The notes under the pieces: model-generated
The model's database searches: none
Seen by the model: the letters and a program-made list of their open reading frames with translations, nothing else
What the model was told of the DNA's origin: nothing
Part shown: piece after piece, positions 1 through 64,000 of the stretch
Layout: each line of letters starts with the position of its first letter
Position numbering within the stretch: the first letter of the stretch is position 1
Program-made: the position numbers and the translations under genes
Source of the DNA: Streptococcaceae bacterium
GTDB lineage: Bacteria > Bacillota > Bacilli > Lactobacillales > Streptococcaceae
Assembly: GCA_031253335.1 (NCBI GenBank)
Contig: JAIRWF010000027.1
Location: 97,077-161,076, forward strand
Length of the DNA stretch: 64,000 nt
Direction of reading: 5' to 3'

Positions 1-381
1 GTGATTAAAAATATCGCTCGGCGTGAGATCAGATCAAGCCTTGAGGCCCGAGCGAAAGAAAGCTTAGTCGAGCAATTTATTGACGAAAGTTCGATTGACG
101 TTTTGAAAAATCAAGACGATATTTTGGAAGCTTTCAAAGCCTTTTCTAAAAAGAAAAAAGCGGATGAAATCAAGCACCTCTTAGAAAATGAGCACTTAGA
201 ATCGGAAGCAGCGAATCTCGTCGATGAAGCGATTAGACGCGGTTATTTATCTGAGCATGGCTTAGAATTAAATGCCATCATGCCGGCCACTTCAAGGAGA
301 CAAGGCGCACGTGAAACACTCAAACGCCGCATTTTTGAGACGATCCAGGAAATTGTGGAACGTTATCGGGGAATATTGTAA
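1..381 (+). CDS. hsdR: Type I restriction enzyme R subunit, C-terminal part (runs off window start)
   Basis: Translation (REIRSSLEARAKESLVEQFI...ELNAIMPATSRR...KRRIFETIQEIVERYRGI) resembles the EcoR124I-type HsdR C-terminal domain; partial. Confidence 0.7.
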   Translation: MIKNIARREIRSSLEARAKESLVEQFIDESSIDVLKNQDDILEAFKAFSKKKKADEIKHLLENEHLESEAANLVDEAIRRGYLSEHGLELNAIMPATSRRQGARETLKRRIFETIQEIVERYRGIL

Positions 382-404
382 AAGAAAGGGTTACAGGTGG
401 CGAA

Positions 405-548
405 ATGAACATCAAAATTTGTGGGAATCGAAGTGCCGAGTCGGTTGAGGCGGCGGTGGAAGCTGGGGCGACGCACCTGGGCTTTATCATGAGCCTTGGC
501 TTTAAGCGGACGGTACCTTTTCAAAATCTTCAAATCTTGAAGCCCTGA
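405..548 (+). pseudogene. trpF: Truncated phosphoribosylanthranilate isomerase (47-aa N-terminal fragment)
   Basis: Hand translation [47 protein letters not shown] carries the TrpF N-terminal KICG...A.EAGA..LGFI..S..R.V pattern; below the ORF-track cutoff. Confidence 0.8.
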
Positions 549-567
549 CTTGTGGTATAATATGGCT

Positions 568-1497
568 ATGTTCACAGTAAAAGATTTGACAAGTCGTATC
601 AAATTTGACGAGATCTATTCGTCAGAAAAGGCTTTGGCGCGCGAGATTACAACAGCTGATATTACACGTCCTGGGCTTGAGATGTCGGGCTACTTTGACT
701 TTTTCAGTCCGGAGCGAATCCAGCTCTTTGGCATGAAGGAATGGTCCTACATGATGAAAGAAACTGGAGATGAGCGCTACGACTTGCTCAAAAAAGTTTT
801 TGCTCCAGAGACACCTGCGGTAATCGTAGCACGCGATCTTGAAGTGCCGCAAGAGATGATTGATGCAGCCAGACACCGTGATGTCGCCCTTCTTCAGTCA
901 AAAGAACCTACAAGTCGTTTGTCAGGACAGATTTCGAGCTATTTGGATGAGAAATTAGCGCCTAGGACGAGTATTCATGGGGTTTTGATGGATATTTATG
1001 GGATTGGTGTGCTGATACAGGGAGCCTCAGGGGTTGGGAAGTCTGAAACAGGGCTAGAGCTCATTCGTCGGGGACATCGAATGGTTGCAGATGACCGTGT
1101 TGAGGTCTATAAGAAAGATGAGTTCACGGTCATCGGGGAGCCACCCGAGATTTTGAAGGCACTGCTTGAGATTCGTGGTGTCGGCATTATTGATGTCATG
1201 GATCTCTTTGGGGCAGGGGCATTGAAGGACAATGTTGCCGTGGAGCTCGTCGTGAGCCTCGAAGAATATGACAACAACAGAGCTTATGACCGTTTAGGTA
1301 CAGGCGAATACAGTCTTGATCTCGCGGGGGTTACTGTCCCCGAGATTCGCATCCCCGTCAAAATTGGACGAAATGTCTCCGTCATCATTGAGTCGGCCGT
1401 CATGAATTTCCGTGCCAAACAGGCTGGACATGATGCAACAGCGGACTTCGAGTCCCGACTCACGAACCTCATCGACCGCAATTCCGTCCCAGACTGA
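568..1497 (+). CDS. hprK: HPr kinase/phosphorylase
   Basis: [12 protein letters not shown], Walker [15 protein letters not shown]-like [16 protein letters not shown]; start ATG 568 (or 562) directly after TGgTATAAT 553-561. Confidence 0.97.
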
Positions 1498-1500
1498 CTT

Positions 1501-1638
1501 TGTCAAATTTGACAGGCTCAATTTTTCTCAGAACTTACTCTATCAAATTTGACAACACTATGCACAGTCATAATCCTACTTTGTCAAATAATAGAATTGC
1601 CGTTTTACAGCCAAAATCTCTTTCCATCAAATTTGACA
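1501..1638. repeat. Cluster of 14-bp palindromes TGTCAAATTTGACA
   Basis: Perfect copy 1501-1514, variants 1541-1554 and 1625-1638, half-site at ~1582; ~40-43 bp spacing. Confidence 0.85.
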
Positions 1639-1663
1639 ACTCCTCTTTTTAGAAATAATACTT

Positions 1664-2491
1664 ATGATTTCATTTCACGACATTTTATACGTTTCTCCAG
1701 CAGCTATCAGCAAAATCGCCTTACAGCTAGGTCCATTCGCCATTCATTGGTACGCCATCCTCATTGTCATAGGCGCCGTGCTTGCTGTCATTGTGGCCAT
1801 GCGCGAAGCACCCAGAAAAGGCCTCACAGGAGACGATGTTATTGACCTTCTTCTTTGGGCTTTTGTCCCTGCGCTGATTGTGACTCGCGCCTATTATGTG
1901 GCTTTCCAATGGGATTACTACAGCCAAAATCCGAGCCAAATCATTGCCATCTGGGACGGTGGTGGTGCCATTTATGGCACCATCATCGGCGGCGCGATTG
2001 TACTCGTCATATTCTGCCGAGTGCGCCACATCAATATTCTTGATATGCTGGACATCGTGATGCCAGGTGTTCTCCTCGCACAAGGCATTGGTCGATGGGG
2101 AAACTTTATCAATCAAGAAGCCTATGGTGGCGCCGTGAGTAATCTCAACTGGCTCCCCTCATTTTTGCGCAATCAAATGTATATCGACGGAAGTTATCAT
2201 CTCCCCACCTTTCTCTTTGAAAGCATCCCAGATCTTGTGGGTGCCATTCTCATCATCGCTTTTCGCCATAAACTCAAGCTTCGTCGTGGGGAAGTCTTTG
2301 CCTTCTACCTCATTTGGTACGGCATTACCCGTTTTATCGTGGAAGGTATGCGCGATGACAGCCTTATGTTCCTAGGTGCTAGAGTGTCGCAAGTCTTGTC
2401 TGGCGTACTTGTTGTCATTGGCGTCCTCTATATTGGCTACCAACGCCTGACACAAGACCCTGAAAAGCTAGCCCAGAAAGAGCAAAAATAG
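1664..2491 (+). CDS. lgt: Prolipoprotein diacylglyceryl transferase
   Basis: IHWYAILI, IWDGGGAIYG, QGIGRWGNFINQEAYG, HLPTFLFES, RFIVEGMR motifs. Confidence 0.96.
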   Translation: MISFHDILYVSPAAISKIALQLGPFAIHWYAILIVIGAVLAVIVAMREAPRKGLTGDDVIDLLLWAFVPALIVTRAYYVAFQWDYYSQNPSQIIAIWDGGGAIYGTIIGGAIVLVIFCRVRHINILDMLDIVMPGVLLAQGIGRWGNFINQEAYGGAVSNLNWLPSFLRNQMYIDGSYHLPTFLFESIPDLVGAILIIAFRHKLKLRRGEVFAFYLIWYGITRFIVEGMRDDSLMFLGARVSQVLSGVLVVIGVLYIGYQRLTQDPEKLAQKEQK

Positions 2492-2552
2492 CCCACGCCT
2501 TTGTTGCAATTTTTTGCTATAATAGTGCCAAGATTACTTTTTAGGAGTTATT

Positions 2553-2954
2553 ATGCAAAGCATACTCATCGACATACTTTACGGCGCGCTGATTCTTCTC
2601 GTGTTGGCACTTGCCATTCTCGTCGTCAACCTGATTCGCACAACTGGTCATATCAATAAAGCAACCAAGCTCGTTGCAAGCGACGTGGATGTACTTTTAC
2701 ATCAAGCAGACACGCTCATGAGCAAAGTCAACACGCTTGTTGAAGATGTCAATGGCAAAGTGGCCACGATTGATCCGCTCTTTACCGCGGTTGCAGACCT
2801 TTCTGAGTCCGTGACGAAGATTAACAAAACGGGTAACGACTTTGTCTCACGCTTCTCAAAGAAAAAAGCACGCCATCTCAAACAAAAAAGTATCATTAAA
2901 ATTGGCCGCGCAGCGAATTTCTTCAAACGCGGTGACAAATACGAAGAACAATAA
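2553..2954 (+). CDS. DUF948/YtxG-like membrane protein
   Basis: N-terminal TM, coiled coil, DVNGKVATIDPLFTAVADLSESV; conserved position after lgt. Confidence 0.85.
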   Translation: MQSILIDILYGALILLVLALAILVVNLIRTTGHINKATKLVASDVDVLLHQADTLMSKVNTLVEDVNGKVATIDPLFTAVADLSESVTKINKTGNDFVSRFSKKKARHLKQKSIIKIGRAANFFKRGDKYEEQ

Positions 2955-2966
2955 AGGAGGCCTTCC

Positions 2967-3422
2967 ATGGCTAAAAAATCACACTTTCTCTTAGGTGCCG
3001 CAGTTGGTGCCGTTGCAGCACTCTTCCTTGCCCCTAAAAAAGGCAGCGAGTTCCAGGAAGATGCGAAAAAAGCCTATAGCGATTTTAAAGAAAATCCGCA
3101 AGAGTTTGCAAAAGCACGACTTGCAGATGCCAAAGATTTTTCAGTTGAAAAATTCAATGACGTTAAAGGAAAATTTGACTCTGGCGAATATTCTGCGGAT
3201 AAAGCGCGCGACTATCTCCTAGAAAAACGAGACCAGATTCGCGAACGTGTTGAGTCTGGCGACCTATCTGCTGACAATGTCAAAGACTTTTTCAATAAAA
3301 CAAAAGATAGCTTAGTGAGTCGTTTTCAAACAACAAGCGACAAAGAAGCCTCAGAACAGGCGAGTGACCTAGATGAAAACTACAGCTGGACAGACAGCGA
3401 AGACAAAAAAGACGACTGGTAA
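2967..3422 (+). CDS. YtxH domain general stress protein
   Basis: FLLGAAVGAVAALFLAPKKG motif; SD AAAGGAGG. Confidence 0.85.
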   Translation: MAKKSHFLLGAAVGAVAALFLAPKKGSEFQEDAKKAYSDFKENPQEFAKARLADAKDFSVEKFNDVKGKFDSGEYSADKARDYLLEKRDQIRERVESGDLSADNVKDFFNKTKDSLVSRFQTTSDKEASEQASDLDENYSWTDSEDKKDDW

Positions 3423-3531
3423 ACAACTATCCCCATCTGGGGATTTTTTCTTTCCCTCAAAGCAGATTTCTGCCAGCTTTCAGTAAAACTTGTTACAATA
3501 AAGCTATCACATGATAGAAAAGGATCTAGTT

Positions 3532-4965
3532 ATGACTCAACAAGCAAACTTTGGTGTGGTCGGGATGGCCGTCATGGGCAAGAATTTGGCGCTCAATGTC
3601 GAAAGCCGCGGCTACACTGTGGCGCTCTACAACCGCACGACGTCTAAGACCGAGGCGGTGATTTCAGAGCACCCAGATAAAAACTTTATTTTGACAAAAA
3701 CGCCTGAGGAATTTGTGGCGGCAATCGAAAAGCCTCGCCGCATTATGCTCATGGTACAAGCTGGCAAGGGCACGGACGCCACGATTCAGACCCTTTTGCC
3801 TTTGCTTGATAAGGGCGATATCCTCATTGACGGAGGCAACACGCACTTCCCAGATACGATGCGCCGTAACGCTGAGCTCGCAAACTCAGGCATTAACTTC
3901 ATCGGTACAGGCGTGTCTGGTGGTGAAAAAGGCGCACTCCTTGGTCCATCCATGATGCCTGGCGGGCAAAAAGAAGCTTACGATTTAGTGGCCCCTATTT
4001 TTGAGCAAATCGCAGGGAAAGCACCTCAAGACGGGAAGCCTTGCGTGACTTACATTGGACCGAACGGCGCGGGACATTATGTCAAGATGGTACACAACGG
4101 CATCGAGTACGGCGATATGCAGCTGATTGCGGAGTCTTATGACCTCTTGAAGCGCGTTCTTGGCCTCTCAAACGCTGAAATTCAGGCGACTTTTGAAGAA
4201 TGGAACAAGGGAGAGCTCGATAGCTACCTCATCGAAATTACCAAAGAAGTCCTCAAATGCCAGGACGACCTTGAAGGTGAGACAGGATATATTGTCGATA
4301 AGATTCTCGATGCGGCTGGAAACAAAGGTACAGGTAAGTGGACGAGCCAATCTGCGCTTGATTTGGGCGTGCCACTCCCACTCATCACAGAGTCCGTTTT
4401 TGCCCGTTATATCTCGGCTTACAAGGACGAGCGCGTGAAAGCAAGCGGCGTTTTGGCAGGTCCTACAGCGACTTTTGACGGCGACAAAGCTGAAATTATC
4501 GAAAAAATTCGCCAAGCGCTTTACTTCAGCAAAATCATGAGTTATGCGCAAGGGTTTGCACAGCTTCGCAAGGCCTCAAAGGACTTTGACTGGAATTTGC
4601 CTTATGCGGACATTGCAAGCATCTGGCGTGCGGGCTGCATTATTAGGGCGCAGTTCTTGCAAAAGATCACGGATGCCTTTGATAAAAATGCGGAGCTTGA
4701 AAATTTGCTCTTGGACGACTACTTTGTCGGCGTGACGGCGAAATATCAAGAAGCAGTGCGTGAAGTGGTGGCCCTTGCAGTCAAGACCGGCACACCTGCG
4801 CCAACCTTTAGCTCTGCGATTGCCTATTACGACAGCTATCGGAGTGCCAATTTGCCTGCAAACTTGATCCAAGCGCAACGCGATTACTTCGGCGCGCACA
4901 CCTACGAGCGTGAGGATAAAGCACGAGGTGAGATGTATCATTATGACTGGTACACGCAAGAATAA
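3532..4965 (+). CDS. gnd: NADP-dependent 6-phosphogluconate dehydrogenase
   Basis: [47 protein letters not shown]; ATG 3532 after GAAAAGGA. Confidence 0.98.
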
Positions 4966-5133
4966 GGTGCGCCTCGCCTGACTTCGTCAGGTCTTCGCCC
5001 TTTGGACTATGCTGTCCGTTTTGTCTAGCAACTGAAGTTGCTGACAAAAAGGCACTTCGGCGCGCACACCTACGAGCGTGTGGATAAAGCGCGTGGTGAG
5101 ATGTATCACTATGACTGGTACACGCAGGACTAG
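4886..5133 (+). repeat. 80-bp direct repeat of the gnd 3' end (4886-4965 and 5054-5133) flanking an 88-bp hairpin-rich spacer
   Basis: 73/80 identity by manual alignment. Confidence 0.92.
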
Positions 5134-5184
5134 CGAAACCCTGAATCCTCGCATTTGTGGGGATTTTTTGATATACTAAAGCCT

Positions 5185-6294
5185 ATGGAACTTTCAGAAA
5201 TTCGCCGTATTCAAGAGGAACAAGCGGCAAAAATCAAAGCGATTCAAAATTCTTTGGATTTGGAACAACTCGAAGAAGAAATTGCCTTATTAGAAAATGA
5301 CATGACAGCTCCCGGCTTTTGGGATGATAATGTCGCAGCGCAAAAGGTCATTGATGAATCGAACGCCAAAAAAGCCCAGTATGACGGCTATCGAGAGATG
5401 GAGAAAATGCTTGCCGATAATGAAGCGCTTCTTGAGATGCTCCAAGAAGAAGCAGACGCTGACTTACAGGCAGAGCTTGAACATGATACCGAAGAACTCG
5501 ACAAGAAAATTCAAGCCTATGAGCTTGAAGTCCTCCTCAATCAACCCTATGACCACATGAATGCCATCATGGAAATCCACCCAGGCTCAGGTGGTACAGA
5601 GTCGCAGGACTGGGGAAGTATGCTCATGCGCATGTATACCCGCTGGGGCGAGGCGCACAACTTCAAAGTCGAAATCGTCGATTATCAAGACGGTGACGTG
5701 GCGGGGCTTAAGTCCGTGACCATTCGTTTTGAAGGGCATAATGCATATGGCTTCTTGCGCTCTGAAAAAGGGGTCCATCGTTTGGTACGCGTATCACCTT
5801 TTGACTCACAAAACCGCCGTCACACGAGCTTCACGTCCGTCGATATCATGCCTGAGCTTGATGACACGATAGAAGTTGAAATCAATAAATCCGATCTCCG
5901 CCGTGATGTCTTCCATGCGGGAGGTGCCGGTGGCCAGAACGTCAATAAAGTCACAACAGGTGTCCGCTATACGCACATCCCGACAGGTATTGTCGCTCAA
6001 TCCACGCAAGACCGCACGCAATATGGAAATGACGCCATTGCGATGAACCTCTTGAAATCCCGCCTCTATCAGCTGGAGATGGAAAAGAAACAAGCAGAAG
6101 TGGATGCACTAAAAGGCGACCAAGCAGATATAAGCTGGGGCTCACAAATCAGAAGCTACGTCTTCATGCCTTATCAGCTTGTGAAAGACACCCGAAGCGA
6201 GTACGAAACCTCTCAAATTGACAAAGTCATGGATGGTGATTTAGATGGCTTTATTGACGCGTATCTCAGGTGGTTTACGGCAAATCAAAATTAA
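5185..6294 (+). CDS. prfB: Peptide chain release factor 2 (continuous ORF, no programmed frameshift)
   Basis: SPF tripeptide (RVSPFD), GGQ ([10 protein letters not shown]), WGSQIRSYV; ATG 5185. Confidence 0.97.
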
Positions 6295-6433
6295 AAAGAA
6301 TCCCAAGTACCAGCGTTATACTGGTGCTTTTTTAGACATAAAACTTTAAACCGAAAGTAACAGACTTGAAACATTTGCCTTCTACCTATGTGATATAATA
6401 ACTCAGACAGTTATTAGAATGGAGTAAAAAACG

Positions 6434-7126
6434 ATGGGAATTGTTGAGTTGAACAATGTTACCAAAAAATATTCAAATGGAACCACCGCGCTTCGCAATA
6501 TCTCAATTGATATCCCAGCAGGTGAGTTTGCTTATATCGTAGGACCGTCTGGAGCGGGCAAATCAACCTTTATTAAGCTACTCTACCGTGAGCTCAAGAT
6601 TGACAAAGGCACTGCGAAGATTGCAGGCTACAATCTCTTAAAAATAAAGAACCGTCAGGTCCCACTTTTGAGGCGTGCAGTTGGCGTAGTCTTCCAAGAC
6701 TACAAACTCTTACCCCGTAAGACGGTTTATGAAAATATCGCCTATGCCATGGAAGTCGTCGGAAAGCGTCCCTATGAAATCCGTAAACGCGTTATGGAAG
6801 TACTAGATCTTGTCGGCCTCAAACATAAAGTTCGTGCCTTCCCCAATGAATTATCCGGTGGTGAGCAACAGCGTATTGCGATTGCACGCTCCATTGCCAA
6901 TTCACCCAAGCTTTTGATTGCAGACGAGCCTACGGGGAACTTGGATCCCGAAAACTCTTGGGAAATCATGAACCTCTTGGAACGTATCAATCTTCAAGGC
7001 ACAACGATTTTGATGGCGACACACAACTCGCAAATTGTCAATACCTTGAAACACCGTGTCATTGCGATTGAAAACGGCCATATTGTCCGTGACCAAGATG
7101 AAGGAGAATACGGCTACGATGATTAG
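6434..7126 (+). CDS. ftsE: Cell division ABC ATPase FtsE
   Basis: GPSGAGKST, GVVFQDYKLL, LSGGEQQR; follows prfB. Confidence 0.96.
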   Translation: MGIVELNNVTKKYSNGTTALRNISIDIPAGEFAYIVGPSGAGKSTFIKLLYRELKIDKGTAKIAGYNLLKIKNRQVPLLRRAVGVVFQDYKLLPRKTVYENIAYAMEVVGKRPYEIRKRVMEVLDLVGLKHKVRAFPNELSGGEQQRIAIARSIANSPKLLIADEPTGNLDPENSWEIMNLLERINLQGTTILMATHNSQIVNTLKHRVIAIENGHIVRDQDEGEYGYDD

Positions 7127-8054
7127 AACATTTTTTAGACACCTCTGGGACTCGCTCAAAAATCTCAGGCGTAATGGTTGGATGACGATTGCAGCGATTA
7201 CTTCAGTCACAGTAACCTTGATATTAGTAGGGATTTTTCTCTCATTGATATTAAATACAAACAACCTCGCCAAAGAACTTGAAAACAATGTCCGCGTCGT
7301 TGCATATATGCGCCTTGATGTGCACGACCAGTCTCAAACCATACAAGACCCAAATAATGCGGGAAAGACAATCACTAACCCAAATTACCAGCAAGTTTAT
7401 AACGAAATCAAGCAAATTCCTAACGTAAAATCTGTTACCTTCTCAAGCAAAGATGCGCAGCTCAAACAGCTGACGGACTCACTCGGTAAAGCGTGGACCA
7501 TTTTTAAGGGAGATGCAAATCCCCTCTATGATGCCTATATCATCCAAGCTGCTCAGCCCAAGAACGTTGCACAGATTTCAGCAGATGTCAAAAAACTGAG
7601 CCAAATCAGTCAGGTCAACGATGGGGGCGCCAATACGAAGAAAATCTTTAGCCTTTCAAACGTTATCCAAACTTGGGGAGCTGTTGGAGCACTACTCTTA
7701 ATCCTTGTTGCTGTCTTCTTGATTTCAAACACAATCCGAATCACAATTATTGCGCGCTCACGTGAAATTCAAATCATGCGACTTGTGGGCGCAAAAAACA
7801 GCTATATCCGCTGGCCATTCTTTCTTGAAGGAGCCTGGGTCGGCCTTGTAGGGGCTATCATTCCAGCTTTCCTTGTCGGCTTTCTTTATCAAGTTGCCTA
7901 TCAGGGTCTTGAAAAAGGCCTCGAAAGTCAGGCGATGTCGCTTCTAAAGCCAGCACAATTTATTCCTTTTATGACCATTTTGATTTTTGCCTTAGGGATT
8001 ATCATTGGTGCCTTGGGCTCGGTCATTTCCATGCGCCGTTACCTCAAAGCTTAA
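7119..8054 (+). CDS. ftsX: Cell division permease FtsX
   Basis: SLKNLRRNGWMT, ISNTIRITIIARSREIQIMRLVGA; ATG 7119 overlaps ftsE end. Confidence 0.96.
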   Translation: MIRTFFRHLWDSLKNLRRNGWMTIAAITSVTVTLILVGIFLSLILNTNNLAKELENNVRVVAYMRLDVHDQSQTIQDPNNAGKTITNPNYQQVYNEIKQIPNVKSVTFSSKDAQLKQLTDSLGKAWTIFKGDANPLYDAYIIQAAQPKNVAQISADVKKLSQISQVNDGGANTKKIFSLSNVIQTWGAVGALLLILVAVFLISNTIRITIIARSREIQIMRLVGAKNSYIRWPFFLEGAWVGLVGAIIPAFLVGFLYQVAYQGLEKGLESQAMSLLKPAQFIPFMTILIFALGIIIGALGSVISMRRYLKA

Positions 8055-8100
8055 AGGCTTTCAGAATATATATAACCTAATTTCGATTAAGTTTCTGACT

Positions 8101-8149
8101 GAAGACTAACCCTATTTTGGACTCAAAATAAGGTTAGTCTTCATTTTTT
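8101..8149 (+). terminator. Intrinsic terminator after ftsX
   Basis: GAAGACTAACC...GGTTAGTCTTC stem followed by T-run. Confidence 0.75.
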
Positions 8150-8349
8150 GAAATTTAGGAAGGCTTAGCCGTAGGCTTTTTAGAATCAGTTTCCAATTCT
8201 TTTACAAAAATACTTCTTAACATTTGATTTTGTCTATATTATTCTGAGACAAAGTGCTCAGAACTTTGTCTTCAATCTGAGATACAGCTCTCATCAACTG
8301 TATCTTTTTCTATGTTATAATATGCACATAAACTCAAAGGAGAATCTTT

Positions 8350-10335
8350 ATGTTTGATTCAACCGACCAATTAGCCGTGAATACCTTGCGTACCTTGTCC
8401 ATGGACATGATCCAAAAGGCAAATAGTGGTCACCCAGGACTTCCCATGGGAGCTGCTCCCATGGCCTATGTGCTCTGGAGCCAATTCTTAAATATCAATC
8501 CTGCAACTTCACGCAACTGGACGAACCGCGACCGCTTTGTCTTATCCGCAGGCCACGGCTCAGCACTGCTGTACAGTCTTTTGCACACAGCGGGCTACAA
8601 GCTAAGTCTCGACGATTTAAAGAATTTCCGTCAATGGGGCTCGAAAACCCCTGGACATCCTGAAGTCAACCACACGGATGGCGTTGAAGCAACGACTGGC
8701 CCGCTTGGCCAAGGGATTGCAAACGCAGTCGGCATGGCGATGGCAGAAGCTCATCTCGCAGCACAGTACAACAAGCCTGGTTATGACATTGTCAATCACT
8801 ATACTTTTGCACTGAACGGCGACGGTGACCTTATGGAAGGCGTCTCACAGGAAGCGGCAAGCCTTGCGGGCAAACTCAAACTTGGTAAACTCATCTTGCT
8901 TTACGATTCCAATGATATTTCACTCGACGGCAAGCTCTCGCAAAGCTTCACCGACGACGTGCAAAAACGCTTTGAGGCCTACGGTTGGCAACATCTGCTC
9001 GTGAAAGATGGCAATAATCTCGATGAAATTGCTAAAGCTATTGAAAGCGCAAAAGCAGAGACAAGTAAGCCAACTATCATCGAAGTCAAGACCGTGATTG
9101 GTTTTGGCGCACCCGACGAAGGCACAAACAAAGTCCACGGCGCACCTTTAGGTGAAGAAGGTGTCGCTGCCGCAAAGAAAGCCTATGGCTGGGATTATCC
9201 TGAGTTTTCCGTACCAGAAGAAGTCACAAAACGCTGGGCAGAGACTTTGCAAACCCGTGGCGCAAAAGCAGAAGCCGACTGGAATGACCTTTTTGCCAAA
9301 TACAAAGCCGACTATCCGAAAGAAGCCATGATTTTTGAGCACAGCTTTGCGGGAATCGTCCCACCAACGCTCAAACTCACACCACATGAACTCGGGGAGT
9401 CGAAAGCTTCGCGCGTGACCTCGCAAGAAGCCATTCAAGAGCTGGGTGCCCAGTTACCAAACTTCTGGGGTGGTGCCGCAGACCTCTCGGCCTCAAATAA
9501 CACCATGAATAAGGTAGAACAAGACTTTATGCCCGAAAACTATGCCGGTCGTAATATTTGGTTTGGCGTGCGCGAGTTTGCGATGGGCGCCATCATGAAT
9601 GGCATTGCGCTACATGGTGGGACGCGCGTCTATGGCGGGACTTTCTTTGTCTTTAGTAACTACATGCTCCCAGCCGTCCGCATGGCGGCGCTCCAAAACT
9701 TGCCTGTGACTTACGTTTGGACACATGATAGTATTGCAGTTGGCGAAGACGGTCCGACGCATGAGCCTGTCGAGCAACTCGCAAGCGTTCGCTCTATGCC
9801 GAATCTCGATGTCATTCGACCTGCTGACGGCAATGAAGTCGCTGCCGCTTGGAAACATGCCGCAACAGCAACTTCACGTCCAACAGCTCTCATCTTGACC
9901 CGCCAAAATCTTCCAGTCCTTGAAGGTACTGCAGAAAAAGCAGCAGAAGGCATCGAAAAAGGCGCATATATACTCGTGGAAGAGACTTCAGACCTTGAAG
10001 GGATTTTGATTGCAACAGGCTCAGAAGTGGGACTCGCTGTCGAAGCTGCCAAGCAGCTCGGCTCTGGCGTGCGTGTGGTGTCGATGCCAAGCATGAACCG
10101 CTTTGACGAGCAGGATAAAGCCTACCAAGAAGAAGTCTTACCAACGCGCACGGGGACGAAATTAAAACGCCTTGCGATTGAAGCAGGTACAAGCTTTGGA
10201 TGGGGCAAATACGTGGGGCTTGCGGGTAGCACAATCACGGTTGACAAATGGGGCGCTTCAGCACCAGCCAGCAAGGTCCTACCAGAATATGGTTTCACGG
10301 TTGAAAATGTTGTTGCAGAGTATAAGAAGTTATGA
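8350..10335 (+). CDS. tkt: Transketolase
   Basis: [12 protein letters not shown] motif [20 protein letters not shown]. Confidence 0.98.
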
Positions 10336-10571
10336 TTTTACTTCTTTTAGCGCTCCTGACGGTGGCCGTCCAAGTGGCGAATTTTTTTACAATCAATAAT
10401 CTCGTCATTGCGATCGTTGTGATGCATCTAACCTTCATCCTTGTGGGACGTCATGCCAGACTCACCCACAAAGCTGGGATGCCGGTCTGGCGCCTACCAT
10501 TTCTTGTCATTTGCCTTTGCAGTGCGATAAATATCGTTTTCGTCTTCAACTTGCTCTTTCACTGGTTTTAA
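10332..10571 (+). CDS. Small hydrophobic membrane protein, unknown function
   Basis: 79 aa, ~3 hydrophobic segments, ATGA overlap with tkt stop. Confidence 0.55.
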
Positions 10572-10604
10572 GTAAAAACTGAACATTTTTGCTATAATCA
10601 ATTT

Positions 10605-10742
10605 ATGCGATGAGCTGACTTTTGGACTTCGGTCTAAAATTTAGAGCATGGGAGCGGCTAGATGATGCTGACTTTGCGTAATTGTGTGAACCTTTTACGT
10701 GACAGGAAACTGCCCAAAAGAACCAGCTTTGGCTGGTTTTTT
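10605..10742 (+). ncRNA. Stand-alone small RNA, probably asd-motif/MarS family
   Basis: TGcTATAAT at 10590-10598, hairpin TTTTGGAC-TTCG-GTCTAAAA, terminator AACCAGC..GCTGGTTTTTT; blocks TGCGATGA, AGCAT, TAATTGTGTGAACC, GACAGGAAACTG match my recollection of the asd motif. Confidence 0.6.
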
Positions 10743-10796
10743 AATAAAAAAGCTATTGACGAGTAAAGTAACAAAAAAATAGAAAGAAATATAAAA

Positions 10797-12392
10797 ATGG
10801 AGAAGCACTGGTGGCACGGCGTCACGATGTATCAGATTTATCCACGGAGTTTCCAGGATAGTAATGGCGATGGGATTGGCGATATTCCAGGGATTATCTC
10901 ACGCTTGGATTATTTGCAGGAGCTGGGAATTGGCGGAATATGGCTTTCGCCCGTCTATGCAAGCCCCATGGTGGACAACGGCTATGATATCAGTGACTAC
11001 GAAGCGATTGCACCTGAATACGGTACAATGGCGGATATGGAACGCTTGATTGCTGAAGCGGACAAACGTGGGATTAAGATTGTCATGGATTTGGTCGTCA
11101 ATCACACGTCCGATGAACATGCATGGTTTGTGGAATCCAGAAGCTCCAAGGATTCTGAAAAACGTGATTTTTATATTTGGCGCGACGAAGCAACGGATAT
11201 TCGCTCGGGTTTTACTGGCGATTTTCCAGGCTCCGCTTGGCAACTGGATGAAACGACGGGACAGTATTATTTGCATATTTTTGCGCCAAAGCAACCCGAT
11301 CTGAATTGGGCGAATGAGAAAGTGCGAAAAGCTGTCTATGACATGATGAATTTCTGGGTGGATAAAGGCATTGGCGGCTTTCGAATGGACGTCATTTCCC
11401 TGATTGGTAAGGATATTGACCAGCTCATTACAGATGATGGACCGATGCTCCACCCTTATCTGAAAGAAATGAATGCGGCTGCCCTTGCGGGGCATGATTT
11501 ATTGGCCGTTGGGGAGACTTGGTCTGCGACCCCAGAGCGCGCAAAAATGTACTCTGCCCCTGCCTCCAAAGAACTTTCCATGGTTTTCCAATTCGAGCAC
11601 ATCACGGCGATGTGGGAAAACGGCAACAAATGGTTGGGGAATCACTTTGACGTGGCAAAATTCAAGACCATCATGGCCAAATGGCAGACAGAGCTTGGCT
11701 TAGAAGACGGTTGGAATTCTCTTTTCTGGGATAATCATGACTTACCACGTGTGGTATCAGCTTTTGGAAATGACAAAGACTACCGGGTCGAGTCCGCGAC
11801 GGCGCTCGCGATTGCTTTGCATGGCTTACGCGGGACACCTTATATTTACCAAGGTGAAGAAATCGGCATGACGAATTTCGATTTTCAATCTGAAGCGCAA
11901 ATTGATGATGTCGAAGAAAAAGCGCATATTCAAAACGTCCTGCGGGAAGGTGGAAGCGTTGAGGATGCTTTGGCGGATATCCGCACAGTTGGCCGTGACA
12001 ATGCACGGACGCCGATGCAATGGGATACGACTGAAAATTCAGGCTTTACAAATGGGAAGTCGTGGCTTGCGGTGAATCCGAATTACAAAGAAATTAATGC
12101 TGCTGCCCGCGGCCCGATTTTTGAGATATATCAGCAGTTAATTGCGCTGCGCAAAGCAGAAGACTGGGTAAAATTTGGAGAATTTGAGTTGCTAGACTCG
12201 CCAGAGAATGTCTTTGCGTATTTGCGTAGCTCTGAAAATAGGCACTATCTCATCGTTGCGAATTTATCGGATCAGGTAAATCATTTTTCTTCTGAGTGGG
12301 CAGAAGTGAAGGCGATTATAGGCGATGCACCAATCAATCTGAAAGACCTCACGCTGACGCCTTGGCAAGCATTTATAGTGGAAGTTTCCTAA
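10797..12392 (+). CDS. dexB: GH13 glucan 1,6-alpha-glucosidase / oligo-1,6-glucosidase
   Basis: YQIYPRSFQDSNGDGIGD, QPDLNW, GFRMDVI, NHDLPR, GRDNARTPMQW. Confidence 0.9.
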   Translation: MEKHWWHGVTMYQIYPRSFQDSNGDGIGDIPGIISRLDYLQELGIGGIWLSPVYASPMVDNGYDISDYEAIAPEYGTMADMERLIAEADKRGIKIVMDLVVNHTSDEHAWFVESRSSKDSEKRDFYIWRDEATDIRSGFTGDFPGSAWQLDETTGQYYLHIFAPKQPDLNWANEKVRKAVYDMMNFWVDKGIGGFRMDVISLIGKDIDQLITDDGPMLHPYLKEMNAAALAGHDLLAVGETWSATPERAKMYSAPASKELSMVFQFEHITAMWENGNKWLGNHFDVAKFKTIMAKWQTELGLEDGWNSLFWDNHDLPRVVSAFGNDKDYRVESATALAIALHGLRGTPYIYQGEEIGMTNFDFQSEAQIDDVEEKAHIQNVLREGGSVEDALADIRTVGRDNARTPMQWDTTENSGFTNGKSWLAVNPNYKEINAAARGPIFEIYQQLIALRKAEDWVKFGEFELLDSPENVFAYLRSSENRHYLIVANLSDQVNHFSSEWAEVKAIIGDAPINLKDLTLTPWQAFIVEVS

Positions 12393-12479
12393 AAGTAGCC
12401 TGTCTTGACAGGCTTTTTAATATTGAAAAATCAAGGAAATGAGTGTAAAATAAAGACGTAAAAGTTTTAGGAGGCTCTT

Positions 12480-12896
12480 ATGTGGCTTGTTTATGCAATT
12501 TTATCTGCTCTTTTTGCTGGGCTGACGGCAATTCTCGTAAAAATCGGTGTATCGGGGATTTCAGCAAATCTCGCAACTGCGATTCGTACAATCGTCGTAC
12601 TCATCATGGCTTGGCTTGTCGTCTTTTTATCGGGGCGTCCAGATTTTACCACCCTCAATAAGAAAAATTTGATTTTCCTAGGGCTTTCTGGCCTCGCTAC
12701 TGGCGCCTCATGGTTGACCTACAATCGTGCCTTGCAACTTGGCCCAGCTTCCAAAGTAATTCCTGTGGATAATTTAAGTGTGGTTATTGGGATGGTGCTA
12801 GCTTTTGTGGTGCTACGTGAACGCGTCACACTCCCTGTCGTCATGGGTGGTGCTTTCATCGCCACAGGAGTCATGGTTATTGCGCTAAATAAATGA
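12480..12896 (+). CDS. EamA/DMT family single-domain transporter
   Basis: LSALFAGLTAILVKIG, LSGLATGASWL..RALQLGPASKVIPVD. Confidence 0.88.
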   Translation: MWLVYAILSALFAGLTAILVKIGVSGISANLATAIRTIVVLIMAWLVVFLSGRPDFTTLNKKNLIFLGLSGLATGASWLTYNRALQLGPASKVIPVDNLSVVIGMVLAFVVLRERVTLPVVMGGAFIATGVMVIALNK

Positions 12897-12959
12897 TGAC
12901 CCATACACTTGCTTTGAAGCTTTCTACATACTTATGATAATTGGATACAAGGAGGATGC

Positions 12960-13250
12960 ATGGTTACAGGAATTTTAATAGTTATTGCACTACTCATCAT
13001 TGCCTTCTACATCTATGCGATGATTAAACGGCGTGACTTAGAGATGCAAATTGAAGCTTTACGTGCGCAGGAAAAAGAGACCAATTTGACAAGCTCAGAA
13101 GATGAAGAAGAGTTTGAAAATACACTTTTTGAGGCTGAGAGGTACTCGCAGTCTTTTCGTTGGGGACTCGCGCAGGAGAGAATCAATCAAGCGCAGGCAA
13201 TATTAGCACATAGTTCCCAAGAAGATTACGCAGGCATTGAACATGACTAA
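12960..13250 (+). CDS. Small membrane-anchored protein resembling the EzrA N-terminus
   Basis: TM + KRR, then FENTLFEAERYSQSFRWGLA similar to EzrA ENxLFEAExYxxxFRFxKA; strong SD AAGGAGG, own promoter and terminator. Confidence 0.7.
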   Translation: MVTGILIVIALLIIAFYIYAMIKRRDLEMQIEALRAQEKETNLTSSEDEEEFENTLFEAERYSQSFRWGLAQERINQAQAILAHSSQEDYAGIEHD

Positions 13251-13284
13251 AGCCCACTTACGGGCTTTTTGTTATACTTAGCCT

Positions 13285-14574
13285 ATGGAGAATTCTCTGA
13301 CGCAACTTTCGACGTGGCCAAAAATCTTACGTTTTGCTCTGCCTGCGATTGCGGAAAATGCGTTGCAAACACTCATGGGTTTCGTAGATGTCTGGCTCGT
13401 TGCACGTGTGTCGCTTGCTGCGGTCTCTGGTGTCTCCTTAGCAAATGGCGTCATGGCAGTCTATCTCGCACTTTTTGTGGCTCTGGGCGCGATTATCTCA
13501 GGACGACTTGCAGGACAATCAAACCTCACGTTTATCGCCTCAAGTCTCAAATTGACAGCTCTCATCAGTGTGATTTTAGGACTTCTGACAGCAATTTTTG
13601 CGCATCCTTTTCTCCAGCTGTTGGGTGCACATTCGGGCGTCCTTAAAGGGGCGACGCTTTATTTGACCTGGATTGGTGGTCTTGTGTTTGTCCTCGCGCT
13701 CATGACGATTTTAGGCGGTATTCTTCGTGCCAAAGGCGATACGAAAACGCCGATGTTCATCACCTTTGGCGCTAATATTCTCAATATTCTTATTTCAGGC
13801 ACTCTGATTTTGATGCTTCATTGGGGCGTTGCGGGGGCCATTACAGGGACCTTGATTGCACGCTTCCTCGCCTGTGTGCTCCTGGTTCTCAAGCTCTATT
13901 CCAGAGGTTTTGCACCGACCCTTGGGCAAATCATTCATGTCCCACTTGATGCACAGCTCTTCAAGCAATCCCTTCCTGCCATGGGCGAACGCCTAGCCAT
14001 GCGGGCTGGAGATCTTATTGTGATGGCCTTGATTATTACTTTTAGCCCTTCGATTTTTGCGGGGAATGCCATTGGCGAGACCCTGACGAGCTTTAATTAT
14101 GCACCCCTATTCGGACTTGCTTCGATTACGGTCATCCTCGTTGGTCAGCAGCTCAAGCAAAATAACCCGAAGGCAATCAAGCGTGACGTGCATATCACCT
14201 ACTGGCTTTCAAGCTTTGCAACGCTTGCTATCGGGGCAATCGTCTGGGGACTATCTTCTTTCCTTAATCCTTTATTTACGACAAATGCCATCGCCCAGCA
14301 AGCAAGCACACTCGTGATCATCATTGTTTTTGCTTCGAGTTTTCTTTTTGCAGGCACCGTGACTTACACCGCTGCTTTTCAAGGCCTCGGCAAAGCGCAA
14401 CTTCCTTTTATCGCAACGCTTATTGGGATGTTTGTGGTACGCATTGGAGGAGGTTTTTTCTTGGGTCATACGCTAAATCTCCAACTGCTTGGTGTCCAAC
14501 TTGCTATTGTGCTGGATAATGTCTGGCGCTTCGGCTTTCTCGCTTTTCGTTTTAGAAAGGAAGTGCAATGGTAA
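13285..14574 (+). CDS. MATE family efflux transporter
   Basis: ILRFALPAIAEN, GILRAKGDTKTPM, WGVAGA; ~12 TM. Confidence 0.92.
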   Translation: MENSLTQLSTWPKILRFALPAIAENALQTLMGFVDVWLVARVSLAAVSGVSLANGVMAVYLALFVALGAIISGRLAGQSNLTFIASSLKLTALISVILGLLTAIFAHPFLQLLGAHSGVLKGATLYLTWIGGLVFVLALMTILGGILRAKGDTKTPMFITFGANILNILISGTLILMLHWGVAGAITGTLIARFLACVLLVLKLYSRGFAPTLGQIIHVPLDAQLFKQSLPAMGERLAMRAGDLIVMALIITFSPSIFAGNAIGETLTSFNYAPLFGLASITVILVGQQLKQNNPKAIKRDVHITYWLSSFATLAIGAIVWGLSSFLNPLFTTNAIAQQASTLVIIIVFASSFLFAGTVTYTAAFQGLGKAQLPFIATLIGMFVVRIGGGFFLGHTLNLQLLGVQLAIVLDNVWRFGFLAFRFRKEVQW

Positions 14575-15473
14575 TACTCTGGATCATTCTTGCGCTCATC
14601 CCCTTTTATGGTTTGATTCTCCCTTATTTTTTGATGCTGATTGCGCAGCACAAATGGCGTTTTCTCGTGGTCGGTGCACCAAAACCAGGCGAGATTCATT
14701 ATGAAGCGTCGCAAAGCTATCTCAAAGCGCCCAAAGAAATCTGGGAAATCCATCGAGAGAAATGGACGCTCTATGGTGATTATCTGCCCGCAGAGATTCC
14801 GACGCACAAAACGATCCTTATGGCTAATGGCTATCACAGCACACGAGCAACTTTTTCACCACATGCCTGGCTTTTTCATCGTCTTGGTTACAATGTCTTA
14901 AATCCAGAGCACTTTGGGGATACAGAAGCGCAGGGACATTACGTGGGCTTTGGCTGGCCGGACCGTGCGGACTATAAAGCTTGGCTGCAGCTTATTTTGC
15001 AAAAGGATCCGGAAGCTGAAATGGTCATGTATGGCGTTTCCATGGGGGCGGCGAGTAGTCTCATGCTCTCAGGCGAACCGGATTTACCTCAAGCACTCCA
15101 TGCCTTCATTGCAGATTGTGGCTATACGAGTCTGTGGGATGAAATGGCGCACCAAATCACGCAGCTCTATCATATCCCCACAACTTGGCCACTTTTACCT
15201 ATGATGAGCTTTTACAGTAAGTTGTTTGTAGGTTATGGCTACAAAGAAGCCTCCTCACTCGTACAAGTACCTAAGAATACACGCCCCATCCTTTTAATCC
15301 ACGGGGCGAAAGACAATTTCGTCCCCTTTTGGATGCTGGATAAGATTGCGCAAGCGATTGTATCGGAAAAACAAGTCGAAGTGTTTCAAGAAGCAGGGCA
15401 TGCCATGAGCTTCTGGAGTGAGCCTGAACGCTATGAAAACAGCATTCGAGATTTTTTGAAAAAGAAGCTGTAA
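14568..15473 (+). CDS. Membrane-anchored alpha/beta hydrolase
   Basis: GVSMG nucleophile elbow, IADCGY, LLIHGAKD, AGHA. Confidence 0.9.
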   Translation: MVILWIILALIPFYGLILPYFLMLIAQHKWRFLVVGAPKPGEIHYEASQSYLKAPKEIWEIHREKWTLYGDYLPAEIPTHKTILMANGYHSTRATFSPHAWLFHRLGYNVLNPEHFGDTEAQGHYVGFGWPDRADYKAWLQLILQKDPEAEMVMYGVSMGAASSLMLSGEPDLPQALHAFIADCGYTSLWDEMAHQITQLYHIPTTWPLLPMMSFYSKLFVGYGYKEASSLVQVPKNTRPILLIHGAKDNFVPFWMLDKIAQAIVSEKQVEVFQEAGHAMSFWSEPERYENSIRDFLKKKL

Positions 15474-15536
15474 ATTGTCAGAAAATATCAGACATTTCTT
15501 GACAGACACCTGAAAATAGGCTATAATACGGACATT

Positions 15537-16622
15537 ATGACGAAAGAAAAATACAATGTTGCGGTCGTCGGCGCAACAGGTGCTGTAGGCACACGCATGT
15601 TGGAGCAACTTTATGCCTCAAAAATCCCATATGATAAAGTGGTTGCTTTGGCGTCTGCCCGCTCAGTTGGCAAGAAGGTTTCCTTTGGCAGCGCAGAATT
15701 AACTGTCGAAGAACTCACGGAAGATAGCTTTGAAGACATTGACATTGCGCTCTTTTCAGCAGGGGGCTCTGTTTCCAAGAAATTTGCACCTTATGCTGTG
15801 AAAGCTGGCGCGGTAGTCGTGGATAACACGAGCTATTTCCGCCAAAATCCAAACGTTCCTCTGGTTGTTCCTGAGGTCAACGCGCATGCGTTAGATGCCC
15901 ACAATGGGATTATTGCATGTCCCAATTGCTCGACCATTCAGATGATGTTACCACTTGAGGCAGTGCGGCGTGTTTATGGGCTCAAGCGCGTGATTGTCTC
16001 GACCTATCAAGCGATTGGTGGTGCGGGACAACAAGCCATGCTTGAAGCTGACCGCGAGCTTCGTGAAGTCCTCAACGACGGCGTGAAACCAACAGACCTG
16101 CACGCAGACATCTTGCCATGTAAAGGCGATAAAAAGCACTTCCCGATTGCCTACAATGCCCTCGCACAAATCGACGTCTTTACAGACAACGACTACACTT
16201 ACGAAGAAATGAAAATGACCCATGAGACGAAGAAAATCATGGAAGACGAGAGTATTGCAGTCTCTGCGACTTGCGTACGTATTCCTGTCCTGATTGGTCA
16301 CTCAGAGTCGGTCTATATCGAGACGGAGAAAGTTGCGCCGATTGACGATGTAAAGCGCCTGATTGCCGAATTCCCTGGCACCGTTTTGCAAGATGACGTG
16401 GCGAACCAAGTCTATCCTCAAGCGATTGAAGCCGTCGGGAAACGTGAAACTTTCGTCGGCCGCATTCGTCGCGACCTCGACGTCGAAAATGGCATCCACA
16501 TGTGGGTTGTCGCAGATAATCTCTTGAAAGGCGCAGCCTGGAATTCGGTTCAAATCGCCGAAAGCCTGATTGAACGCGATCAAGTTCATGCGACTACTGA
16601 AATGAAGTTTGAGCTAATTTAA
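15537..16622 (+). CDS. asd: Aspartate-semialdehyde dehydrogenase
   Basis: [33 protein letters not shown]; promoter TTGACA(15499)-17-TATAAT(15522). Confidence 0.97.
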
Positions 16623-16624
16623 CC

Positions 16625-17524
16625 ATGACAAAATTATCTGAAACAATCGCAAAGCTCCAAAAAGCAGAGATTATTACTGCTCTGATTACGCCCTTTAAGG
16701 AAAATGGCGACATCCATTTCGATGCCTACCCAAAGCTTATTGAATACCTCTTGGCGCACCATACTGAAGGGCTCATTTTAGCGGGGACAACAGCAGAAAG
16801 TCCCACACTCACACATGATGAGGAACTTGAGATTTTTGCCTATGTCAATAAACTCGTGGCTGGGCGGGTGCCACTCATTGCGGGCGTGGGGACGAATGAT
16901 ACACGGGATTCTGTGGCTTTTGTTAAAGAAGTCGCAGCTTTAGGCTACATTGATGCAGGTCTTGCAGTCACCCCTTATTACAATAAACCTTCACAAGAAG
17001 GTGTCTATCAGCATTTTAAGGCGATTGCTGAAGCGAGTGAGTTACCGATTATCGTCTATAATATTCCGGGGCGTGTTGTGACGAAGATTGAGCCAGAGAC
17101 GATAGTTCGCTTGGCACAGTTACCAAATATTATCGCGGTAAAAGAATGCACGACGGTTGAAAATATCTCTGAGATTATTGAAAAAGCACCAGCAGACTTC
17201 ATGGTTTATACGGGAGAAGATGCGCAGGCCTTTCATGCAAAAGCATTGGGCGCACAAGGGGTTGTCTCTGTGGCAAGTCACATCTTAGGTAATGAGATTT
17301 TTGCGATGTACGAAGATTTGGAAAATGGGGATATTAAGGGGGCTGCAGCGATTCAGCGCGTGATTAGTCCCAAGATGAATGCGTTGTTTAGTTTCCCAAG
17401 TCCTGCGCCGATTAAAGCAGTGCTTAATGCGCGTGGCTTTGAGGCGGGACCATGTCGCTTGCCTTTAGTAGCTGCGACAAGTGAAGAAGCGCACAGTGTG
17501 ATTGAAATATTTGATGAAAAATGA
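16625..17524 (+). CDS. dapA: 4-hydroxy-tetrahydrodipicolinate synthase
   Basis: [33 protein letters not shown]. Confidence 0.96.
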
Positions 17525-17662
17525 TATACTCTAAGGAGTGTATTTCAGTGGAAGCTGGAGACAGCTTCTTTCTTTTTTCTTGGAGGAGACGCTACTATAC
17601 GAGCGAACCAGGGATGATAACATGATTAAAACTCGTTTAAACGAGCAGAAAGGTTTTTTACA

Positions 17663-19381
17663 ATGGCAAAAATACAAGTAGCGGCGCTTGGAGGTGTCCG
17701 TGAGTTTGGTAAGAATATGTATCTTGTGGAGATTGATGAAACAATTTTCGTGCTGGATGCAGGTTTGAAATATCCTGAGAACTCCATGCTGGGTGTGGAT
17801 TTTGTGATTCCTGAGATGACTTATCTTGTGGAGAATGCTGAGCGCATTGCGGGTGTTTTCTTGACACACGGGCATGCGGATTCGATTGGAGCTTTGCCTT
17901 ATCTGATTGCTGAGGTTGGAGATGTGCCTGTTTTTGGGAGTGAGCTCACAGTGGAACTTGCAAAACTCAATACGCGGGCCTATGAGGACTCTAAAAAGTT
18001 TGATGATTTCCATGTCGTTGATGAAAAGACAGAGATTGACTTTGGTCAGGTTGTGATTTCATTTTTCCCAACAACGCATACGATTCCTGAGTCCTTGGGA
18101 ATTGTTTTGACGACGAAAGACGGGAGTATTGTCTATACGGGCGATTTTCGTTTTGATCCAGCGGTTGAAAAAGGCTATAAGACAGATATGAGTCGTTTGG
18201 CAGAAATTGGGCGTCAAGGTGTACTAGCGCTTCTCGCTGCTTCGGCAAATGCCCTTGCGACAGAGCAATCGGCGAGTGAATCTCAGATTTATGAGAAAAT
18301 CTATGATACGGTCGATGACTGGGAAGGGCGCGTCATCGCGGCTTCAAACTCAGGGAATATTGGGCGTATTCAGCAGTTGGTGGATGTGGCGGAAGCCCTA
18401 GGTCGACGTGTAGCCTTTACGGGCGAAGACATGGAGCAGATTGTTGAGACAGCCCAGCGTTTGAAGAAGCTCCATATTGCGGATAAACATCTGCTAGTGA
18501 GTCCAAAAGAGATTGATAAAATCCCTGATCAAGAGTTGTTAATCATCGAAACAGGTCGGATGGGTGAGCCGTTGGAGGCCTTGATGAAGATGGCTTCACG
18601 ACATCATCACCATGTGAAGATAAAAGATGGGGATTTGGTCTTTAGCGTGACATCGCCATCGGTTGCTTTCGAGACAAAAGTGGCTCGAACGACAGATGCG
18701 ATTTACCGCGCGGGGGGCGTAATGAAAACGCTAGGCAAGGATTTGCGTGTGTCTGGGCATGCCAATGGGCGCGATTTGCAATTTATGCTGGATATTTTGC
18801 GACCAAAAAACTTGATTCCTGTACAAGGAGAATATCGCGAGCTCAAGGCTCATGCGGACTTGGCGATGGAAGTGGGGATGTTACCAGAGCACATCTTTAT
18901 TGCAAAACGTGGCGAAATGGTGAGCTTTAAAGATGGTGATTTGCAACCCAACGGGACGATTCCCGCGGACAATGTGATGATTGATGGCTCAGGTGTCGGA
19001 GATATTGGTTCTGTTGTTTTGCGTGATCGCAAGGTCTTGTCTGAAGATGGGATTTTCATTGCCGTGATTACCATTAGCCGCCAGAAAAATAAGATTGTAG
19101 CGAAAGCACGTGTGCACACGAAGGGTTTTGTCTTTATCAAGTCGTCGCGCAATCTGATCAATGAAGCAAGCGAGCTTGTGAATACAACAACGGCAGCTTA
19201 TCTGGAAAAAACGGGGCCAAAAGATTTTGATTGGGCAGACATCAAGGGGGAGATACGCGATGCTCTTGGGAAGTTCCTCTATGATCAGACCAAGCGAAAA
19301 CCTGCTGTTTTGCCGATTGTGATGGAGGCAAGAGCACCACAAAATACTTCTGCTGGAAATCATCGAACTAAGAAAAATTGA
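17663..19381 (+). CDS. rnjB: Ribonuclease J (J2-type)
   Basis: LGGVREFGKNM, THGHADSIG, VSGHA, DRKVLSEDG, TKRKPAVLP. Confidence 0.9.
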   Translation: MAKIQVAALGGVREFGKNMYLVEIDETIFVLDAGLKYPENSMLGVDFVIPEMTYLVENAERIAGVFLTHGHADSIGALPYLIAEVGDVPVFGSELTVELAKLNTRAYEDSKKFDDFHVVDEKTEIDFGQVVISFFPTTHTIPESLGIVLTTKDGSIVYTGDFRFDPAVEKGYKTDMSRLAEIGRQGVLALLAASANALATEQSASESQIYEKIYDTVDDWEGRVIAASNSGNIGRIQQLVDVAEALGRRVAFTGEDMEQIVETAQRLKKLHIADKHLLVSPKEIDKIPDQELLIIETGRMGEPLEALMKMASRHHHHVKIKDGDLVFSVTSPSVAFETKVARTTDAIYRAGGVMKTLGKDLRVSGHANGRDLQFMLDILRPKNLIPVQGEYRELKAHADLAMEVGMLPEHIFIAKRGEMVSFKDGDLQPNGTIPADNVMIDGSGVGDIGSVVLRDRKVLSEDGIFIAVITISRQKNKIVAKARVHTKGFVFIKSSRNLINEASELVNTTTAAYLEKTGPKDFDWADIKGEIRDALGKFLYDQTKRKPAVLPIVMEARAPQNTSAGNHRTKKN

Positions 19382-19419
19382 ATTGTAAACTGAGAATCGC
19401 AAGAAATTGCGATTTTTTT

Positions 19420-19446
19420 GTAACAAATGACATTTTTTTGCGAATA
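19420..19446 (+). promoter_or_regulatory. ComX (sigma-X) Com-box promoter of comEA-comEC
   Basis: GTAACAAA-N9-TTTGCGAATA, similar to streptococcal TACGAATA and the lactococcal GTTACAAT-N9-TTTTCGTATA box. Confidence 0.75.
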
Positions 19447-19477
19447 ATAGGGTAAGACTAAATTTTGGAGGTTTCAG

Positions 19478-20140
19478 ATGAATTGGAAAGATATAGTGGA
19501 AGTGCTTCGTGCAAATAAGCTGCGCTATACGATTTTGATTGGGATTGCTGTGATTTTAACGTCGATTTTGATTTTTATGGCATTCACAGGGAAAAAGGCA
19601 CAACCAGATAGCCTGTCAAATTTGACAAGTTTATCTAGCACTCGGACGATAGCCTCGTCAAATCTGACAGAGACTTCTGCAAAATCAGATAAGATTACCG
19701 TTGACCTCAAGGGCGCTGTGAAAAGTCCTGGTGTCTATAAAGTCTCATCAGAAGCGCGCGTGACAGATTTGGTGCAAGCGGCAGGCGGTTTGACGACAGA
19801 AGCAGATCAAAAAGCCATTAATCTTGCAGCCAAACTTACGGATGGGCAAGTGGTCTATGTGGCATCGAAGGGTGAAAATGCACCAGCCGCTGCAACAGCA
19901 GCATCAGCATCTGATACATCCTCAAGTGACGCATCCATCACGACTGACAAAGTCAACATCAACACGGCGGACGTGACACAGCTCCAAACTTTATCCGGTA
20001 TTGGTGCGAAAAAAGCCCAAGACATCATCGACTACCGGACGCAAAATGGCTTGTTTAAGAGTGTGACTGACCTGACCAAAGTCTCGGGCTTTGGTGAAAA
20101 GACGTTGGAACGCTTGAAAGACAGCATCACGGTGGATTGA
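19478..20140 (+). CDS. comEA: Competence DNA receptor ComEA
   Basis: TM, SLBB (VDLKGAVKSPGVY), HhH (VNINTAD..LQTLSGIGAKKAQDIIDYR). Confidence 0.95.
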   Translation: MNWKDIVEVLRANKLRYTILIGIAVILTSILIFMAFTGKKAQPDSLSNLTSLSSTRTIASSNLTETSAKSDKITVDLKGAVKSPGVYKVSSEARVTDLVQAAGGLTTEADQKAINLAAKLTDGQVVYVASKGENAPAAATAASASDTSSSDASITTDKVNINTADVTQLQTLSGIGAKKAQDIIDYRTQNGLFKSVTDLTKVSGFGEKTLERLKDSITVD

Positions 20141-22356
20141 TGCGACGACTCTTCAATTTTCCCTGGATTTATGCGGCTTATCTTGCAACGCTTTTGTATT
20201 TTACGATATGGCGCTTCAACTGGCTGGTGTGTGTCATCTTTGTAATATCCTGTGGGCTTGCATGTTTACGTAAATTTTGGGGAATTTTTATTGTACTAGC
20301 CTTTGTTGCTGGGATTTCTGGCTGGGCAAAGTGGCAGGAAACTATGACCATCAAAAGCCCTGTGACCTCGCTCACTGAATTACGCCCGATTGCGGATACG
20401 ATTGACGTGAATGGAAACCTCCTCAGCTTTCGTGGGAAAGCGGATGGACGAACTTTTCAGGTTTACGATACGCTGAAAGACGAAAAGGAGCAGAAGTTCT
20501 GGCAAAATTTAGATAAAGATATCGAGCTGACTTTTGAGGGTGACTTATCCGACCCGCAAAGCCAGCGGAATTTCAATGGTTTTGATTACCAGAAATACCT
20601 CAAAACTCAGAATATTTACCAGATATTAAGCATTAAATCCATCAAAAGTATCACCCCAGAGTCTGGTCTTTTTGACTTGCATCTCTTACGACGACGACTT
20701 ATTCTTTTTTGCGAGCAACATTTCCCGACGCCGATGTCAAGCTACATGACGGGACTATTGTTTGGGTATCTGGGTAAAAATTTCGACGAAATGTCGGATA
20801 TTTATACAAGTCTTGGGATTATTCATCTCTTTGCGCTCTCTGGGATGCAGGTCAATTTCTTTATCGATTGGCTACGAAAAATTTTGCTGCGCCTTGGCAT
20901 GCGACGCGATCACGTGGATAAACTACAAATTCCCTTTTCGATTGTTTATGCCTTTCTCACAGGTCTTGCGGTGTCAGTCTTGCGTGCACTCTTGCAAAAA
21001 AATATTCGAATGAAGGGCTTGGATAATTTTGCGGTGAGCTTTTTCGTCCTCATGCTTATCATGCCCAAGTTTCTCCTCACAACAGGTGGCCAACTCACCA
21101 TGCTCTATAGTTTTCTGATTGCCATGACGACTTGGAAATTCAAAGAACGACAAGGCGTCAAGAAAATTCTTCTCGAGTCCACAGTGCTGTCCGTTGGTGT
21201 TTTACCTTTACTCATCTTAGATTTCCATGTCTTTCAGCCTTTGTCCATTTTGCTTACTTTTGCCTTTAGCTTTATCTTTGACGTTGCGATGCTGCCACTC
21301 CTTGTGATTCTCTTTGTATTAGGGCTCTTTGGCCTCAGCTTCACGTCATTTAACTTTCTTTTTCAATGGCTGGAGACCCTCATTAAGTGGGTGGATGGTC
21401 TCTTTCACTATCCGCTAGTCCTTGGCACGCCAAGCGTTTGGCAGCTCTTCGCAATTTTTCTTGTCACGGGTCTTTTGATTGACTTTTGGCGACGTCGTAA
21501 AACAAGGGTTCTTTTGCTTGCGGCTCTTGCTGCCCTCTTTTTCTTCGTGAAAAACCCGACGGCACCTAGTATCACGATGGTAGATATTGGGCAAGGTGAT
21601 AGCTTTTTGTTGGAAGATAGCTTAAACCATGAGACGACTTTGATTGATACAGGGGGAAAAGTGAGTTTTGGGTCGCCTGCTAAATGGGCGCAGGCCGTGA
21701 CGGATAGTAACGCTAATAAAACGCTCATTCCTTACCTTCAATCTCGGGGGATAGGGACGCTCGACCACGTGATTTTGACGCACTCCGATGGGGATCATTG
21801 TGGGGACATTGACGCTCTCGCTGATAAAATCAAGATTAAAGAAATCTGGGTCTCGGAAGGGAGCCTGACGGTGCCTGATTTTGTGCGAAAAATGAAGCTT
21901 GCTCACACCAAAATTCATGTCACACAAGTAGGCGACAGCATTCCCATTTTCAAAAGCCAGCTTCAAGTTCTATCAGCTGGCTATACGGGAAAAGGCGATA
22001 ACAATGACTCTCTTGTGACCTATGGCAATTTCTTCGGTAAACGTTGGCTGTTTACAGGCGATTTGGAGCGTGAAGGAGAAGCGGAACTTTTGCAACATTA
22101 CCCAAGTCTCAAAGTCGATATTCTAAAAGCTGGTCATCATGGCTCCAAGACAGCTTCTGACCCTGATTTTATTGCAGCAATTCAGCCGCAACTCGCTCTT
22201 ATCTCTTGCGGTCTCAACAACCGCTACCATCACCCGAACGACGAAACCCTAGAAACCTTCACAGCGCAACATATCCCCTGGCTTCGAACAGATGAGCATG
22301 GCGCAGTACGGTTTGACTACAGGCAAGAAAGCTGGCAGGTGGAAACGGTGAAATAG
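20140..22356 (+). CDS. comEC: Competence DNA uptake channel ComEC
   Basis: RNFNGFDY, HLFALSGMQ, DIGQGD, THSDGDH, KAGHHGS, YHHP. Confidence 0.95.
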   Translation: MRRLFNFPWIYAAYLATLLYFTIWRFNWLVCVIFVISCGLACLRKFWGIFIVLAFVAGISGWAKWQETMTIKSPVTSLTELRPIADTIDVNGNLLSFRGKADGRTFQVYDTLKDEKEQKFWQNLDKDIELTFEGDLSDPQSQRNFNGFDYQKYLKTQNIYQILSIKSIKSITPESGLFDLHLLRRRLILFCEQHFPTPMSSYMTGLLFGYLGKNFDEMSDIYTSLGIIHLFALSGMQVNFFIDWLRKILLRLGMRRDHVDKLQIPFSIVYAFLTGLAVSVLRALLQKNIRMKGLDNFAVSFFVLMLIMPKFLLTTGGQLTMLYSFLIAMTTWKFKERQGVKKILLESTVLSVGVLPLLILDFHVFQPLSILLTFAFSFIFDVAMLPLLVILFVLGLFGLSFTSFNFLFQWLETLIKWVDGLFHYPLVLGTPSVWQLFAIFLVTGLLIDFWRRRKTRVLLLAALAALFFFVKNPTAPSITMVDIGQGDSFLLEDSLNHETTLIDTGGKVSFGSPAKWAQAVTDSNANKTLIPYLQSRGIGTLDHVILTHSDGDHCGDIDALADKIKIKEIWVSEGSLTVPDFVRKMKLAHTKIHVTQVGDSIPIFKSQLQVLSAGYTGKGDNNDSLVTYGNFFGKRWLFTGDLEREGEAELLQHYPSLKVDILKAGHHGSKTASDPDFIAAIQPQLALISCGLNNRYHHPNDETLETFTAQHIPWLRTDEHGAVRFDYRQESWQVETVK

Positions 22357-22607
22357 AACAATACGAAAAAATAGAACAGACTTAGAATAAAAAGTACCTC
22401 TATAATTTTTGTTGGGGTACTTTTGTGATTTGAGAATCTCAGAATCCTAAAAAGTCACACGGATAAGATTGGAATAAAAAATTTTTTCACATTTTGTTGA
22501 AAACTTTGTGGAAAATTTTTTCAAAAAAGACTAAATATAGTAGTTTATAAACCCTTTTAAGGCTCATGACTACTAGATTTAGTCATTTCACAACTTTCAC
22601 AAAATAG

Positions 22608-22636
22608 TTGACTTTAAGCTAGCTATGAGGTAAAAT
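22608..22636 (+). promoter_or_regulatory. Putative sigma-70 promoter of the giant surface protein
   Basis: TTGACT-17 bp-TAAAAT. Confidence 0.6.
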
Positions 22637-22718
22637 AGTTCATTGATGATTAGTTTGGAACTTTCTAACTTTTACGTCTGATAATGTGGGTCTAAAAAGC
22701 TCGGAAAGCGCAAAACAC

Positions 22719-22736
22719 TATATATATATATATATA
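22719..22736. repeat. (TA)9 microsatellite abutting the ribosome-binding site
   Basis: TATATATATATATATATA directly before AAGGAG and ATG 22749. Confidence 0.9.
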
Positions 22737-22748
22737 AGGAGTATCAAA

Positions 22749-25700
22749 ATGGCAACTGAACACACTGCTGGCATGCATGTTAGCAATTCAAAGACACGGG
22801 AGCGCTATTTAGCGCTGCATGTTGGCGAAGAGACATCCACCCAGAAGACGACACACTACAGAACTTGGAAGGCTGGTAAAACCTGGCTTTACGGTGCAGC
22901 GACCTTCACGATTGTGGCGGGGGCTGGGCAAGCTACCGCAGTCAACGCGACGACGAATCTCGTACACGATGGTTTTGAGTGGGCTGAAGCCAATCTGGCT
23001 GTTAAAAATGTCTATGCCGACGTTATCACATCAAGCACCGCTTCATCAAGTGCTGATTCAACTTCGTCAACTCCTCAATCGCAGGCCTCAACGCAATCAA
23101 CAACGCCTGTCGCATCATCAATAACACCTGTTACCTCCTCTAGTACGACATCGCTAGCCTCTGAGACACCTGCTTCGAGTACAGCTCCTGTTACAAAGAC
23201 ATTAGCTGCAGATACTGATTCAAGTTCTTCCACAACAAGTTCAAGCTCATCTGCTGAGGCATCGTCTCAGTCAGCTTCTACTACAAGCGCTTCCTCTACG
23301 TCAAGCACGACAAGCTCATCAGCAACCTCAAGCTTGACGACGCCTTCAACGGCGGATTCTTTGAATGTCGTTGCAAGCTCGCTCTATAGCAGTGCCTTGG
23401 CACAGAGCGAAGCAGCAGCCAATGTGATTCAAATTGTCAATAATTTGGCATCTTCCGCCAATGTTGCAGCCACCTCAATTGCTTCGATGACAGATGTGGC
23501 AAGTCAAGCAGCAGCTCTATCGAGCTTTGCGGGTGCGCAATCTACCTACATCAATACCGCCTCAAGCAATATGATAGTGGCGATTTCAAACTATCAAGCA
23601 GCTCTTGATGCTTATAATAGCTTCTTATCTGCCAATAGCATGGCGACAACTGGCGGTAGCAACTCTCTTGTTGCAACGTCAATGGATGCATCTAGCTATA
23701 TGGCAGCAGTGAGCTCTTATAGTAGCGCTGTCCAGAGCTATGTGGCATCGGCACAGTCCTTGATTGCCTCAAACCAAGCCTGGATCGCTGCTCAGAATGC
23801 GGCCTCAAGCGCTTTAGCTGTTGTGAATTCTGATATTGCAGCTACTAAGTCGGCTGCAAGTCTTGTGAATAGCGCACTGAGTAATGAAGCAGCAGTGGCT
23901 AATAACGCACCTGTCATTGACTCGAACTCAGTTGACGCATTTGGGGCGCCAAAAGATCCATCTGCTTTTGCGGCGTCGATGTCTGCTGCCTGGGCAGCTT
24001 ATAACTCTGCCGTTTCTTCAGCAGCTATCCCAGCAAGTAGTGCGCTTGCAGCTTATTTGAGCTCTGAGGCTCAGTTTGAAATCGATGCCTCAACCTTTAA
24101 CTCGATTTATGCTACACAGCCTTCGGCTTTTGCGACTTATTCTGAAGTGGCTATCAGCTCGATTGCACAATCTTTCGCGACTGAAACGTCAACAGCTGAT
24201 TCTACAATGTCTAGCATTGCAAGTGCTGGCTCACAAGCGCTGGATTCTGCAAGCTCTTATGGTTCAGCTTTTGCAAGTGCTGAGTCTCTCTACAAGGTTG
24301 CAAGCTCAGACGCGGCAGTCACAAGCTCTTACGTCGATCAGATCAAGGCCTTGGAGAGCTCTGCCGCGATTACAGCATCGTCCATTGCGGCCTTGCCTGC
24401 AGGTTCCGAGCAATCTTCTCTCATGGCAAGTTTCGCAGCAGCGACTGCAAGCTCACTTGCAGATTTGGAGTCTGCCTTTAGTGCAGCCGATAGTCAGTAT
24501 GAGGCAGATCGCACAAGTTATACCGACTATCTCAGCCAAGAAAATATCCAACCCACTCAGTCTGATGGCAATATTGGCGTGGACCAAAGCTCTATGGCAA
24601 GTTTCGCCTCTGGGGTCAACTCTTACATTAGCTATTTGAGTTCTGCGACGCAGGTCACAGAGTCTAACTCAGCCAATAGTTCAGCCTATGTGGCTGCTTC
24701 AAATGCTGCCTCTGCAGTCACCTCGGACAATGCAGTTCTTTCAAGTCTTGCAAGCCTCGTCAATTCAGCGATTGCTGCGCAGTCTTCTGCAGTCGCAGGG
24801 GATCCGACCAACGCCAGCCTTTATAGTCTGCAAAATAGCATCGCAGCTAGCGCTGCTTCATCGGCCCTTGCAGCTTATAGCTCTGCCGCAGATACCTACA
24901 ATACGGCGGTTGGCTCATACAATACGATTGTTTCAAGTGCGGGCAGCCTCTTATCAAGCTATGCGACGATTGATGCCTCCTCGGCTGCAAGTTCACTTGC
25001 CAGCTCATTGACGGCTGCAAGCTCTGTAGTCACTGCAAACTCGACCACAGCCAGTAGCTTTGCAAGTGCTACAGGGACAAGCCAATCTGAAAATAGCGTC
25101 GCAAGCTCCTACTATGTGACGGCAAGCACGGCTTCTAAGACAGCAAGCTCAGCGATTTCCTATGCGAATAGTCTCGTCGCAGCACTTAACTCAGAAGCAG
25201 CTGCTCTTTCAGGTGTCTCAGACGCCGCAAGCCTTTCTGCCTTCTCAAGTGCTGTCTCTCTTTACAATAGCTATGTGAATGGTGATTTGACCTCAGCAGT
25301 CACGGCCTATTCAAGTGCGCAATCGGACTATAATAGCTACTTGTCCGCAAATAGCTTGACGACGACGTCCACGAATAGCTCAGACGCTTCAACACCAACG
25401 CTTTCTGACTACCTTACAGCAGAAAACAGCTACTCGACAGCAGCTTCAAGCTATGTGGTAACTGCCAATAGTGTGATTGCTGATAATAGCTCAAATGTGG
25501 TTGCCCAATCGAATGCCTCTGCTGCCCTTTCTGCAGTCAATTCAGCGAATACGGCACTTTCACAAGCGGCTAGCCTTGCAAACTCTGCAATTGCTGCGCA
25601 ATCGACAGCGGTCACAGGAGACGCAACCAATGCAAGCGCTTATAGCCTCGCAAATTCAATCGCTGCAAGTACAGCTGCCTCGGCCCTAGCAGCTTATAGC

Positions 25701-28700
25701 ACAGCAGCTGATACCTATAATTCTGCAGCAAGCTCTTACGATGCGATTGTCTCAAATAATCCCTCTGCTTTCTCAAGTGCTGGGTCGATTGACACGAGTT
25801 CCGTCGCATCATCTCTTGCGTCATCTCTTGCAAACGCTAGCTCGGTCGTGACTGCAAACTCTACGACCGCAAGCTCCTACGCAAGCTATGTCGGTAATAG
25901 CCAGTCTGAAAATTCAACGGCAAGCTCTTATTATGCGACGGCAAGCACTGCCTCAAAGACGGCAAGCTCAGCAATTTCCTATGCGAATAGCTTGGTTACA
26001 GCACTCAACTCAGAAGCTAGCGCATTATCAGGCATCTCAGATGCAGCCAGTCTCTCAGCCTTCTCAAACGCTGTCTCGGCCTACAATAGCTATGTGAATG
26101 GTGATTTGACTTCAGCTGTCACGGCCTACTCCAGTGCACAGTCAGACTACAATAGCTACCTGTCCGCAAATAGCTTAACGACGACATCTGCGAATAGTTC
26201 AGACGCCTCCACGCCGACGCTCTCAGACTATCTCACGGCGGAAAATAGTTACTCGACTGCTGCTTCAAGCTATGTTTCTACTGCAAATAGTATTTTGGCA
26301 GACAATAGCTCAAACATTGTTGCACAAAATAGCGCTTCAGCTGCACTTTCTGCGGTCAACTCAGCAAATACAGCACTTTCACAAGCCGCAAGCCTTGTCA
26401 ACTCAGCAATTAGCCAAGAAGCTTCACTCACGAGTGATACAGCGCTCCTGCAGACGACCGCTCAATGGGAAAATTACAATAAGCAAGTTTCGCTAGCTGC
26501 AAGCGTCGCTAATTCGTATTTAGTACAATACGCAAGCTCTGAAGCAACATATTCTGCTGCTGCAAGCTCATACAATGCGATTGTCTCGGACAATCCAAGC
26601 GCCTTTAGCTCTTATAGCACGGTTGATACAGACTCTGTCGCAAGCTCCATCGCTGCAAGCTCCGCTGCTGCAAGTACGGTTGTTTCACAAAATAGTGTTG
26701 CTGCGAGCACGGCCGCAAGCACCGCAGCAAGCCAAAACTCTGAAAATGCGTCTGCTGCAAGTCTTTACAGCTCAGCGGTTGCTGCATCACAAGCGGCAAG
26801 TTCAGAAATCTCGACAGCAAACAGCATGGTTGCAGCCCTCAACAAGTCCGCTGCTGCACTCTCAGGCATTTCTGAGACGAGCTCTCAAGCCTCAGCTTTG
26901 TCAGCCTATTCAGATGCTGTCGCAAGTTATTTAACAGAAGTGGATGGCAACTTGTCATCGGCTGTTTCAAGCTATGCGACAGCCCTTTCTGCCTACAGCG
27001 ACTACGTCTCTGCCAATAGCTTATCGACAACGTCGCTCAATAGTTCTGACGCGACGAGCTCAACCTTTGCAAGCTACGCAAGTCTTGCAAGTTCTTATAG
27101 TTCAGCAGTATCAGCCTATGAAGCCTCTGCCACAGCGACGATTTCAAGTAATAGCTCAAATACCGCTGCGCAATCTTCGGCAAGCTCTGCTTTGTCTGCA
27201 TTGTCTTCAGCAAATGCTGCTTTATCAAGTGCGGCAAGCTCACTCAATTCAGCAATCGCACAAGAAGCAAGCCTTACAAGTCTTGGCTCAGGCGATAATA
27301 GTGGCTGGACGCAAGCCGACTGGAACAACTATCAAAAGCAAGTCTCTCTTGCTGCAAGTACAGCAGCAGTGTTGCTTTCATCCTACGAGACAGCACAGAC
27401 AGCTTATAATGCGACAGCATCAAACTTTGATGACGTTTTATCCAGCAACCCAGCGGCCTTCTCATCAAGCTCTAGCGTGGATCTTACTAGTGTGGCGACG
27501 AGCTTTGCAAGTGAAAACGCCTCCGCACAGTCTGCAATTTCAGGAAATAGCTCTCTAGCCGCCTCAGCTCTCGCCTCAGCAACGGTAACTATCACCAATA
27601 ACGGTAGTAACAATGCGGCACAGACCCAAGCGTCTCAAGCGAAGGCTGCACTCTCGATTGCAAATACAGCGCTTTCCAACGCTGCAGATAATCTAAACTC
27701 TGCGATTGCTTCTGAAGCAAGCCTGACAGCACTTGGCACGTCAGATAATGCCGGCTGGACACAAACCGACTGGAATAACTACGATAAACAAGTCTCGCAA
27801 GCTGCAAGCATGGCGACTGCTGCCTTAAATAGCTACGAAGCAGCTCAAGCAAGCTACACGACGGCAGCTTCAAGCTTTAATGCAGTCTTATCAAGTAATC
27901 CAGCAGCCTTTAGCTCAAGCTCGAGCGTGGATCTCTCAAGCGTTGCTTCAAGCTTTGCTACAGAAAACGCCTCCGCGCAATCTGCAATCACGACGAACAG
28001 CACTGCAGCAAGTTCAGCTCTTTCATCTGCAACGACGACGATCAGCAGCAATAATTCAATGGCCGCTGCGCAAAGTAGTGCAAGTGTTGCTTCAGCCGCT
28101 GTGGTCACGGCAAATACAGCCTTATCAAACGCAGCAAGTGCTTTGAATGATGCGATTGCAAGCGAAGCAAGCCTCACAAGTCTCAATTCATCTGCAACAT
28201 CTGGCTGGACACAAGCTGATTGGAATAACTATCAAAAACAAGTCTCACAAGCTGCAAGCTTGGCGGCAAAAGCATTGACAAGTTATGAAGCAGCGCAGAC
28301 GAGTTATTCTTCAGCCGCTTCAAGCTTCAATGCGATTCTCTCAGCGAATCCATCCGCCTTTAGCGCAAGCTCGAACGTGGATCTCTCAAGCGTTGCCACA
28401 AGCTTCTCAAGCGAAAACGCTTCTGCGCAATCTGCAATCTCTGGCAACTCAAGTCTTGCAGCATCCGCTCTTGCTTCTGCAACGTCCACAATTGCAAGTA
28501 ATAGCTCAAATGCAGCCGCACAATCCTCTGCCTCTGTTGCAAGCTCTGCCGTGGCAAGTGATAACTCTGTCTTGGCAAGTCTTGCAACGAAGCTCAGCTC
28601 TGCGATGTCGCAAGAAGCCAGTCTTGCAAATACCACACCAAGTTATACGTCGGGCATGAACCTTTCAAGCTTTGCAAGCTCCCTTGCAGCTTATAGCACA

Positions 28701-31700
28701 GCGGTTTCAAATGCGGCAGCTTCGGCAGCTAATATTCTCGAGCAATATAACTCTGCGCAGTCTCAAGCAAGCTCAGATGCGGCTAGCTTTACCGCTATCA
28801 TCACAGCTAATCCATCGGCCTTTACAAGCTCTCAAGTGACGGATGCGACAAGCGTAGCAAATTCACTCACTAGCAACAGTATCACGGCAAGCTCTGCCAT
28901 TAGCTCAATCGCCACTCTCGTTTCGAATACTGTCGCAAGTGGGAACTCGATTGTCTCCTTAAATAGCACAGCAAGTTCATACTACCTTGCAGCGTCTCAA
29001 GCTGGCGCGATTGATTCAACGGCAGCTTCCTCACTTAACTCTGTCGTCTCGTCGGCAAACACAGTCATGTCTTCTATTGCTGCGATGCCAAATAGTACCG
29101 TCTCACAAGCAGCCGCACAATCTGCTGCTATCACAAGCCTTTCAGCTGCAGTTTCTCAAGCGCTCAATATGGACCTGACGACTTTGTCCTCTGCAAATGC
29201 AGCTTATCAAAGCGCAGTCTCAAGCTACAACAGCTACCTTTCTGCGAATAACTTGACGACTTCAGGTGGGACGAATACGACACCAAGCTCCGCTTTGACG
29301 CCTACGATCAGCGATTATCAGACCGACGTCAATAATTACCAGACTTCTTTATCTTCCCTTACCGTTGTCGCCAGCACAAATAGCTCAAATGCGGTTGCAA
29401 GCTCACTTGCCTCTTCAGCAGTAGCGAAAGTAGATGCAGACTCGACTGCAGTGAGCAATGCAGCTTCATCACTCAACTCCTTGATTGCGATTGAAGTTTC
29501 CCTCGCAAACGTCGCAAGTGCGAACTCTGCAAACTGGACACCAACAAGCTGGGCAAGCTATAACTCTGCTGTGTCAGCAGCTGCTAAATCAGCTAATTCT
29601 GCACTCAATGTCTATAATAATGCAACCAACAGCTACACGCAAGATGCATCAACCTACATGAGCCTCATGTCTGCCAATAGCTCAGCGTTTACAAGCTACA
29701 CGCAAATTTCTGTTGCAAGCTACGTGGCTGCCTTCTCAAGTGAAGCCACTGCCGCAAGTGATGCGATTGGCTCTATCTCAGATACCGCAAGTCAGACGGC
29801 TGCAAGTAACACGACTATCTATAGCCAGAATTCTACTGCAAGCTCTTATTATGTCGCAGCAAGCAACGCGCAAGTCACTGCAAGTAGTGTCGTTGCTGCG
29901 ATGAATAATGAGATGTCAAGCCTCAACTCGACATTATCAAGTATCGCTGCGCTGCCTAACAGCACCGCTGCAAGTGCTGCAGCCCAGTCAGCAGCCATGA
30001 GCTCGGCAGTCGCTGCCTATAATAACTATGTCAATGTCAACTCAGCGGCTTTGTATGGCGATGTCAACGCCTATCAGGCAGCTCTTGATAGCTACAATAG
30101 CTATCTTGCAGCTAATAGCCTTACGACGACAGCTAGCACAGCAACGTCGGCCCTTTCGACACCGACTAATATCTCAAGCTACGCAAATAGCCTGTCTAGC
30201 TATGCAAGTAGCCTGGCAAGTATTTCAGCGGTAACATCAACCAATGCAGTGCAACAGTCTGCCTACTCGACAGCATCTGCCCTTGGATCAACTGTCAATG
30301 CGGATAATTCGTCCTTGTCAACTGCGGCAAGTTCACTCAATTCACTGATTGCTTCTGAGGTCTCGATTGCGAATGCGACGCCATCTTCAGACGCAAGTGG
30401 TGTTATCACATCTGCCCAATGGTCAAGCTACAATACTGCTGTCTCGAATGCCGCAGCTTCAGCAGCGACCGCTCTTTCTGCCTACGAGAAGCTTCAATCC
30501 TCTTATCAGACTGCGCTTATCTCCTACAATAACTACATCCAGACGAACTCATCGGCTTTGTCTGCGACGAGCTATGGTCCAATTGGAAATAGCGACTCAG
30601 CAAGTGGCACACCAGATCTGGGTGCGGTGATTACAAGCTTTACGAATTATAATATCTCAGCAAGTGCGACGATTTCAACCGTTTCTAGTACGGCAAGTTC
30701 TGCTGCAGTCTATGGGACCTCTGTCACAGCGTCAAACGCAAGCATGTCGGCTGCATGGTCACTTGCTTCAAGCCTTGAGACACGTGTCAATAACGACAGC
30801 ACGGCCATTGCTACAGATGCGACAAACGTCAGCAATGCCCTCTCAGCTGAAGCCAGCTACGCAAATAGTAACACACCGAAATTCAGCTCAGGTGAAACGA
30901 CAGCTTCATACAGTGCGGCTTGGTCGGGCTATAACTCTGCCCTTTCTAGCTACGCAAGTCTCGCAAGTACAGCCATTAGCCAATACAACTCAGACGTAGC
31001 GGTCTTTAATACAGACGCCACAAGCTTTAACTCGGCTATTTCAGCTAATCCATCGGCCTTTAGCACTTATACGAGTGTTGCCAATCTCTCGAGCCTCGTT
31101 GCGAACCTTCAGTCAAGCGCCACAGCTGCCTTGTCTGTCGCAAACTCGATTGTGGCAGTCGGTACATCAACTGCAAGCCTTGCAAACACCAACGACTCTG
31201 GCTACGCGAAAGCAAGTAGCGATGCGCAGGTCGTTAATACTGACGCCACTGCCTTGTCAACCGCAGGATCAAGCGTAGTTTCAGCGGCCAATGCACTCTC
31301 GTCCGCCGTGGCAAACTCGGCCCTTCTCATCAGCAATTCCTCAGCCTATCAGGCAAGTATCACGTCGCTTGAGACAGCATTGTCGAGCCTTAATGGTGTT
31401 TACCAGTCCTCGCTTGCCACCTATAGCGCTGCTGTATCGCAGTTCAATAAAGACGCTTCGGCCTACTCTGCAACACCAAGCAATACGTCACTTGACATCA
31501 CAAGCTTCATGAACCAAGTGAATGCGGTTGTTTCAGGTGCATCTTACAATGCTTCGACGGTTGCCTCTGAACTGGCAATGGCTTCGCAAGTCGCCTCAGC
31601 CAACGGCTCAAATCAAGCAGCTTATAGCTCTGCAGTGGCCTCCTCTCAAGCACTCTCATCCACTGCAAGCCAACTTGCCACTGAAAAAACGGCCCTTAAT

Positions 31701-34700
31701 ACGGCCCTTGCTAGTCTTCAAGCAGCGATTAACAATACGTCAGATACCAACTACACCTCAGACGTCGCCACTGCTCAGAACGCTGTAACAACCGCTTATG
31801 CAAGCTATAACTCTGACTATATAGTCTATCTCTCAGAGGCGGCTGTCTATAACAAAGACATCTCGGCTTATGCCTCATCTGCAGGGACAACTGCCAATAC
31901 ACCGATTGACACCGTCACAGCAGGACTTTCCTCAACTGCCGCTAGCTCAACTGTGGCTTCCGCTCTCTCTGTTGCGGCACAAAATCTTGCCTCAATGGCT
32001 AGCTATGTGACGCTTTCAAGCCTTGCATCTACGGTCAATGCCGACTCGATCACGGTCAGTACGACATCAACAGCCTTTGGGTCAGCTCTCTCAAGCTATA
32101 CGACCCTCGCAAATAGTAAGGTTGCGGCTGAATCAACTGTCTATGCGAATGTTTCTAAGACCATGCAGTCGGATACAGCTAGTTACATGAATTCTGTTGT
32201 CTCATCTGCCGTGGCAGCAGGTGTATCCAATACTGCTTCACTGAATAGCCTCGCATGCTCAGCTGCTTCATCCTATGCAAGCTCCGTCCAAGCATCACTT
32301 TCTAGTGCGATAGCAGCTGTAGATAGTAGCTATGCTGCAAGTCTCACCGCTCTTTCAAGCGCACTTGCAGCTGCATCGACTGCTTATAGCTCCGCCACAA
32401 ATGCCTTCTTGAGTGATGCGGCAGCCTACTCGACAGCTTCCTCTCAGGCGATTAACGCCAAATGGCAAAATACTGCGGGCGGGATTGGCTCGGCGTCGCC
32501 AATGGATCTGGGGACTACAAGCTCCGGCATGACATCCTTGATGGCTTCTGCCAACTCGGCTGCAAGTCAGGCACTCTCGTCAGTCGCAAGCTTATCCTTA
32601 GCTAATAGTTCTGCAGACGCCGCTTACAATGCGATCCTCACACCGTATCTCTCAGCTGCGGCGAGCTATGCTGTCCTCTCAAATGCCCTCGTCACGCAAA
32701 ATACGGATGCATCGTCACTTGCGAGCCTTGTGAACGGCTTCCCATTGCCACAAGGGACAACTGGCTCTGCGACTTATTCTGCAACAGGATCTTTGGCCTC
32801 GGACTCGGCAGCTCAATCAATTGCAGCTTCCGCCTATTCAAGTGCTTATACAGCTATTTCCTCTGCATCTGCCTATCTCGCAAACGCATCCTCCAATGCT
32901 ATCTTGGTGGCCCTTCAGTCTGACGTAGGTGTGCCCCTTTCTTCCTTTTCAAGTACTACTTTTGGTTCAAGTGGCACAAGTGCTGCTGGCAAATTGGCTT
33001 ATTATGATATAGTAAGCATCATGGGGAACATGTCAACTCAGTCTGCTCTCACTATTTATAATAATATTTCTACGGCTGTTTTAAAATCAAGTTCAGCTTA
33101 TAGCGTTTTAAGTTCTGCCACGTCGGCACTTTCTAGTGCAAACTCGCAAGCTCTTGCAGACTGGGAAACGAGCTATATCTCATTGGCTAACAAAGTTCAA
33201 AGTGATATCTCGGTAGTCAATGCTGATTCAACCGCTTATTCGCAGGCTCTCTCTACCTATAGCTCGGTGGCGTTATCAAATGCCTATACACCTGGTGCAG
33301 CCAATATTCCAACGACCGCAACGAGTCCGATTTCAAATACCGCGCAGAGTCTTGTGAATACCTTGCAGTCTGGGATGTCGCAGACTGTCACGTCTAGTAA
33401 TCTTTCTAGTGGCACGGGAGTCGTTCCGTCTGATGTTTACAGTTATGCAGTCACCCTTCCTGCGTTAGATGGCTGGTCGGCAGTGAGTGTTGCAGCCGCA
33501 CCACTCAATTCATTGATGCAGTCTGAAAATGCTATCTTTAGCGAAATGACAAGCGTCGCTTCTCAATTGAGCTCCCTAGCTCAAGAGGCTATAAATGATC
33601 AGGCTACCTTGAAAACTGCATCATCTGGACAAGATACTGGAGCCGCTTTTGACTTAGCCCAAATTCCTTCTAGTATGGCAGATTTAAGCGCTTCACTATC
33701 TGCACTTGCGCTGCAAGCAAGTGAAGGGAAAGCTGCAGTCTCTCTAGCTGTTTCTTCCTTCTCTGTGGTTGCTTCCAGCTATGATGCTACGACTGCAGTA
33801 TCACTTGGTATTTTGCCGAAAGCGACTCAGATTGAACAGCTCGTTTCAAATAATGTCATTGCCTTAAATGGAGATTTGTGGATGTTTGGCGTGACTGGAC
33901 TTAATGGGCAGAATGGTAGTGGTACGAGCTGGCTAGCCGATTCACAAACTGGTGAATATACGCTCATCTCTAAAGCAATTGTCTCGATTGAAGATGGTTT
34001 TAATGGTTTGACTTCCTATACGAATGCGGCAAGTAGCATGACTAGTTTTGAGACCTATGAAGAGTGGAACGCTGCAAATGGCGGCACGTCAAGTGATGCT
34101 GCAGTCGGAGATAACCTTGGCTCATACTGGGATTACGTCTTTACCGCAGTGTACGGTAAAGCTTACGACTCTTCTGCTGATAGTAATACTGGCTGGATGC
34201 TTGATGGTAACTGGATGGTAAACACAGCATATGGTAGTGCCTATGCAAATGGTCAATGGGGAACGCCAACAGCAGCAAATACCTATCAAATCGCAGTTGC
34301 TCTAGGCATGCCAACTGGTCTTAATACAGTCACTCCGATGACACCACAAGCTGGCGTCTCAACGTCCTTTACGGCAACAAAGGTGACAACTAGTTCTGAG
34401 ACCACGACGCCTGCTCCTGCCCCAGGTCTTGTCAGTCTCACAAGCTATGCAACGTCTGGCGTAACACTCACTTTTGCGTCATCAGCAGCTGTCTCACTTA
34501 CGACGCCAAATGTCACAATGGGCTCGACCGTAGCACCTGGGCCTGGCTCTGAGCTTGCTTCAGCGGCCTTTAGCTCGATTGCAAGTATTTCTCTTGCGAC
34601 GCCTGTATCAGGCGCCGCGGTGAATAGTCCATCGGATTATGCAGTCTCTGTCGCAGGAAGCCAAGTCTCTGATGCGACGAGCGTGGCTTATACGCCAGCA

Positions 34701-37610
34701 TCATCATCCGCTTATAGCTCAGTGGCTGTCTCTGGTACGACCGTAGGTAGTGCGCTTGATGTCGATCTCAAGAGCCTGGCAAATAGCGCCGTGACATCTG
34801 CCACAGGTCCTAGCCTTGCTGTGACCTCTGTTGCACCAAACTCTGCTTCGAGCTACCTTGCGACAAGTGTCTCAGGTGCGACGGTAGATTCTGGTGAGAG
34901 TGCGGCCTACACCTGGACTGGCGTGACGAGTCTTGGCGACGTCAGTCTTACTAGCGTTGCGGTAAGCTCCGTCTATCCATTGGCACAGTCTAGCTTCACA
35001 TCCAGCCTTTCTGTTTCAACGACCTTCGTCTCAGATAGTATTGCTGTAGGCTATGCAGCTACCGCTAGCTCAACCTTCACGAGTGTCGGCTCAAGTCTCG
35101 CAACTGTGTCTGATGCTGTTTTGGGAAGCTATAGTGCATCAAGTGCCTCAAGCTTTAGCTCGGTCGGTTCTGTCACGGCGAGCGTTTCAAACGCTGTCGT
35201 CGGTGACTACAGTAATGCAGATAGTGCCGGCTTTGGCACGGTAGCAAGTAGCCTTGCCACTGTCTCAAACGCTGTCCTTGGTGCTTATACAAACATGGCA
35301 AGCTCCGCCTTTGGTGCTAGTGTCTCGATGACGAGCCTTATCGGCCAAAGCGTCTATCCAGCGTCGAGCCTGTCGATGGATAGCGTGACGGCCAGTACGG
35401 CGACTGTCTCAGACGCCGTTGGGGCCAGCTATACCACTGCCAGCTCTGAAGTCTTCTCGAGCGCCGATAGCATGAGTACCCTCTCTACGACGAGTGTCTA
35501 TCCACTTTCGAGCTCCAGCATGGATAGTGTCACAGGCCAAAGTGCGAGTGTGAGTGATGCTGTGACGACAAGCTACACCAACGCAAGTAGCGAAGTGTTT
35601 AGCTCAGCAGATAGTATGAGTACCTTGAGCGCGACAAGTGTCTATCCACTCTCTAGCTCAAGCGTTTCTAGCGCAGTCGGTCAGACGGCGACGGTCTCTA
35701 ACGCGAGTGATGCGAGTGTGGCGAGTCTCGCCCCATCTAGTCTTGACTCAGCCCCTGGCTTGCCTGATATTACTGTCAATGGCGTCTATGACCCTGTTGC
35801 CAATGCCTTTCCAACGGTCAGCGCAACGCCAACCACAGTTAGCTTTTCAGCGGCTGCAAGTTATAGTCCTGCTACACTGAGCACACTTGCCTCAGCGCCT
35901 TTGACAGATAGTCTCACGACGACGAGCGTTTATCCAGCAGGTTCCTATCTTGCGCCATGGATTGACATTGAAAAGACTTCAGGGTCTGGCGCAACCGCTG
36001 GAATCGGGATGAACTCAGATAGTTCAGACAATCTTGGCAATAGCACGACCTTGCAAGATGCCGATACGGAGAGCACGGCGGTTTATATCAAGTATGGCAA
36101 CTCAACGGCGATTAACTTCCTCGTCACAAATAACGGGAATGAAGACCTGACAGAAGTCATGGTAAGCGATAAACAGCTCACGGGGTCGCTTGCTGTTGGG
36201 ACGATTACGTGGACCTATAATGGCGAGACCTTGAGTATTAACAGCAATGGCTACTTGAGCTCGCCAAATGCAGATGAGAACGACGCCGATGGTAACTTTA
36301 TCTTCAAGATTGGGGATCAAATCGTGGGGACCGCGATTCTTCCTGCGGATACTGCTGCAGGTGTCTATGAAGGCGATGAAGCTTCTGTCACGGGGATTGG
36401 CGTTACTTCTCGTAAGCCAGTTTCTGATACGGATGACTGGTACGGGATTACCGAGACGCCAAGTATTGATATTGAAAAAGTCTCTGGCTCAGGCGTTGTT
36501 GCGGGGAACGGTAACTATAGTGATAGCGACAATAATCTTGGGAATACTTCGAGTCTCCAAGACGCAGACACGGAAAGCACGGCGGTTTATCGTCCTGAGG
36601 GTGATACTACGCAGATTACCTTCCTCATCACAAATAACGGCACCGAAGCCCTGACAAATGTTGCTGTGAGCGATGAACAACTCACTGGATCTGTCGAAGT
36701 TGGCACGATTACTTGGACTTATCAAGGTCAGACTTTGAGTCGTGATGCAAATGGTAACTTTATCCTCCCTGATGGGACGGAGCTTGTCTTGCCTGTCGAA
36801 GATGGGACAGGCATTGGCCAGATTATAGGTACGGCGACACTTCCAGCGCTTGTTGCAGGAGAAGTGGATGGTGACGAAGCAGCGGTTACTGCGGTTGGCG
36901 TGAAGTCAGGTATTTCAGTCGGCGATAACGATAAATGGTACGGCATTACCGAAAAACCAAGTATTGATATTGAAAAGACGAATGATGCCCCTGGCCTTGC
37001 GGGTAACGGGATGAATACCGATACGGCTAATAACGATGGTGTCAATGACCATGATACAGAGGCCACTGCGGATCAAGTCGCTAATGGCAAGAGTACGCAG
37101 ATTTATTTCCATATTACGAATAACGGGACAGAAAATCTGATTGATGTCAAGGCGAGCGACCAGCAGCTTGAAGGCGATAAGCAGGTTGGTCCAATCACGT
37201 GGACCTATGATGGCACCGTCCTCACGGAAGATAGCAATGGGTACTTCCTCTTGAATGGACAACCGTTTGTCTTCAAGGTGGGTGATAGTATTATTGGTAC
37301 GGCGACGCTTCCTGCTTTGACGCCTGGTGTGATGGTGGGCGATAAGGCGACCGTCACAGGTATCGGGCAGATTTCAGGCTTACCAGTATCCGATAGTGAT
37401 TCGTGGTATGGCGAGACGCCGAAAGTGCCTGCGAAAGCAGTGACACCAACACCTAGTCCTAAACCAACAAGCTCTAAACCGACGTCACGGACCCTTCCTC
37501 AGACGGGGGACGAAAATGGCGATGCTGCACTGCTTGCGGGTGAGGCCATGGCGATGGTTGCTATGGGCTTTGCGGTTAATAAGCGCAGACGGGCTAAGAA
37601 AAGTAAGTGA
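22749..37610 (+). CDS. Giant (~4950 aa) Ser/Ala-rich LPxTG cell-wall-anchored protein / adhesin
   Basis: KxYKxGKxW-type signal (HYRTWKAGKTWLY), long helical Ser/Ala/Tyr modules, Trp/Gly-rich central domain, S/T/V-rich segment, three Ig-like repeats, LPQTG + hydrophobic + basic tail. Confidence 0.93.
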   Translation: MATEHTAGMHVSNSKTRERYLALHVGEETSTQKTTHYRTWKAGKTWLYGAATFTIVAGAGQATAVNATTNLVHDGFEWAEANLAVKNVYADVITSSTASSSADSTSSTPQSQASTQSTTPVASSITPVTSSSTTSLASETPASSTAPVTKTLAADTDSSSSTTSSSSSAEASSQSASTTSASSTSSTTSSSATSSLTTPSTADSLNVVASSLYSSALAQSEAAANVIQIVNNLASSANVAATSIASMTDVASQAAALSSFAGAQSTYINTASSNMIVAISNYQAALDAYNSFLSANSMATTGGSNSLVATSMDASSYMAAVSSYSSAVQSYVASAQSLIASNQAWIAAQNAASSALAVVNSDIAATKSAASLVNSALSNEAAVANNAPVIDSNSVDAFGAPKDPSAFAASMSAAWAAYNSAVSSAAIPASSALAAYLSSEAQFEIDASTFNSIYATQPSAFATYSEVAISSIAQSFATETSTADSTMSSIASAGSQALDSASSYGSAFASAESLYKVASSDAAVTSSYVDQIKALESSAAITASSIAALPAGSEQSSLMASFAAATASSLADLESAFSAADSQYEADRTSYTDYLSQENIQPTQSDGNIGVDQSSMASFASGVNSYISYLSSATQVTESNSANSSAYVAASNAASAVTSDNAVLSSLASLVNSAIAAQSSAVAGDPTNASLYSLQNSIAASAASSALAAYSSAADTYNTAVGSYNTIVSSAGSLLSSYATIDASSAASSLASSLTAASSVVTANSTTASSFASATGTSQSENSVASSYYVTASTASKTASSAISYANSLVAALNSEAAALSGVSDAASLSAFSSAVSLYNSYVNGDLTSAVTAYSSAQSDYNSYLSANSLTTTSTNSSDASTPTLSDYLTAENSYSTAASSYVVTANSVIADNSSNVVAQSNASAALSAVNSANTALSQAASLANSAIAAQSTAVTGDATNASAYSLANSIAASTAASALAAYSTAADTYNSAASSYDAIVSNNPSAFSSAGSIDTSSVASSLASSLANASSVVTANSTTASSYASYVGNSQSENSTASSYYATASTASKTASSAISYANSLVTALNSEASALSGISDAASLSAFSNAVSAYNSYVNGDLTSAVTAYSSAQSDYNSYLSANSLTTTSANSSDASTPTLSDYLTAENSYSTAASSYVSTANSILADNSSNIVAQNSASAALSAVNSANTALSQAASLVNSAISQEASLTSDTALLQTTAQWENYNKQVSLAASVANSYLVQYASSEATYSAAASSYNAIVSDNPSAFSSYSTVDTDSVASSIAASSAAASTVVSQNSVAASTAASTAASQNSENASAASLYSSAVAASQAASSEISTANSMVAALNKSAAALSGISETSSQASALSAYSDAVASYLTEVDGNLSSAVSSYATALSAYSDYVSANSLSTTSLNSSDATSSTFASYASLASSYSSAVSAYEASATATISSNSSNTAAQSSASSALSALSSANAALSSAASSLNSAIAQEASLTSLGSGDNSGWTQADWNNYQKQVSLAASTAAVLLSSYETAQTAYNATASNFDDVLSSNPAAFSSSSSVDLTSVATSFASENASAQSAISGNSSLAASALASATVTITNNGSNNAAQTQASQAKAALSIANTALSNAADNLNSAIASEASLTALGTSDNAGWTQTDWNNYDKQVSQAASMATAALNSYEAAQASYTTAASSFNAVLSSNPAAFSSSSSVDLSSVASSFATENASAQSAITTNSTAASSALSSATTTISSNNSMAAAQSSASVASAAVVTANTALSNAASALNDAIASEASLTSLNSSATSGWTQADWNNYQKQVSQAASLAAKALTSYEAAQTSYSSAASSFNAILSANPSAFSASSNVDLSSVATSFSSENASAQSAISGNSSLAASALASATSTIASNSSNAAAQSSASVASSAVASDNSVLASLATKLSSAMSQEASLANTTPSYTSGMNLSSFASSLAAYSTAVSNAAASAANILEQYNSAQSQASSDAASFTAIITANPSAFTSSQVTDATSVANSLTSNSITASSAISSIATLVSNTVASGNSIVSLNSTASSYYLAASQAGAIDSTAASSLNSVVSSANTVMSSIAAMPNSTVSQAAAQSAAITSLSAAVSQALNMDLTTLSSANAAYQSAVSSYNSYLSANNLTTSGGTNTTPSSALTPTISDYQTDVNNYQTSLSSLTVVASTNSSNAVASSLASSAVAKVDADSTAVSNAASSLNSLIAIEVSLANVASANSANWTPTSWASYNSAVSAAAKSANSALNVYNNATNSYTQDASTYMSLMSANSSAFTSYTQISVASYVAAFSSEATAASDAIGSISDTASQTAASNTTIYSQNSTASSYYVAASNAQVTASSVVAAMNNEMSSLNSTLSSIAALPNSTAASAAAQSAAMSSAVAAYNNYVNVNSAALYGDVNAYQAALDSYNSYLAANSLTTTASTATSALSTPTNISSYANSLSSYASSLASISAVTSTNAVQQSAYSTASALGSTVNADNSSLSTAASSLNSLIASEVSIANATPSSDASGVITSAQWSSYNTAVSNAAASAATALSAYEKLQSSYQTALISYNNYIQTNSSALSATSYGPIGNSDSASGTPDLGAVITSFTNYNISASATISTVSSTASSAAVYGTSVTASNASMSAAWSLASSLETRVNNDSTAIATDATNVSNALSAEASYANSNTPKFSSGETTASYSAAWSGYNSALSSYASLASTAISQYNSDVAVFNTDATSFNSAISANPSAFSTYTSVANLSSLVANLQSSATAALSVANSIVAVGTSTASLANTNDSGYAKASSDAQVVNTDATALSTAGSSVVSAANALSSAVANSALLISNSSAYQASITSLETALSSLNGVYQSSLATYSAAVSQFNKDASAYSATPSNTSLDITSFMNQVNAVVSGASYNASTVASELAMASQVASANGSNQAAYSSAVASSQALSSTASQLATEKTALNTALASLQAAINNTSDTNYTSDVATAQNAVTTAYASYNSDYIVYLSEAAVYNKDISAYASSAGTTANTPIDTVTAGLSSTAASSTVASALSVAAQNLASMASYVTLSSLASTVNADSITVSTTSTAFGSALSSYTTLANSKVAAESTVYANVSKTMQSDTASYMNSVVSSAVAAGVSNTASLNSLACSAASSYASSVQASLSSAIAAVDSSYAASLTALSSALAAASTAYSSATNAFLSDAAAYSTASSQAINAKWQNTAGGIGSASPMDLGTTSSGMTSLMASANSAASQALSSVASLSLANSSADAAYNAILTPYLSAAASYAVLSNALVTQNTDASSLASLVNGFPLPQGTTGSATYSATGSLASDSAAQSIAASAYSSAYTAISSASAYLANASSNAILVALQSDVGVPLSSFSSTTFGSSGTSAAGKLAYYDIVSIMGNMSTQSALTIYNNISTAVLKSSSAYSVLSSATSALSSANSQALADWETSYISLANKVQSDISVVNADSTAYSQALSTYSSVALSNAYTPGAANIPTTATSPISNTAQSLVNTLQSGMSQTVTSSNLSSGTGVVPSDVYSYAVTLPALDGWSAVSVAAAPLNSLMQSENAIFSEMTSVASQLSSLAQEAINDQATLKTASSGQDTGAAFDLAQIPSSMADLSASLSALALQASEGKAAVSLAVSSFSVVASSYDATTAVSLGILPKATQIEQLVSNNVIALNGDLWMFGVTGLNGQNGSGTSWLADSQTGEYTLISKAIVSIEDGFNGLTSYTNAASSMTSFETYEEWNAANGGTSSDAAVGDNLGSYWDYVFTAVYGKAYDSSADSNTGWMLDGNWMVNTAYGSAYANGQWGTPTAANTYQIAVALGMPTGLNTVTPMTPQAGVSTSFTATKVTTSSETTTPAPAPGLVSLTSYATSGVTLTFASSAAVSLTTPNVTMGSTVAPGPGSELASAAFSSIASISLATPVSGAAVNSPSDYAVSVAGSQVSDATSVAYTPASSSAYSSVAVSGTTVGSALDVDLKSLANSAVTSATGPSLAVTSVAPNSASSYLATSVSGATVDSGESAAYTWTGVTSLGDVSLTSVAVSSVYPLAQSSFTSSLSVSTTFVSDSIAVGYAATASSTFTSVGSSLATVSDAVLGSYSASSASSFSSVGSVTASVSNAVVGDYSNADSAGFGTVASSLATVSNAVLGAYTNMASSAFGASVSMTSLIGQSVYPASSLSMDSVTASTATVSDAVGASYTTASSEVFSSADSMSTLSTTSVYPLSSSSMDSVTGQSASVSDAVTTSYTNASSEVFSSADSMSTLSATSVYPLSSSSVSSAVGQTATVSNASDASVASLAPSSLDSAPGLPDITVNGVYDPVANAFPTVSATPTTVSFSAAASYSPATLSTLASAPLTDSLTTTSVYPAGSYLAPWIDIEKTSGSGATAGIGMNSDSSDNLGNSTTLQDADTESTAVYIKYGNSTAINFLVTNNGNEDLTEVMVSDKQLTGSLAVGTITWTYNGETLSINSNGYLSSPNADENDADGNFIFKIGDQIVGTAILPADTAAGVYEGDEASVTGIGVTSRKPVSDTDDWYGITETPSIDIEKVSGSGVVAGNGNYSDSDNNLGNTSSLQDADTESTAVYRPEGDTTQITFLITNNGTEALTNVAVSDEQLTGSVEVGTITWTYQGQTLSRDANGNFILPDGTELVLPVEDGTGIGQIIGTATLPALVAGEVDGDEAAVTAVGVKSGISVGDNDKWYGITEKPSIDIEKTNDAPGLAGNGMNTDTANNDGVNDHDTEATADQVANGKSTQIYFHITNNGTENLIDVKASDQQLEGDKQVGPITWTYDGTVLTEDSNGYFLLNGQPFVFKVGDSIIGTATLPALTPGVMVGDKATVTGIGQISGLPVSDSDSWYGETPKVPAKAVTPTPSPKPTSSKPTSRTLPQTGDENGDAALLAGEAMAMVAMGFAVNKRRRAKKSK
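24690..28640 (+). repeat. Internal tandem repeats of the giant protein (819-bp and 450-bp periods)
   Basis: ATTTCCTATGCGAATAG at 25155 and 25974 (819 bp = 273 aa); GGCTGGAC (GWTQxDW) at 27303, 27753, 28203 (450 bp = 150 aa). Confidence 0.9.
35955..37420 (+). repeat. Three ~166-aa Ig-like repeats
   Basis: IDIEK at 35961, 36465, 36963; each has TNNG.E.L..V.VSD, ITWTY, VSD.D.WYG. Confidence 0.88.
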
Positions 37611-37625
37611 TTACGTTAAGAAATG

Positions 37626-37648
37626 AAACTCCCTTCGGGGAGTTTTTT
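37626..37648 (+). terminator. Intrinsic terminator
   Basis: AAACTCCC-TTCG-GGGAGTTT followed by Ts. Confidence 0.85.
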
Positions 37649-37693
37649 AGCTCGTAATCTTTGATTGAAATCGCTTTCTTGGCGTGCAAAAAA

Positions 37694-37722
37694 TTGCTTT
37701 TTGAGAGAAAAAGGACTATAAT
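37694..37722 (+). promoter_or_regulatory. Putative atp operon promoter
   Basis: TTGCTT-17 bp-TATAAT. Confidence 0.65.
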
Positions 37723-37775
37723 TTTGGAGTATTAAAAATTGCGGAATTCCGCTACTTAGAAAGAGGTCAAACTTA

Positions 37776-37991
37776 ATGACTATTACACTTGCAGCTTTAA
37801 AAGCAGTCGCAGTCGGTCTCGGCGCACTTGGTGCGTCTATCGGTGATGCGCTTGTTGTCTCAAGTTTCATCAACTCTGTGGCTCGCCAGCCTGAAATGGA
37901 GTCGAAGCTCCGTACGAACATGTTCTTGGGTATCGGTCTTGCCGAAGGTACTTTCTTCATCGCCCTTGCCATGGCATTTGTGTTTAACTAA
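37776..37991 (+). CDS. atpE: ATP synthase F0 subunit c
   Basis: ARQPE loop, GIGLAEG. Confidence 0.97.
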   Translation: MTITLAALKAVAVGLGALGASIGDALVVSSFINSVARQPEMESKLRTNMFLGIGLAEGTFFIALAMAFVFN

Positions 37992-37993
37992 GA

Positions 37994-38107
37994 TGAGTAA
38001 AGCGCTTGAGAGCTACCTGATTGTAGCAATTGGCGCTGTTTATTGACTTGGACGAAGTCCAAGCAGTGCCGAGAGCAGCAACTTAGGTAGCTAGCGCTTG
38101 GCACTCA
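37994..38107. repeat. Long imperfect palindrome in the atpE-atpB spacer
   Basis: Nested pairs TGAGT/ACTCA, AAGCGCT/AGCGCTT, AGCTACCT/AGGTAGCT, apex CTTGGAC-GAA-GTCCAAG. Confidence 0.8.
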
Positions 38108-38138
38108 GTTAAAATTAAAACGAAAGGAGAAGTAGCAA

Positions 38139-38864
38139 ATGGAACAAAATCCGATACTCAAGCTTGGGCCTTTGGCCTTTAATGCCACCTTGCTTTATAT
38201 GACGGCTTTGTCGATTGTCATTGTCTTTGTGCTAGTCTTTATTGCAAGTCGCAAGATGACGCTCCGGCCTGCGGGCAAGCAAAATGTGCTGGAGTATGTG
38301 GTCGAGCTATCTTCTGGCATTGCGCGGGATAATCTCGGTGCGAAAGAAGCACCTCGCTTTAGTTTGTTCAACTTTGTGCTCTTTTCCTTCCTCTTGATTG
38401 CCAATAATATTGGACTTTTGACGCACTTGGAAGTCGCAACAAAGACGGGAGATTTGTCCTATTGGTCGTCTCCCACGTCGAACGCGACCTTAACCTTGAC
38501 TTTTGCAATGCTCGTTTTGGTACTTGCAAATGGTCTCGGGGTGCAGCAATTTGGCTTTGGCAAGTATTTCAAGAATGCTTTCATTAAGGACCCTGTGGGC
38601 ATTATGTTACCTTTGGGGCTTTTAGAAGAATTCACGAATACCCTGTCTTTGGGCCTTCGAATTTATGGGAATATCATGGCGGGCGAAGTCATGCTGGGTC
38701 TGATTTGCCAACTGGGTCTTTTGACTTGGTGGACGGGACCAATTGGTGTGATTTTAGCAACTTTGTGGATTGCTTTTTCCATCTTTATTTCCGCCTTGCA
38801 AGCCTACATTTTCGTCCTCTTGTCCAATATTTATATCAGTCATAAGATCCTTGAAGAGGATTAA
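38139..38864 (+). CDS. atpB: ATP synthase F0 subunit a
   Basis: KQNVLEY, SPTS, LSLGLRIYGNIMAGEV, LQAYIF. Confidence 0.97.
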   Translation: MEQNPILKLGPLAFNATLLYMTALSIVIVFVLVFIASRKMTLRPAGKQNVLEYVVELSSGIARDNLGAKEAPRFSLFNFVLFSFLLIANNIGLLTHLEVATKTGDLSYWSSPTSNATLTLTFAMLVLVLANGLGVQQFGFGKYFKNAFIKDPVGIMLPLGLLEEFTNTLSLGLRIYGNIMAGEVMLGLICQLGLLTWWTGPIGVILATLWIAFSIFISALQAYIFVLLSNIYISHKILEED

Positions 38865-38889
38865 GTAATCAAGTAGAAAGGAACATTGT

Positions 38890-39393
38890 ATGGGACAAAT
38901 TGATGTAGCAACAACCTCTACAGTACTTGGAAATGTCATCATTTCAACGGGTGGCTTTCTGATTTTAATTGTTTTGATTCGTGCCTTTGCCTGGAAGCAG
39001 ATTACATCTATCTTCACGGCACGTGCGAAGAAAATCAATGACGATATTGATGCCGCTGAAGAAGCGCACAAGACCGCAGCTGAGCTTGTGGAAACGCGTC
39101 AGAAAGAATTGAACGGCGCCAAAGCAGAAGCCGCTGGCATTATTGATACAGCGAATGAAACTGCCCGTCAGAATACAGATAAAGCGACCAAGGCTGCACA
39201 AGCAGAAGCTGAGGCGATTAAAAATCGTGCTACAGCAGATATTGAGCAGGAGCGCAAGGAAGCGCTGGGTTCTGTCAAATCTGACGTGGCGAATATCAGC
39301 GTGCAAATTGCTGAAAAGTTGATTGGTAAGAACTTGTCAGCTGATGATCAGAGCGCATTGATTGATGAATATATTGCGAAGTTGGGTGATTGA
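38890..39393 (+). CDS. atpF: ATP synthase F0 subunit b
   Basis: TM + FAWK, coiled coil, AEKLIGKNL. Confidence 0.95.
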   Translation: MGQIDVATTSTVLGNVIISTGGFLILIVLIRAFAWKQITSIFTARAKKINDDIDAAEEAHKTAAELVETRQKELNGAKAEAAGIIDTANETARQNTDKATKAAQAEAEAIKNRATADIEQERKEALGSVKSDVANISVQIAEKLIGKNLSADDQSALIDEYIAKLGD

Positions 39394-39395
39394 GC

Positions 39396-39914
39396 ATGGC
39401 ATTAGAAACCTATTCCAAAGCTTTGCTCGAAGTCGCGCAGGAGAAAAATCAGCTCGACGCTGTGCTTGACGAGGTCCGTCAACTCTCCAAAGTCGCCACT
39501 GACAATCAACTCAAAGCATTCTTTAACAATCCGGCAATTTCTGACAGCGACAAATCAAGTATATTAGATAGCTTGAAGACAGGGGCGTCAGATTTGATGG
39601 CTAATTTACTCGATACGATCCGCGCGAACGGCCGTTTGTCAGATTTGACAGACATCTTGGACGAAGTCAACACAGAAGCCAACAAGCTGTTTAAAATTTC
39701 TGACGTCACTGTGACCTCTGCTGTCAAGCTGTCGGACGCTCAGACGTCGAAGCTGTCAAATTTGACGAAGCAAAAATTTGACCTCAATGAAATTACGCTG
39801 TCGAACACTGTGGATGAAAGTATCCTAGGAGGCTTCATCATCAACGCACGCGGCAAAATCATTGACGCTAGTATCAAAACACAACTGAGCAAACTCGCTC
39901 AGAGCTTAAACTAA
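39396..39914 (+). CDS. atpH: ATP synthase F1 subunit delta
   Basis: YSKALLEVA, VTSAVKL, VDESILGGFII...IDASIKTQL. Confidence 0.95.
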   Translation: MALETYSKALLEVAQEKNQLDAVLDEVRQLSKVATDNQLKAFFNNPAISDSDKSSILDSLKTGASDLMANLLDTIRANGRLSDLTDILDEVNTEANKLFKISDVTVTSAVKLSDAQTSKLSNLTKQKFDLNEITLSNTVDESILGGFIINARGKIIDASIKTQLSKLAQSLN

Positions 39915-39929
39915 AAGGAAGGGAGCTAA

Positions 39930-41453
<1,524 letters not shown>

Positions 41454-41466
41454 GGGGGTCTAAAAT

Positions 41467-42339
41467 ATGGCCTCACTGAAAGAAATTAAAACCAAGATTG
41501 CGTCAACCGCAAAAACTTCACAAATCACAGGTGCCATGCAAATGGTCTCTGCAGCGAAGTTGCAAAAGTCTGAAAATCTCGCAAAGAGCTACCAAGTCTA
41601 TGCCGACAAAGTCCGCCAAATCACGATTGACCTCGTCTCCCATGACCATGGTCCTGCAAAAAATCCGATGATGGTCTCGCGTGACGTCAAGAAAATTGGC
41701 TACCTCGTGATTACCTCGGATCGCGGCCTCGTTGGTGGCTACAATAGTAATATCTTGAAAGCCGTCATGGCAGAGCTTCGAGGCAAACAGCCTTCTGAAT
41801 ACGCCGTGATTGCCTTGGGTGGCATGGGGGCTGATTTCTTCAAAGCCCGTGGGATTGATGTGATTTATGAGCAACGTGGTCTTGCGGACCAGCCGACTTT
41901 TGAAGAAGTACGCGACATCGTAAGCCACGCCGTGGAGCTCTATCAACAAGAAGCCTTTGATGAGCTCTATGTCTGCTACAATCACCATGTCAACTCGCTC
42001 GTTGCCCAGCAACGTTTGGAAAAGATGTTGCCTATCTCGTTTGACGAGAAGCAGACTTCGGAAAATAGCAGCGCAGACTTGACAAGCTTCGAGTTGGAAC
42101 CAGATCGTGATACGATACTTGACCAACTCCTCCCGCAATATGCGCAATCAACGATCTTCGGATCAATCATTGATGCGAAAACCGCTGAACACGCTGCCGG
42201 AATGACTGCGATGCGTACCGCAACGGATAATGCCAAGGACGTCATTGACACCTTGACCATCCAGTATAACCGCGCACGCCAAGCGGCCATCACGCAAGAG
42301 ATAACCGAAATCGTTGCGGGTGCCGCGGCCCTTGACTAA
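41467..42339 (+). CDS. atpG: ATP synthase F1 subunit gamma
   Basis: [39 protein letters not shown]. Confidence 0.98.
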
Positions 42340-43895
<1,556 letters not shown>

Positions 43896-43909
43896 GGAGG
43901 AAATGGCCT

Positions 43910-44350
43910 ATGGCAGATGAAAAATTAATGCAGGTGCAAGTCATCACGCCAAATGGCGTTGTCTATGACCACCATGCGACCTTTATTTTGGCGCACACGA
44001 CGGCAGGCGATATGGGAATCTTGCCCGAGATGATTTCGACCATTGCAGGGCTCAAAATTGACGAGCTCAAAGTCCGTCGCCCTGAAGACCGTGCGATTCT
44101 CAACAAAGACGTCGATTATGTCGCTGTCAATGGCGGCGTCATTGAAGTCAAAGATTCCGTGATTACTATCGTCGCAGACTCCGCCGAACGCGACCGTGAC
44201 ATCGACTTGCCACGTGCCGAACGTGCTAAAGCACGCGCTGAAAAAGCTGTGCAAGAAGCAGAGTCCGAACACAATGCGGATGAAGTCAAACGCGCCGAAG
44301 TCGCTCTGCAACGTGCGATAAACCGTATTGGTGTAGTGAGTCATCAATAA
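43910..44350 (+). CDS. atpC: ATP synthase F1 subunit epsilon
   Basis: VITPNG, GDMGILP, ADSAER..DID..RAERAK..RAINRI. Confidence 0.96.
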
Positions 44351-44395
44351 AGCAAAGCAGCTTTTGAGAAGCTGCTTTTGTGTTATAATCAACTC

Positions 44396-45169
44396 ATGCC
44401 ACGTTACAAAGCAACGATTGCCTATGATGGTACGGATTTTGCGGGATTTCAGCGACAGGAAAATGCGCCACGTACGGTGCAAGGGGTGCTGGAAGATGTT
44501 TTGTATCGCCTGAATTCAAACATGCCTGTTTCTGTGCAGGGCGCAGGGCGGACAGATGCTGGGGTGCATGCACTGGAGCAGGTCGTCCATTTTGATATGC
44601 TAGAAGCGCGTGAGCCCGAGAAACTGCGCTTTGCGCTTGATACCCAGTCGCCTGATGATTTGGCAATTCTTGCGGTTGAGCCTGTCACAGACGATTGGCA
44701 TGCCCGCTATAACAAGCATACCAAGACCTACGAATACCGACTCAATAACAGCCCGATTCGTAGCCCCTTTACCGTTCACACAGAGGCGTGGTTTCGCTAT
44801 CCATTGGACTTGCAACTCCTCACAAGCGCATGTGAGCTTTTAGTCGGCAAGCACGACTTTGCAGGCTTCATGGCAAGTGGTTCGCAAGTCGAAAATACGA
44901 TTCGGACACTTAGCGAGGCCCGTGTCCACACCGAAAACGAGACCTTTATCTTTACCTTCACGGGCAATGGCTTTCTCTATAAGCAAGTACGCAATATGGT
45001 AGGGACGCTGATTAAGATTGGTAATGGCAAGTGGCCCGTGACGCGCATCTCAGAGATTTTGGAGACAAAAAATCGCACGCTTGCAGGGCCAACTGCAGCT
45101 CCTGAGGGACTCTATCTCAAAGCCATTCACTACGAAGAAGGGAAATTTACACCAGATGACTACGCCTAA
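44396..45169 (+). CDS. truA: tRNA pseudouridine(38-40) synthase
   Basis: YDGTDFAGFQRQ, GRTDAGVHA, GFLYKQVRNMVG. Confidence 0.97.
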   Translation: MPRYKATIAYDGTDFAGFQRQENAPRTVQGVLEDVLYRLNSNMPVSVQGAGRTDAGVHALEQVVHFDMLEAREPEKLRFALDTQSPDDLAILAVEPVTDDWHARYNKHTKTYEYRLNNSPIRSPFTVHTEAWFRYPLDLQLLTSACELLVGKHDFAGFMASGSQVENTIRTLSEARVHTENETFIFTFTGNGFLYKQVRNMVGTLIKIGNGKWPVTRISEILETKNRTLAGPTAAPEGLYLKAIHYEEGKFTPDDYA

Positions 45170-45947
45170 TGTACTCGCCATTCACGACATCTCCTGCGTC
45201 GGGAAATGCTCGTTGACGGTCGCCCTCCCGATTCTCTCGGCAAAGGGTGTCGAGTGCCGTCTGCTGCCCACGGGCCTTTTATCTACGCATACGGGAGGCT
45301 TTGCGGGTTATACTTTTTTGGACTTGACTGACGAGATGCGCAAAATCTTGCGGGCATGGGAGCCGTTAAATCTGCACTTTGATGGGATTTATTCAGGCTA
45401 CTTAGGCTCACCAGAACAGATTGACCTCGTCAAGGAGGTCATCGCAAGCCATCCAGAAGCCAAGGTCTATGTGGACCCTGTGATGGCGGACGGGGGGAAG
45501 CTCTACCCTGGCTTTGATGAGGCCTTCGTCGAAAAAATGCGAGAACTCCTGCCTTTTGCAGATGTCCTCATGCCAAATATTACCGAGGCCTGCTTCTTGA
45601 CCAACACCCCCTACTCGGAAAATAGTGAGCCACAAGCGCTTGTAAAAAAACTGCAAGCACTTGGCGCAAAGCATATTGTTCTCACAGGCTTTTCAACATC
45701 GGATAACACGATTGGCGCAATGACAAGCGATGGTAGCAGCTATGAGACAGAACGCATCGGTGGCAGCTACCACGGGACGGGCGATATTTTTGGAAGTGTC
45801 CTGGTATCACACTTAGCAAAAGGCGCAACACTTCAAAAAGCGACGCATGCAGCATGTGACTTTGTCGTCTCTGCTATCAAAGCGACTCCGAAAGAAGCGG
45901 ATAAGCGATACGGCGTAAATTTTGAAGCAATACTGGCGGAGAAATAG
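45156..45947 (+). CDS. pdxK: Pyridoxal/pyridoxamine kinase
   Basis: DISCVGKCSL, LSTHTGG, SGYLGS, VDPVMAD, YHGTGD. Confidence 0.88.
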   Translation: MTTPNVLAIHDISCVGKCSLTVALPILSAKGVECRLLPTGLLSTHTGGFAGYTFLDLTDEMRKILRAWEPLNLHFDGIYSGYLGSPEQIDLVKEVIASHPEAKVYVDPVMADGGKLYPGFDEAFVEKMRELLPFADVLMPNITEACFLTNTPYSENSEPQALVKKLQALGAKHIVLTGFSTSDNTIGAMTSDGSSYETERIGGSYHGTGDIFGSVLVSHLAKGATLQKATHAACDFVVSAIKATPKEADKRYGVNFEAILAEK

Positions 45948-45984
45948 GAAGCTATTTCTTTTTAATTTGTGCTATACTTATCCC

Positions 45985-46458
45985 ATGTCCACCCGTCGTT
46001 TGACATTTTTGGCACTTCTTGCTGCGGCGACGTTCGTCCTCGGGCGTTTTGTGCAAATCCCGATTCCTGCGGTCAATGGTTATGTGACCTTGCTTGATGC
46101 GGGAATTTTCGCGGTGGCGTTGAGCTTTGGAAAGCGTGAAGGAGCAGTCGTGGGCGGGGTGTCGGCGTTTTTAAGTGACCTCACGAGTGGTTTTCCTCAG
46201 TGGATGTTTTTTAGTCTCGTGATTCACGGGGCACAAGGCTATTTTGGGGCATTTTTCAAAAGTCGGCTTATAAATTGGCTCGTTTCGGGCGTCATTATGG
46301 TCGTGGGTTATTTTCTAGCCACCTGGCTTCTTTATGGCTTCGTTGCTGCGGTCAATCCGTTGACCAATATTCCTAATATTCTTCAAACAAGCCTTGGTTA
46401 CCTCATAGGCAGCCTTGTTGCACCACTCATACAGAAAGCAGGACAATCATGGATTTAA
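45985..46458 (+). CDS. ECF transporter S component (HmpT/PdxU2-like)
   Basis: GYVTLLDAGIF, GAVVGG, WMFFSLVIHGAQG; next to pdxK. Confidence 0.88.
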   Translation: MSTRRLTFLALLAAATFVLGRFVQIPIPAVNGYVTLLDAGIFAVALSFGKREGAVVGGVSAFLSDLTSGFPQWMFFSLVIHGAQGYFGAFFKSRLINWLVSGVIMVVGYFLATWLLYGFVAAVNPLTNIPNILQTSLGYLIGSLVAPLIQKAGQSWI

Positions 46459-46991
46459 CAGAACTTGCAAAAGTGACCCAGTCGCTTATTCACGACGTGC
46501 TGGATAAAACGGGGATAGGGAAGGGACAGCTTTTTATCTTGGGCTTGTCCAGCTCAGAGGTGAATGGCGGCGTCATCGGGCATGCTTCGTCGGCTGAGAT
46601 TGGTGAAGTCATCGTGGGGACCATTTATGACGTTTTGAAGAAAAAGGGGATCGCGCTGAGTGTCCAGGGCTGTGAACACATCAATCGGGCGGTGTTGCTT
46701 GAGGCGAAGACAGCTGAAAAGTTGGGGCTTGAACCCGTCAATGTCGTCCCTCAGCTTCATGCAGGAGGCTCTGGGCAAGTCGCGGCCTACAAGCTTTTCA
46801 AACATCCTGTCGAAGTGGAGTCCGTACAGGCTTTTGCGGGCCTTGATATTGGGGATACGGCAATTAGCCATTATGTGAAGGCTGTTCAGATTCCTGTGCG
46901 TCCCGAGATTCGTGAGCTAGGTGGCGCCCATGTCACGGCTCTCACCAGTCGTCCGAAGAAAATCGGTGGGGAACGGGCGAAGCATTTTTGA
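46449..46991 (+). CDS. TIGR01440/UPF0340 family protein
   Basis: GLSSSEV.GG.IG, VQGCEHINRA, GLDIGDT.I, RPKKIGGERA. Confidence 0.9.
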   Translation: MDLTELAKVTQSLIHDVLDKTGIGKGQLFILGLSSSEVNGGVIGHASSAEIGEVIVGTIYDVLKKKGIALSVQGCEHINRAVLLEAKTAEKLGLEPVNVVPQLHAGGSGQVAAYKLFKHPVEVESVQAFAGLDIGDTAISHYVKAVQIPVRPEIRELGGAHVTALTSRPKKIGGERAKHF

Positions 46992-46995
46992 TAGG

Positions 46996-47052
46996 TTGCA
47001 AAAAGCATTAAAAAGTATTAAAATTATTTCAAACCATTAAAAAGTATTAAAA
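46996..47052 (+). promoter_or_regulatory. Promoter overlapped by two 18-bp direct repeats
   Basis: TTGCAA(46996)-17-TAAAAT(47019); CATTAAAAAGTATTAAAA at 47006-47023 and 47035-47052. Confidence 0.7.
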
Positions 47053-47071
47053 GAAATGAGAAGCTTTAAAA

Positions 47072-48148
47072 ATGGAGAAAAATCCTTTTAATTTACAGTT
47101 TGGTAAAAGACCTAAACAATTTTTGGCACGACAAGACGTCCTAGATACTTTTCTTAATTCACTTGATGATATGGACTCCGCTGAAAAGGAGAGTTTGCTT
47201 GTCGGAATTCGCGGGATTGGGAAAACAACTTTGCTTTCAGATATAGCTGAAAGTATGAAGGTAAATAAACAGTGGGTCGTAATCAATACTTTCGCGAGTG
47301 ATCACATTACAAAAGATATATCTGATACATTGGTTTATGAATACCAAAAAAGGTTTCCTAAACAGAAGATTTCAGGCATTAATATCGGTGCTGCCGGGAT
47401 AAGTGTCGGTTTAAATTTTAATAATCCATCTCAGAAATACGGATTTGCGACACAATTTCGGATTCTTATTGATGCTTTTACGAAAGAAGATATAGGTATT
47501 CTTTTTTTGGTGGATGAGTTAGTCAATGTGCCTGAAGTGAGAGATTTTCTCAGTAATTATCAAATCCTTTTGCGGGAAAATAAAAAAATGGCACTTCTTT
47601 TGGCAGGCTTACCCAACAATGTTTCATCTGTGCTGAATGATAAAGTCTTAACGTTTTTATGGCGTATTAACCGACTTGAATTGGGGGCAATAAATACTCA
47701 GATTATTTTATTTTCCTATGAGGATATTTTTGAAAACTTTGAAGTGAGCGCAGGCGTGCTTGAAAAGGCTGCTAAATTAACTCAAGGATACCCTTATTTA
47801 TACCAACTCATCGGATATTATTTGTTTCAATTTGCGTCTGATGCAAAGAGGATTGGTGAGAAGGAACTGGATAGAGCTATTGAAGTCGCAAAAAATCAGC
47901 TATTTGATAAGGTTTTGAAATTGATGTATCTGGAAATGTCTCCAAAAGATCAAGAAATTTTTCTTGCACTTGGAAAGCTAGAGAGTCCTATTCATTTTTC
48001 TGATGTTGCTTCGCAAGTAGGGGAGACAAAGAATTATACTGCTCAATATCGCCTGCGCCTGATAGAGCTAGGAGTTATCAGAGAAGCGGGATATGGTTTA
48101 GTGGAATTTGTTGTTCCATTCACAAAAGATTTTCTAAAGACCTTGTAA
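47072..48148 (+). CDS. P-loop ATPase (AAA_16/archaeal-ATPase-like) with C-terminal winged helix
   Basis: NPF..FG..P start, GIRGIGKTT, FLVDE, TQGYPYLYQLIG, C-terminal HTH-like YRLRLIELGVI; AT-rich. Confidence 0.85.
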   Translation: MEKNPFNLQFGKRPKQFLARQDVLDTFLNSLDDMDSAEKESLLVGIRGIGKTTLLSDIAESMKVNKQWVVINTFASDHITKDISDTLVYEYQKRFPKQKISGINIGAAGISVGLNFNNPSQKYGFATQFRILIDAFTKEDIGILFLVDELVNVPEVRDFLSNYQILLRENKKMALLLAGLPNNVSSVLNDKVLTFLWRINRLELGAINTQIILFSYEDIFENFEVSAGVLEKAAKLTQGYPYLYQLIGYYLFQFASDAKRIGEKELDRAIEVAKNQLFDKVLKLMYLEMSPKDQEIFLALGKLESPIHFSDVASQVGETKNYTAQYRLRLIELGVIREAGYGLVEFVVPFTKDFLKTL

Positions 48149-48381
48149 AAGTTATCTCTAAAACCCCCTTTTTCGTACAACCACGCCACAGCGAATGGCG
48201 TAATGCCGAGTAAATGAACGCGTGGCTGAGTTAGCCTTCAAAAGTAACACGGTTTTTAGATATGCCTTAAAAGAAGAGAAAGCGAGATTGTCGCTTTTTT
48301 ATTTGGAAATCGCTTTATCCTAGGATAACACAAATTGGTTTGTATTGACATACAAACCAATACTAAATTGGAGAAGATAAA

Positions 48382-48741
48382 TTGTCTTACTTTGTAGATA
48401 AGGAATCCTGGCATCTTGGTTGGGATTTGAAAGAAGATACTTCAGGATACCAGAGAGCTATCAAAGCTTTTGATCAGATTCAAATTGGAGATATAGTCGT
48501 TGCGAAGCAAACAGGGGTATATGAACAAGAAACAAAAATCTTAGCTGTTGGCTTTGTGAAAAAGATTATTCAAAATGGTCATGATTTAAATGGCAATTGG
48601 GTAAAAAATTTTTACAGTCATCCAAAAGTATATAGTGGACAAGCGCAGTTATCTACAGTCGTTAAATTAAATCCAGAAACGGCTAGCTCGCTTGAATTGA
48701 TTGAATTTGCACAAGATTTGTTAGTGGGGAAAGAAAAATGA
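48382..48741 (+). CDS. Hypothetical protein, possible stand-alone EVE/PUA-like domain
   Basis: W.LGW...F..IQIGDIVV.K...ILAVGFV...W pattern like domains N-terminal to McrB/Mrr nucleases; TTG start after GGAG. Confidence 0.55.
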   Translation: MSYFVDKESWHLGWDLKEDTSGYQRAIKAFDQIQIGDIVVAKQTGVYEQETKILAVGFVKKIIQNGHDLNGNWVKNFYSHPKVYSGQAQLSTVVKLNPETASSLELIEFAQDLLVGKEK

Positions 48742-49331
48742 GTTATGAAACAAATGCACCTCTTAACAATTCTAGGTATGGACTTTCAATATTTCTTGGA
48801 TTGGTTTTGTCTTTGGCTATATTAACTGTGTTAGAGGTACTAAGCGCCCAATTCCTTAGACCATTTATAGAACGAAGTGATTCTTATAGTTATGGAAGCT
48901 GGAATTTTTTTGCCTCTCCTGATACTGATATGAAGTATATAGGCATTTTTGTCGTTATTATTTCATTTTGGATTGGCTTTTCTATTCTTATTCGTAGAGC
49001 AAATCGTAGGCATCGAATTTATAAGGTTAAGAAAGCGTTATACTCATGGATGGGGAAGAATTCTGATAATTTACTTCTTTCTTGGGGGAATCCAACCCGT
49101 GTGACTCATTTTAAAAATGATCAGACGAAAGAGATGTGGGAGTATCGAAATTCTGTAACAAATACATATACCTCCGGAAATGTGAGCGGGAATGCTAATC
49201 AATTTAGCCGCTCTGGAATGTATAGTTATGGGTCGATAAATACAACTAGTCGAACGATTACAACTGTTTACCGTAAAGAGTTTATTATTCAGGCTGGGAA
49301 AGTAATTGGTTACCGATACGAGATTGATTAA
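48738..49331 (+). CDS. Hypothetical 2-TM membrane protein with C-terminal soluble domain
   Basis: Two hydrophobic segments; SWMGK...LLLSWGNP...WEY...GKVIGYRY; ATGA overlap with upstream ORF. Confidence 0.75.
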   Translation: MSYETNAPLNNSRYGLSIFLGLVLSLAILTVLEVLSAQFLRPFIERSDSYSYGSWNFFASPDTDMKYIGIFVVIISFWIGFSILIRRANRRHRIYKVKKALYSWMGKNSDNLLLSWGNPTRVTHFKNDQTKEMWEYRNSVTNTYTSGNVSGNANQFSRSGMYSYGSINTTSRTITTVYRKEFIIQAGKVIGYRYEID

Positions 49332-49358
49332 TTTTTCCTTGCGCCTAGATGAAAAATT

Positions 49359-49428
49359 TGTTATACTTATTTCGGGCTCCCTGAAAGGGGAAGACGATTG
49401 GCTCCCTGTGGGAGTCGTTTTTATTTTT
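49359..49428 (+). promoter_or_regulatory. pyrG promoter and CTP-sensing reiterative-transcription attenuator
   Basis: TGtTATACT, initial transcribed GGGCTCCC (49374), second GCTCCC in terminator AAGACGATTGGCTCCC-TGT-GGGAGTCGTTTTT. Confidence 0.88.
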
Positions 49429-49461
49429 GAGAGACAGGTTCAGCTATAGAAAGAGGATACA

Positions 49462-51063
49462 ATGGCGACGAAGTATATTTTTGTCACGGGTGGTGGCACG
49501 AGTTCGATGGGAAAAGGGATTGTGGCAGCTTCTTTGGGGCGTTTGCTCAAAAACCGCGGGCTGAAAATCAGTGTGCAGAAGTTTGATCCTTACTTGAATA
49601 TTGACCCAGGGACGATGTCGCCCTATCAGCACGGCGAGGTCTTTGTGACGGACGATGGTGCGGAGACGGACCTTGATTTGGGGCACTACGAGCGTTTCAT
49701 TGACATTAACCTCAACCAATACTCGAATGTGACGTCGGGGAAGATTTACGATGAAATCCTACGCAAGGAGCGCAAGGGGGAGTATCTTGGCGCGACCGTG
49801 CAGATGGTGCCACATGTGACGAATATGCTGAAAGAAAAAATTATGCTGGCTGCAACAACGACGGATGCGGATATTATCATCACCGAAGTCGGTGGAACGG
49901 TCGGGGATATGGAGTCGTTGCCCTTTATCGAGGCACTGCGCCAGATGAAAACGCAAGTTGGGGCGGATAACGTCATGTATATTCATACGGTGCCGATTTT
50001 GTACTTGAAGGCAGCGGGTGAGCTGAAGACGAAGATTGCGCAGAATGCGACGGCTCGTTTGCGGGAGCTCGGGATTCAAGCGAATATGCTGGTTTTGCGG
50101 ACGGAGCAGTCGATTACGCAAGAAATTCGGGATAAGGTCGCGATGTTTTGTGATGTGACGCCTGAAAATGTCATTGAAAGTCTCGATGTGGAGCACATTT
50201 ATCAGGTGCCACTCAATCTCAAAGCCCAGCACATGGATGATTTGGTCTTGGAACATTTGAAACTCGAGGCGCCAGAAGCGGATATGACTGAGTGGGAGGC
50301 GATGGTTGAGAAGGTCACGCATTTGTCGAAAAAAGTCAAAATTGCACTGGTCGGGAAATATGTGGAATTGCCAGACGCTTATATGTCGGTCGTTGAGGCC
50401 TTGAAACATGCAGGCTATGAATCGGATGCGGAGCTGGACTTGACCTGGGTGAATGCTAATGATGTCAATGATGCGAATATTGCGGAAAAAGTTGTGGGTG
50501 TTGATGGGATTATCGTGCCTGGGGGCTTTGGCCAACGCGGGACCGAAGGGAAAATCTCGGCGATTAAATATGCGCGAGAAAACGATGTGCCGCTTTTAGG
50601 GATTTGCCTCGGGATGCAGATGGCTTGTGTGGAATTTGCGCGGAATGTCCTTGGCATGAAAGGCGCCAACTCGAAGGAGTTGGATCCTGAGACGAAGTAT
50701 CCGATTATTGACTTGATGCGCGATCAAGTGGATGTGGAAGATATGGGCGGGACTTTGCGCTTGGGGCTTTATCCTGCAAAGTTGAAAGCGGGCTCGAAAA
50801 CGGCTGCGGCTTATGACAATGCGGAGGTCATCCAACGTAGGCATCGCCATCGTTATGAATTTAATAATGATTTCCGCGAGCAGTTTGAAGCGGCAGGCTT
50901 TGTCTTTAGCGGGGTGTCGCCCGATAATCGTTTGGTCGAGATTGTCGAGTTGCCCGAGAAGAAGTTCTTTGTGGCTTGTCAATATCACCCAGAGCTACAA
51001 AGCCGGCCAAATCATGCGGAAGAGTTGTATGCGGCGTTTATCAAGGCTGCAGTTGAGAAGTGA
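49462..51063 (+). CDS. pyrG: CTP synthase
   Basis: [42 protein letters not shown]. Confidence 0.98.
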
Positions 51064-51210
51064 GCATGTACGCAAAAGTGTCGCGGTTGAGAAATAAAAA
51101 ATCCGCGCATTGGCGGTGTAAAATTCTGGCTTTAGGCCGCAGTAGATGCGGTGGGGTAGGATATGAAGGAAGAATCAAGATGAAAGTCGCTTTGCTGCGC
51201 AAAGCGTTTG

Positions 51211-51238
51211 AAAAAAGAAGCCTTAGGCTTCTTTTTTT
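51211..51238. terminator. Bidirectional terminator between pyrG and the DUF2929 gene
   Basis: AAAAAAGAAGCC-TTA-GGCTTCTTTTTT. Confidence 0.8.
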
Positions 51239-51405
51239 GGCTTGTCAATCGCAATCGCACCAATAATCCAGATGAAGACACCGAAGACAAGGGAGATGCC
51301 TGTGGTCCAGAGGTCAGGATCGGGGACGCCTGCGAGGGCGGTCATGATGTAGCCTACGACTTGGCCGACGAGGAGCGACCAAAATAAAATCACGATAAGT
51401 TTCAT
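51223..51405 (-). CDS. DUF2929/YjzD family small membrane protein
   Basis: MKLIVILFWSLLVGQVVGYI; divergent from dnaE as in related genomes. Confidence 0.82.
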   Translation of the reverse strand: MKLIVILFWSLLVGQVVGYIMTALAGVPDPDLWTTGISLVFGVFIWIIGAIAIDKPKKEA

Positions 51406-51440
51406 GGGTATAGTATAATACTTGTAAGGAAAATTTGCAA

Positions 51441-54400
51441 ATGTTTGTGCCGCTGAATGTGAAATCGGAATATTCGTTTTTGTCGAGCTGTTTGCGGCTG
51501 GATGCTTATTTGGATGCTGCAGTTTCGCTTGGCTTTAAGACAATTGGACTTTGCGATGAGGAGAATTTGCACGGGGCGGTGAAGTTTGTGCGTGGTGCTA
51601 AGGCAAAGGGCTTGCAACCGGTGCTTGGGATGCAGGGGACGTGGCTTGTGGACGGAGTGCCGGTGCCGCTTGCGTTTATCGCCTTGGGGACGGTTGGCTA
51701 TCATGGGCTTTTGCGGATTTCGACGCGAAAAAATCGCGGGGAGGCTGACTTTCCGTCAGATTTGACAGAAGATCTAGCGGTCGTGGTGCCGTTAGATTAC
51801 GCGAGCTTGGCGGCAAATGGGGTGCTGTCAAATTTGACAGAGCTCTATGTAGGCTTGCAGCAAGGAGAAGTTGCGCCAGAGGGCGTCCGGGGATTGCCAT
51901 TTCCATCAGTGCGCTATTTGACAGCTGCAGATGGTGAGACGCTGCAGGTGCTTGGGGCGATTCGGGAAATGGGTGCAGTGGATGAAAGCCTTGCTGCATC
52001 AGGTAAGGAGAGTCTTTTACGGCCTGAGATATTTGAGCGAGGCTATGATGTCACGGTGCGTGAGAATTTGCAAGCGCTTGTGGCAGGAATTCATTATGAA
52101 TTGTCTAGTGAATTGCAGCTCCCACGCTTTAATCCAGTGCGTGATGCGGCTGATGAACTCCGTGAAAAAGCGGAACAGGGTCTTGAAGTGCTTGTCAAAT
52201 CTGACAGCACTGCACAAGCACCGAAAAAAGTCTCACAAGCCCTTGTCAAGTCTGACAATGACTATCGCAGGCGCTTGCAGCATGAGCTTGCAGTTATTCA
52301 CGAGATGGGCTTTAATGATTATTTCTTGATTGTTGCAGATTTACTAGCTTATGCGGCGCGCGAAGGTATCTATTGCGGAATGGGGCGTGGCTCCGCGGCG
52401 GGTAGTCTTGTGGCCTACGCACTTGGTATCACGCACATTGATCCTGTCGAAAATGACCTACTGTTTGAACGCTTTTTGAATCCTGAGCGCGCGAGCATGC
52501 CCGATATTGACATTGACATCCCGGACAATAGGCGGGCCGAGCTTCTTAGCTATATGCAGAATCGCTATGGGAGTGATCATGTCGCACAAATCGTGACTTT
52601 TTCGACCTTTGGGAAACGCCAAGCTCTGCGGGACGTTGGGAAAGCTTATGGCATGACAGAAGTTGAGGTCAATAGCCTCACGCGACTGACGACCACGCGC
52701 TTTAGTGACCTCGCCGCCGAATACGAGCAAAATCTCAAGTTTCGCGCAGAAATTCTCCGCAATCCCTTGCTGCAAAAGGTTTTTCGTATGGCACAAAAAA
52801 TCGAAGGCCTCCCACGCCAGACCTCCATTCACGCCTCAGGCGTCGTCTTGACCGAAGAGGCGCTCTATCACTACACCCCACTAAAGCCCGGCGAGGACCT
52901 CTCTCTCACGCAATATGAAGCGCCAGATATCGAGTCTCTAGGCCTTTTGAAGATTGACTTTCTGGGCTTGCGCAATCTCGCCTTGATTGAAGACCTCAGA
53001 CAACTTGTCAAAGAGCATCATAAGTTGGACATTGACCCGCTTGCGATTGACCTCGAAGATGAGAAAACGCTTGCCCTCTTCCGGGCGGGCGACACGATGG
53101 GTATTTTCCAGTTTGAAAATCCGCAAATGCGCCGCTTTCTGCGCAATCTCGCGCCCACACAGTTTGATGACATTGTCAATGCGACGTCCATCTTTCGGCC
53201 CGGACCTTCGCAGTTTATCCCACAGTTCATCGCACGCAGGCATGGCAAGGAGGCGGTACCTTCGATGGATGCCTCTGTCGATGATCTCCTTGCAAGGACT
53301 TATGGGATTATGATTTACCAAGAGCAAGTCATGCTCGTGGCTGTGCGGTTTGCGGGTTTTTCCATGGGCCGCGCCGATTCGTTGCGCCGCGCCATCAGTA
53401 AGAAAAAAGGCTCTGAGTTCGAGCGTTTGCAGGCAGAATTTATCTCGGGCGCCGTTTTAAATGGCCACACCACTGAAAAAGCGCAAGAAATCTATGACCT
53501 CATCGTCCGTTTTGCCAATTATGGCTTCAATCGCAGTCACGCCGTGGCTTATGCAGCATTAGCCTTTCAAATCGCCTACTACAAGGCGAACTTTCCAGCC
53601 GAGTTTTACGAGGTGCATCTCAAGGGCTACAAGCGTGAGACAATGCTCGCAGACGCCCTGGACAATGGCTACGAGATCTTGCCGCCTGATATCAATCGTA
53701 TGCCCTATCATGATAAAGTCACGCCCGACAAAAAGATAAGTCTGGGGCTCGCCCATATCACGGGTTTTCCAAAAGATTTCGCCCTCTGGATTCTCGAAAA
53801 TCGCCCTTTTACTGACTTTAGTGACTTCGTCAAGCGCACGCCCACGCCATTCCAGCGGGAAGATATACTTGCGTCTCTCGTACGCATTGGTGCCTTTGAT
53901 ACGCTTTCGCCCAATCGTGGCAAGCTCCTCGCCAATTTGACACGTCTTATTGATTTCTACCAGACCTTGCAGCTCGACCTGTTTGGTAAGACACAGCTCG
54001 CCTTCGCTTTTGAGGACGCACCAGACCTTTCGATTACTGAAAAATACAACGATGAGATGGCTCTCCTAGGCGTCGCGGTGACGCCCCACCCGCTAAAAAA
54101 CTGGGCGACTCGTTTTCACGCTATTATCACACCGATTTCTCAACTCACGCCCCGCACGCAAGCAACCATCCTCGTACAAATTCTACGTATCCGTGCCCTC
54201 ACGACGAAAAATAATGAACGCATGGCCTTTTTGGAAGTCACAGATACCCACCAAACGCTCACCGTAGTCCTCTTCCCCGAGACCTACCGCGCTGTCCTAG
54301 CTACCACCAATCTTGAAGTCGGCAAACTCTACCTTATCGCTGGAAAAACCGAACTCCGCGAAGAAGAAATTCAACTTCAAGCCACAAAACTCACAGAAAT

Positions 54401-54614
54401 CACAGAAACCACTGAAAAGCTCTGGCTGTCTGTCACAGATGATACGGGCAATCAGCGTTTGGCCGCTTTACTTCGGAGATTTCCAGGCCCTGTTCCAGTT
54501 GTGCTCCACACGGATGCCACAAAAGAAACGCGCCAATCAAGTCTTTATGTCGCGCACTCTGAGAGTCTTCTCAAGCAGCTCCGTGGACTTGTTACCAAAG
54601 CCATCTACCAATAA
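51441..54614 (+). CDS. dnaE: DNA polymerase III alpha subunit (DnaE)
   Basis: PHP start SEYSFLSS, GRGSAAGSLVAY, PDIDID, GLLKIDFLGL, YGFNRSHA. Confidence 0.97.
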   Translation: MFVPLNVKSEYSFLSSCLRLDAYLDAAVSLGFKTIGLCDEENLHGAVKFVRGAKAKGLQPVLGMQGTWLVDGVPVPLAFIALGTVGYHGLLRISTRKNRGEADFPSDLTEDLAVVVPLDYASLAANGVLSNLTELYVGLQQGEVAPEGVRGLPFPSVRYLTAADGETLQVLGAIREMGAVDESLAASGKESLLRPEIFERGYDVTVRENLQALVAGIHYELSSELQLPRFNPVRDAADELREKAEQGLEVLVKSDSTAQAPKKVSQALVKSDNDYRRRLQHELAVIHEMGFNDYFLIVADLLAYAAREGIYCGMGRGSAAGSLVAYALGITHIDPVENDLLFERFLNPERASMPDIDIDIPDNRRAELLSYMQNRYGSDHVAQIVTFSTFGKRQALRDVGKAYGMTEVEVNSLTRLTTTRFSDLAAEYEQNLKFRAEILRNPLLQKVFRMAQKIEGLPRQTSIHASGVVLTEEALYHYTPLKPGEDLSLTQYEAPDIESLGLLKIDFLGLRNLALIEDLRQLVKEHHKLDIDPLAIDLEDEKTLALFRAGDTMGIFQFENPQMRRFLRNLAPTQFDDIVNATSIFRPGPSQFIPQFIARRHGKEAVPSMDASVDDLLARTYGIMIYQEQVMLVAVRFAGFSMGRADSLRRAISKKKGSEFERLQAEFISGAVLNGHTTEKAQEIYDLIVRFANYGFNRSHAVAYAALAFQIAYYKANFPAEFYEVHLKGYKRETMLADALDNGYEILPPDINRMPYHDKVTPDKKISLGLAHITGFPKDFALWILENRPFTDFSDFVKRTPTPFQREDILASLVRIGAFDTLSPNRGKLLANLTRLIDFYQTLQLDLFGKTQLAFAFEDAPDLSITEKYNDEMALLGVAVTPHPLKNWATRFHAIITPISQLTPRTQATILVQILRIRALTTKNNERMAFLEVTDTHQTLTVVLFPETYRAVLATTNLEVGKLYLIAGKTELREEEIQLQATKLTEITETTEKLWLSVTDDTGNQRLAALLRRFPGPVPVVLHTDATKETRQSSLYVAHSESLLKQLRGLVTKAIYQ

Positions 54615-54638
54615 AAAAGCCTCTAAGCGAGGCTTTTA
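54614..54638. terminator. Bidirectional terminator dnaE / hemolysin III
   Basis: AAAAGCCTC-TAAGC-GAGGCTTTT. Confidence 0.75.
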
Positions 54639-55289
54639 ATGCCCTAAAATCCCATAAATGGAGAGCCACATGAGAAAAGCTGCCGCAAGGACGAAGACAT
54701 GCCAAACAAGATGTGCAAAGGGAAATTTATAATGGTAAATCGCAGCTCCCAATGAATACACCACGCCTCCGATGATGAGAAGCCAAAAACTTGTATGGGG
54801 CATGCTTTCCCAAAGTGGCCACATGGCAATGAGAATGATCCAGCCCATCACGACATAAAGAGCTGTTGCTAGCTTTGGAACCCGTTTCCAACGAGGTAAA
54901 AAGACACTGGTCACAACAAGACCTACGATGGCGCAAATCCAGACAATGATGAGAATGGTCGTACCCACCCAGCCTGCAAGAGGTAGCAAACAATAGGGTG
55001 TGTAAGTGCCTGCAATCAAGAGGAAAATAGAGGCGTGATCTAGCACTTGAAATGTTTTTGAGGCAGGCGTGAAAAAAAGTGCATGTCGCAAGCAACTGAT
55101 GAGAAATAATAAAATGAGCGTCGCACTATAAATGCTAACTGCAACTCTCTCAAGCGTTGTATTCGATTTTGCAAGAAGTAGCAGGAAACCCCAGATAGCA
55201 AAACCTACACCCAGACCGTGCGTCACGGCATTTAATGTCTCATCAATGATAACAATCCCTTTTGAGCGCTTTTCGTAACGTTCGACCAT
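54636..55289 (-). CDS. Hemolysin III / PAQR family membrane protein
   Basis: NAVTHGLG, LDHASIFLLIAGTYTP, YVVMGW, HLVWHVFV. Confidence 0.93.
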   Translation of the reverse strand: MVERYEKRSKGIVIIDETLNAVTHGLGVGFAIWGFLLLLAKSNTTLERVAVSIYSATLILLFLISCLRHALFFTPASKTFQVLDHASIFLLIAGTYTPYCLLPLAGWVGTTILIIVWICAIVGLVVTSVFLPRWKRVPKLATALYVVMGWIILIAMWPLWESMPHTSFWLLIIGGVVYSLGAAIYHYKFPFAHLVWHVFVLAAAFLMWLSIYGILGH

Positions 55290-55392
55290 GTGGCCTCCTT
55301 TTTGTTTGCAGGTTTAGCGAATTCCTTTCAGAACACCTTTTTTTCTGCTATAATAATAGCATATTTCCTTGTGAAACTAGAAATCAGGCTCT

Positions 55393-56229
55393 ATGACCCT
55401 CAAAATTGTAACCGACTCGACCATAACGATTGCTCCCGAACTCATTGAAGACCTTGGCATCACGATTGTGCCGCTGTCTTTTAGCATAGATGGGGTGATT
55501 TACACCGATGGCGATTTGAGCCTTGCGGATTATATGAATAAGGTGGATGCAGCAGAAAATCTCCCTAAGACGAGTCAGCCACCTGTGGGTATCTTTGCAG
55601 ACATGTATCAATCGCTTGTCGCAGACGGCTCAAGCGTCTTGTCCATCCATATGACGGACACTCTTTCTGGGACTGTCGAAGCAGCACGCCAAGGAGCTAT
55701 GCTGACAGATGGAACGGTTGAGGTGGTTGATTCATTCTTTACGGATCAAGGCCTAGCTTTTCAAGTACTTGAAGCAGCCCGTCTTGCCAAGGCTGGCAAG
55801 GAACTCCCTGAGGTACTGTCTGCGATTGCACAGGTGCGCGAAAATACGCGTCTTTGGGCAGGGGTTGCAACGCTTGAAAACCTCATCAAAGGCGGTCGTA
55901 TTGGGCGCGTGACGGGTATGATTGGGAATTTTCTTGATCTCAAGGTTATTCTCGAGCTTGATAATAAAGAGCTCAAGCAAATCGCCAAAGGCCGTGGTAA
56001 TAAGACTTTTAAGAAATGGCTCGATGAAACAGCTGAGGCGATTGCAGCTTCTGGCCGTAAAGTCAAAGAAATTGGCATCAGCCATGTTGAGAACCTTGAG
56101 TTTGCTGAGACCATGCGTGCGACTTTACAGAAATTCGTTGAAAAACCCATTCAGATATTGGAGACGACGCCTATCATTGCAACCCACACGGGTCGTGGTG
56201 CATGGGCCTTGATGTTCTATTATGAGTAA
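55393..56229 (+). CDS. DegV family fatty-acid-binding protein
   Basis: IVTDST, PKTSQP, LSGT, LIKGGRI, ATHTG. Confidence 0.94.
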   Translation: MTLKIVTDSTITIAPELIEDLGITIVPLSFSIDGVIYTDGDLSLADYMNKVDAAENLPKTSQPPVGIFADMYQSLVADGSSVLSIHMTDTLSGTVEAARQGAMLTDGTVEVVDSFFTDQGLAFQVLEAARLAKAGKELPEVLSAIAQVRENTRLWAGVATLENLIKGGRIGRVTGMIGNFLDLKVILELDNKELKQIAKGRGNKTFKKWLDETAEAIAASGRKVKEIGISHVENLEFAETMRATLQKFVEKPIQILETTPIIATHTGRGAWALMFYYE

Positions 56230-56785
56230 AAAAAGAAATCTTTGGAAAGGCCTTTTTATTGGTCTTGTGGCTGTTATTGTGTTGGGCGTAGCTGGCCTTT
56301 TTATCGTGGTGACTCGGCCAAGTAGCACGAAAGTTACCCAGACGTCCGTTGCAGATGTACAAGCCGCAGGAACTTACACGGCAACAACGACTGAGCTCAA
56401 TGCGCTCATTGCGAGTTATTTGGCGGCTCATGGGAGCGGTTATCAGTTCTCGCTGGACGCTTCAGGTGCAGTGTTAACGACGAATTATAACTTGCTCGGC
56501 CAGAGTGTCCCACTCGTCATTCGCATGACCCCTGTCAAATCTGACAATGGCAATATGGATCTTCATGTCACGCAGGTTGAGGCAGGTTCTCTCACGCTTC
56601 CGACATCCGTAGCACTGGGTGTGGCGCAACATTTGTCTGTGCCAAGCTTTGTCAAATTTGACAGCAATGCTGGCGTCATTCACGTAGAGCTGTCAAGCCT
56701 TGACGTCAAAGGTTTCACTGTCAAAGTCCAAACAATCGACCTTGCAAAGGGACAATACATCTTCGCCCTTCAAACACGCAAATAG
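56222..56785 (+). CDS. YpmS/DUF2140-like membrane-anchored protein
   Basis: NLWKGLF + TM, ELNALIASYL, G.LTLP; follows degV. Confidence 0.75.
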   Translation: MSKKRNLWKGLFIGLVAVIVLGVAGLFIVVTRPSSTKVTQTSVADVQAAGTYTATTTELNALIASYLAAHGSGYQFSLDASGAVLTTNYNLLGQSVPLVIRMTPVKSDNGNMDLHVTQVEAGSLTLPTSVALGVAQHLSVPSFVKFDSNAGVIHVELSSLDVKGFTVKVQTIDLAKGQYIFALQTRK

Positions 56786-56839
56786 CACCCTGGCTTGTCG
56801 CATCTGACAAGTCTTTTATTTTCTGTTATAATAGGCGCT

Positions 56840-57685
56840 ATGGAAAACGAAACAACTGAAAAAAAAGTAAATAAAATGCCAGGTTCATCCGACGTCACAA
56901 AAACACGTCCTGAAAAGCCCAAAATGCCACGCGGCCAGAAGCTCTTTTTAGGAATTGGTGCTATTGTCCTAGCTCTTCTTGTGAGCTTTATCGTCTATAT
57001 GGCAAACACTCCCAAGTTTGAAAATGTCTTGACAGGAAAGGCCAATACGCCTCTTCCACAGCTCTCAACAAGCGTTGCAAAAAATGAAGCAGAAGTTGAG
57101 TTTGTAACAACCGCAGGCAACATCACCGTGAAGCTCTTTCCAAAGCTCGCTCCTAAAGCGGTTGAAAGTTTTTTGACGCTCTCAAAAGATGGCTATTACA
57201 AGAACAATCAGTTCTTCCGCATCTTAGCCTCCTCAAAAACCAATATCGGGATTATCCAATCAGGCTCTGCAAAGAACTCCGCATCGGTGAGCAAATACGT
57301 CTTTGGCGCCCCTTTCAAAAATGAGATTAGTCCTTCGCTCTACAATATCTATGGTTCGTTGAGTCTCGCCAATAGCGGAACAGCAGCCTCTAATGGCTCT
57401 CAATTTTTCTTCAATACGAATAAAGTGGATATGAGTACAAGTCTCACGACCGACAACTGGCCTGCGAAAATCATCAAGGCCTATAAGACAGGGGGAAATC
57501 CTTCATTTGACGGGAGCTATACGGTCTTTGGGCAAGTCATCAGTGGCCTTAACGTCATGGATACGATTGCAAAAGGCAAAACAACCACTGTGACAGATGC
57601 TTCAACAGGTACGAGCGAACAATCAAAACCTGTCAAGCCTGTTACCATCAAAGAAGTCAAGGTTTTGAAAGACTGGAAATTTTAA
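56840..57685 (+). CDS. ppiA: Membrane-anchored cyclophilin-type peptidyl-prolyl isomerase
   Basis: KLFPKLAPKAVESF, NGSQFF, GGNPSFDGSYTVFGQVISG; N-terminal TM. Confidence 0.85.
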   Translation: MENETTEKKVNKMPGSSDVTKTRPEKPKMPRGQKLFLGIGAIVLALLVSFIVYMANTPKFENVLTGKANTPLPQLSTSVAKNEAEVEFVTTAGNITVKLFPKLAPKAVESFLTLSKDGYYKNNQFFRILASSKTNIGIIQSGSAKNSASVSKYVFGAPFKNEISPSLYNIYGSLSLANSGTAASNGSQFFFNTNKVDMSTSLTTDNWPAKIIKAYKTGGNPSFDGSYTVFGQVISGLNVMDTIAKGKTTTVTDASTGTSEQSKPVKPVTIKEVKVLKDWKF

Positions 57686-57841
57686 GCTTCAGGCGAGAGA
57701 TGCTTAAGCCATGCCTAAGGGACATCGCTTATACTATACATGTTTACAAATTAACCAAACTCCTAATTCAAAAGTAGCCCTAATGTGTGGGGGCTATTTT
57801 TGTTTTCCAATTTTTCCCTAGATTCTGCTATAATAAGGGCG

Positions 57842-58489
57842 ATGTTGTCCTATATTCTGCAGATTTTGCCCGAGCTCTGGCAGGGCTTTGGCACGACACT
57901 TGAGGTATTTGTGGTTTCCCTTGTGATTTCGATTCCCTTGGGAATGCTCGTGGCATTTTTGCTGCGCGTACCTGTCCTCAAGTGGTTTTTGAATATCTAT
58001 ATCTGGATCATGCGGGGAACGCCCCTTCTCTTGCAGATTATCATTGCTTATTTTGGATTACTGGCTGCGGGAATTCCGATTTTTTCACGGGTTAGCGCTT
58101 GTATTTTTGCCATTACGATTAACTATGCGGCTTACTTTGCAGAAATCTTCCGCGGGGGGATTGCAGCAGTTCCGAAAGGACAAACCGAAGCTGCAGAGGT
58201 CTTAAAACTTAGCAAATGGCAGACGGCGCGGCTTGTGATTATCCCCCAAGTCATCCGTATCGTCATCCCAAGTGTGATGAATGAAGTCTTAAATCTCGTG
58301 AAGGACACGGCCATGGTCTACGTGGTCGGCGCACAAGACATCATGCAAAATGCTTTTACCGCCATGCAGCGAGACATTAATATGACACCACTCGTAATTG
58401 CAGGCATCTTTTACCTGATATTAACGGCTCTCTTGACTTTTGCCTCGCGCGGTGTGGAGCGGCATTTGTCTGTGGAAAGGAGGGCGTGA
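57842..58489 (+). CDS. Polar amino acid ABC transporter permease
   Basis: RGTPLLLQ, YAAYFAEIFRGGI, GQTEAA. Confidence 0.93.
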   Translation: MLSYILQILPELWQGFGTTLEVFVVSLVISIPLGMLVAFLLRVPVLKWFLNIYIWIMRGTPLLLQIIIAYFGLLAAGIPIFSRVSACIFAITINYAAYFAEIFRGGIAAVPKGQTEAAEVLKLSKWQTARLVIIPQVIRIVIPSVMNEVLNLVKDTAMVYVVGAQDIMQNAFTAMQRDINMTPLVIAGIFYLILTALLTFASRGVERHLSVERRA

Positions 58490-59130
58490 TGTTAGAAATC
58501 AAACAACTCAGCAAAACCTTTGGCGCGCATCAAATCTTTGACGGCTTTGATCTGCGTGTGCCAGACCATCAAGTGCTCGCCATCGCAGGACCATCTGGCG
58601 GCGGGAAAACAACGCTTTTACGCATATTAGCAGGGCTTGAAACACTTGACTCCGGGGAAATTTATTTGAACGATGCGCCATTAGCTCTTGAAAAAGGGCG
58701 CCTCGTCAATAGCCCTCTAGGCTTTGTCTTTCAAGACTTTCAGCTTTTTCCACACATGACAGTTGCCAAAAACCTTTGGCTTTCCCCCGTCTATACGCAA
58801 GGCGTCGCAAAAGATGTGGCCCAACAAAAAGCCAAGGAATTACTTGTAAGTCTTGAGCTTCGCGCACAGGCGGATGCTTATCCCTATTCGCTTTCAGGAG
58901 GGCAAAAACAACGCGTCGCCCTAGCGCGCGCCCTTATGATGGCGCCAGAACTCGTCGGCTATGATGAGCCGACTTCTGCGCTGGATCCTGCATTACGAGA
59001 CAATATTGCAGAGCTGATTTTAGCTAATAAAAGTCGAGGCATTACACAAATCGTCGTCACGCATGATATGGACTTTGCTGAAAAAGTAGCCGATACCATG
59101 CTTGAAATCAACCCAAGGAGAGAAAAATGA
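58489..59130 (+). CDS. Polar amino acid ABC transporter ATPase
   Basis: GPSGGGKTT, LSGGQKQRVA, YDEPTSALDP, VTHD. Confidence 0.93.
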   Translation: MLEIKQLSKTFGAHQIFDGFDLRVPDHQVLAIAGPSGGGKTTLLRILAGLETLDSGEIYLNDAPLALEKGRLVNSPLGFVFQDFQLFPHMTVAKNLWLSPVYTQGVAKDVAQQKAKELLVSLELRAQADAYPYSLSGGQKQRVALARALMMAPELVGYDEPTSALDPALRDNIAELILANKSRGITQIVVTHDMDFAEKVADTMLEINPRREK

Positions 59131-59951
59131 AAATCTTAAAACGCATTAGCCTGATTCTCGCAAGTATTCTCGTGCTCATTAGCCTGAGTGCTTGCCAGCA
59201 AACCGCAAAAGACACCTGGAGTAAAATCCAAGCCGAGAAAAACAAAACCATCACGATTGGTTTTGATGATACCTTTGTCCCCATGGGCTTTAAAGATACG
59301 GATGGGACCTACAAAGGCTTTGATATTGACTTGGCAAATGCTGTCTTTAAAAAGTACGGGATTACCGTCAAGTGGCAACCTATCAACTGGGCCATGAAAG
59401 AAACCGAGCTCAAAGCGGGTCAGATTGATCTCATCTGGAACGGCTATACGAAGACTCCTGAGCGCGAAAAGCAGGTACTTTTCAGTGAGCCCTACATGAC
59501 GAACAAGCAGGTTCTTGTCGTGAAAGCAACGAGCGGGATTACATCAACCGCAGATATGAAAGGAAAAGCCGCAGGGGTCCAGTCAGGCTCCTCAGGCTTT
59601 GATGACTTTAGTGCTTATCCCAAGGTTTTGAAAAACATTGTCAAAGGAAACACGATTACGCAATACTCTACCTTTGATTTAGGCTTTATTGACCTGAAAG
59701 CAAATAAAATTCAGGGACTTCTCGTGGATTCGACCTATGCAAACTATTACCTTGAAAAGTCTGGCCAAAGGAAAGACTATAAGCTCGTCGCTACAGAGTA
59801 CCCCAACGAAGAGTTCGCTGTGGGCGCGCGCAAGACAGATAAAACATTGATCGCAAAAATCAACAGCGCGATTAACAGTCTTCATGCAGATGGAGAATTC
59901 CAAAAAATCTCTGAAAAATGGTTTGGCAAAGACGTCTTTCCGAAAAATTAA
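59127..59951 (+). CDS. Amino acid ABC transporter substrate-binding lipoprotein
   Basis: Lipobox LSAC, FVPMGF, GFDIDLA, IDLIWNG, KWFG. Confidence 0.93.
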   Translation: MKILKRISLILASILVLISLSACQQTAKDTWSKIQAEKNKTITIGFDDTFVPMGFKDTDGTYKGFDIDLANAVFKKYGITVKWQPINWAMKETELKAGQIDLIWNGYTKTPEREKQVLFSEPYMTNKQVLVVKATSGITSTADMKGKAAGVQSGSSGFDDFSAYPKVLKNIVKGNTITQYSTFDLGFIDLKANKIQGLLVDSTYANYYLEKSGQRKDYKLVATEYPNEEFAVGARKTDKTLIAKINSAINSLHADGEFQKISEKWFGKDVFPKN

Positions 59952-60024
59952 AGGAGCTTAAAAGCTCTTTTATTTTTAAGCAAAAAAGAGTAAAATGAAT
60001 GCAAGAAATTAAAGGAGGTTCCAA

Positions 60025-60669
60025 ATGAACTTTGTAGGTATTGTCGGGACAAATGCAAGTTTTTCCTACAATCGCAAGCTGTTGTGGTACATGAAAAGCC
60101 ACTTTGCCGAAAAAGCCACTATCGAAATCGCAGAGATTGCAGATATTCCGCTTTTTAACGAGGACATCAAAGAGGTCCCCACGCGTGTGCGGGAGTTGGC
60201 TCATGCGATTGAGGCGGCGGATGGTGTGATATTTTCAACGCCTGAGTATGACCATTCAATCACAGCTAGCTTGAAATCACTCCTCGAGTGGTTGAGCTGG
60301 GGTGATTTACATCCCTTGACAAATACACCTGTCATGATTGTCGGTGTCTCCTTGGGAAATATGGGAACGGTCTTTGCCCAGGAAAATTTGCGACAGATTT
60401 TATCAAGCCCTGGTCTTGATGCCTTTGTGCTGCCAAGCCATCAGTTTTTATTAGGACACGCGGCTGAGAGCTTTGATGAAGCGGGCAATCTGACAGATAC
60501 ACGTACGATTGATTGGCTCAATCATTGCTTTATGGGCCTTGTGCACTATACGGAGACGCTCAGACCCTTGCGCCATGCAGGCGAAAACCGTGGGACGGCT
60601 ACCAAACAAGCTTTCCCAGTCTTGGAGCAAGGAGAAGGCTGGCAGGTTTTGGATGTGACCTTGAAATGA
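60025..60669 (+). CDS. NADPH-dependent FMN reductase
   Basis: GIVGTNASFSYNRKLL, IPLFN, TPEYDHSITASLKS. Confidence 0.9.
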   Translation: MNFVGIVGTNASFSYNRKLLWYMKSHFAEKATIEIAEIADIPLFNEDIKEVPTRVRELAHAIEAADGVIFSTPEYDHSITASLKSLLEWLSWGDLHPLTNTPVMIVGVSLGNMGTVFAQENLRQILSSPGLDAFVLPSHQFLLGHAAESFDEAGNLTDTRTIDWLNHCFMGLVHYTETLRPLRHAGENRGTATKQAFPVLEQGEGWQVLDVTLK

Positions 60670-61220
60670 AGCTACCGCATTTGATACAAAGTAAAATTGC
60701 TTGAAAGGCTTGAAATTAGGGGATTTGGAACATTGAGTGTTCTGAATCCCTTTTTATTTTGCCCGGCAAAATTGAAATTCTTGTTTAGAGAAAACTCTCA
60801 ATTCGGGAAGGGGGTAAAATGTCTGAGTCGGGTGTCAAGGGGTGTCAAAAATTATGGCACCCTTTGAAAAGCTTGCAGTGCAAAAGTTTTCCAAGATGAG
60901 ACCATTGTTCTGTATAACAACCTAATCCTCATTGGTTTTAAGATAATGCAAGTGCACAGTTCAATGGAAGGTAGCCTGACTGAAGGTCTTCTATTATAGG
61001 TTTGCAATAAATTGATGGAGTTAATGTTCATTTAAGACTGGTATATTATAATAAAAACATGGGAAAAATATGAAAATTTCCTTAGTAAAGGCCTTTACAA
61101 AATTAAAAATAGAGTTACTTCTAAAAAATAAAATTCAAGGATGACTCGAAAGACACATATCACTCGATTACCAGCATGTCATGCTGATGATCCCAAACTC
61201 AAAAAGAAAGAAGGTATAAT

Positions 61221-61700
61221 ATGCCATATGTAAATGTTCCAGAAGGCGAGCACTTGAATGCTCGCACAGGTCCCAGTACGGGATCAGCGATTGCTTACTA
61301 CGTCCCTCGTGGAGATCAACTGACTGTATTAAGTAGTTCAGGTTCTTGGCGTAAAGTCAAACCAACAAGTTCAGCCTATGCTAGTCGTGGAGAAGCATGG
61401 GTCAGTCAAGCGTATCTCGTTAGTGCAGCACCGAGTGTTCGCCATGATACAAAAAACTATGCGCTCAGCAGCGATAGAAACCTTGCCTACAAGTCGTTTG
61501 GCCGCTACACAAAGAATCTCCAAAAAGGCTTGAATATAACCACGGACGGAGATTTTGGCCCTGCAACTTCATCTGCAGTCCATTCTTTCCAAGCATCGCA
61601 TAGTAGTTTAACTGCGGATGGCATTGCTGGTCCAGCTACAAAGTCAGCATTATGGGCAAGCTCGTCTGCACAAGCAAGAATCATTAGTAGTGGTTTTTAA
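61221..61700 (+). CDS. SH3b + peptidoglycan-binding domain protein
   Basis: LNARTGPST...WRKV...AWVSQAYL (SH3b); LQKGL..TTDGDFGPAT..AV.SFQ...L.ADGIAGPAT (PG_binding_1). Confidence 0.85.
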   Translation: MPYVNVPEGEHLNARTGPSTGSAIAYYVPRGDQLTVLSSSGSWRKVKPTSSAYASRGEAWVSQAYLVSAAPSVRHDTKNYALSSDRNLAYKSFGRYTKNLQKGLNITTDGDFGPATSSAVHSFQASHSSLTADGIAGPATKSALWASSSAQARIISSGF

Positions 61701-61711
61701 CATAAGCATCC

Positions 61712-61750
61712 AGGCTTAAGCGACAATACTTGCTTAAGCCTATTTTTGTT
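61712..61750. terminator. Terminator between convergent genes
   Basis: AGGCTTAAGC...GCTTAAGCCT + T-run. Confidence 0.7.
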
Positions 61751-62746
61751 TTACAAAAATTCTTCTGCCCATCGAAACACATTAGGCGGCATCCATTCAT
61801 AAAGGCCACTTCCATCAGAAGTATACTCATTCAGAATTTGCCCAGTAATTGCATTCATGATTACATGGTATCCGTCTGCGTGATCCTCCTGAAGCGGTTC
61901 GTAAATCGCCGCATAAGAGATGTGAATTTTCCAAAGCGGTTGCTCCTCATCAGTAATATCATAGAAGGAATTGATTGAGCAGCGCTCCTCAATCATTTCT
62001 TCAGTTACCCTTGTAATCTCGCCGGTGAGATAGGAAAAACCTGTTATACCGCTGTTAAGATAAGCATCTTTTGCGATTTGAATTGCGGTTTCCAGAGGAA
62101 TCGCTTTATCGGAAGGTACTCCGTAAGCATGTCGGGTGACCGCGATGGCGGTATATATCCCTGTGTCTTGTTCCAGCCATCTAACAATATCTGGACGCTC
62201 TGCGAGCCATTGGTCCAATAGCGGCTTCCATTTAGCACTGAATGCAGCTTTTTCCTCGGGCGTTGCTTCCAAAAAGTAACGGTATTCGTTGCCCGGTACT
62301 GCATCGCCGGGATACTCAGAAGTTGGTATTAGATAACCGAAAAAATACTCATTCAAACTCATTCCGATCCCGCTTCCATCGAGTTCGAAGTAATATGAAA
62401 GGCTGTATAATTCATTTGTTTCGTCGTAGTGAGCATTTCTTCGCTTTAAACTTTCTGTTGTCGCTTTTCTTAAATCATCTGCTTTAATTGATAAAGTGAC
62501 TTTCCAATAACTCACGGTAGCTAGCCATTCAGCGACACTCGTTCCGTCCAGCAATTCAGCTGAAATAGTTGTTGAGTCTCTTTCATTTTCGCTGAATGAC
62601 AACACTTCGGTCAAAAAACCATAGAAATGCCGAATCATCTCCTCCTTAGATAATATCTTTTCTGGATTGTCCGCCATTGCCCATACAGGCAAACTCGTTA
62701 CACAAATTATCAAACAAGCAAGAATACTAGCAATAGTCCTTTTCAT
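61751..62746 (-). CDS. Secreted acidic hypothetical protein with PepSY-like C-terminus
   Basis: Signal peptide MKRTIASILACLIICVTSLPVWA; IPLETAIQIAK...WKIHI...YHVIMNAITGQIL; SD GGAGG. Confidence 0.75.
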   Translation of the reverse strand: MKRTIASILACLIICVTSLPVWAMADNPEKILSKEEMIRHFYGFLTEVLSFSENERDSTTISAELLDGTSVAEWLATVSYWKVTLSIKADDLRKATTESLKRRNAHYDETNELYSLSYYFELDGSGIGMSLNEYFFGYLIPTSEYPGDAVPGNEYRYFLEATPEEKAAFSAKWKPLLDQWLAERPDIVRWLEQDTGIYTAIAVTRHAYGVPSDKAIPLETAIQIAKDAYLNSGITGFSYLTGEITRVTEEMIEERCSINSFYDITDEEQPLWKIHISYAAIYEPLQEDHADGYHVIMNAITGQILNEYTSDGSGLYEWMPPNVFRWAEEFL

Positions 62747-63017
62747 TACGCCTATCCTCCCTAATCATTTGTTGCGGATAATACTTTTGAATCATCCGCT
62801 TACCTTGATAAAACGCAAGCATAACCAGATATATTCCAGCAACTCAATATTTTATACCTATGATATAATGCCCTCAGTCGAATAAAGAAAGCTGGAGTCA
62901 CACGCCTTGATCGACGATCGTCCGCAAAGATACCGACTCCACTATGACTCCTGTATAATGGCAAGGTCGAAGTGTATATGCCCTTTGAAGCGCCCTCCAA
63001 AGGCGTTGGTGGTCTTA

Positions 63018-63974
63018 TCATTCAATCCCCCACTCCCATCCGTAAGAATTCCGCATGGATTTCACGCCTAGTTCCTTTTTTGCTTCGTCAACGGTTCGCT
63101 CGCTCAGTATGCCGGCTGTTTTGCAAGCAGCGTAAATATCAGTGCAGGGCTTTGAACCGTCCGCAAGCATCCTCAAAATGACGTCCTTGGCGGTTTCACG
63201 CTTTGTGTCATCGCTTGACATGACCTCCTCTCCAATTTCGCCATCATATCGGCCAATAAATTCGACGGTGGAATTATCGCCGATAGTAAAGGCGAGTGCG
63301 GCTCCCTCTTTTGCAAGGCTACTCTTGATGTGCGACATCACGCGAATATCCCTATCCTCCGCTGAGCGCCCAACGTGCAAAACACTTCTGGCCGAAGCCG
63401 CAATGTCAATAGAACCTAATCCGCGATACAATGTCTTTGACCGCTCAGCTTTGTTCATATGCCCGATTGCCAAGACTGCGCATTCCGTTTTGGCAGCGAC
63501 AACGGCAAGCCCGCTCATCAGCCGGCGCATATCTGCGGCACGGGTCATGTCGTTTCCTTTTCCGATGAACGCCTGCAGGGGATCAAGCACAAAAAGAACT
63601 GCTCCGACTTCGCGGATGGCCATCTCAAGAAGCTCGCAGTCTTTTTCAATGTTGTTAAACGGTACGGAGATATTCGATATTTTCGAGCAGTCTGCGCCCA
63701 TTGCAGAGAGTCGTGGCTCCAGCGTGTCGCTGACAGTATCTTCCGCGCTTTGATACAAGACTTCGCCTAGGATAGGCTCGGTCTCTGTTTCAGGAAGGGG
63801 CTGTCCTACGGAAAGTAAGGCGGATAAGGCTAAGGCGAGGGTTGTTTTGCCGTCGCCAGGGTCGCCTTGGATCACGCTGATTTTGCCACTGGGCAGATAG
63901 GGCTTCCAGAGCCATTTTATTTCGGTGCGTGGGTATGTGTTGAAACGACGGGTTAAAGTTCTCGACTCACTCAT
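63018..63974 (-). CDS. AAA_25 / RepA-like helicase of mobile elements
   Basis: IKWLWKPYLPSGK, GDPGDGKTT, QSAED, VLDPLQ, IGHMNK, GSIDI.ASARSVL. Confidence 0.88.
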   Translation of the reverse strand: MSESRTLTRRFNTYPRTEIKWLWKPYLPSGKISVIQGDPGDGKTTLALALSALLSVGQPLPETETEPILGEVLYQSAEDTVSDTLEPRLSAMGADCSKISNISVPFNNIEKDCELLEMAIREVGAVLFVLDPLQAFIGKGNDMTRAADMRRLMSGLAVVAAKTECAVLAIGHMNKAERSKTLYRGLGSIDIAASARSVLHVGRSAEDRDIRVMSHIKSSLAKEGAALAFTIGDNSTVEFIGRYDGEIGEEVMSSDDTKRETAKDVILRMLADGSKPCTDIYAACKTAGILSERTVDEAKKELGVKSMRNSYGWEWGIE

Positions 63975-64000
63975 CTTGGCACTCCCTATTTAGCCTCCCG

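Follow-up and report, generated by a model that had tools for sequence, protein, structure and literature searches.

Why would a giant surface protein carry two arrays of repeats, one of long helical modules and one of short segments, in which the order of unit types on one side reads as the reverse of that on the other? The question is raised by a gene in a 64,000-nt stretch (the window) of contig JAIRWF010000027.1 of a Streptococcaceae bacterium from the termite gut, whose product we refer to as P0001. The first-pass annotation of this DNA proposed that the two arrays form a stalk that folds back on itself, each helical bundle being completed by one returning segment. Here we discuss the layout of the protein, the strength of the mirror order, the evolution of the repeats and their paralogs, and then the readings that could account for them.

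Layout of the gene and its product

The features of the gene are compiled in Table 1. The reading frame is uninterrupted, and translation may start at an ATG a few dozen codons 3' of the GTG instead. Its neighbours are asd, dapA, rnj, comEA, comEC and the atp operon (atpB-G). Both ends of the protein belong to recognisable families, with a signal peptide matching TIGR03715 at 24.9 bits (cut-off 18) and PF19258 at 18.3 bits, and a cell-wall anchor matching PF00746 at 24.6 bits (cut-off 20). Scanned in full against Pfam (E<=0.01), the protein gave no match beyond this LPXTG anchor and the KxYKxGKxW signal.

Table 1. Features of the P0001 gene, in positions of the 64,000-nt window
Feature	Position	Strand	Evidence
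Whole gene, surface protein P0001, 4974 aa	22686..37610	+	one uninterrupted ORF, translation
KxYKxGKxW-type signal peptide, aa 54-89	22845..22952	+	TIGR03715, PF19258
Ser/Thr-rich low-complexity N-terminal region, aa ~110-226	23013..23363	+	composition, translation
N-side array, 18 helical modules, aa 227-2847	23364..31226	+	self-BLAST, alignments, HMM scan, AlphaFold2
Inner non-typed Ser/Ala-rich helical region, aa 2848-3714	31227..33827	+	weak B-like HMM match, BLASTP to P0002
Trp/Gly-rich globular domain, candidate tip, aa 3715-3894	33828..34367	+	no known family
Inner C-side stretch (tentative), aa 3895-3993, 8% Pro	34368..34664	+	
C-side array, 18 short segments, aa 3994-4425	34665..35960	+	motifs, core HMMs, hydrophobic pattern, 144-nt repeat, purifying selection
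Three tandem Ig-like domains, aa ~4426-4912, period 166-168 aa	35961..37421	+	PF24346, Atlas, landmarks
LPQTG sortase motif (LPQTG at aa 4937), membrane helix and basic tail	37494..37607	+	PF00746

The N terminus holds no globular domain, and the first 228 residues are of simple composition (S23 T18 A14). The part between the two arrays had been described as a central Trp/Gly-rich domain, but it consists mostly of further helical modules, about six module lengths of them, and its globular part is confined to some 180 aa, for which no match was found in Pfam, the PDB or the Atlas. BLASTP aligned a smaller protein of the same genome, P0002, with aa 2838-3120 of P0001 at 27% identity (E 3e-7), and by this alignment the first ~280 aa of the inner region are homologous to the P0002 modules. 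The domains between the C-side array and the anchor are probably DUF7507/DUF11-like, as judged from Atlas feature matches to DUF11/DUF7507 clusters at 0.92, from IDIEK/WYG landmarks and from matches of domains 1 and 2 to PF24346 that lie below its threshold (22.8 and 24.6 bits against a cut-off of 27).

Two typed arrays in mirror order

Profile HMMs type the 18 N-side modules as seven B (143-151 aa) and 11 A (130-165 aa) and give the order B A B A B A B A B A A A A B A B A A, as had been read by eye. The two types separate cleanly, with 101-161 bits for a module's own type and at most 6 bits for the other, against a maximum of about -2 bits in block shuffles. The array has an objectively defined outer end, as B1 follows immediately on the Ser/Thr-rich region, and towards its inner end a 19th, B-like module is matched weakly at aa 2836-2983. 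Successive B modules start 294, 281, 273, 278, 740 and 288 aa apart. Neither profile matched any PDB sequence at E<0.03.

Under the full segmentation, the C-side array reads a a b a b a a a a b a b a b a b a b, with 11 a segments (26-29 aa, motif VS[DN]AV..SY) and seven b segments (~19 aa, motif SVYP). Core HMMs, trained on the clear units only, find six of the a segments (aa 4115, 4141, 4167, 4193, 4241 and 4289) and four of the b segments (aa 4095, 4222, 4270 and 4318); of the eight units below significance, a1 (aa 3994) is marginal and the other seven are not significant. All seven b starts fit a short motif, the intervals between them being 47, 127, 48, 48, 48 and 48 aa, so that the last five are spaced exactly 48 aa apart. 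The degenerate units also keep a hydrophobic pattern (positions 1, 5, 9, 17 and 20 in a; 2, 3, 10 and 13 in b), which a2 fits if its start is set at aa 4020. The outer end is again objectively defined, with b7 standing immediately before the first Ig-like domain. The array as a whole is rich in serine (S 27, V 12, T 12, G 5 and P ~4%, or 3.9%), gave no match in a Pfam scan, and has a hydrophobic period of 3.7 residues (power 2.9-3.9 against a shuffle 95% limit of 1.3), which is helix-like and unlike the 2-residue period of a classic strand. The stretch between the globular domain and a1 possibly holds three or four more degenerate segments; a single a-like hydrophobic pattern lies in it, at aa 3949.

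Under a segmentation that combines HMMs with phasing, motif and hydrophobic pattern, the exact reversal proposed for all 18 units holds. By HMM alone, the N side is fully typed and the C side for 10 of its 18 units. The lengths agree with the reversal. Repeat spacings of 819, 450 and 144 nt in the DNA confirm the periods of 273, 150 and 48 aa; the 273-aa period had been paired earlier with 48 aa and the 150-aa period with 26 aa, and the length ratio is about 6:1. Read in reverse, the b-to-b intervals (48, 48, 48, 48, 127, 47 aa) stand to the B-to-B intervals in ratios of 5.7-6.1, and dividing the long interval by the short one gives 2.66 for the N side and 2.65 for the C side, whereas the forward mapping fails. 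A random tandem-duplication null gives this 18-unit pattern with a probability of about 1e-4, and we estimate the chance at about 1e-3 once freedom in inner end and orientation is allowed. A module and its partner segment are separated by at least 1326 aa, and the arrays lie ~12 kb apart in the gene.

Sequence similarity within the arrays follows the mirror less evenly. The earlier claim that the module pairs most alike correspond to the segment pairs most alike is true in part. It holds for B and b (r = 0.80 in the mirror, the best of 14 registers, although this fit rests on seven units, a central block and one outlier) and does not hold uniquely for A and a, where r is 0.35 in the exact mirror and reaches 0.63 and 0.70 when the register is shifted by one or two units. 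The similarity trees of A and a are thus not congruent in the exact mirror register, contrary to the expected mirrored congruence. The latest duplications do not coincide either, the N-side one having its centre at B3/B4 and the C-side one at a8/a9, half a period off. Further in, the ~870 aa of inner helices have just ~100 aa opposite them on the C side, a ratio of 8.8, and the pairing scheme therefore does not reach the tip cleanly.

An origin of the mirror order by inverted duplication or antisense reading was considered and rejected, there being no inverted repeats and, on either strand, no significant DNA similarity between the N and C sides; the other reading frames encode nothing that resembles the a/b peptides.

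Age of the repeats, paralogs and distribution

Among B modules and among a/b segments, copies share 79-90% amino acid identity at 61-79% nucleotide identity, and synonymous differences are saturated in both arrays (pS 0.6-0.86). Purifying selection acts on both arrays, and both are old. The saturation prevents any dating of the duplications, and so of the proposed expansion of the two arrays in concert. The short segments, which keep their residues despite the saturation, are therefore constrained sequence rather than free spacer.

Two smaller paralogs are encoded in the same genome. P0002 (936 aa) has two A-like modules with a period of 128 aa, and the linker from its tip to its Ig-like part (17.5% Pro) has two copies of F.NPT.PV, 21 aa apart, a short repeat with a shuffle p = 0.014; the ratio of the periods, 128/21 = 6.1, is like the ~6:1 of P0001. 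P0003 (576 aa) has exactly one module (126 aa) fewer than P0002 and the motif in one copy. The idea that modules and segments should be gained or lost together thus agrees with the paralogs, at 2:2 and 1:1 and ~6:1, within one genome. The A/B array and the a/b array are absent from both, and the two arrays therefore occur together.

Searches for relatives covered a wide range of sequences. The tip and a/b region gave no match among 1.84 billion representative proteins, nor did word-indexed searches with the tip and the B4-A5 region at near and shorter lengths; searches of 40 relatives, and of 400 genomes each from the family and the order, recovered only the gene itself; scans of genome and metagenome contigs with four queries returned pattern matches and no relative; and the P0002 tip, in 40 relatives and 400 family genomes, found only the two paralogs of the same genome. 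As no relative was found outside this genome, unit counts can be compared in only three proteins.

The gene itself recurs at ~95-99% identity in short contigs of two gut-metagenome runs from another study. In these fragments neither array has a module-sized insertion or deletion. Other changes of length are limited to a deletion of 12 nt near 32947-32960 and a doubtful 563-nt joint inside the Ig-like repeats, with 25 nt on its shorter side.

A possible fold-back stalk, its alternatives and known systems

The modules are helical. AlphaFold2, run on A3-B4-A4 with a six-row internal alignment, gave a model of moderate confidence (pLDDT 67.5) that is 90% helix (residues 2-31, 39-80, 94-170, 176-217, 235-306, 314-358 and 371-407), in which helices of 77 and 72 residues run continuously across the A-B and B-A junctions. 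With the moderate confidence of this model, the A/B modules are predicted to be spectrin-like three-helix bundles sharing long helices. The model gives self-contained modules, against the proposal that each bundle is completed by a returning strand. Foldseek against the PDB gave weak matches, the best being to rods of plectin, spectrin and alpha-actinin (probabilities 0.54-0.72, E about 0.5), and the best E-value of that search is 0.32; the Atlas shape search likewise gave only weak generic helical matches. For aa 3290-4489, which include the return segments, a single-sequence prediction gave only coil, at a confidence too low to be informative (pLDDT 30). The geometry is nonetheless compatible with a return strand, as a helix of ~42 residues measures about 6.3 nm and 26 extended residues cover as much as 8.6 nm, which makes the strand long enough; with the bundles joined by continuous helices a nearly extended strand fits, and three helical passes against one extended pass would give a length ratio of about 3 x 3.1/1.5 = 6.2.

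The leading reading, which is unproven and which we favour by a small measure, is a hairpin stalk like that of antigen I/II with a typed register. P0001 would be a sortase-anchored fibrillar protein whose N-side array forms a rod of spectrin-like three-helix bundles, with each module adding about 6 nm and the 18 typed ones spanning about 110 nm, leading outward to the small Trp/Gly-rich domain. From there the chain would return as a mostly extended a/b strand, antiparallel along the rod with one short segment per module, to the Ig-like domains and the LPQTG anchor. That strand and rod touch, that the strand is extended and that the globular domain sits at the tip are all inferred. A register code would be supplied by the two kinds of module and the two kinds of segment that match them, allowing the 2600-residue rod and the 430-residue strand to pair in one alignment only.

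Should the two arrays instead be independent, which we think unlikely although far from negligible, the modules would make a free-standing helical stalk or 'hair', and the a/b array would space the globular domain from the Ig-like base as an extended, Ser-rich and possibly O-glycosylated stretch, mirror and ratio being coincidences aided by post-hoc segmentation of degenerate units. In favour of this, the HMMs detect only the 10 C-side units, nine of the ten positions in the unambiguous stretch (b aaaa b a b a b) also fit the forward order, and the mirror is not the best register for A/a similarity; three-helix rods require no partner, and spectrin-like bundles and Embp/Ebh rods stand alone, with no fourth element (PMC7587433). 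The genome has another giant Ser/Ala-rich LPXTG protein, with an N-terminal globular domain and no return array, that is a one-pass stalk, and with very many windows examined a coincidence at 1e-3 can arise. Against this stand the exact 48-aa phase and hydrophobic pattern held by degenerate units, the constant interval ratios (including the agreement of long to short), the value of about 1e-4 under the duplication null, the ~80% amino acid identity of segments at saturated synonymous sites and the paralog counts at the same ratio; one pass would, moreover, put the sole globular domain in the middle of the molecule.

It is improbable that the a/b array has a fold of its own, as amphipathic helices or as a beta-solenoid with 26- and 19-residue coils, or that it pairs in trans with the rods of neighbouring molecules and so bundles fibrils. 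The hydrophobic period far above its shuffle null and the strong conservation of residues would suit such schemes, but the composition, with proline in b and in a10/a11, is poor for helices, AlphaFold2 returned nothing but coil for the region, at a very low confidence that does not exclude such a fold, and a separate fold leaves mirror order and 6:1 ratio unexplained. As for trans pairing, C-terminally anchored molecules lie parallel, so that N-side rods and C-side strands would not be antiparallel in register.

The closest known system to the favoured hairpin is antigen I/II (SpaP/P1, SspB, BspA), in which intertwined A and P regions raise the V domain more than 50 nm over Ig-like C domains and an LPXTG anchor (PMC7732690). 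Both are sortase-anchored, with repeat numbers matched on the two sides, and share the succession of signal, N-terminal region, helical repeats, globular domain, shorter repeats, two or three Ig-like domains and LPXTG. P0001 differs in having no sequence relation to the family (no Strep_SA_rep or GbpC-like V region in Pfam, and Ig-like domains without a match to the AgI/II C-domain families), in a rod predicted as a chain of three-helix bundles rather than a single long helix, in a Ser/Val/Thr-rich return strand of ~4% Pro rather than a proline-rich P region, and in 18 or more pairs at a length ratio of ~6, against 3-4 pairs at ~2. It also has two types of module and of segment in mirror order, and its fold-back is one that we infer.

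A chain running along helical repeats is familiar from the armadillo repeats of beta-catenin, where the tails of cadherin and Tcf lie extended and antiparallel along three-helix repeats, contacting successive repeats in order; that interaction is intermolecular, cytoplasmic and superhelical, lacks a typed one-to-one code, and serves here purely as an analogy.

If the hairpin is real, the antigen I/II principle widens from a helix with a polyproline strand to a modular three-helix rod with a typed strand, a natural case of a very long two-stranded protein that holds its register. The evolutionary question would then be what keeps arrays 12 kb apart in step as to number, order and length, and annotators of fibrillar adhesins would be warned that a mid-sequence binding domain may be the fibril tip. 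At 576 and 936 aa, the paralogs are small enough for the idea to be tested directly with ordinary constructs. The layout of P0001 was not found in the literature searched, and it may, at slightly less than even odds, be an undescribed kind of fibril: a hairpin of more than 100 nm in which each of 18 or more three-helix bundles has its own unit of a thin return strand as partner, a mirror register code, and a lineage-specific family (1, 2 and 18+ pairs) that gains matched pairs up to 12 kb apart.

Other long rods resemble the N-side array alone. Embp and Ebh are giant Gram-positive rods with two alternating kinds of three-helix bundle linked by shared long helices (PMC7587433), as is predicted for the A/B modules, whereas P0001 has no FIVAR or GA match in Pfam and ~145 aa per bundle against ~63 aa, and Embp and Ebh are one-pass proteins without a second, mirrored array of short segments. 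Spectrin, plectin and alpha-actinin likewise have tandem three-helix bundles in which the last helix runs into the first of the next repeat, but spectrin is eukaryotic and cytoskeletal with repeats of ~106 aa, and P0001 has no Pfam Spectrin match and no significant structural one. With the Fap1/GspB/Srr glycoproteins of the accessory Sec pathway P0001 shares the KxYKxGKxW signal, a very high serine content and LPXTG; it lacks dipeptide SRR regions and the layout of SRR1, binding region and SRR2, its body is made of helical modules, and its gene lies away from accessory Sec and glycosylation genes. On other contigs, the genome has a GtfA-like gene and an additional SecA whose size is that of SecA2.

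Arrangement of the two repeat arrays

One 14.9-kb open reading frame, in a metagenome bin of termite-gut origin (1.66 Mb, 82% complete), encodes the giant surface protein P0001. Housekeeping genes flank it, with asd, dapA, rnj, comEA and comEC on the upstream side and the atp operon on the downstream side. The protein carries a signal peptide of the KxYKxGKxW type at its N terminus and LPQTG, a membrane helix and a basic tail at its C terminus, features which by their sequence identify it as a sortase-anchored surface protein.

On the N-terminal side, self-BLAST, alignments and profile HMMs give an identical picture of two helical module types, A and B, and reproduce the order BABABABABAAAABABAA proposed in the first-pass annotation. 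Each module scores 101–161 bits with the HMM of its own type and at most 6 bits with the other, and block-shuffled controls never rise above about −2 bits. The 18 typed modules are followed by a weaker B-like module, and Ser/Ala-rich helical sequence of neither type then continues to about aa 3714, so that what had been described as a central Trp/Gly-rich domain is mostly made of further helices, with a globular part of only about 180 residues.

The C-terminal array consists of two types of short segment, a and b. HMMs trained on the clearest units only (95% limits of the null, 2.6–3.9 bits) detect six a and four b segments at 22–38 bits, leaving a1 marginal and seven units undetected, and the part that is objective by sequence similarity alone is the core b-aaaa-b-a-b-a-b only. 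The units missed by the HMMs are nevertheless well supported by the b motif, the 48-residue phase and the hydrophobic pattern: a four-residue motif fits all seven b starts, the final five of which are spaced exactly 48 residues apart, and the type-specific hydrophobic pattern persists in the degenerate units (positions 1, 5, 9, 17 and 20 in a; 2, 3, 10 and 13 in b), a2 doing so if its start is moved one residue earlier, to 4020. Hydrophobic residues in the array show a strong periodicity of 3.7 residues, far above shuffle controls, despite a composition that is poor for helices; this period is at odds with a simple beta-strand and could reflect once-per-heptad contacts with a rod or some helical character.

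The outer ends of the arrays are set by other features, B1 following the Ser/Thr-rich N-terminal region and b7 abutting the first Ig-like domain. Read inward from these ends the arrays are identical in 18 of 18 units, including the HMM-undetected units placed by motif or pattern, and the exact reversal claimed earlier is thus recovered. The description least dependent on segmentation relies on the B and b anchors alone. Successive B anchors lie 294, 281, 273, 278, 740 and 288 aa apart and successive b anchors 47, 127, 48, 48, 48 and 48 aa apart; with one series reversed, the ratios are 6.1, 5.9, 5.7, 5.8, 5.8 and 6.1. The ratio of long to short interval is 2.66 in the N-side series and 2.65 in the C-side series, and a forward mapping of one interval series onto the other fails. 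A DNA palindrome is ruled out as the source of the mirror order, since inverted repeats, similarity between the N and C sides (both strands compared) and a/b-like peptides in the other reading frames were all absent.

Locations of features of P0001, its paralogs and other loci (G000, genome of P0001; G002, another genome of the same genus; C, contig; L, locus)
Feature	Location	Description
P0001	window 22686–37610 (+)	4974 residues
B modules (n = 7)	start aa 227, 521, 802, 1075, 1353, 2093, 2381	self-BLAST, alignments, profile HMMs
A modules (n = 11)	start aa 374, 672, 945, 1218, 1500, 1650, 1800, 1950, 2243, 2530, 2695	self-BLAST, alignments, profile HMMs
19th module	aa 2836–2983	weak, B-like
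Globular part	aa 3715–3894	
a/b array	window 34665–35960	3.7-residue period
Repeat copies	window 25089–26336 and 35406–35693	79–90% identical in protein, 61–79% in DNA
Deletion	window 32947–32960	12 nt, inner helical region, gut-metagenome allele of another study
Skip	window 36480–37044	563 nt between Ig-like repeats, one contig of the same metagenome allele; 25 nt on one side
P0002	G000 C11	936 aa; signal as in P0001, Ser/Thr-rich region, two modules, head, linker, one Ig-like domain, LPHTG
P0003	G000 C20	576 aa; one module, P0002-type head, linker shorter than that of P0002, LPQTG
L023	G000 C25:8717–18094 (+)	second giant LPXTG protein and fourth Ser/Ala-rich one of the genome; 3125 aa, 28% S, 24% A, KxYKxGKxW signal
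L017	G002 C20:50939–52087 (−)	LPXTG protein, 782 aa, two Ig-like domains
Second SecA, SecA2-sized	G000 C2:3242–5488 (+)	796-aa frame, 890 bits against secA2 model (cut-off 930)
GtfA-like glycosyltransferase	G000 C14:9190–10662 (+)	426 bits (cut-off 575)

Paralogs, alleles and other anchored proteins

A search with the Ig-like base revealed two small paralogs, P0002 and P0003, encoded on other contigs of the P0001 genome. The modules of P0002 are A-like and helical, with a 128-aa period, and are homologous to P0001 aa 2838–3120 (E 3e-7); a Pro-rich linker of 58 residues lies between its globular head and an Ig-like domain that is 58% identical to the third of P0001. The P0003 head is 77% identical to that of P0002 (59% over the whole alignment), and aligned with P0002 the protein is without exactly 126 residues, equivalent to one module. 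The linker motif F.NPT.PV, which has no sequence relation to a or b, occurs twice in P0002, 21 residues apart (shuffle p = 0.014 for the internal repeat), and once in P0003, and the period ratio in P0002, 128/21 = 6.1, matches that of the giant protein. Modules and motifs thus stand at 2:2 and 1:1, and in the nearest available comparison, three proteins of one genome, the expected joint gain and loss of modules and segments among homologs is borne out. Both the typed A/B array and the a/b segments are absent from P0002 and P0003, so that in P0001 the two arrays occur together.

No homologs of the modules, tip or a/b region were found in 1.84 billion representative proteins, in a word-indexed 5.8-billion-cluster collection, in 40 relatives, 400 family genomes and 400 order genomes, or in genome and metagenome contig collections. 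An allele of P0001, 95–99% identical and without module-sized differences, occurs in two gut metagenomes of another study; the 563-nt skip in one contig has a length that is not a multiple of three and is probably an assembly artefact. The L017 protein has Ig-like domains 51–55% identical to those of P0001 behind an unrelated, non-helical N-terminal part, making the Ig-like base a shared cassette. In the L023 protein a globular N-terminal domain (aa ~70–225) is followed by a single long Ser/Ala-rich region up to LPQTG; it has no middle globular domain, no return array and no detectable homology to the A/B modules, and looks like an ordinary one-pass stalk.

A proposed hairpin architecture and its alternatives

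We consider the best reading of P0001, and a somewhat probable one, to be an antigen-I/II-like hairpin, in which a rod of helical modules would run outward from the wall to a small globular domain at its tip, and a thin a/b strand would return antiparallel and in register to the Ig-like base at the wall, the register being fixed by the matching of two module types to two segment types in mirror order. An out-going rod, a tip domain and an antiparallel return to an Ig-like base are established for antigen I/II (PMC7732690). The likeness would be one of working and not of descent: the antigen I/II A, V, P and C family profiles have no match in P0001, and its putative return strand differs in not being proline-rich, so that P0001 is not, on this evidence, a member of that family.

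An A3-B4-A4 construct, modelled by AlphaFold2 from six aligned A-B-A units of P0001 itself, is predicted to be 90% helix (pLDDT 67.5) with three helices per module, helices of 72 and 77 residues crossing the module junctions. The rods of spectrin and Embp/Ebh are built in the same way as these predicted modules; Foldseek returned no significant match for the module model, the rows of best probability being plectin, spectrin and alpha-actinin rods. At ~42 residues per helix a modelled module is ~6 nm long, and the 18 typed modules would form a rod of ~110 nm. A 26-residue segment has a reach of at most 8.6 nm, and covering two modules with 48 residues requires ~2.6 Å per residue; a return strand that is mostly extended would therefore fit, with small slack. 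If three passes of helix are matched by a single extended pass, the predicted residue ratio is 3 x 3.1/1.5 = ~6.2, near the observed 5.7–6.1. The suggestion that each bundle is completed by its returning strand finds no support, because the predicted bundles look complete alone, and a strand along the rod exterior is the likelier geometry in these models. Modules and partner segments are separated by at least 1326 residues, and a contiguous piece that takes in the tip and the whole return array (aa 3290–4489), modelled by AlphaFold2 without an alignment, has a pLDDT of 30, too low to be informative.

That the arrays are independent and their mirror order coincidental seems to us unlikely, if by no means negligible; an a/b array that folds on itself or acts in trans we regard as quite improbable. 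A simple random tandem-duplication model gives the particular 18-unit pattern a chance of ~1e-4, which we take to be about 1e-3 once freedom at the inner end and orientation are allowed for. The earlier claim that closely similar modules correspond to closely similar segments stands for B and b, whose matrices correlate at 0.80 in the mirrored register, the top of 14 cyclic registers (both orientations), a value carried by seven units, a reversal-symmetric central block (B3–B5, b3–b5) and one outlier per side (B2, b6). It does not stand for A and a, where the exact mirror gives 0.35, against 0.63 for the mirror shifted by one unit and 0.70 for the forward order shifted by two. The youngest duplications, centred on B3/B4 with halves of A flanking and on a8/a9 with halves of b flanking, lie in mirrored places yet half a period apart.

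Protein identity is 90% and DNA identity 79% between B3 and B4, and about 80% and 61–66% between a8-b4 and a9-b5; synonymous differences are saturated in modules and segments alike (pS 0.6–0.86). This combination points to purifying selection on the protein in long modules and short segments, which speaks against a reading of the a/b array as a free spacer of low complexity; the same saturation makes the relative timing of the two expansions unreadable. The repeats are judged to be old, and their low DNA identity could stem from age alone or from selection against inter-repeat recombination.

Should the hairpin hold, its three-helix-bundle rod, its at least 18 pairs and its two-type matching of modules and segments in mirror order are new, the general principle being already known from antigen I/II. 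A limited literature search found no description of a mirrored two-letter module code in a surface protein, nor of a hairpin made of three-helix bundles, and to our knowledge neither is known. The small size of P0002 and P0003 makes the hairpin hypothesis cheap to test.

Candidate export system

Other contigs of the genome probably carry an accessory Sec/glycosylation system, a candidate for the export and glycosylation of the KxYKxGKxW proteins.
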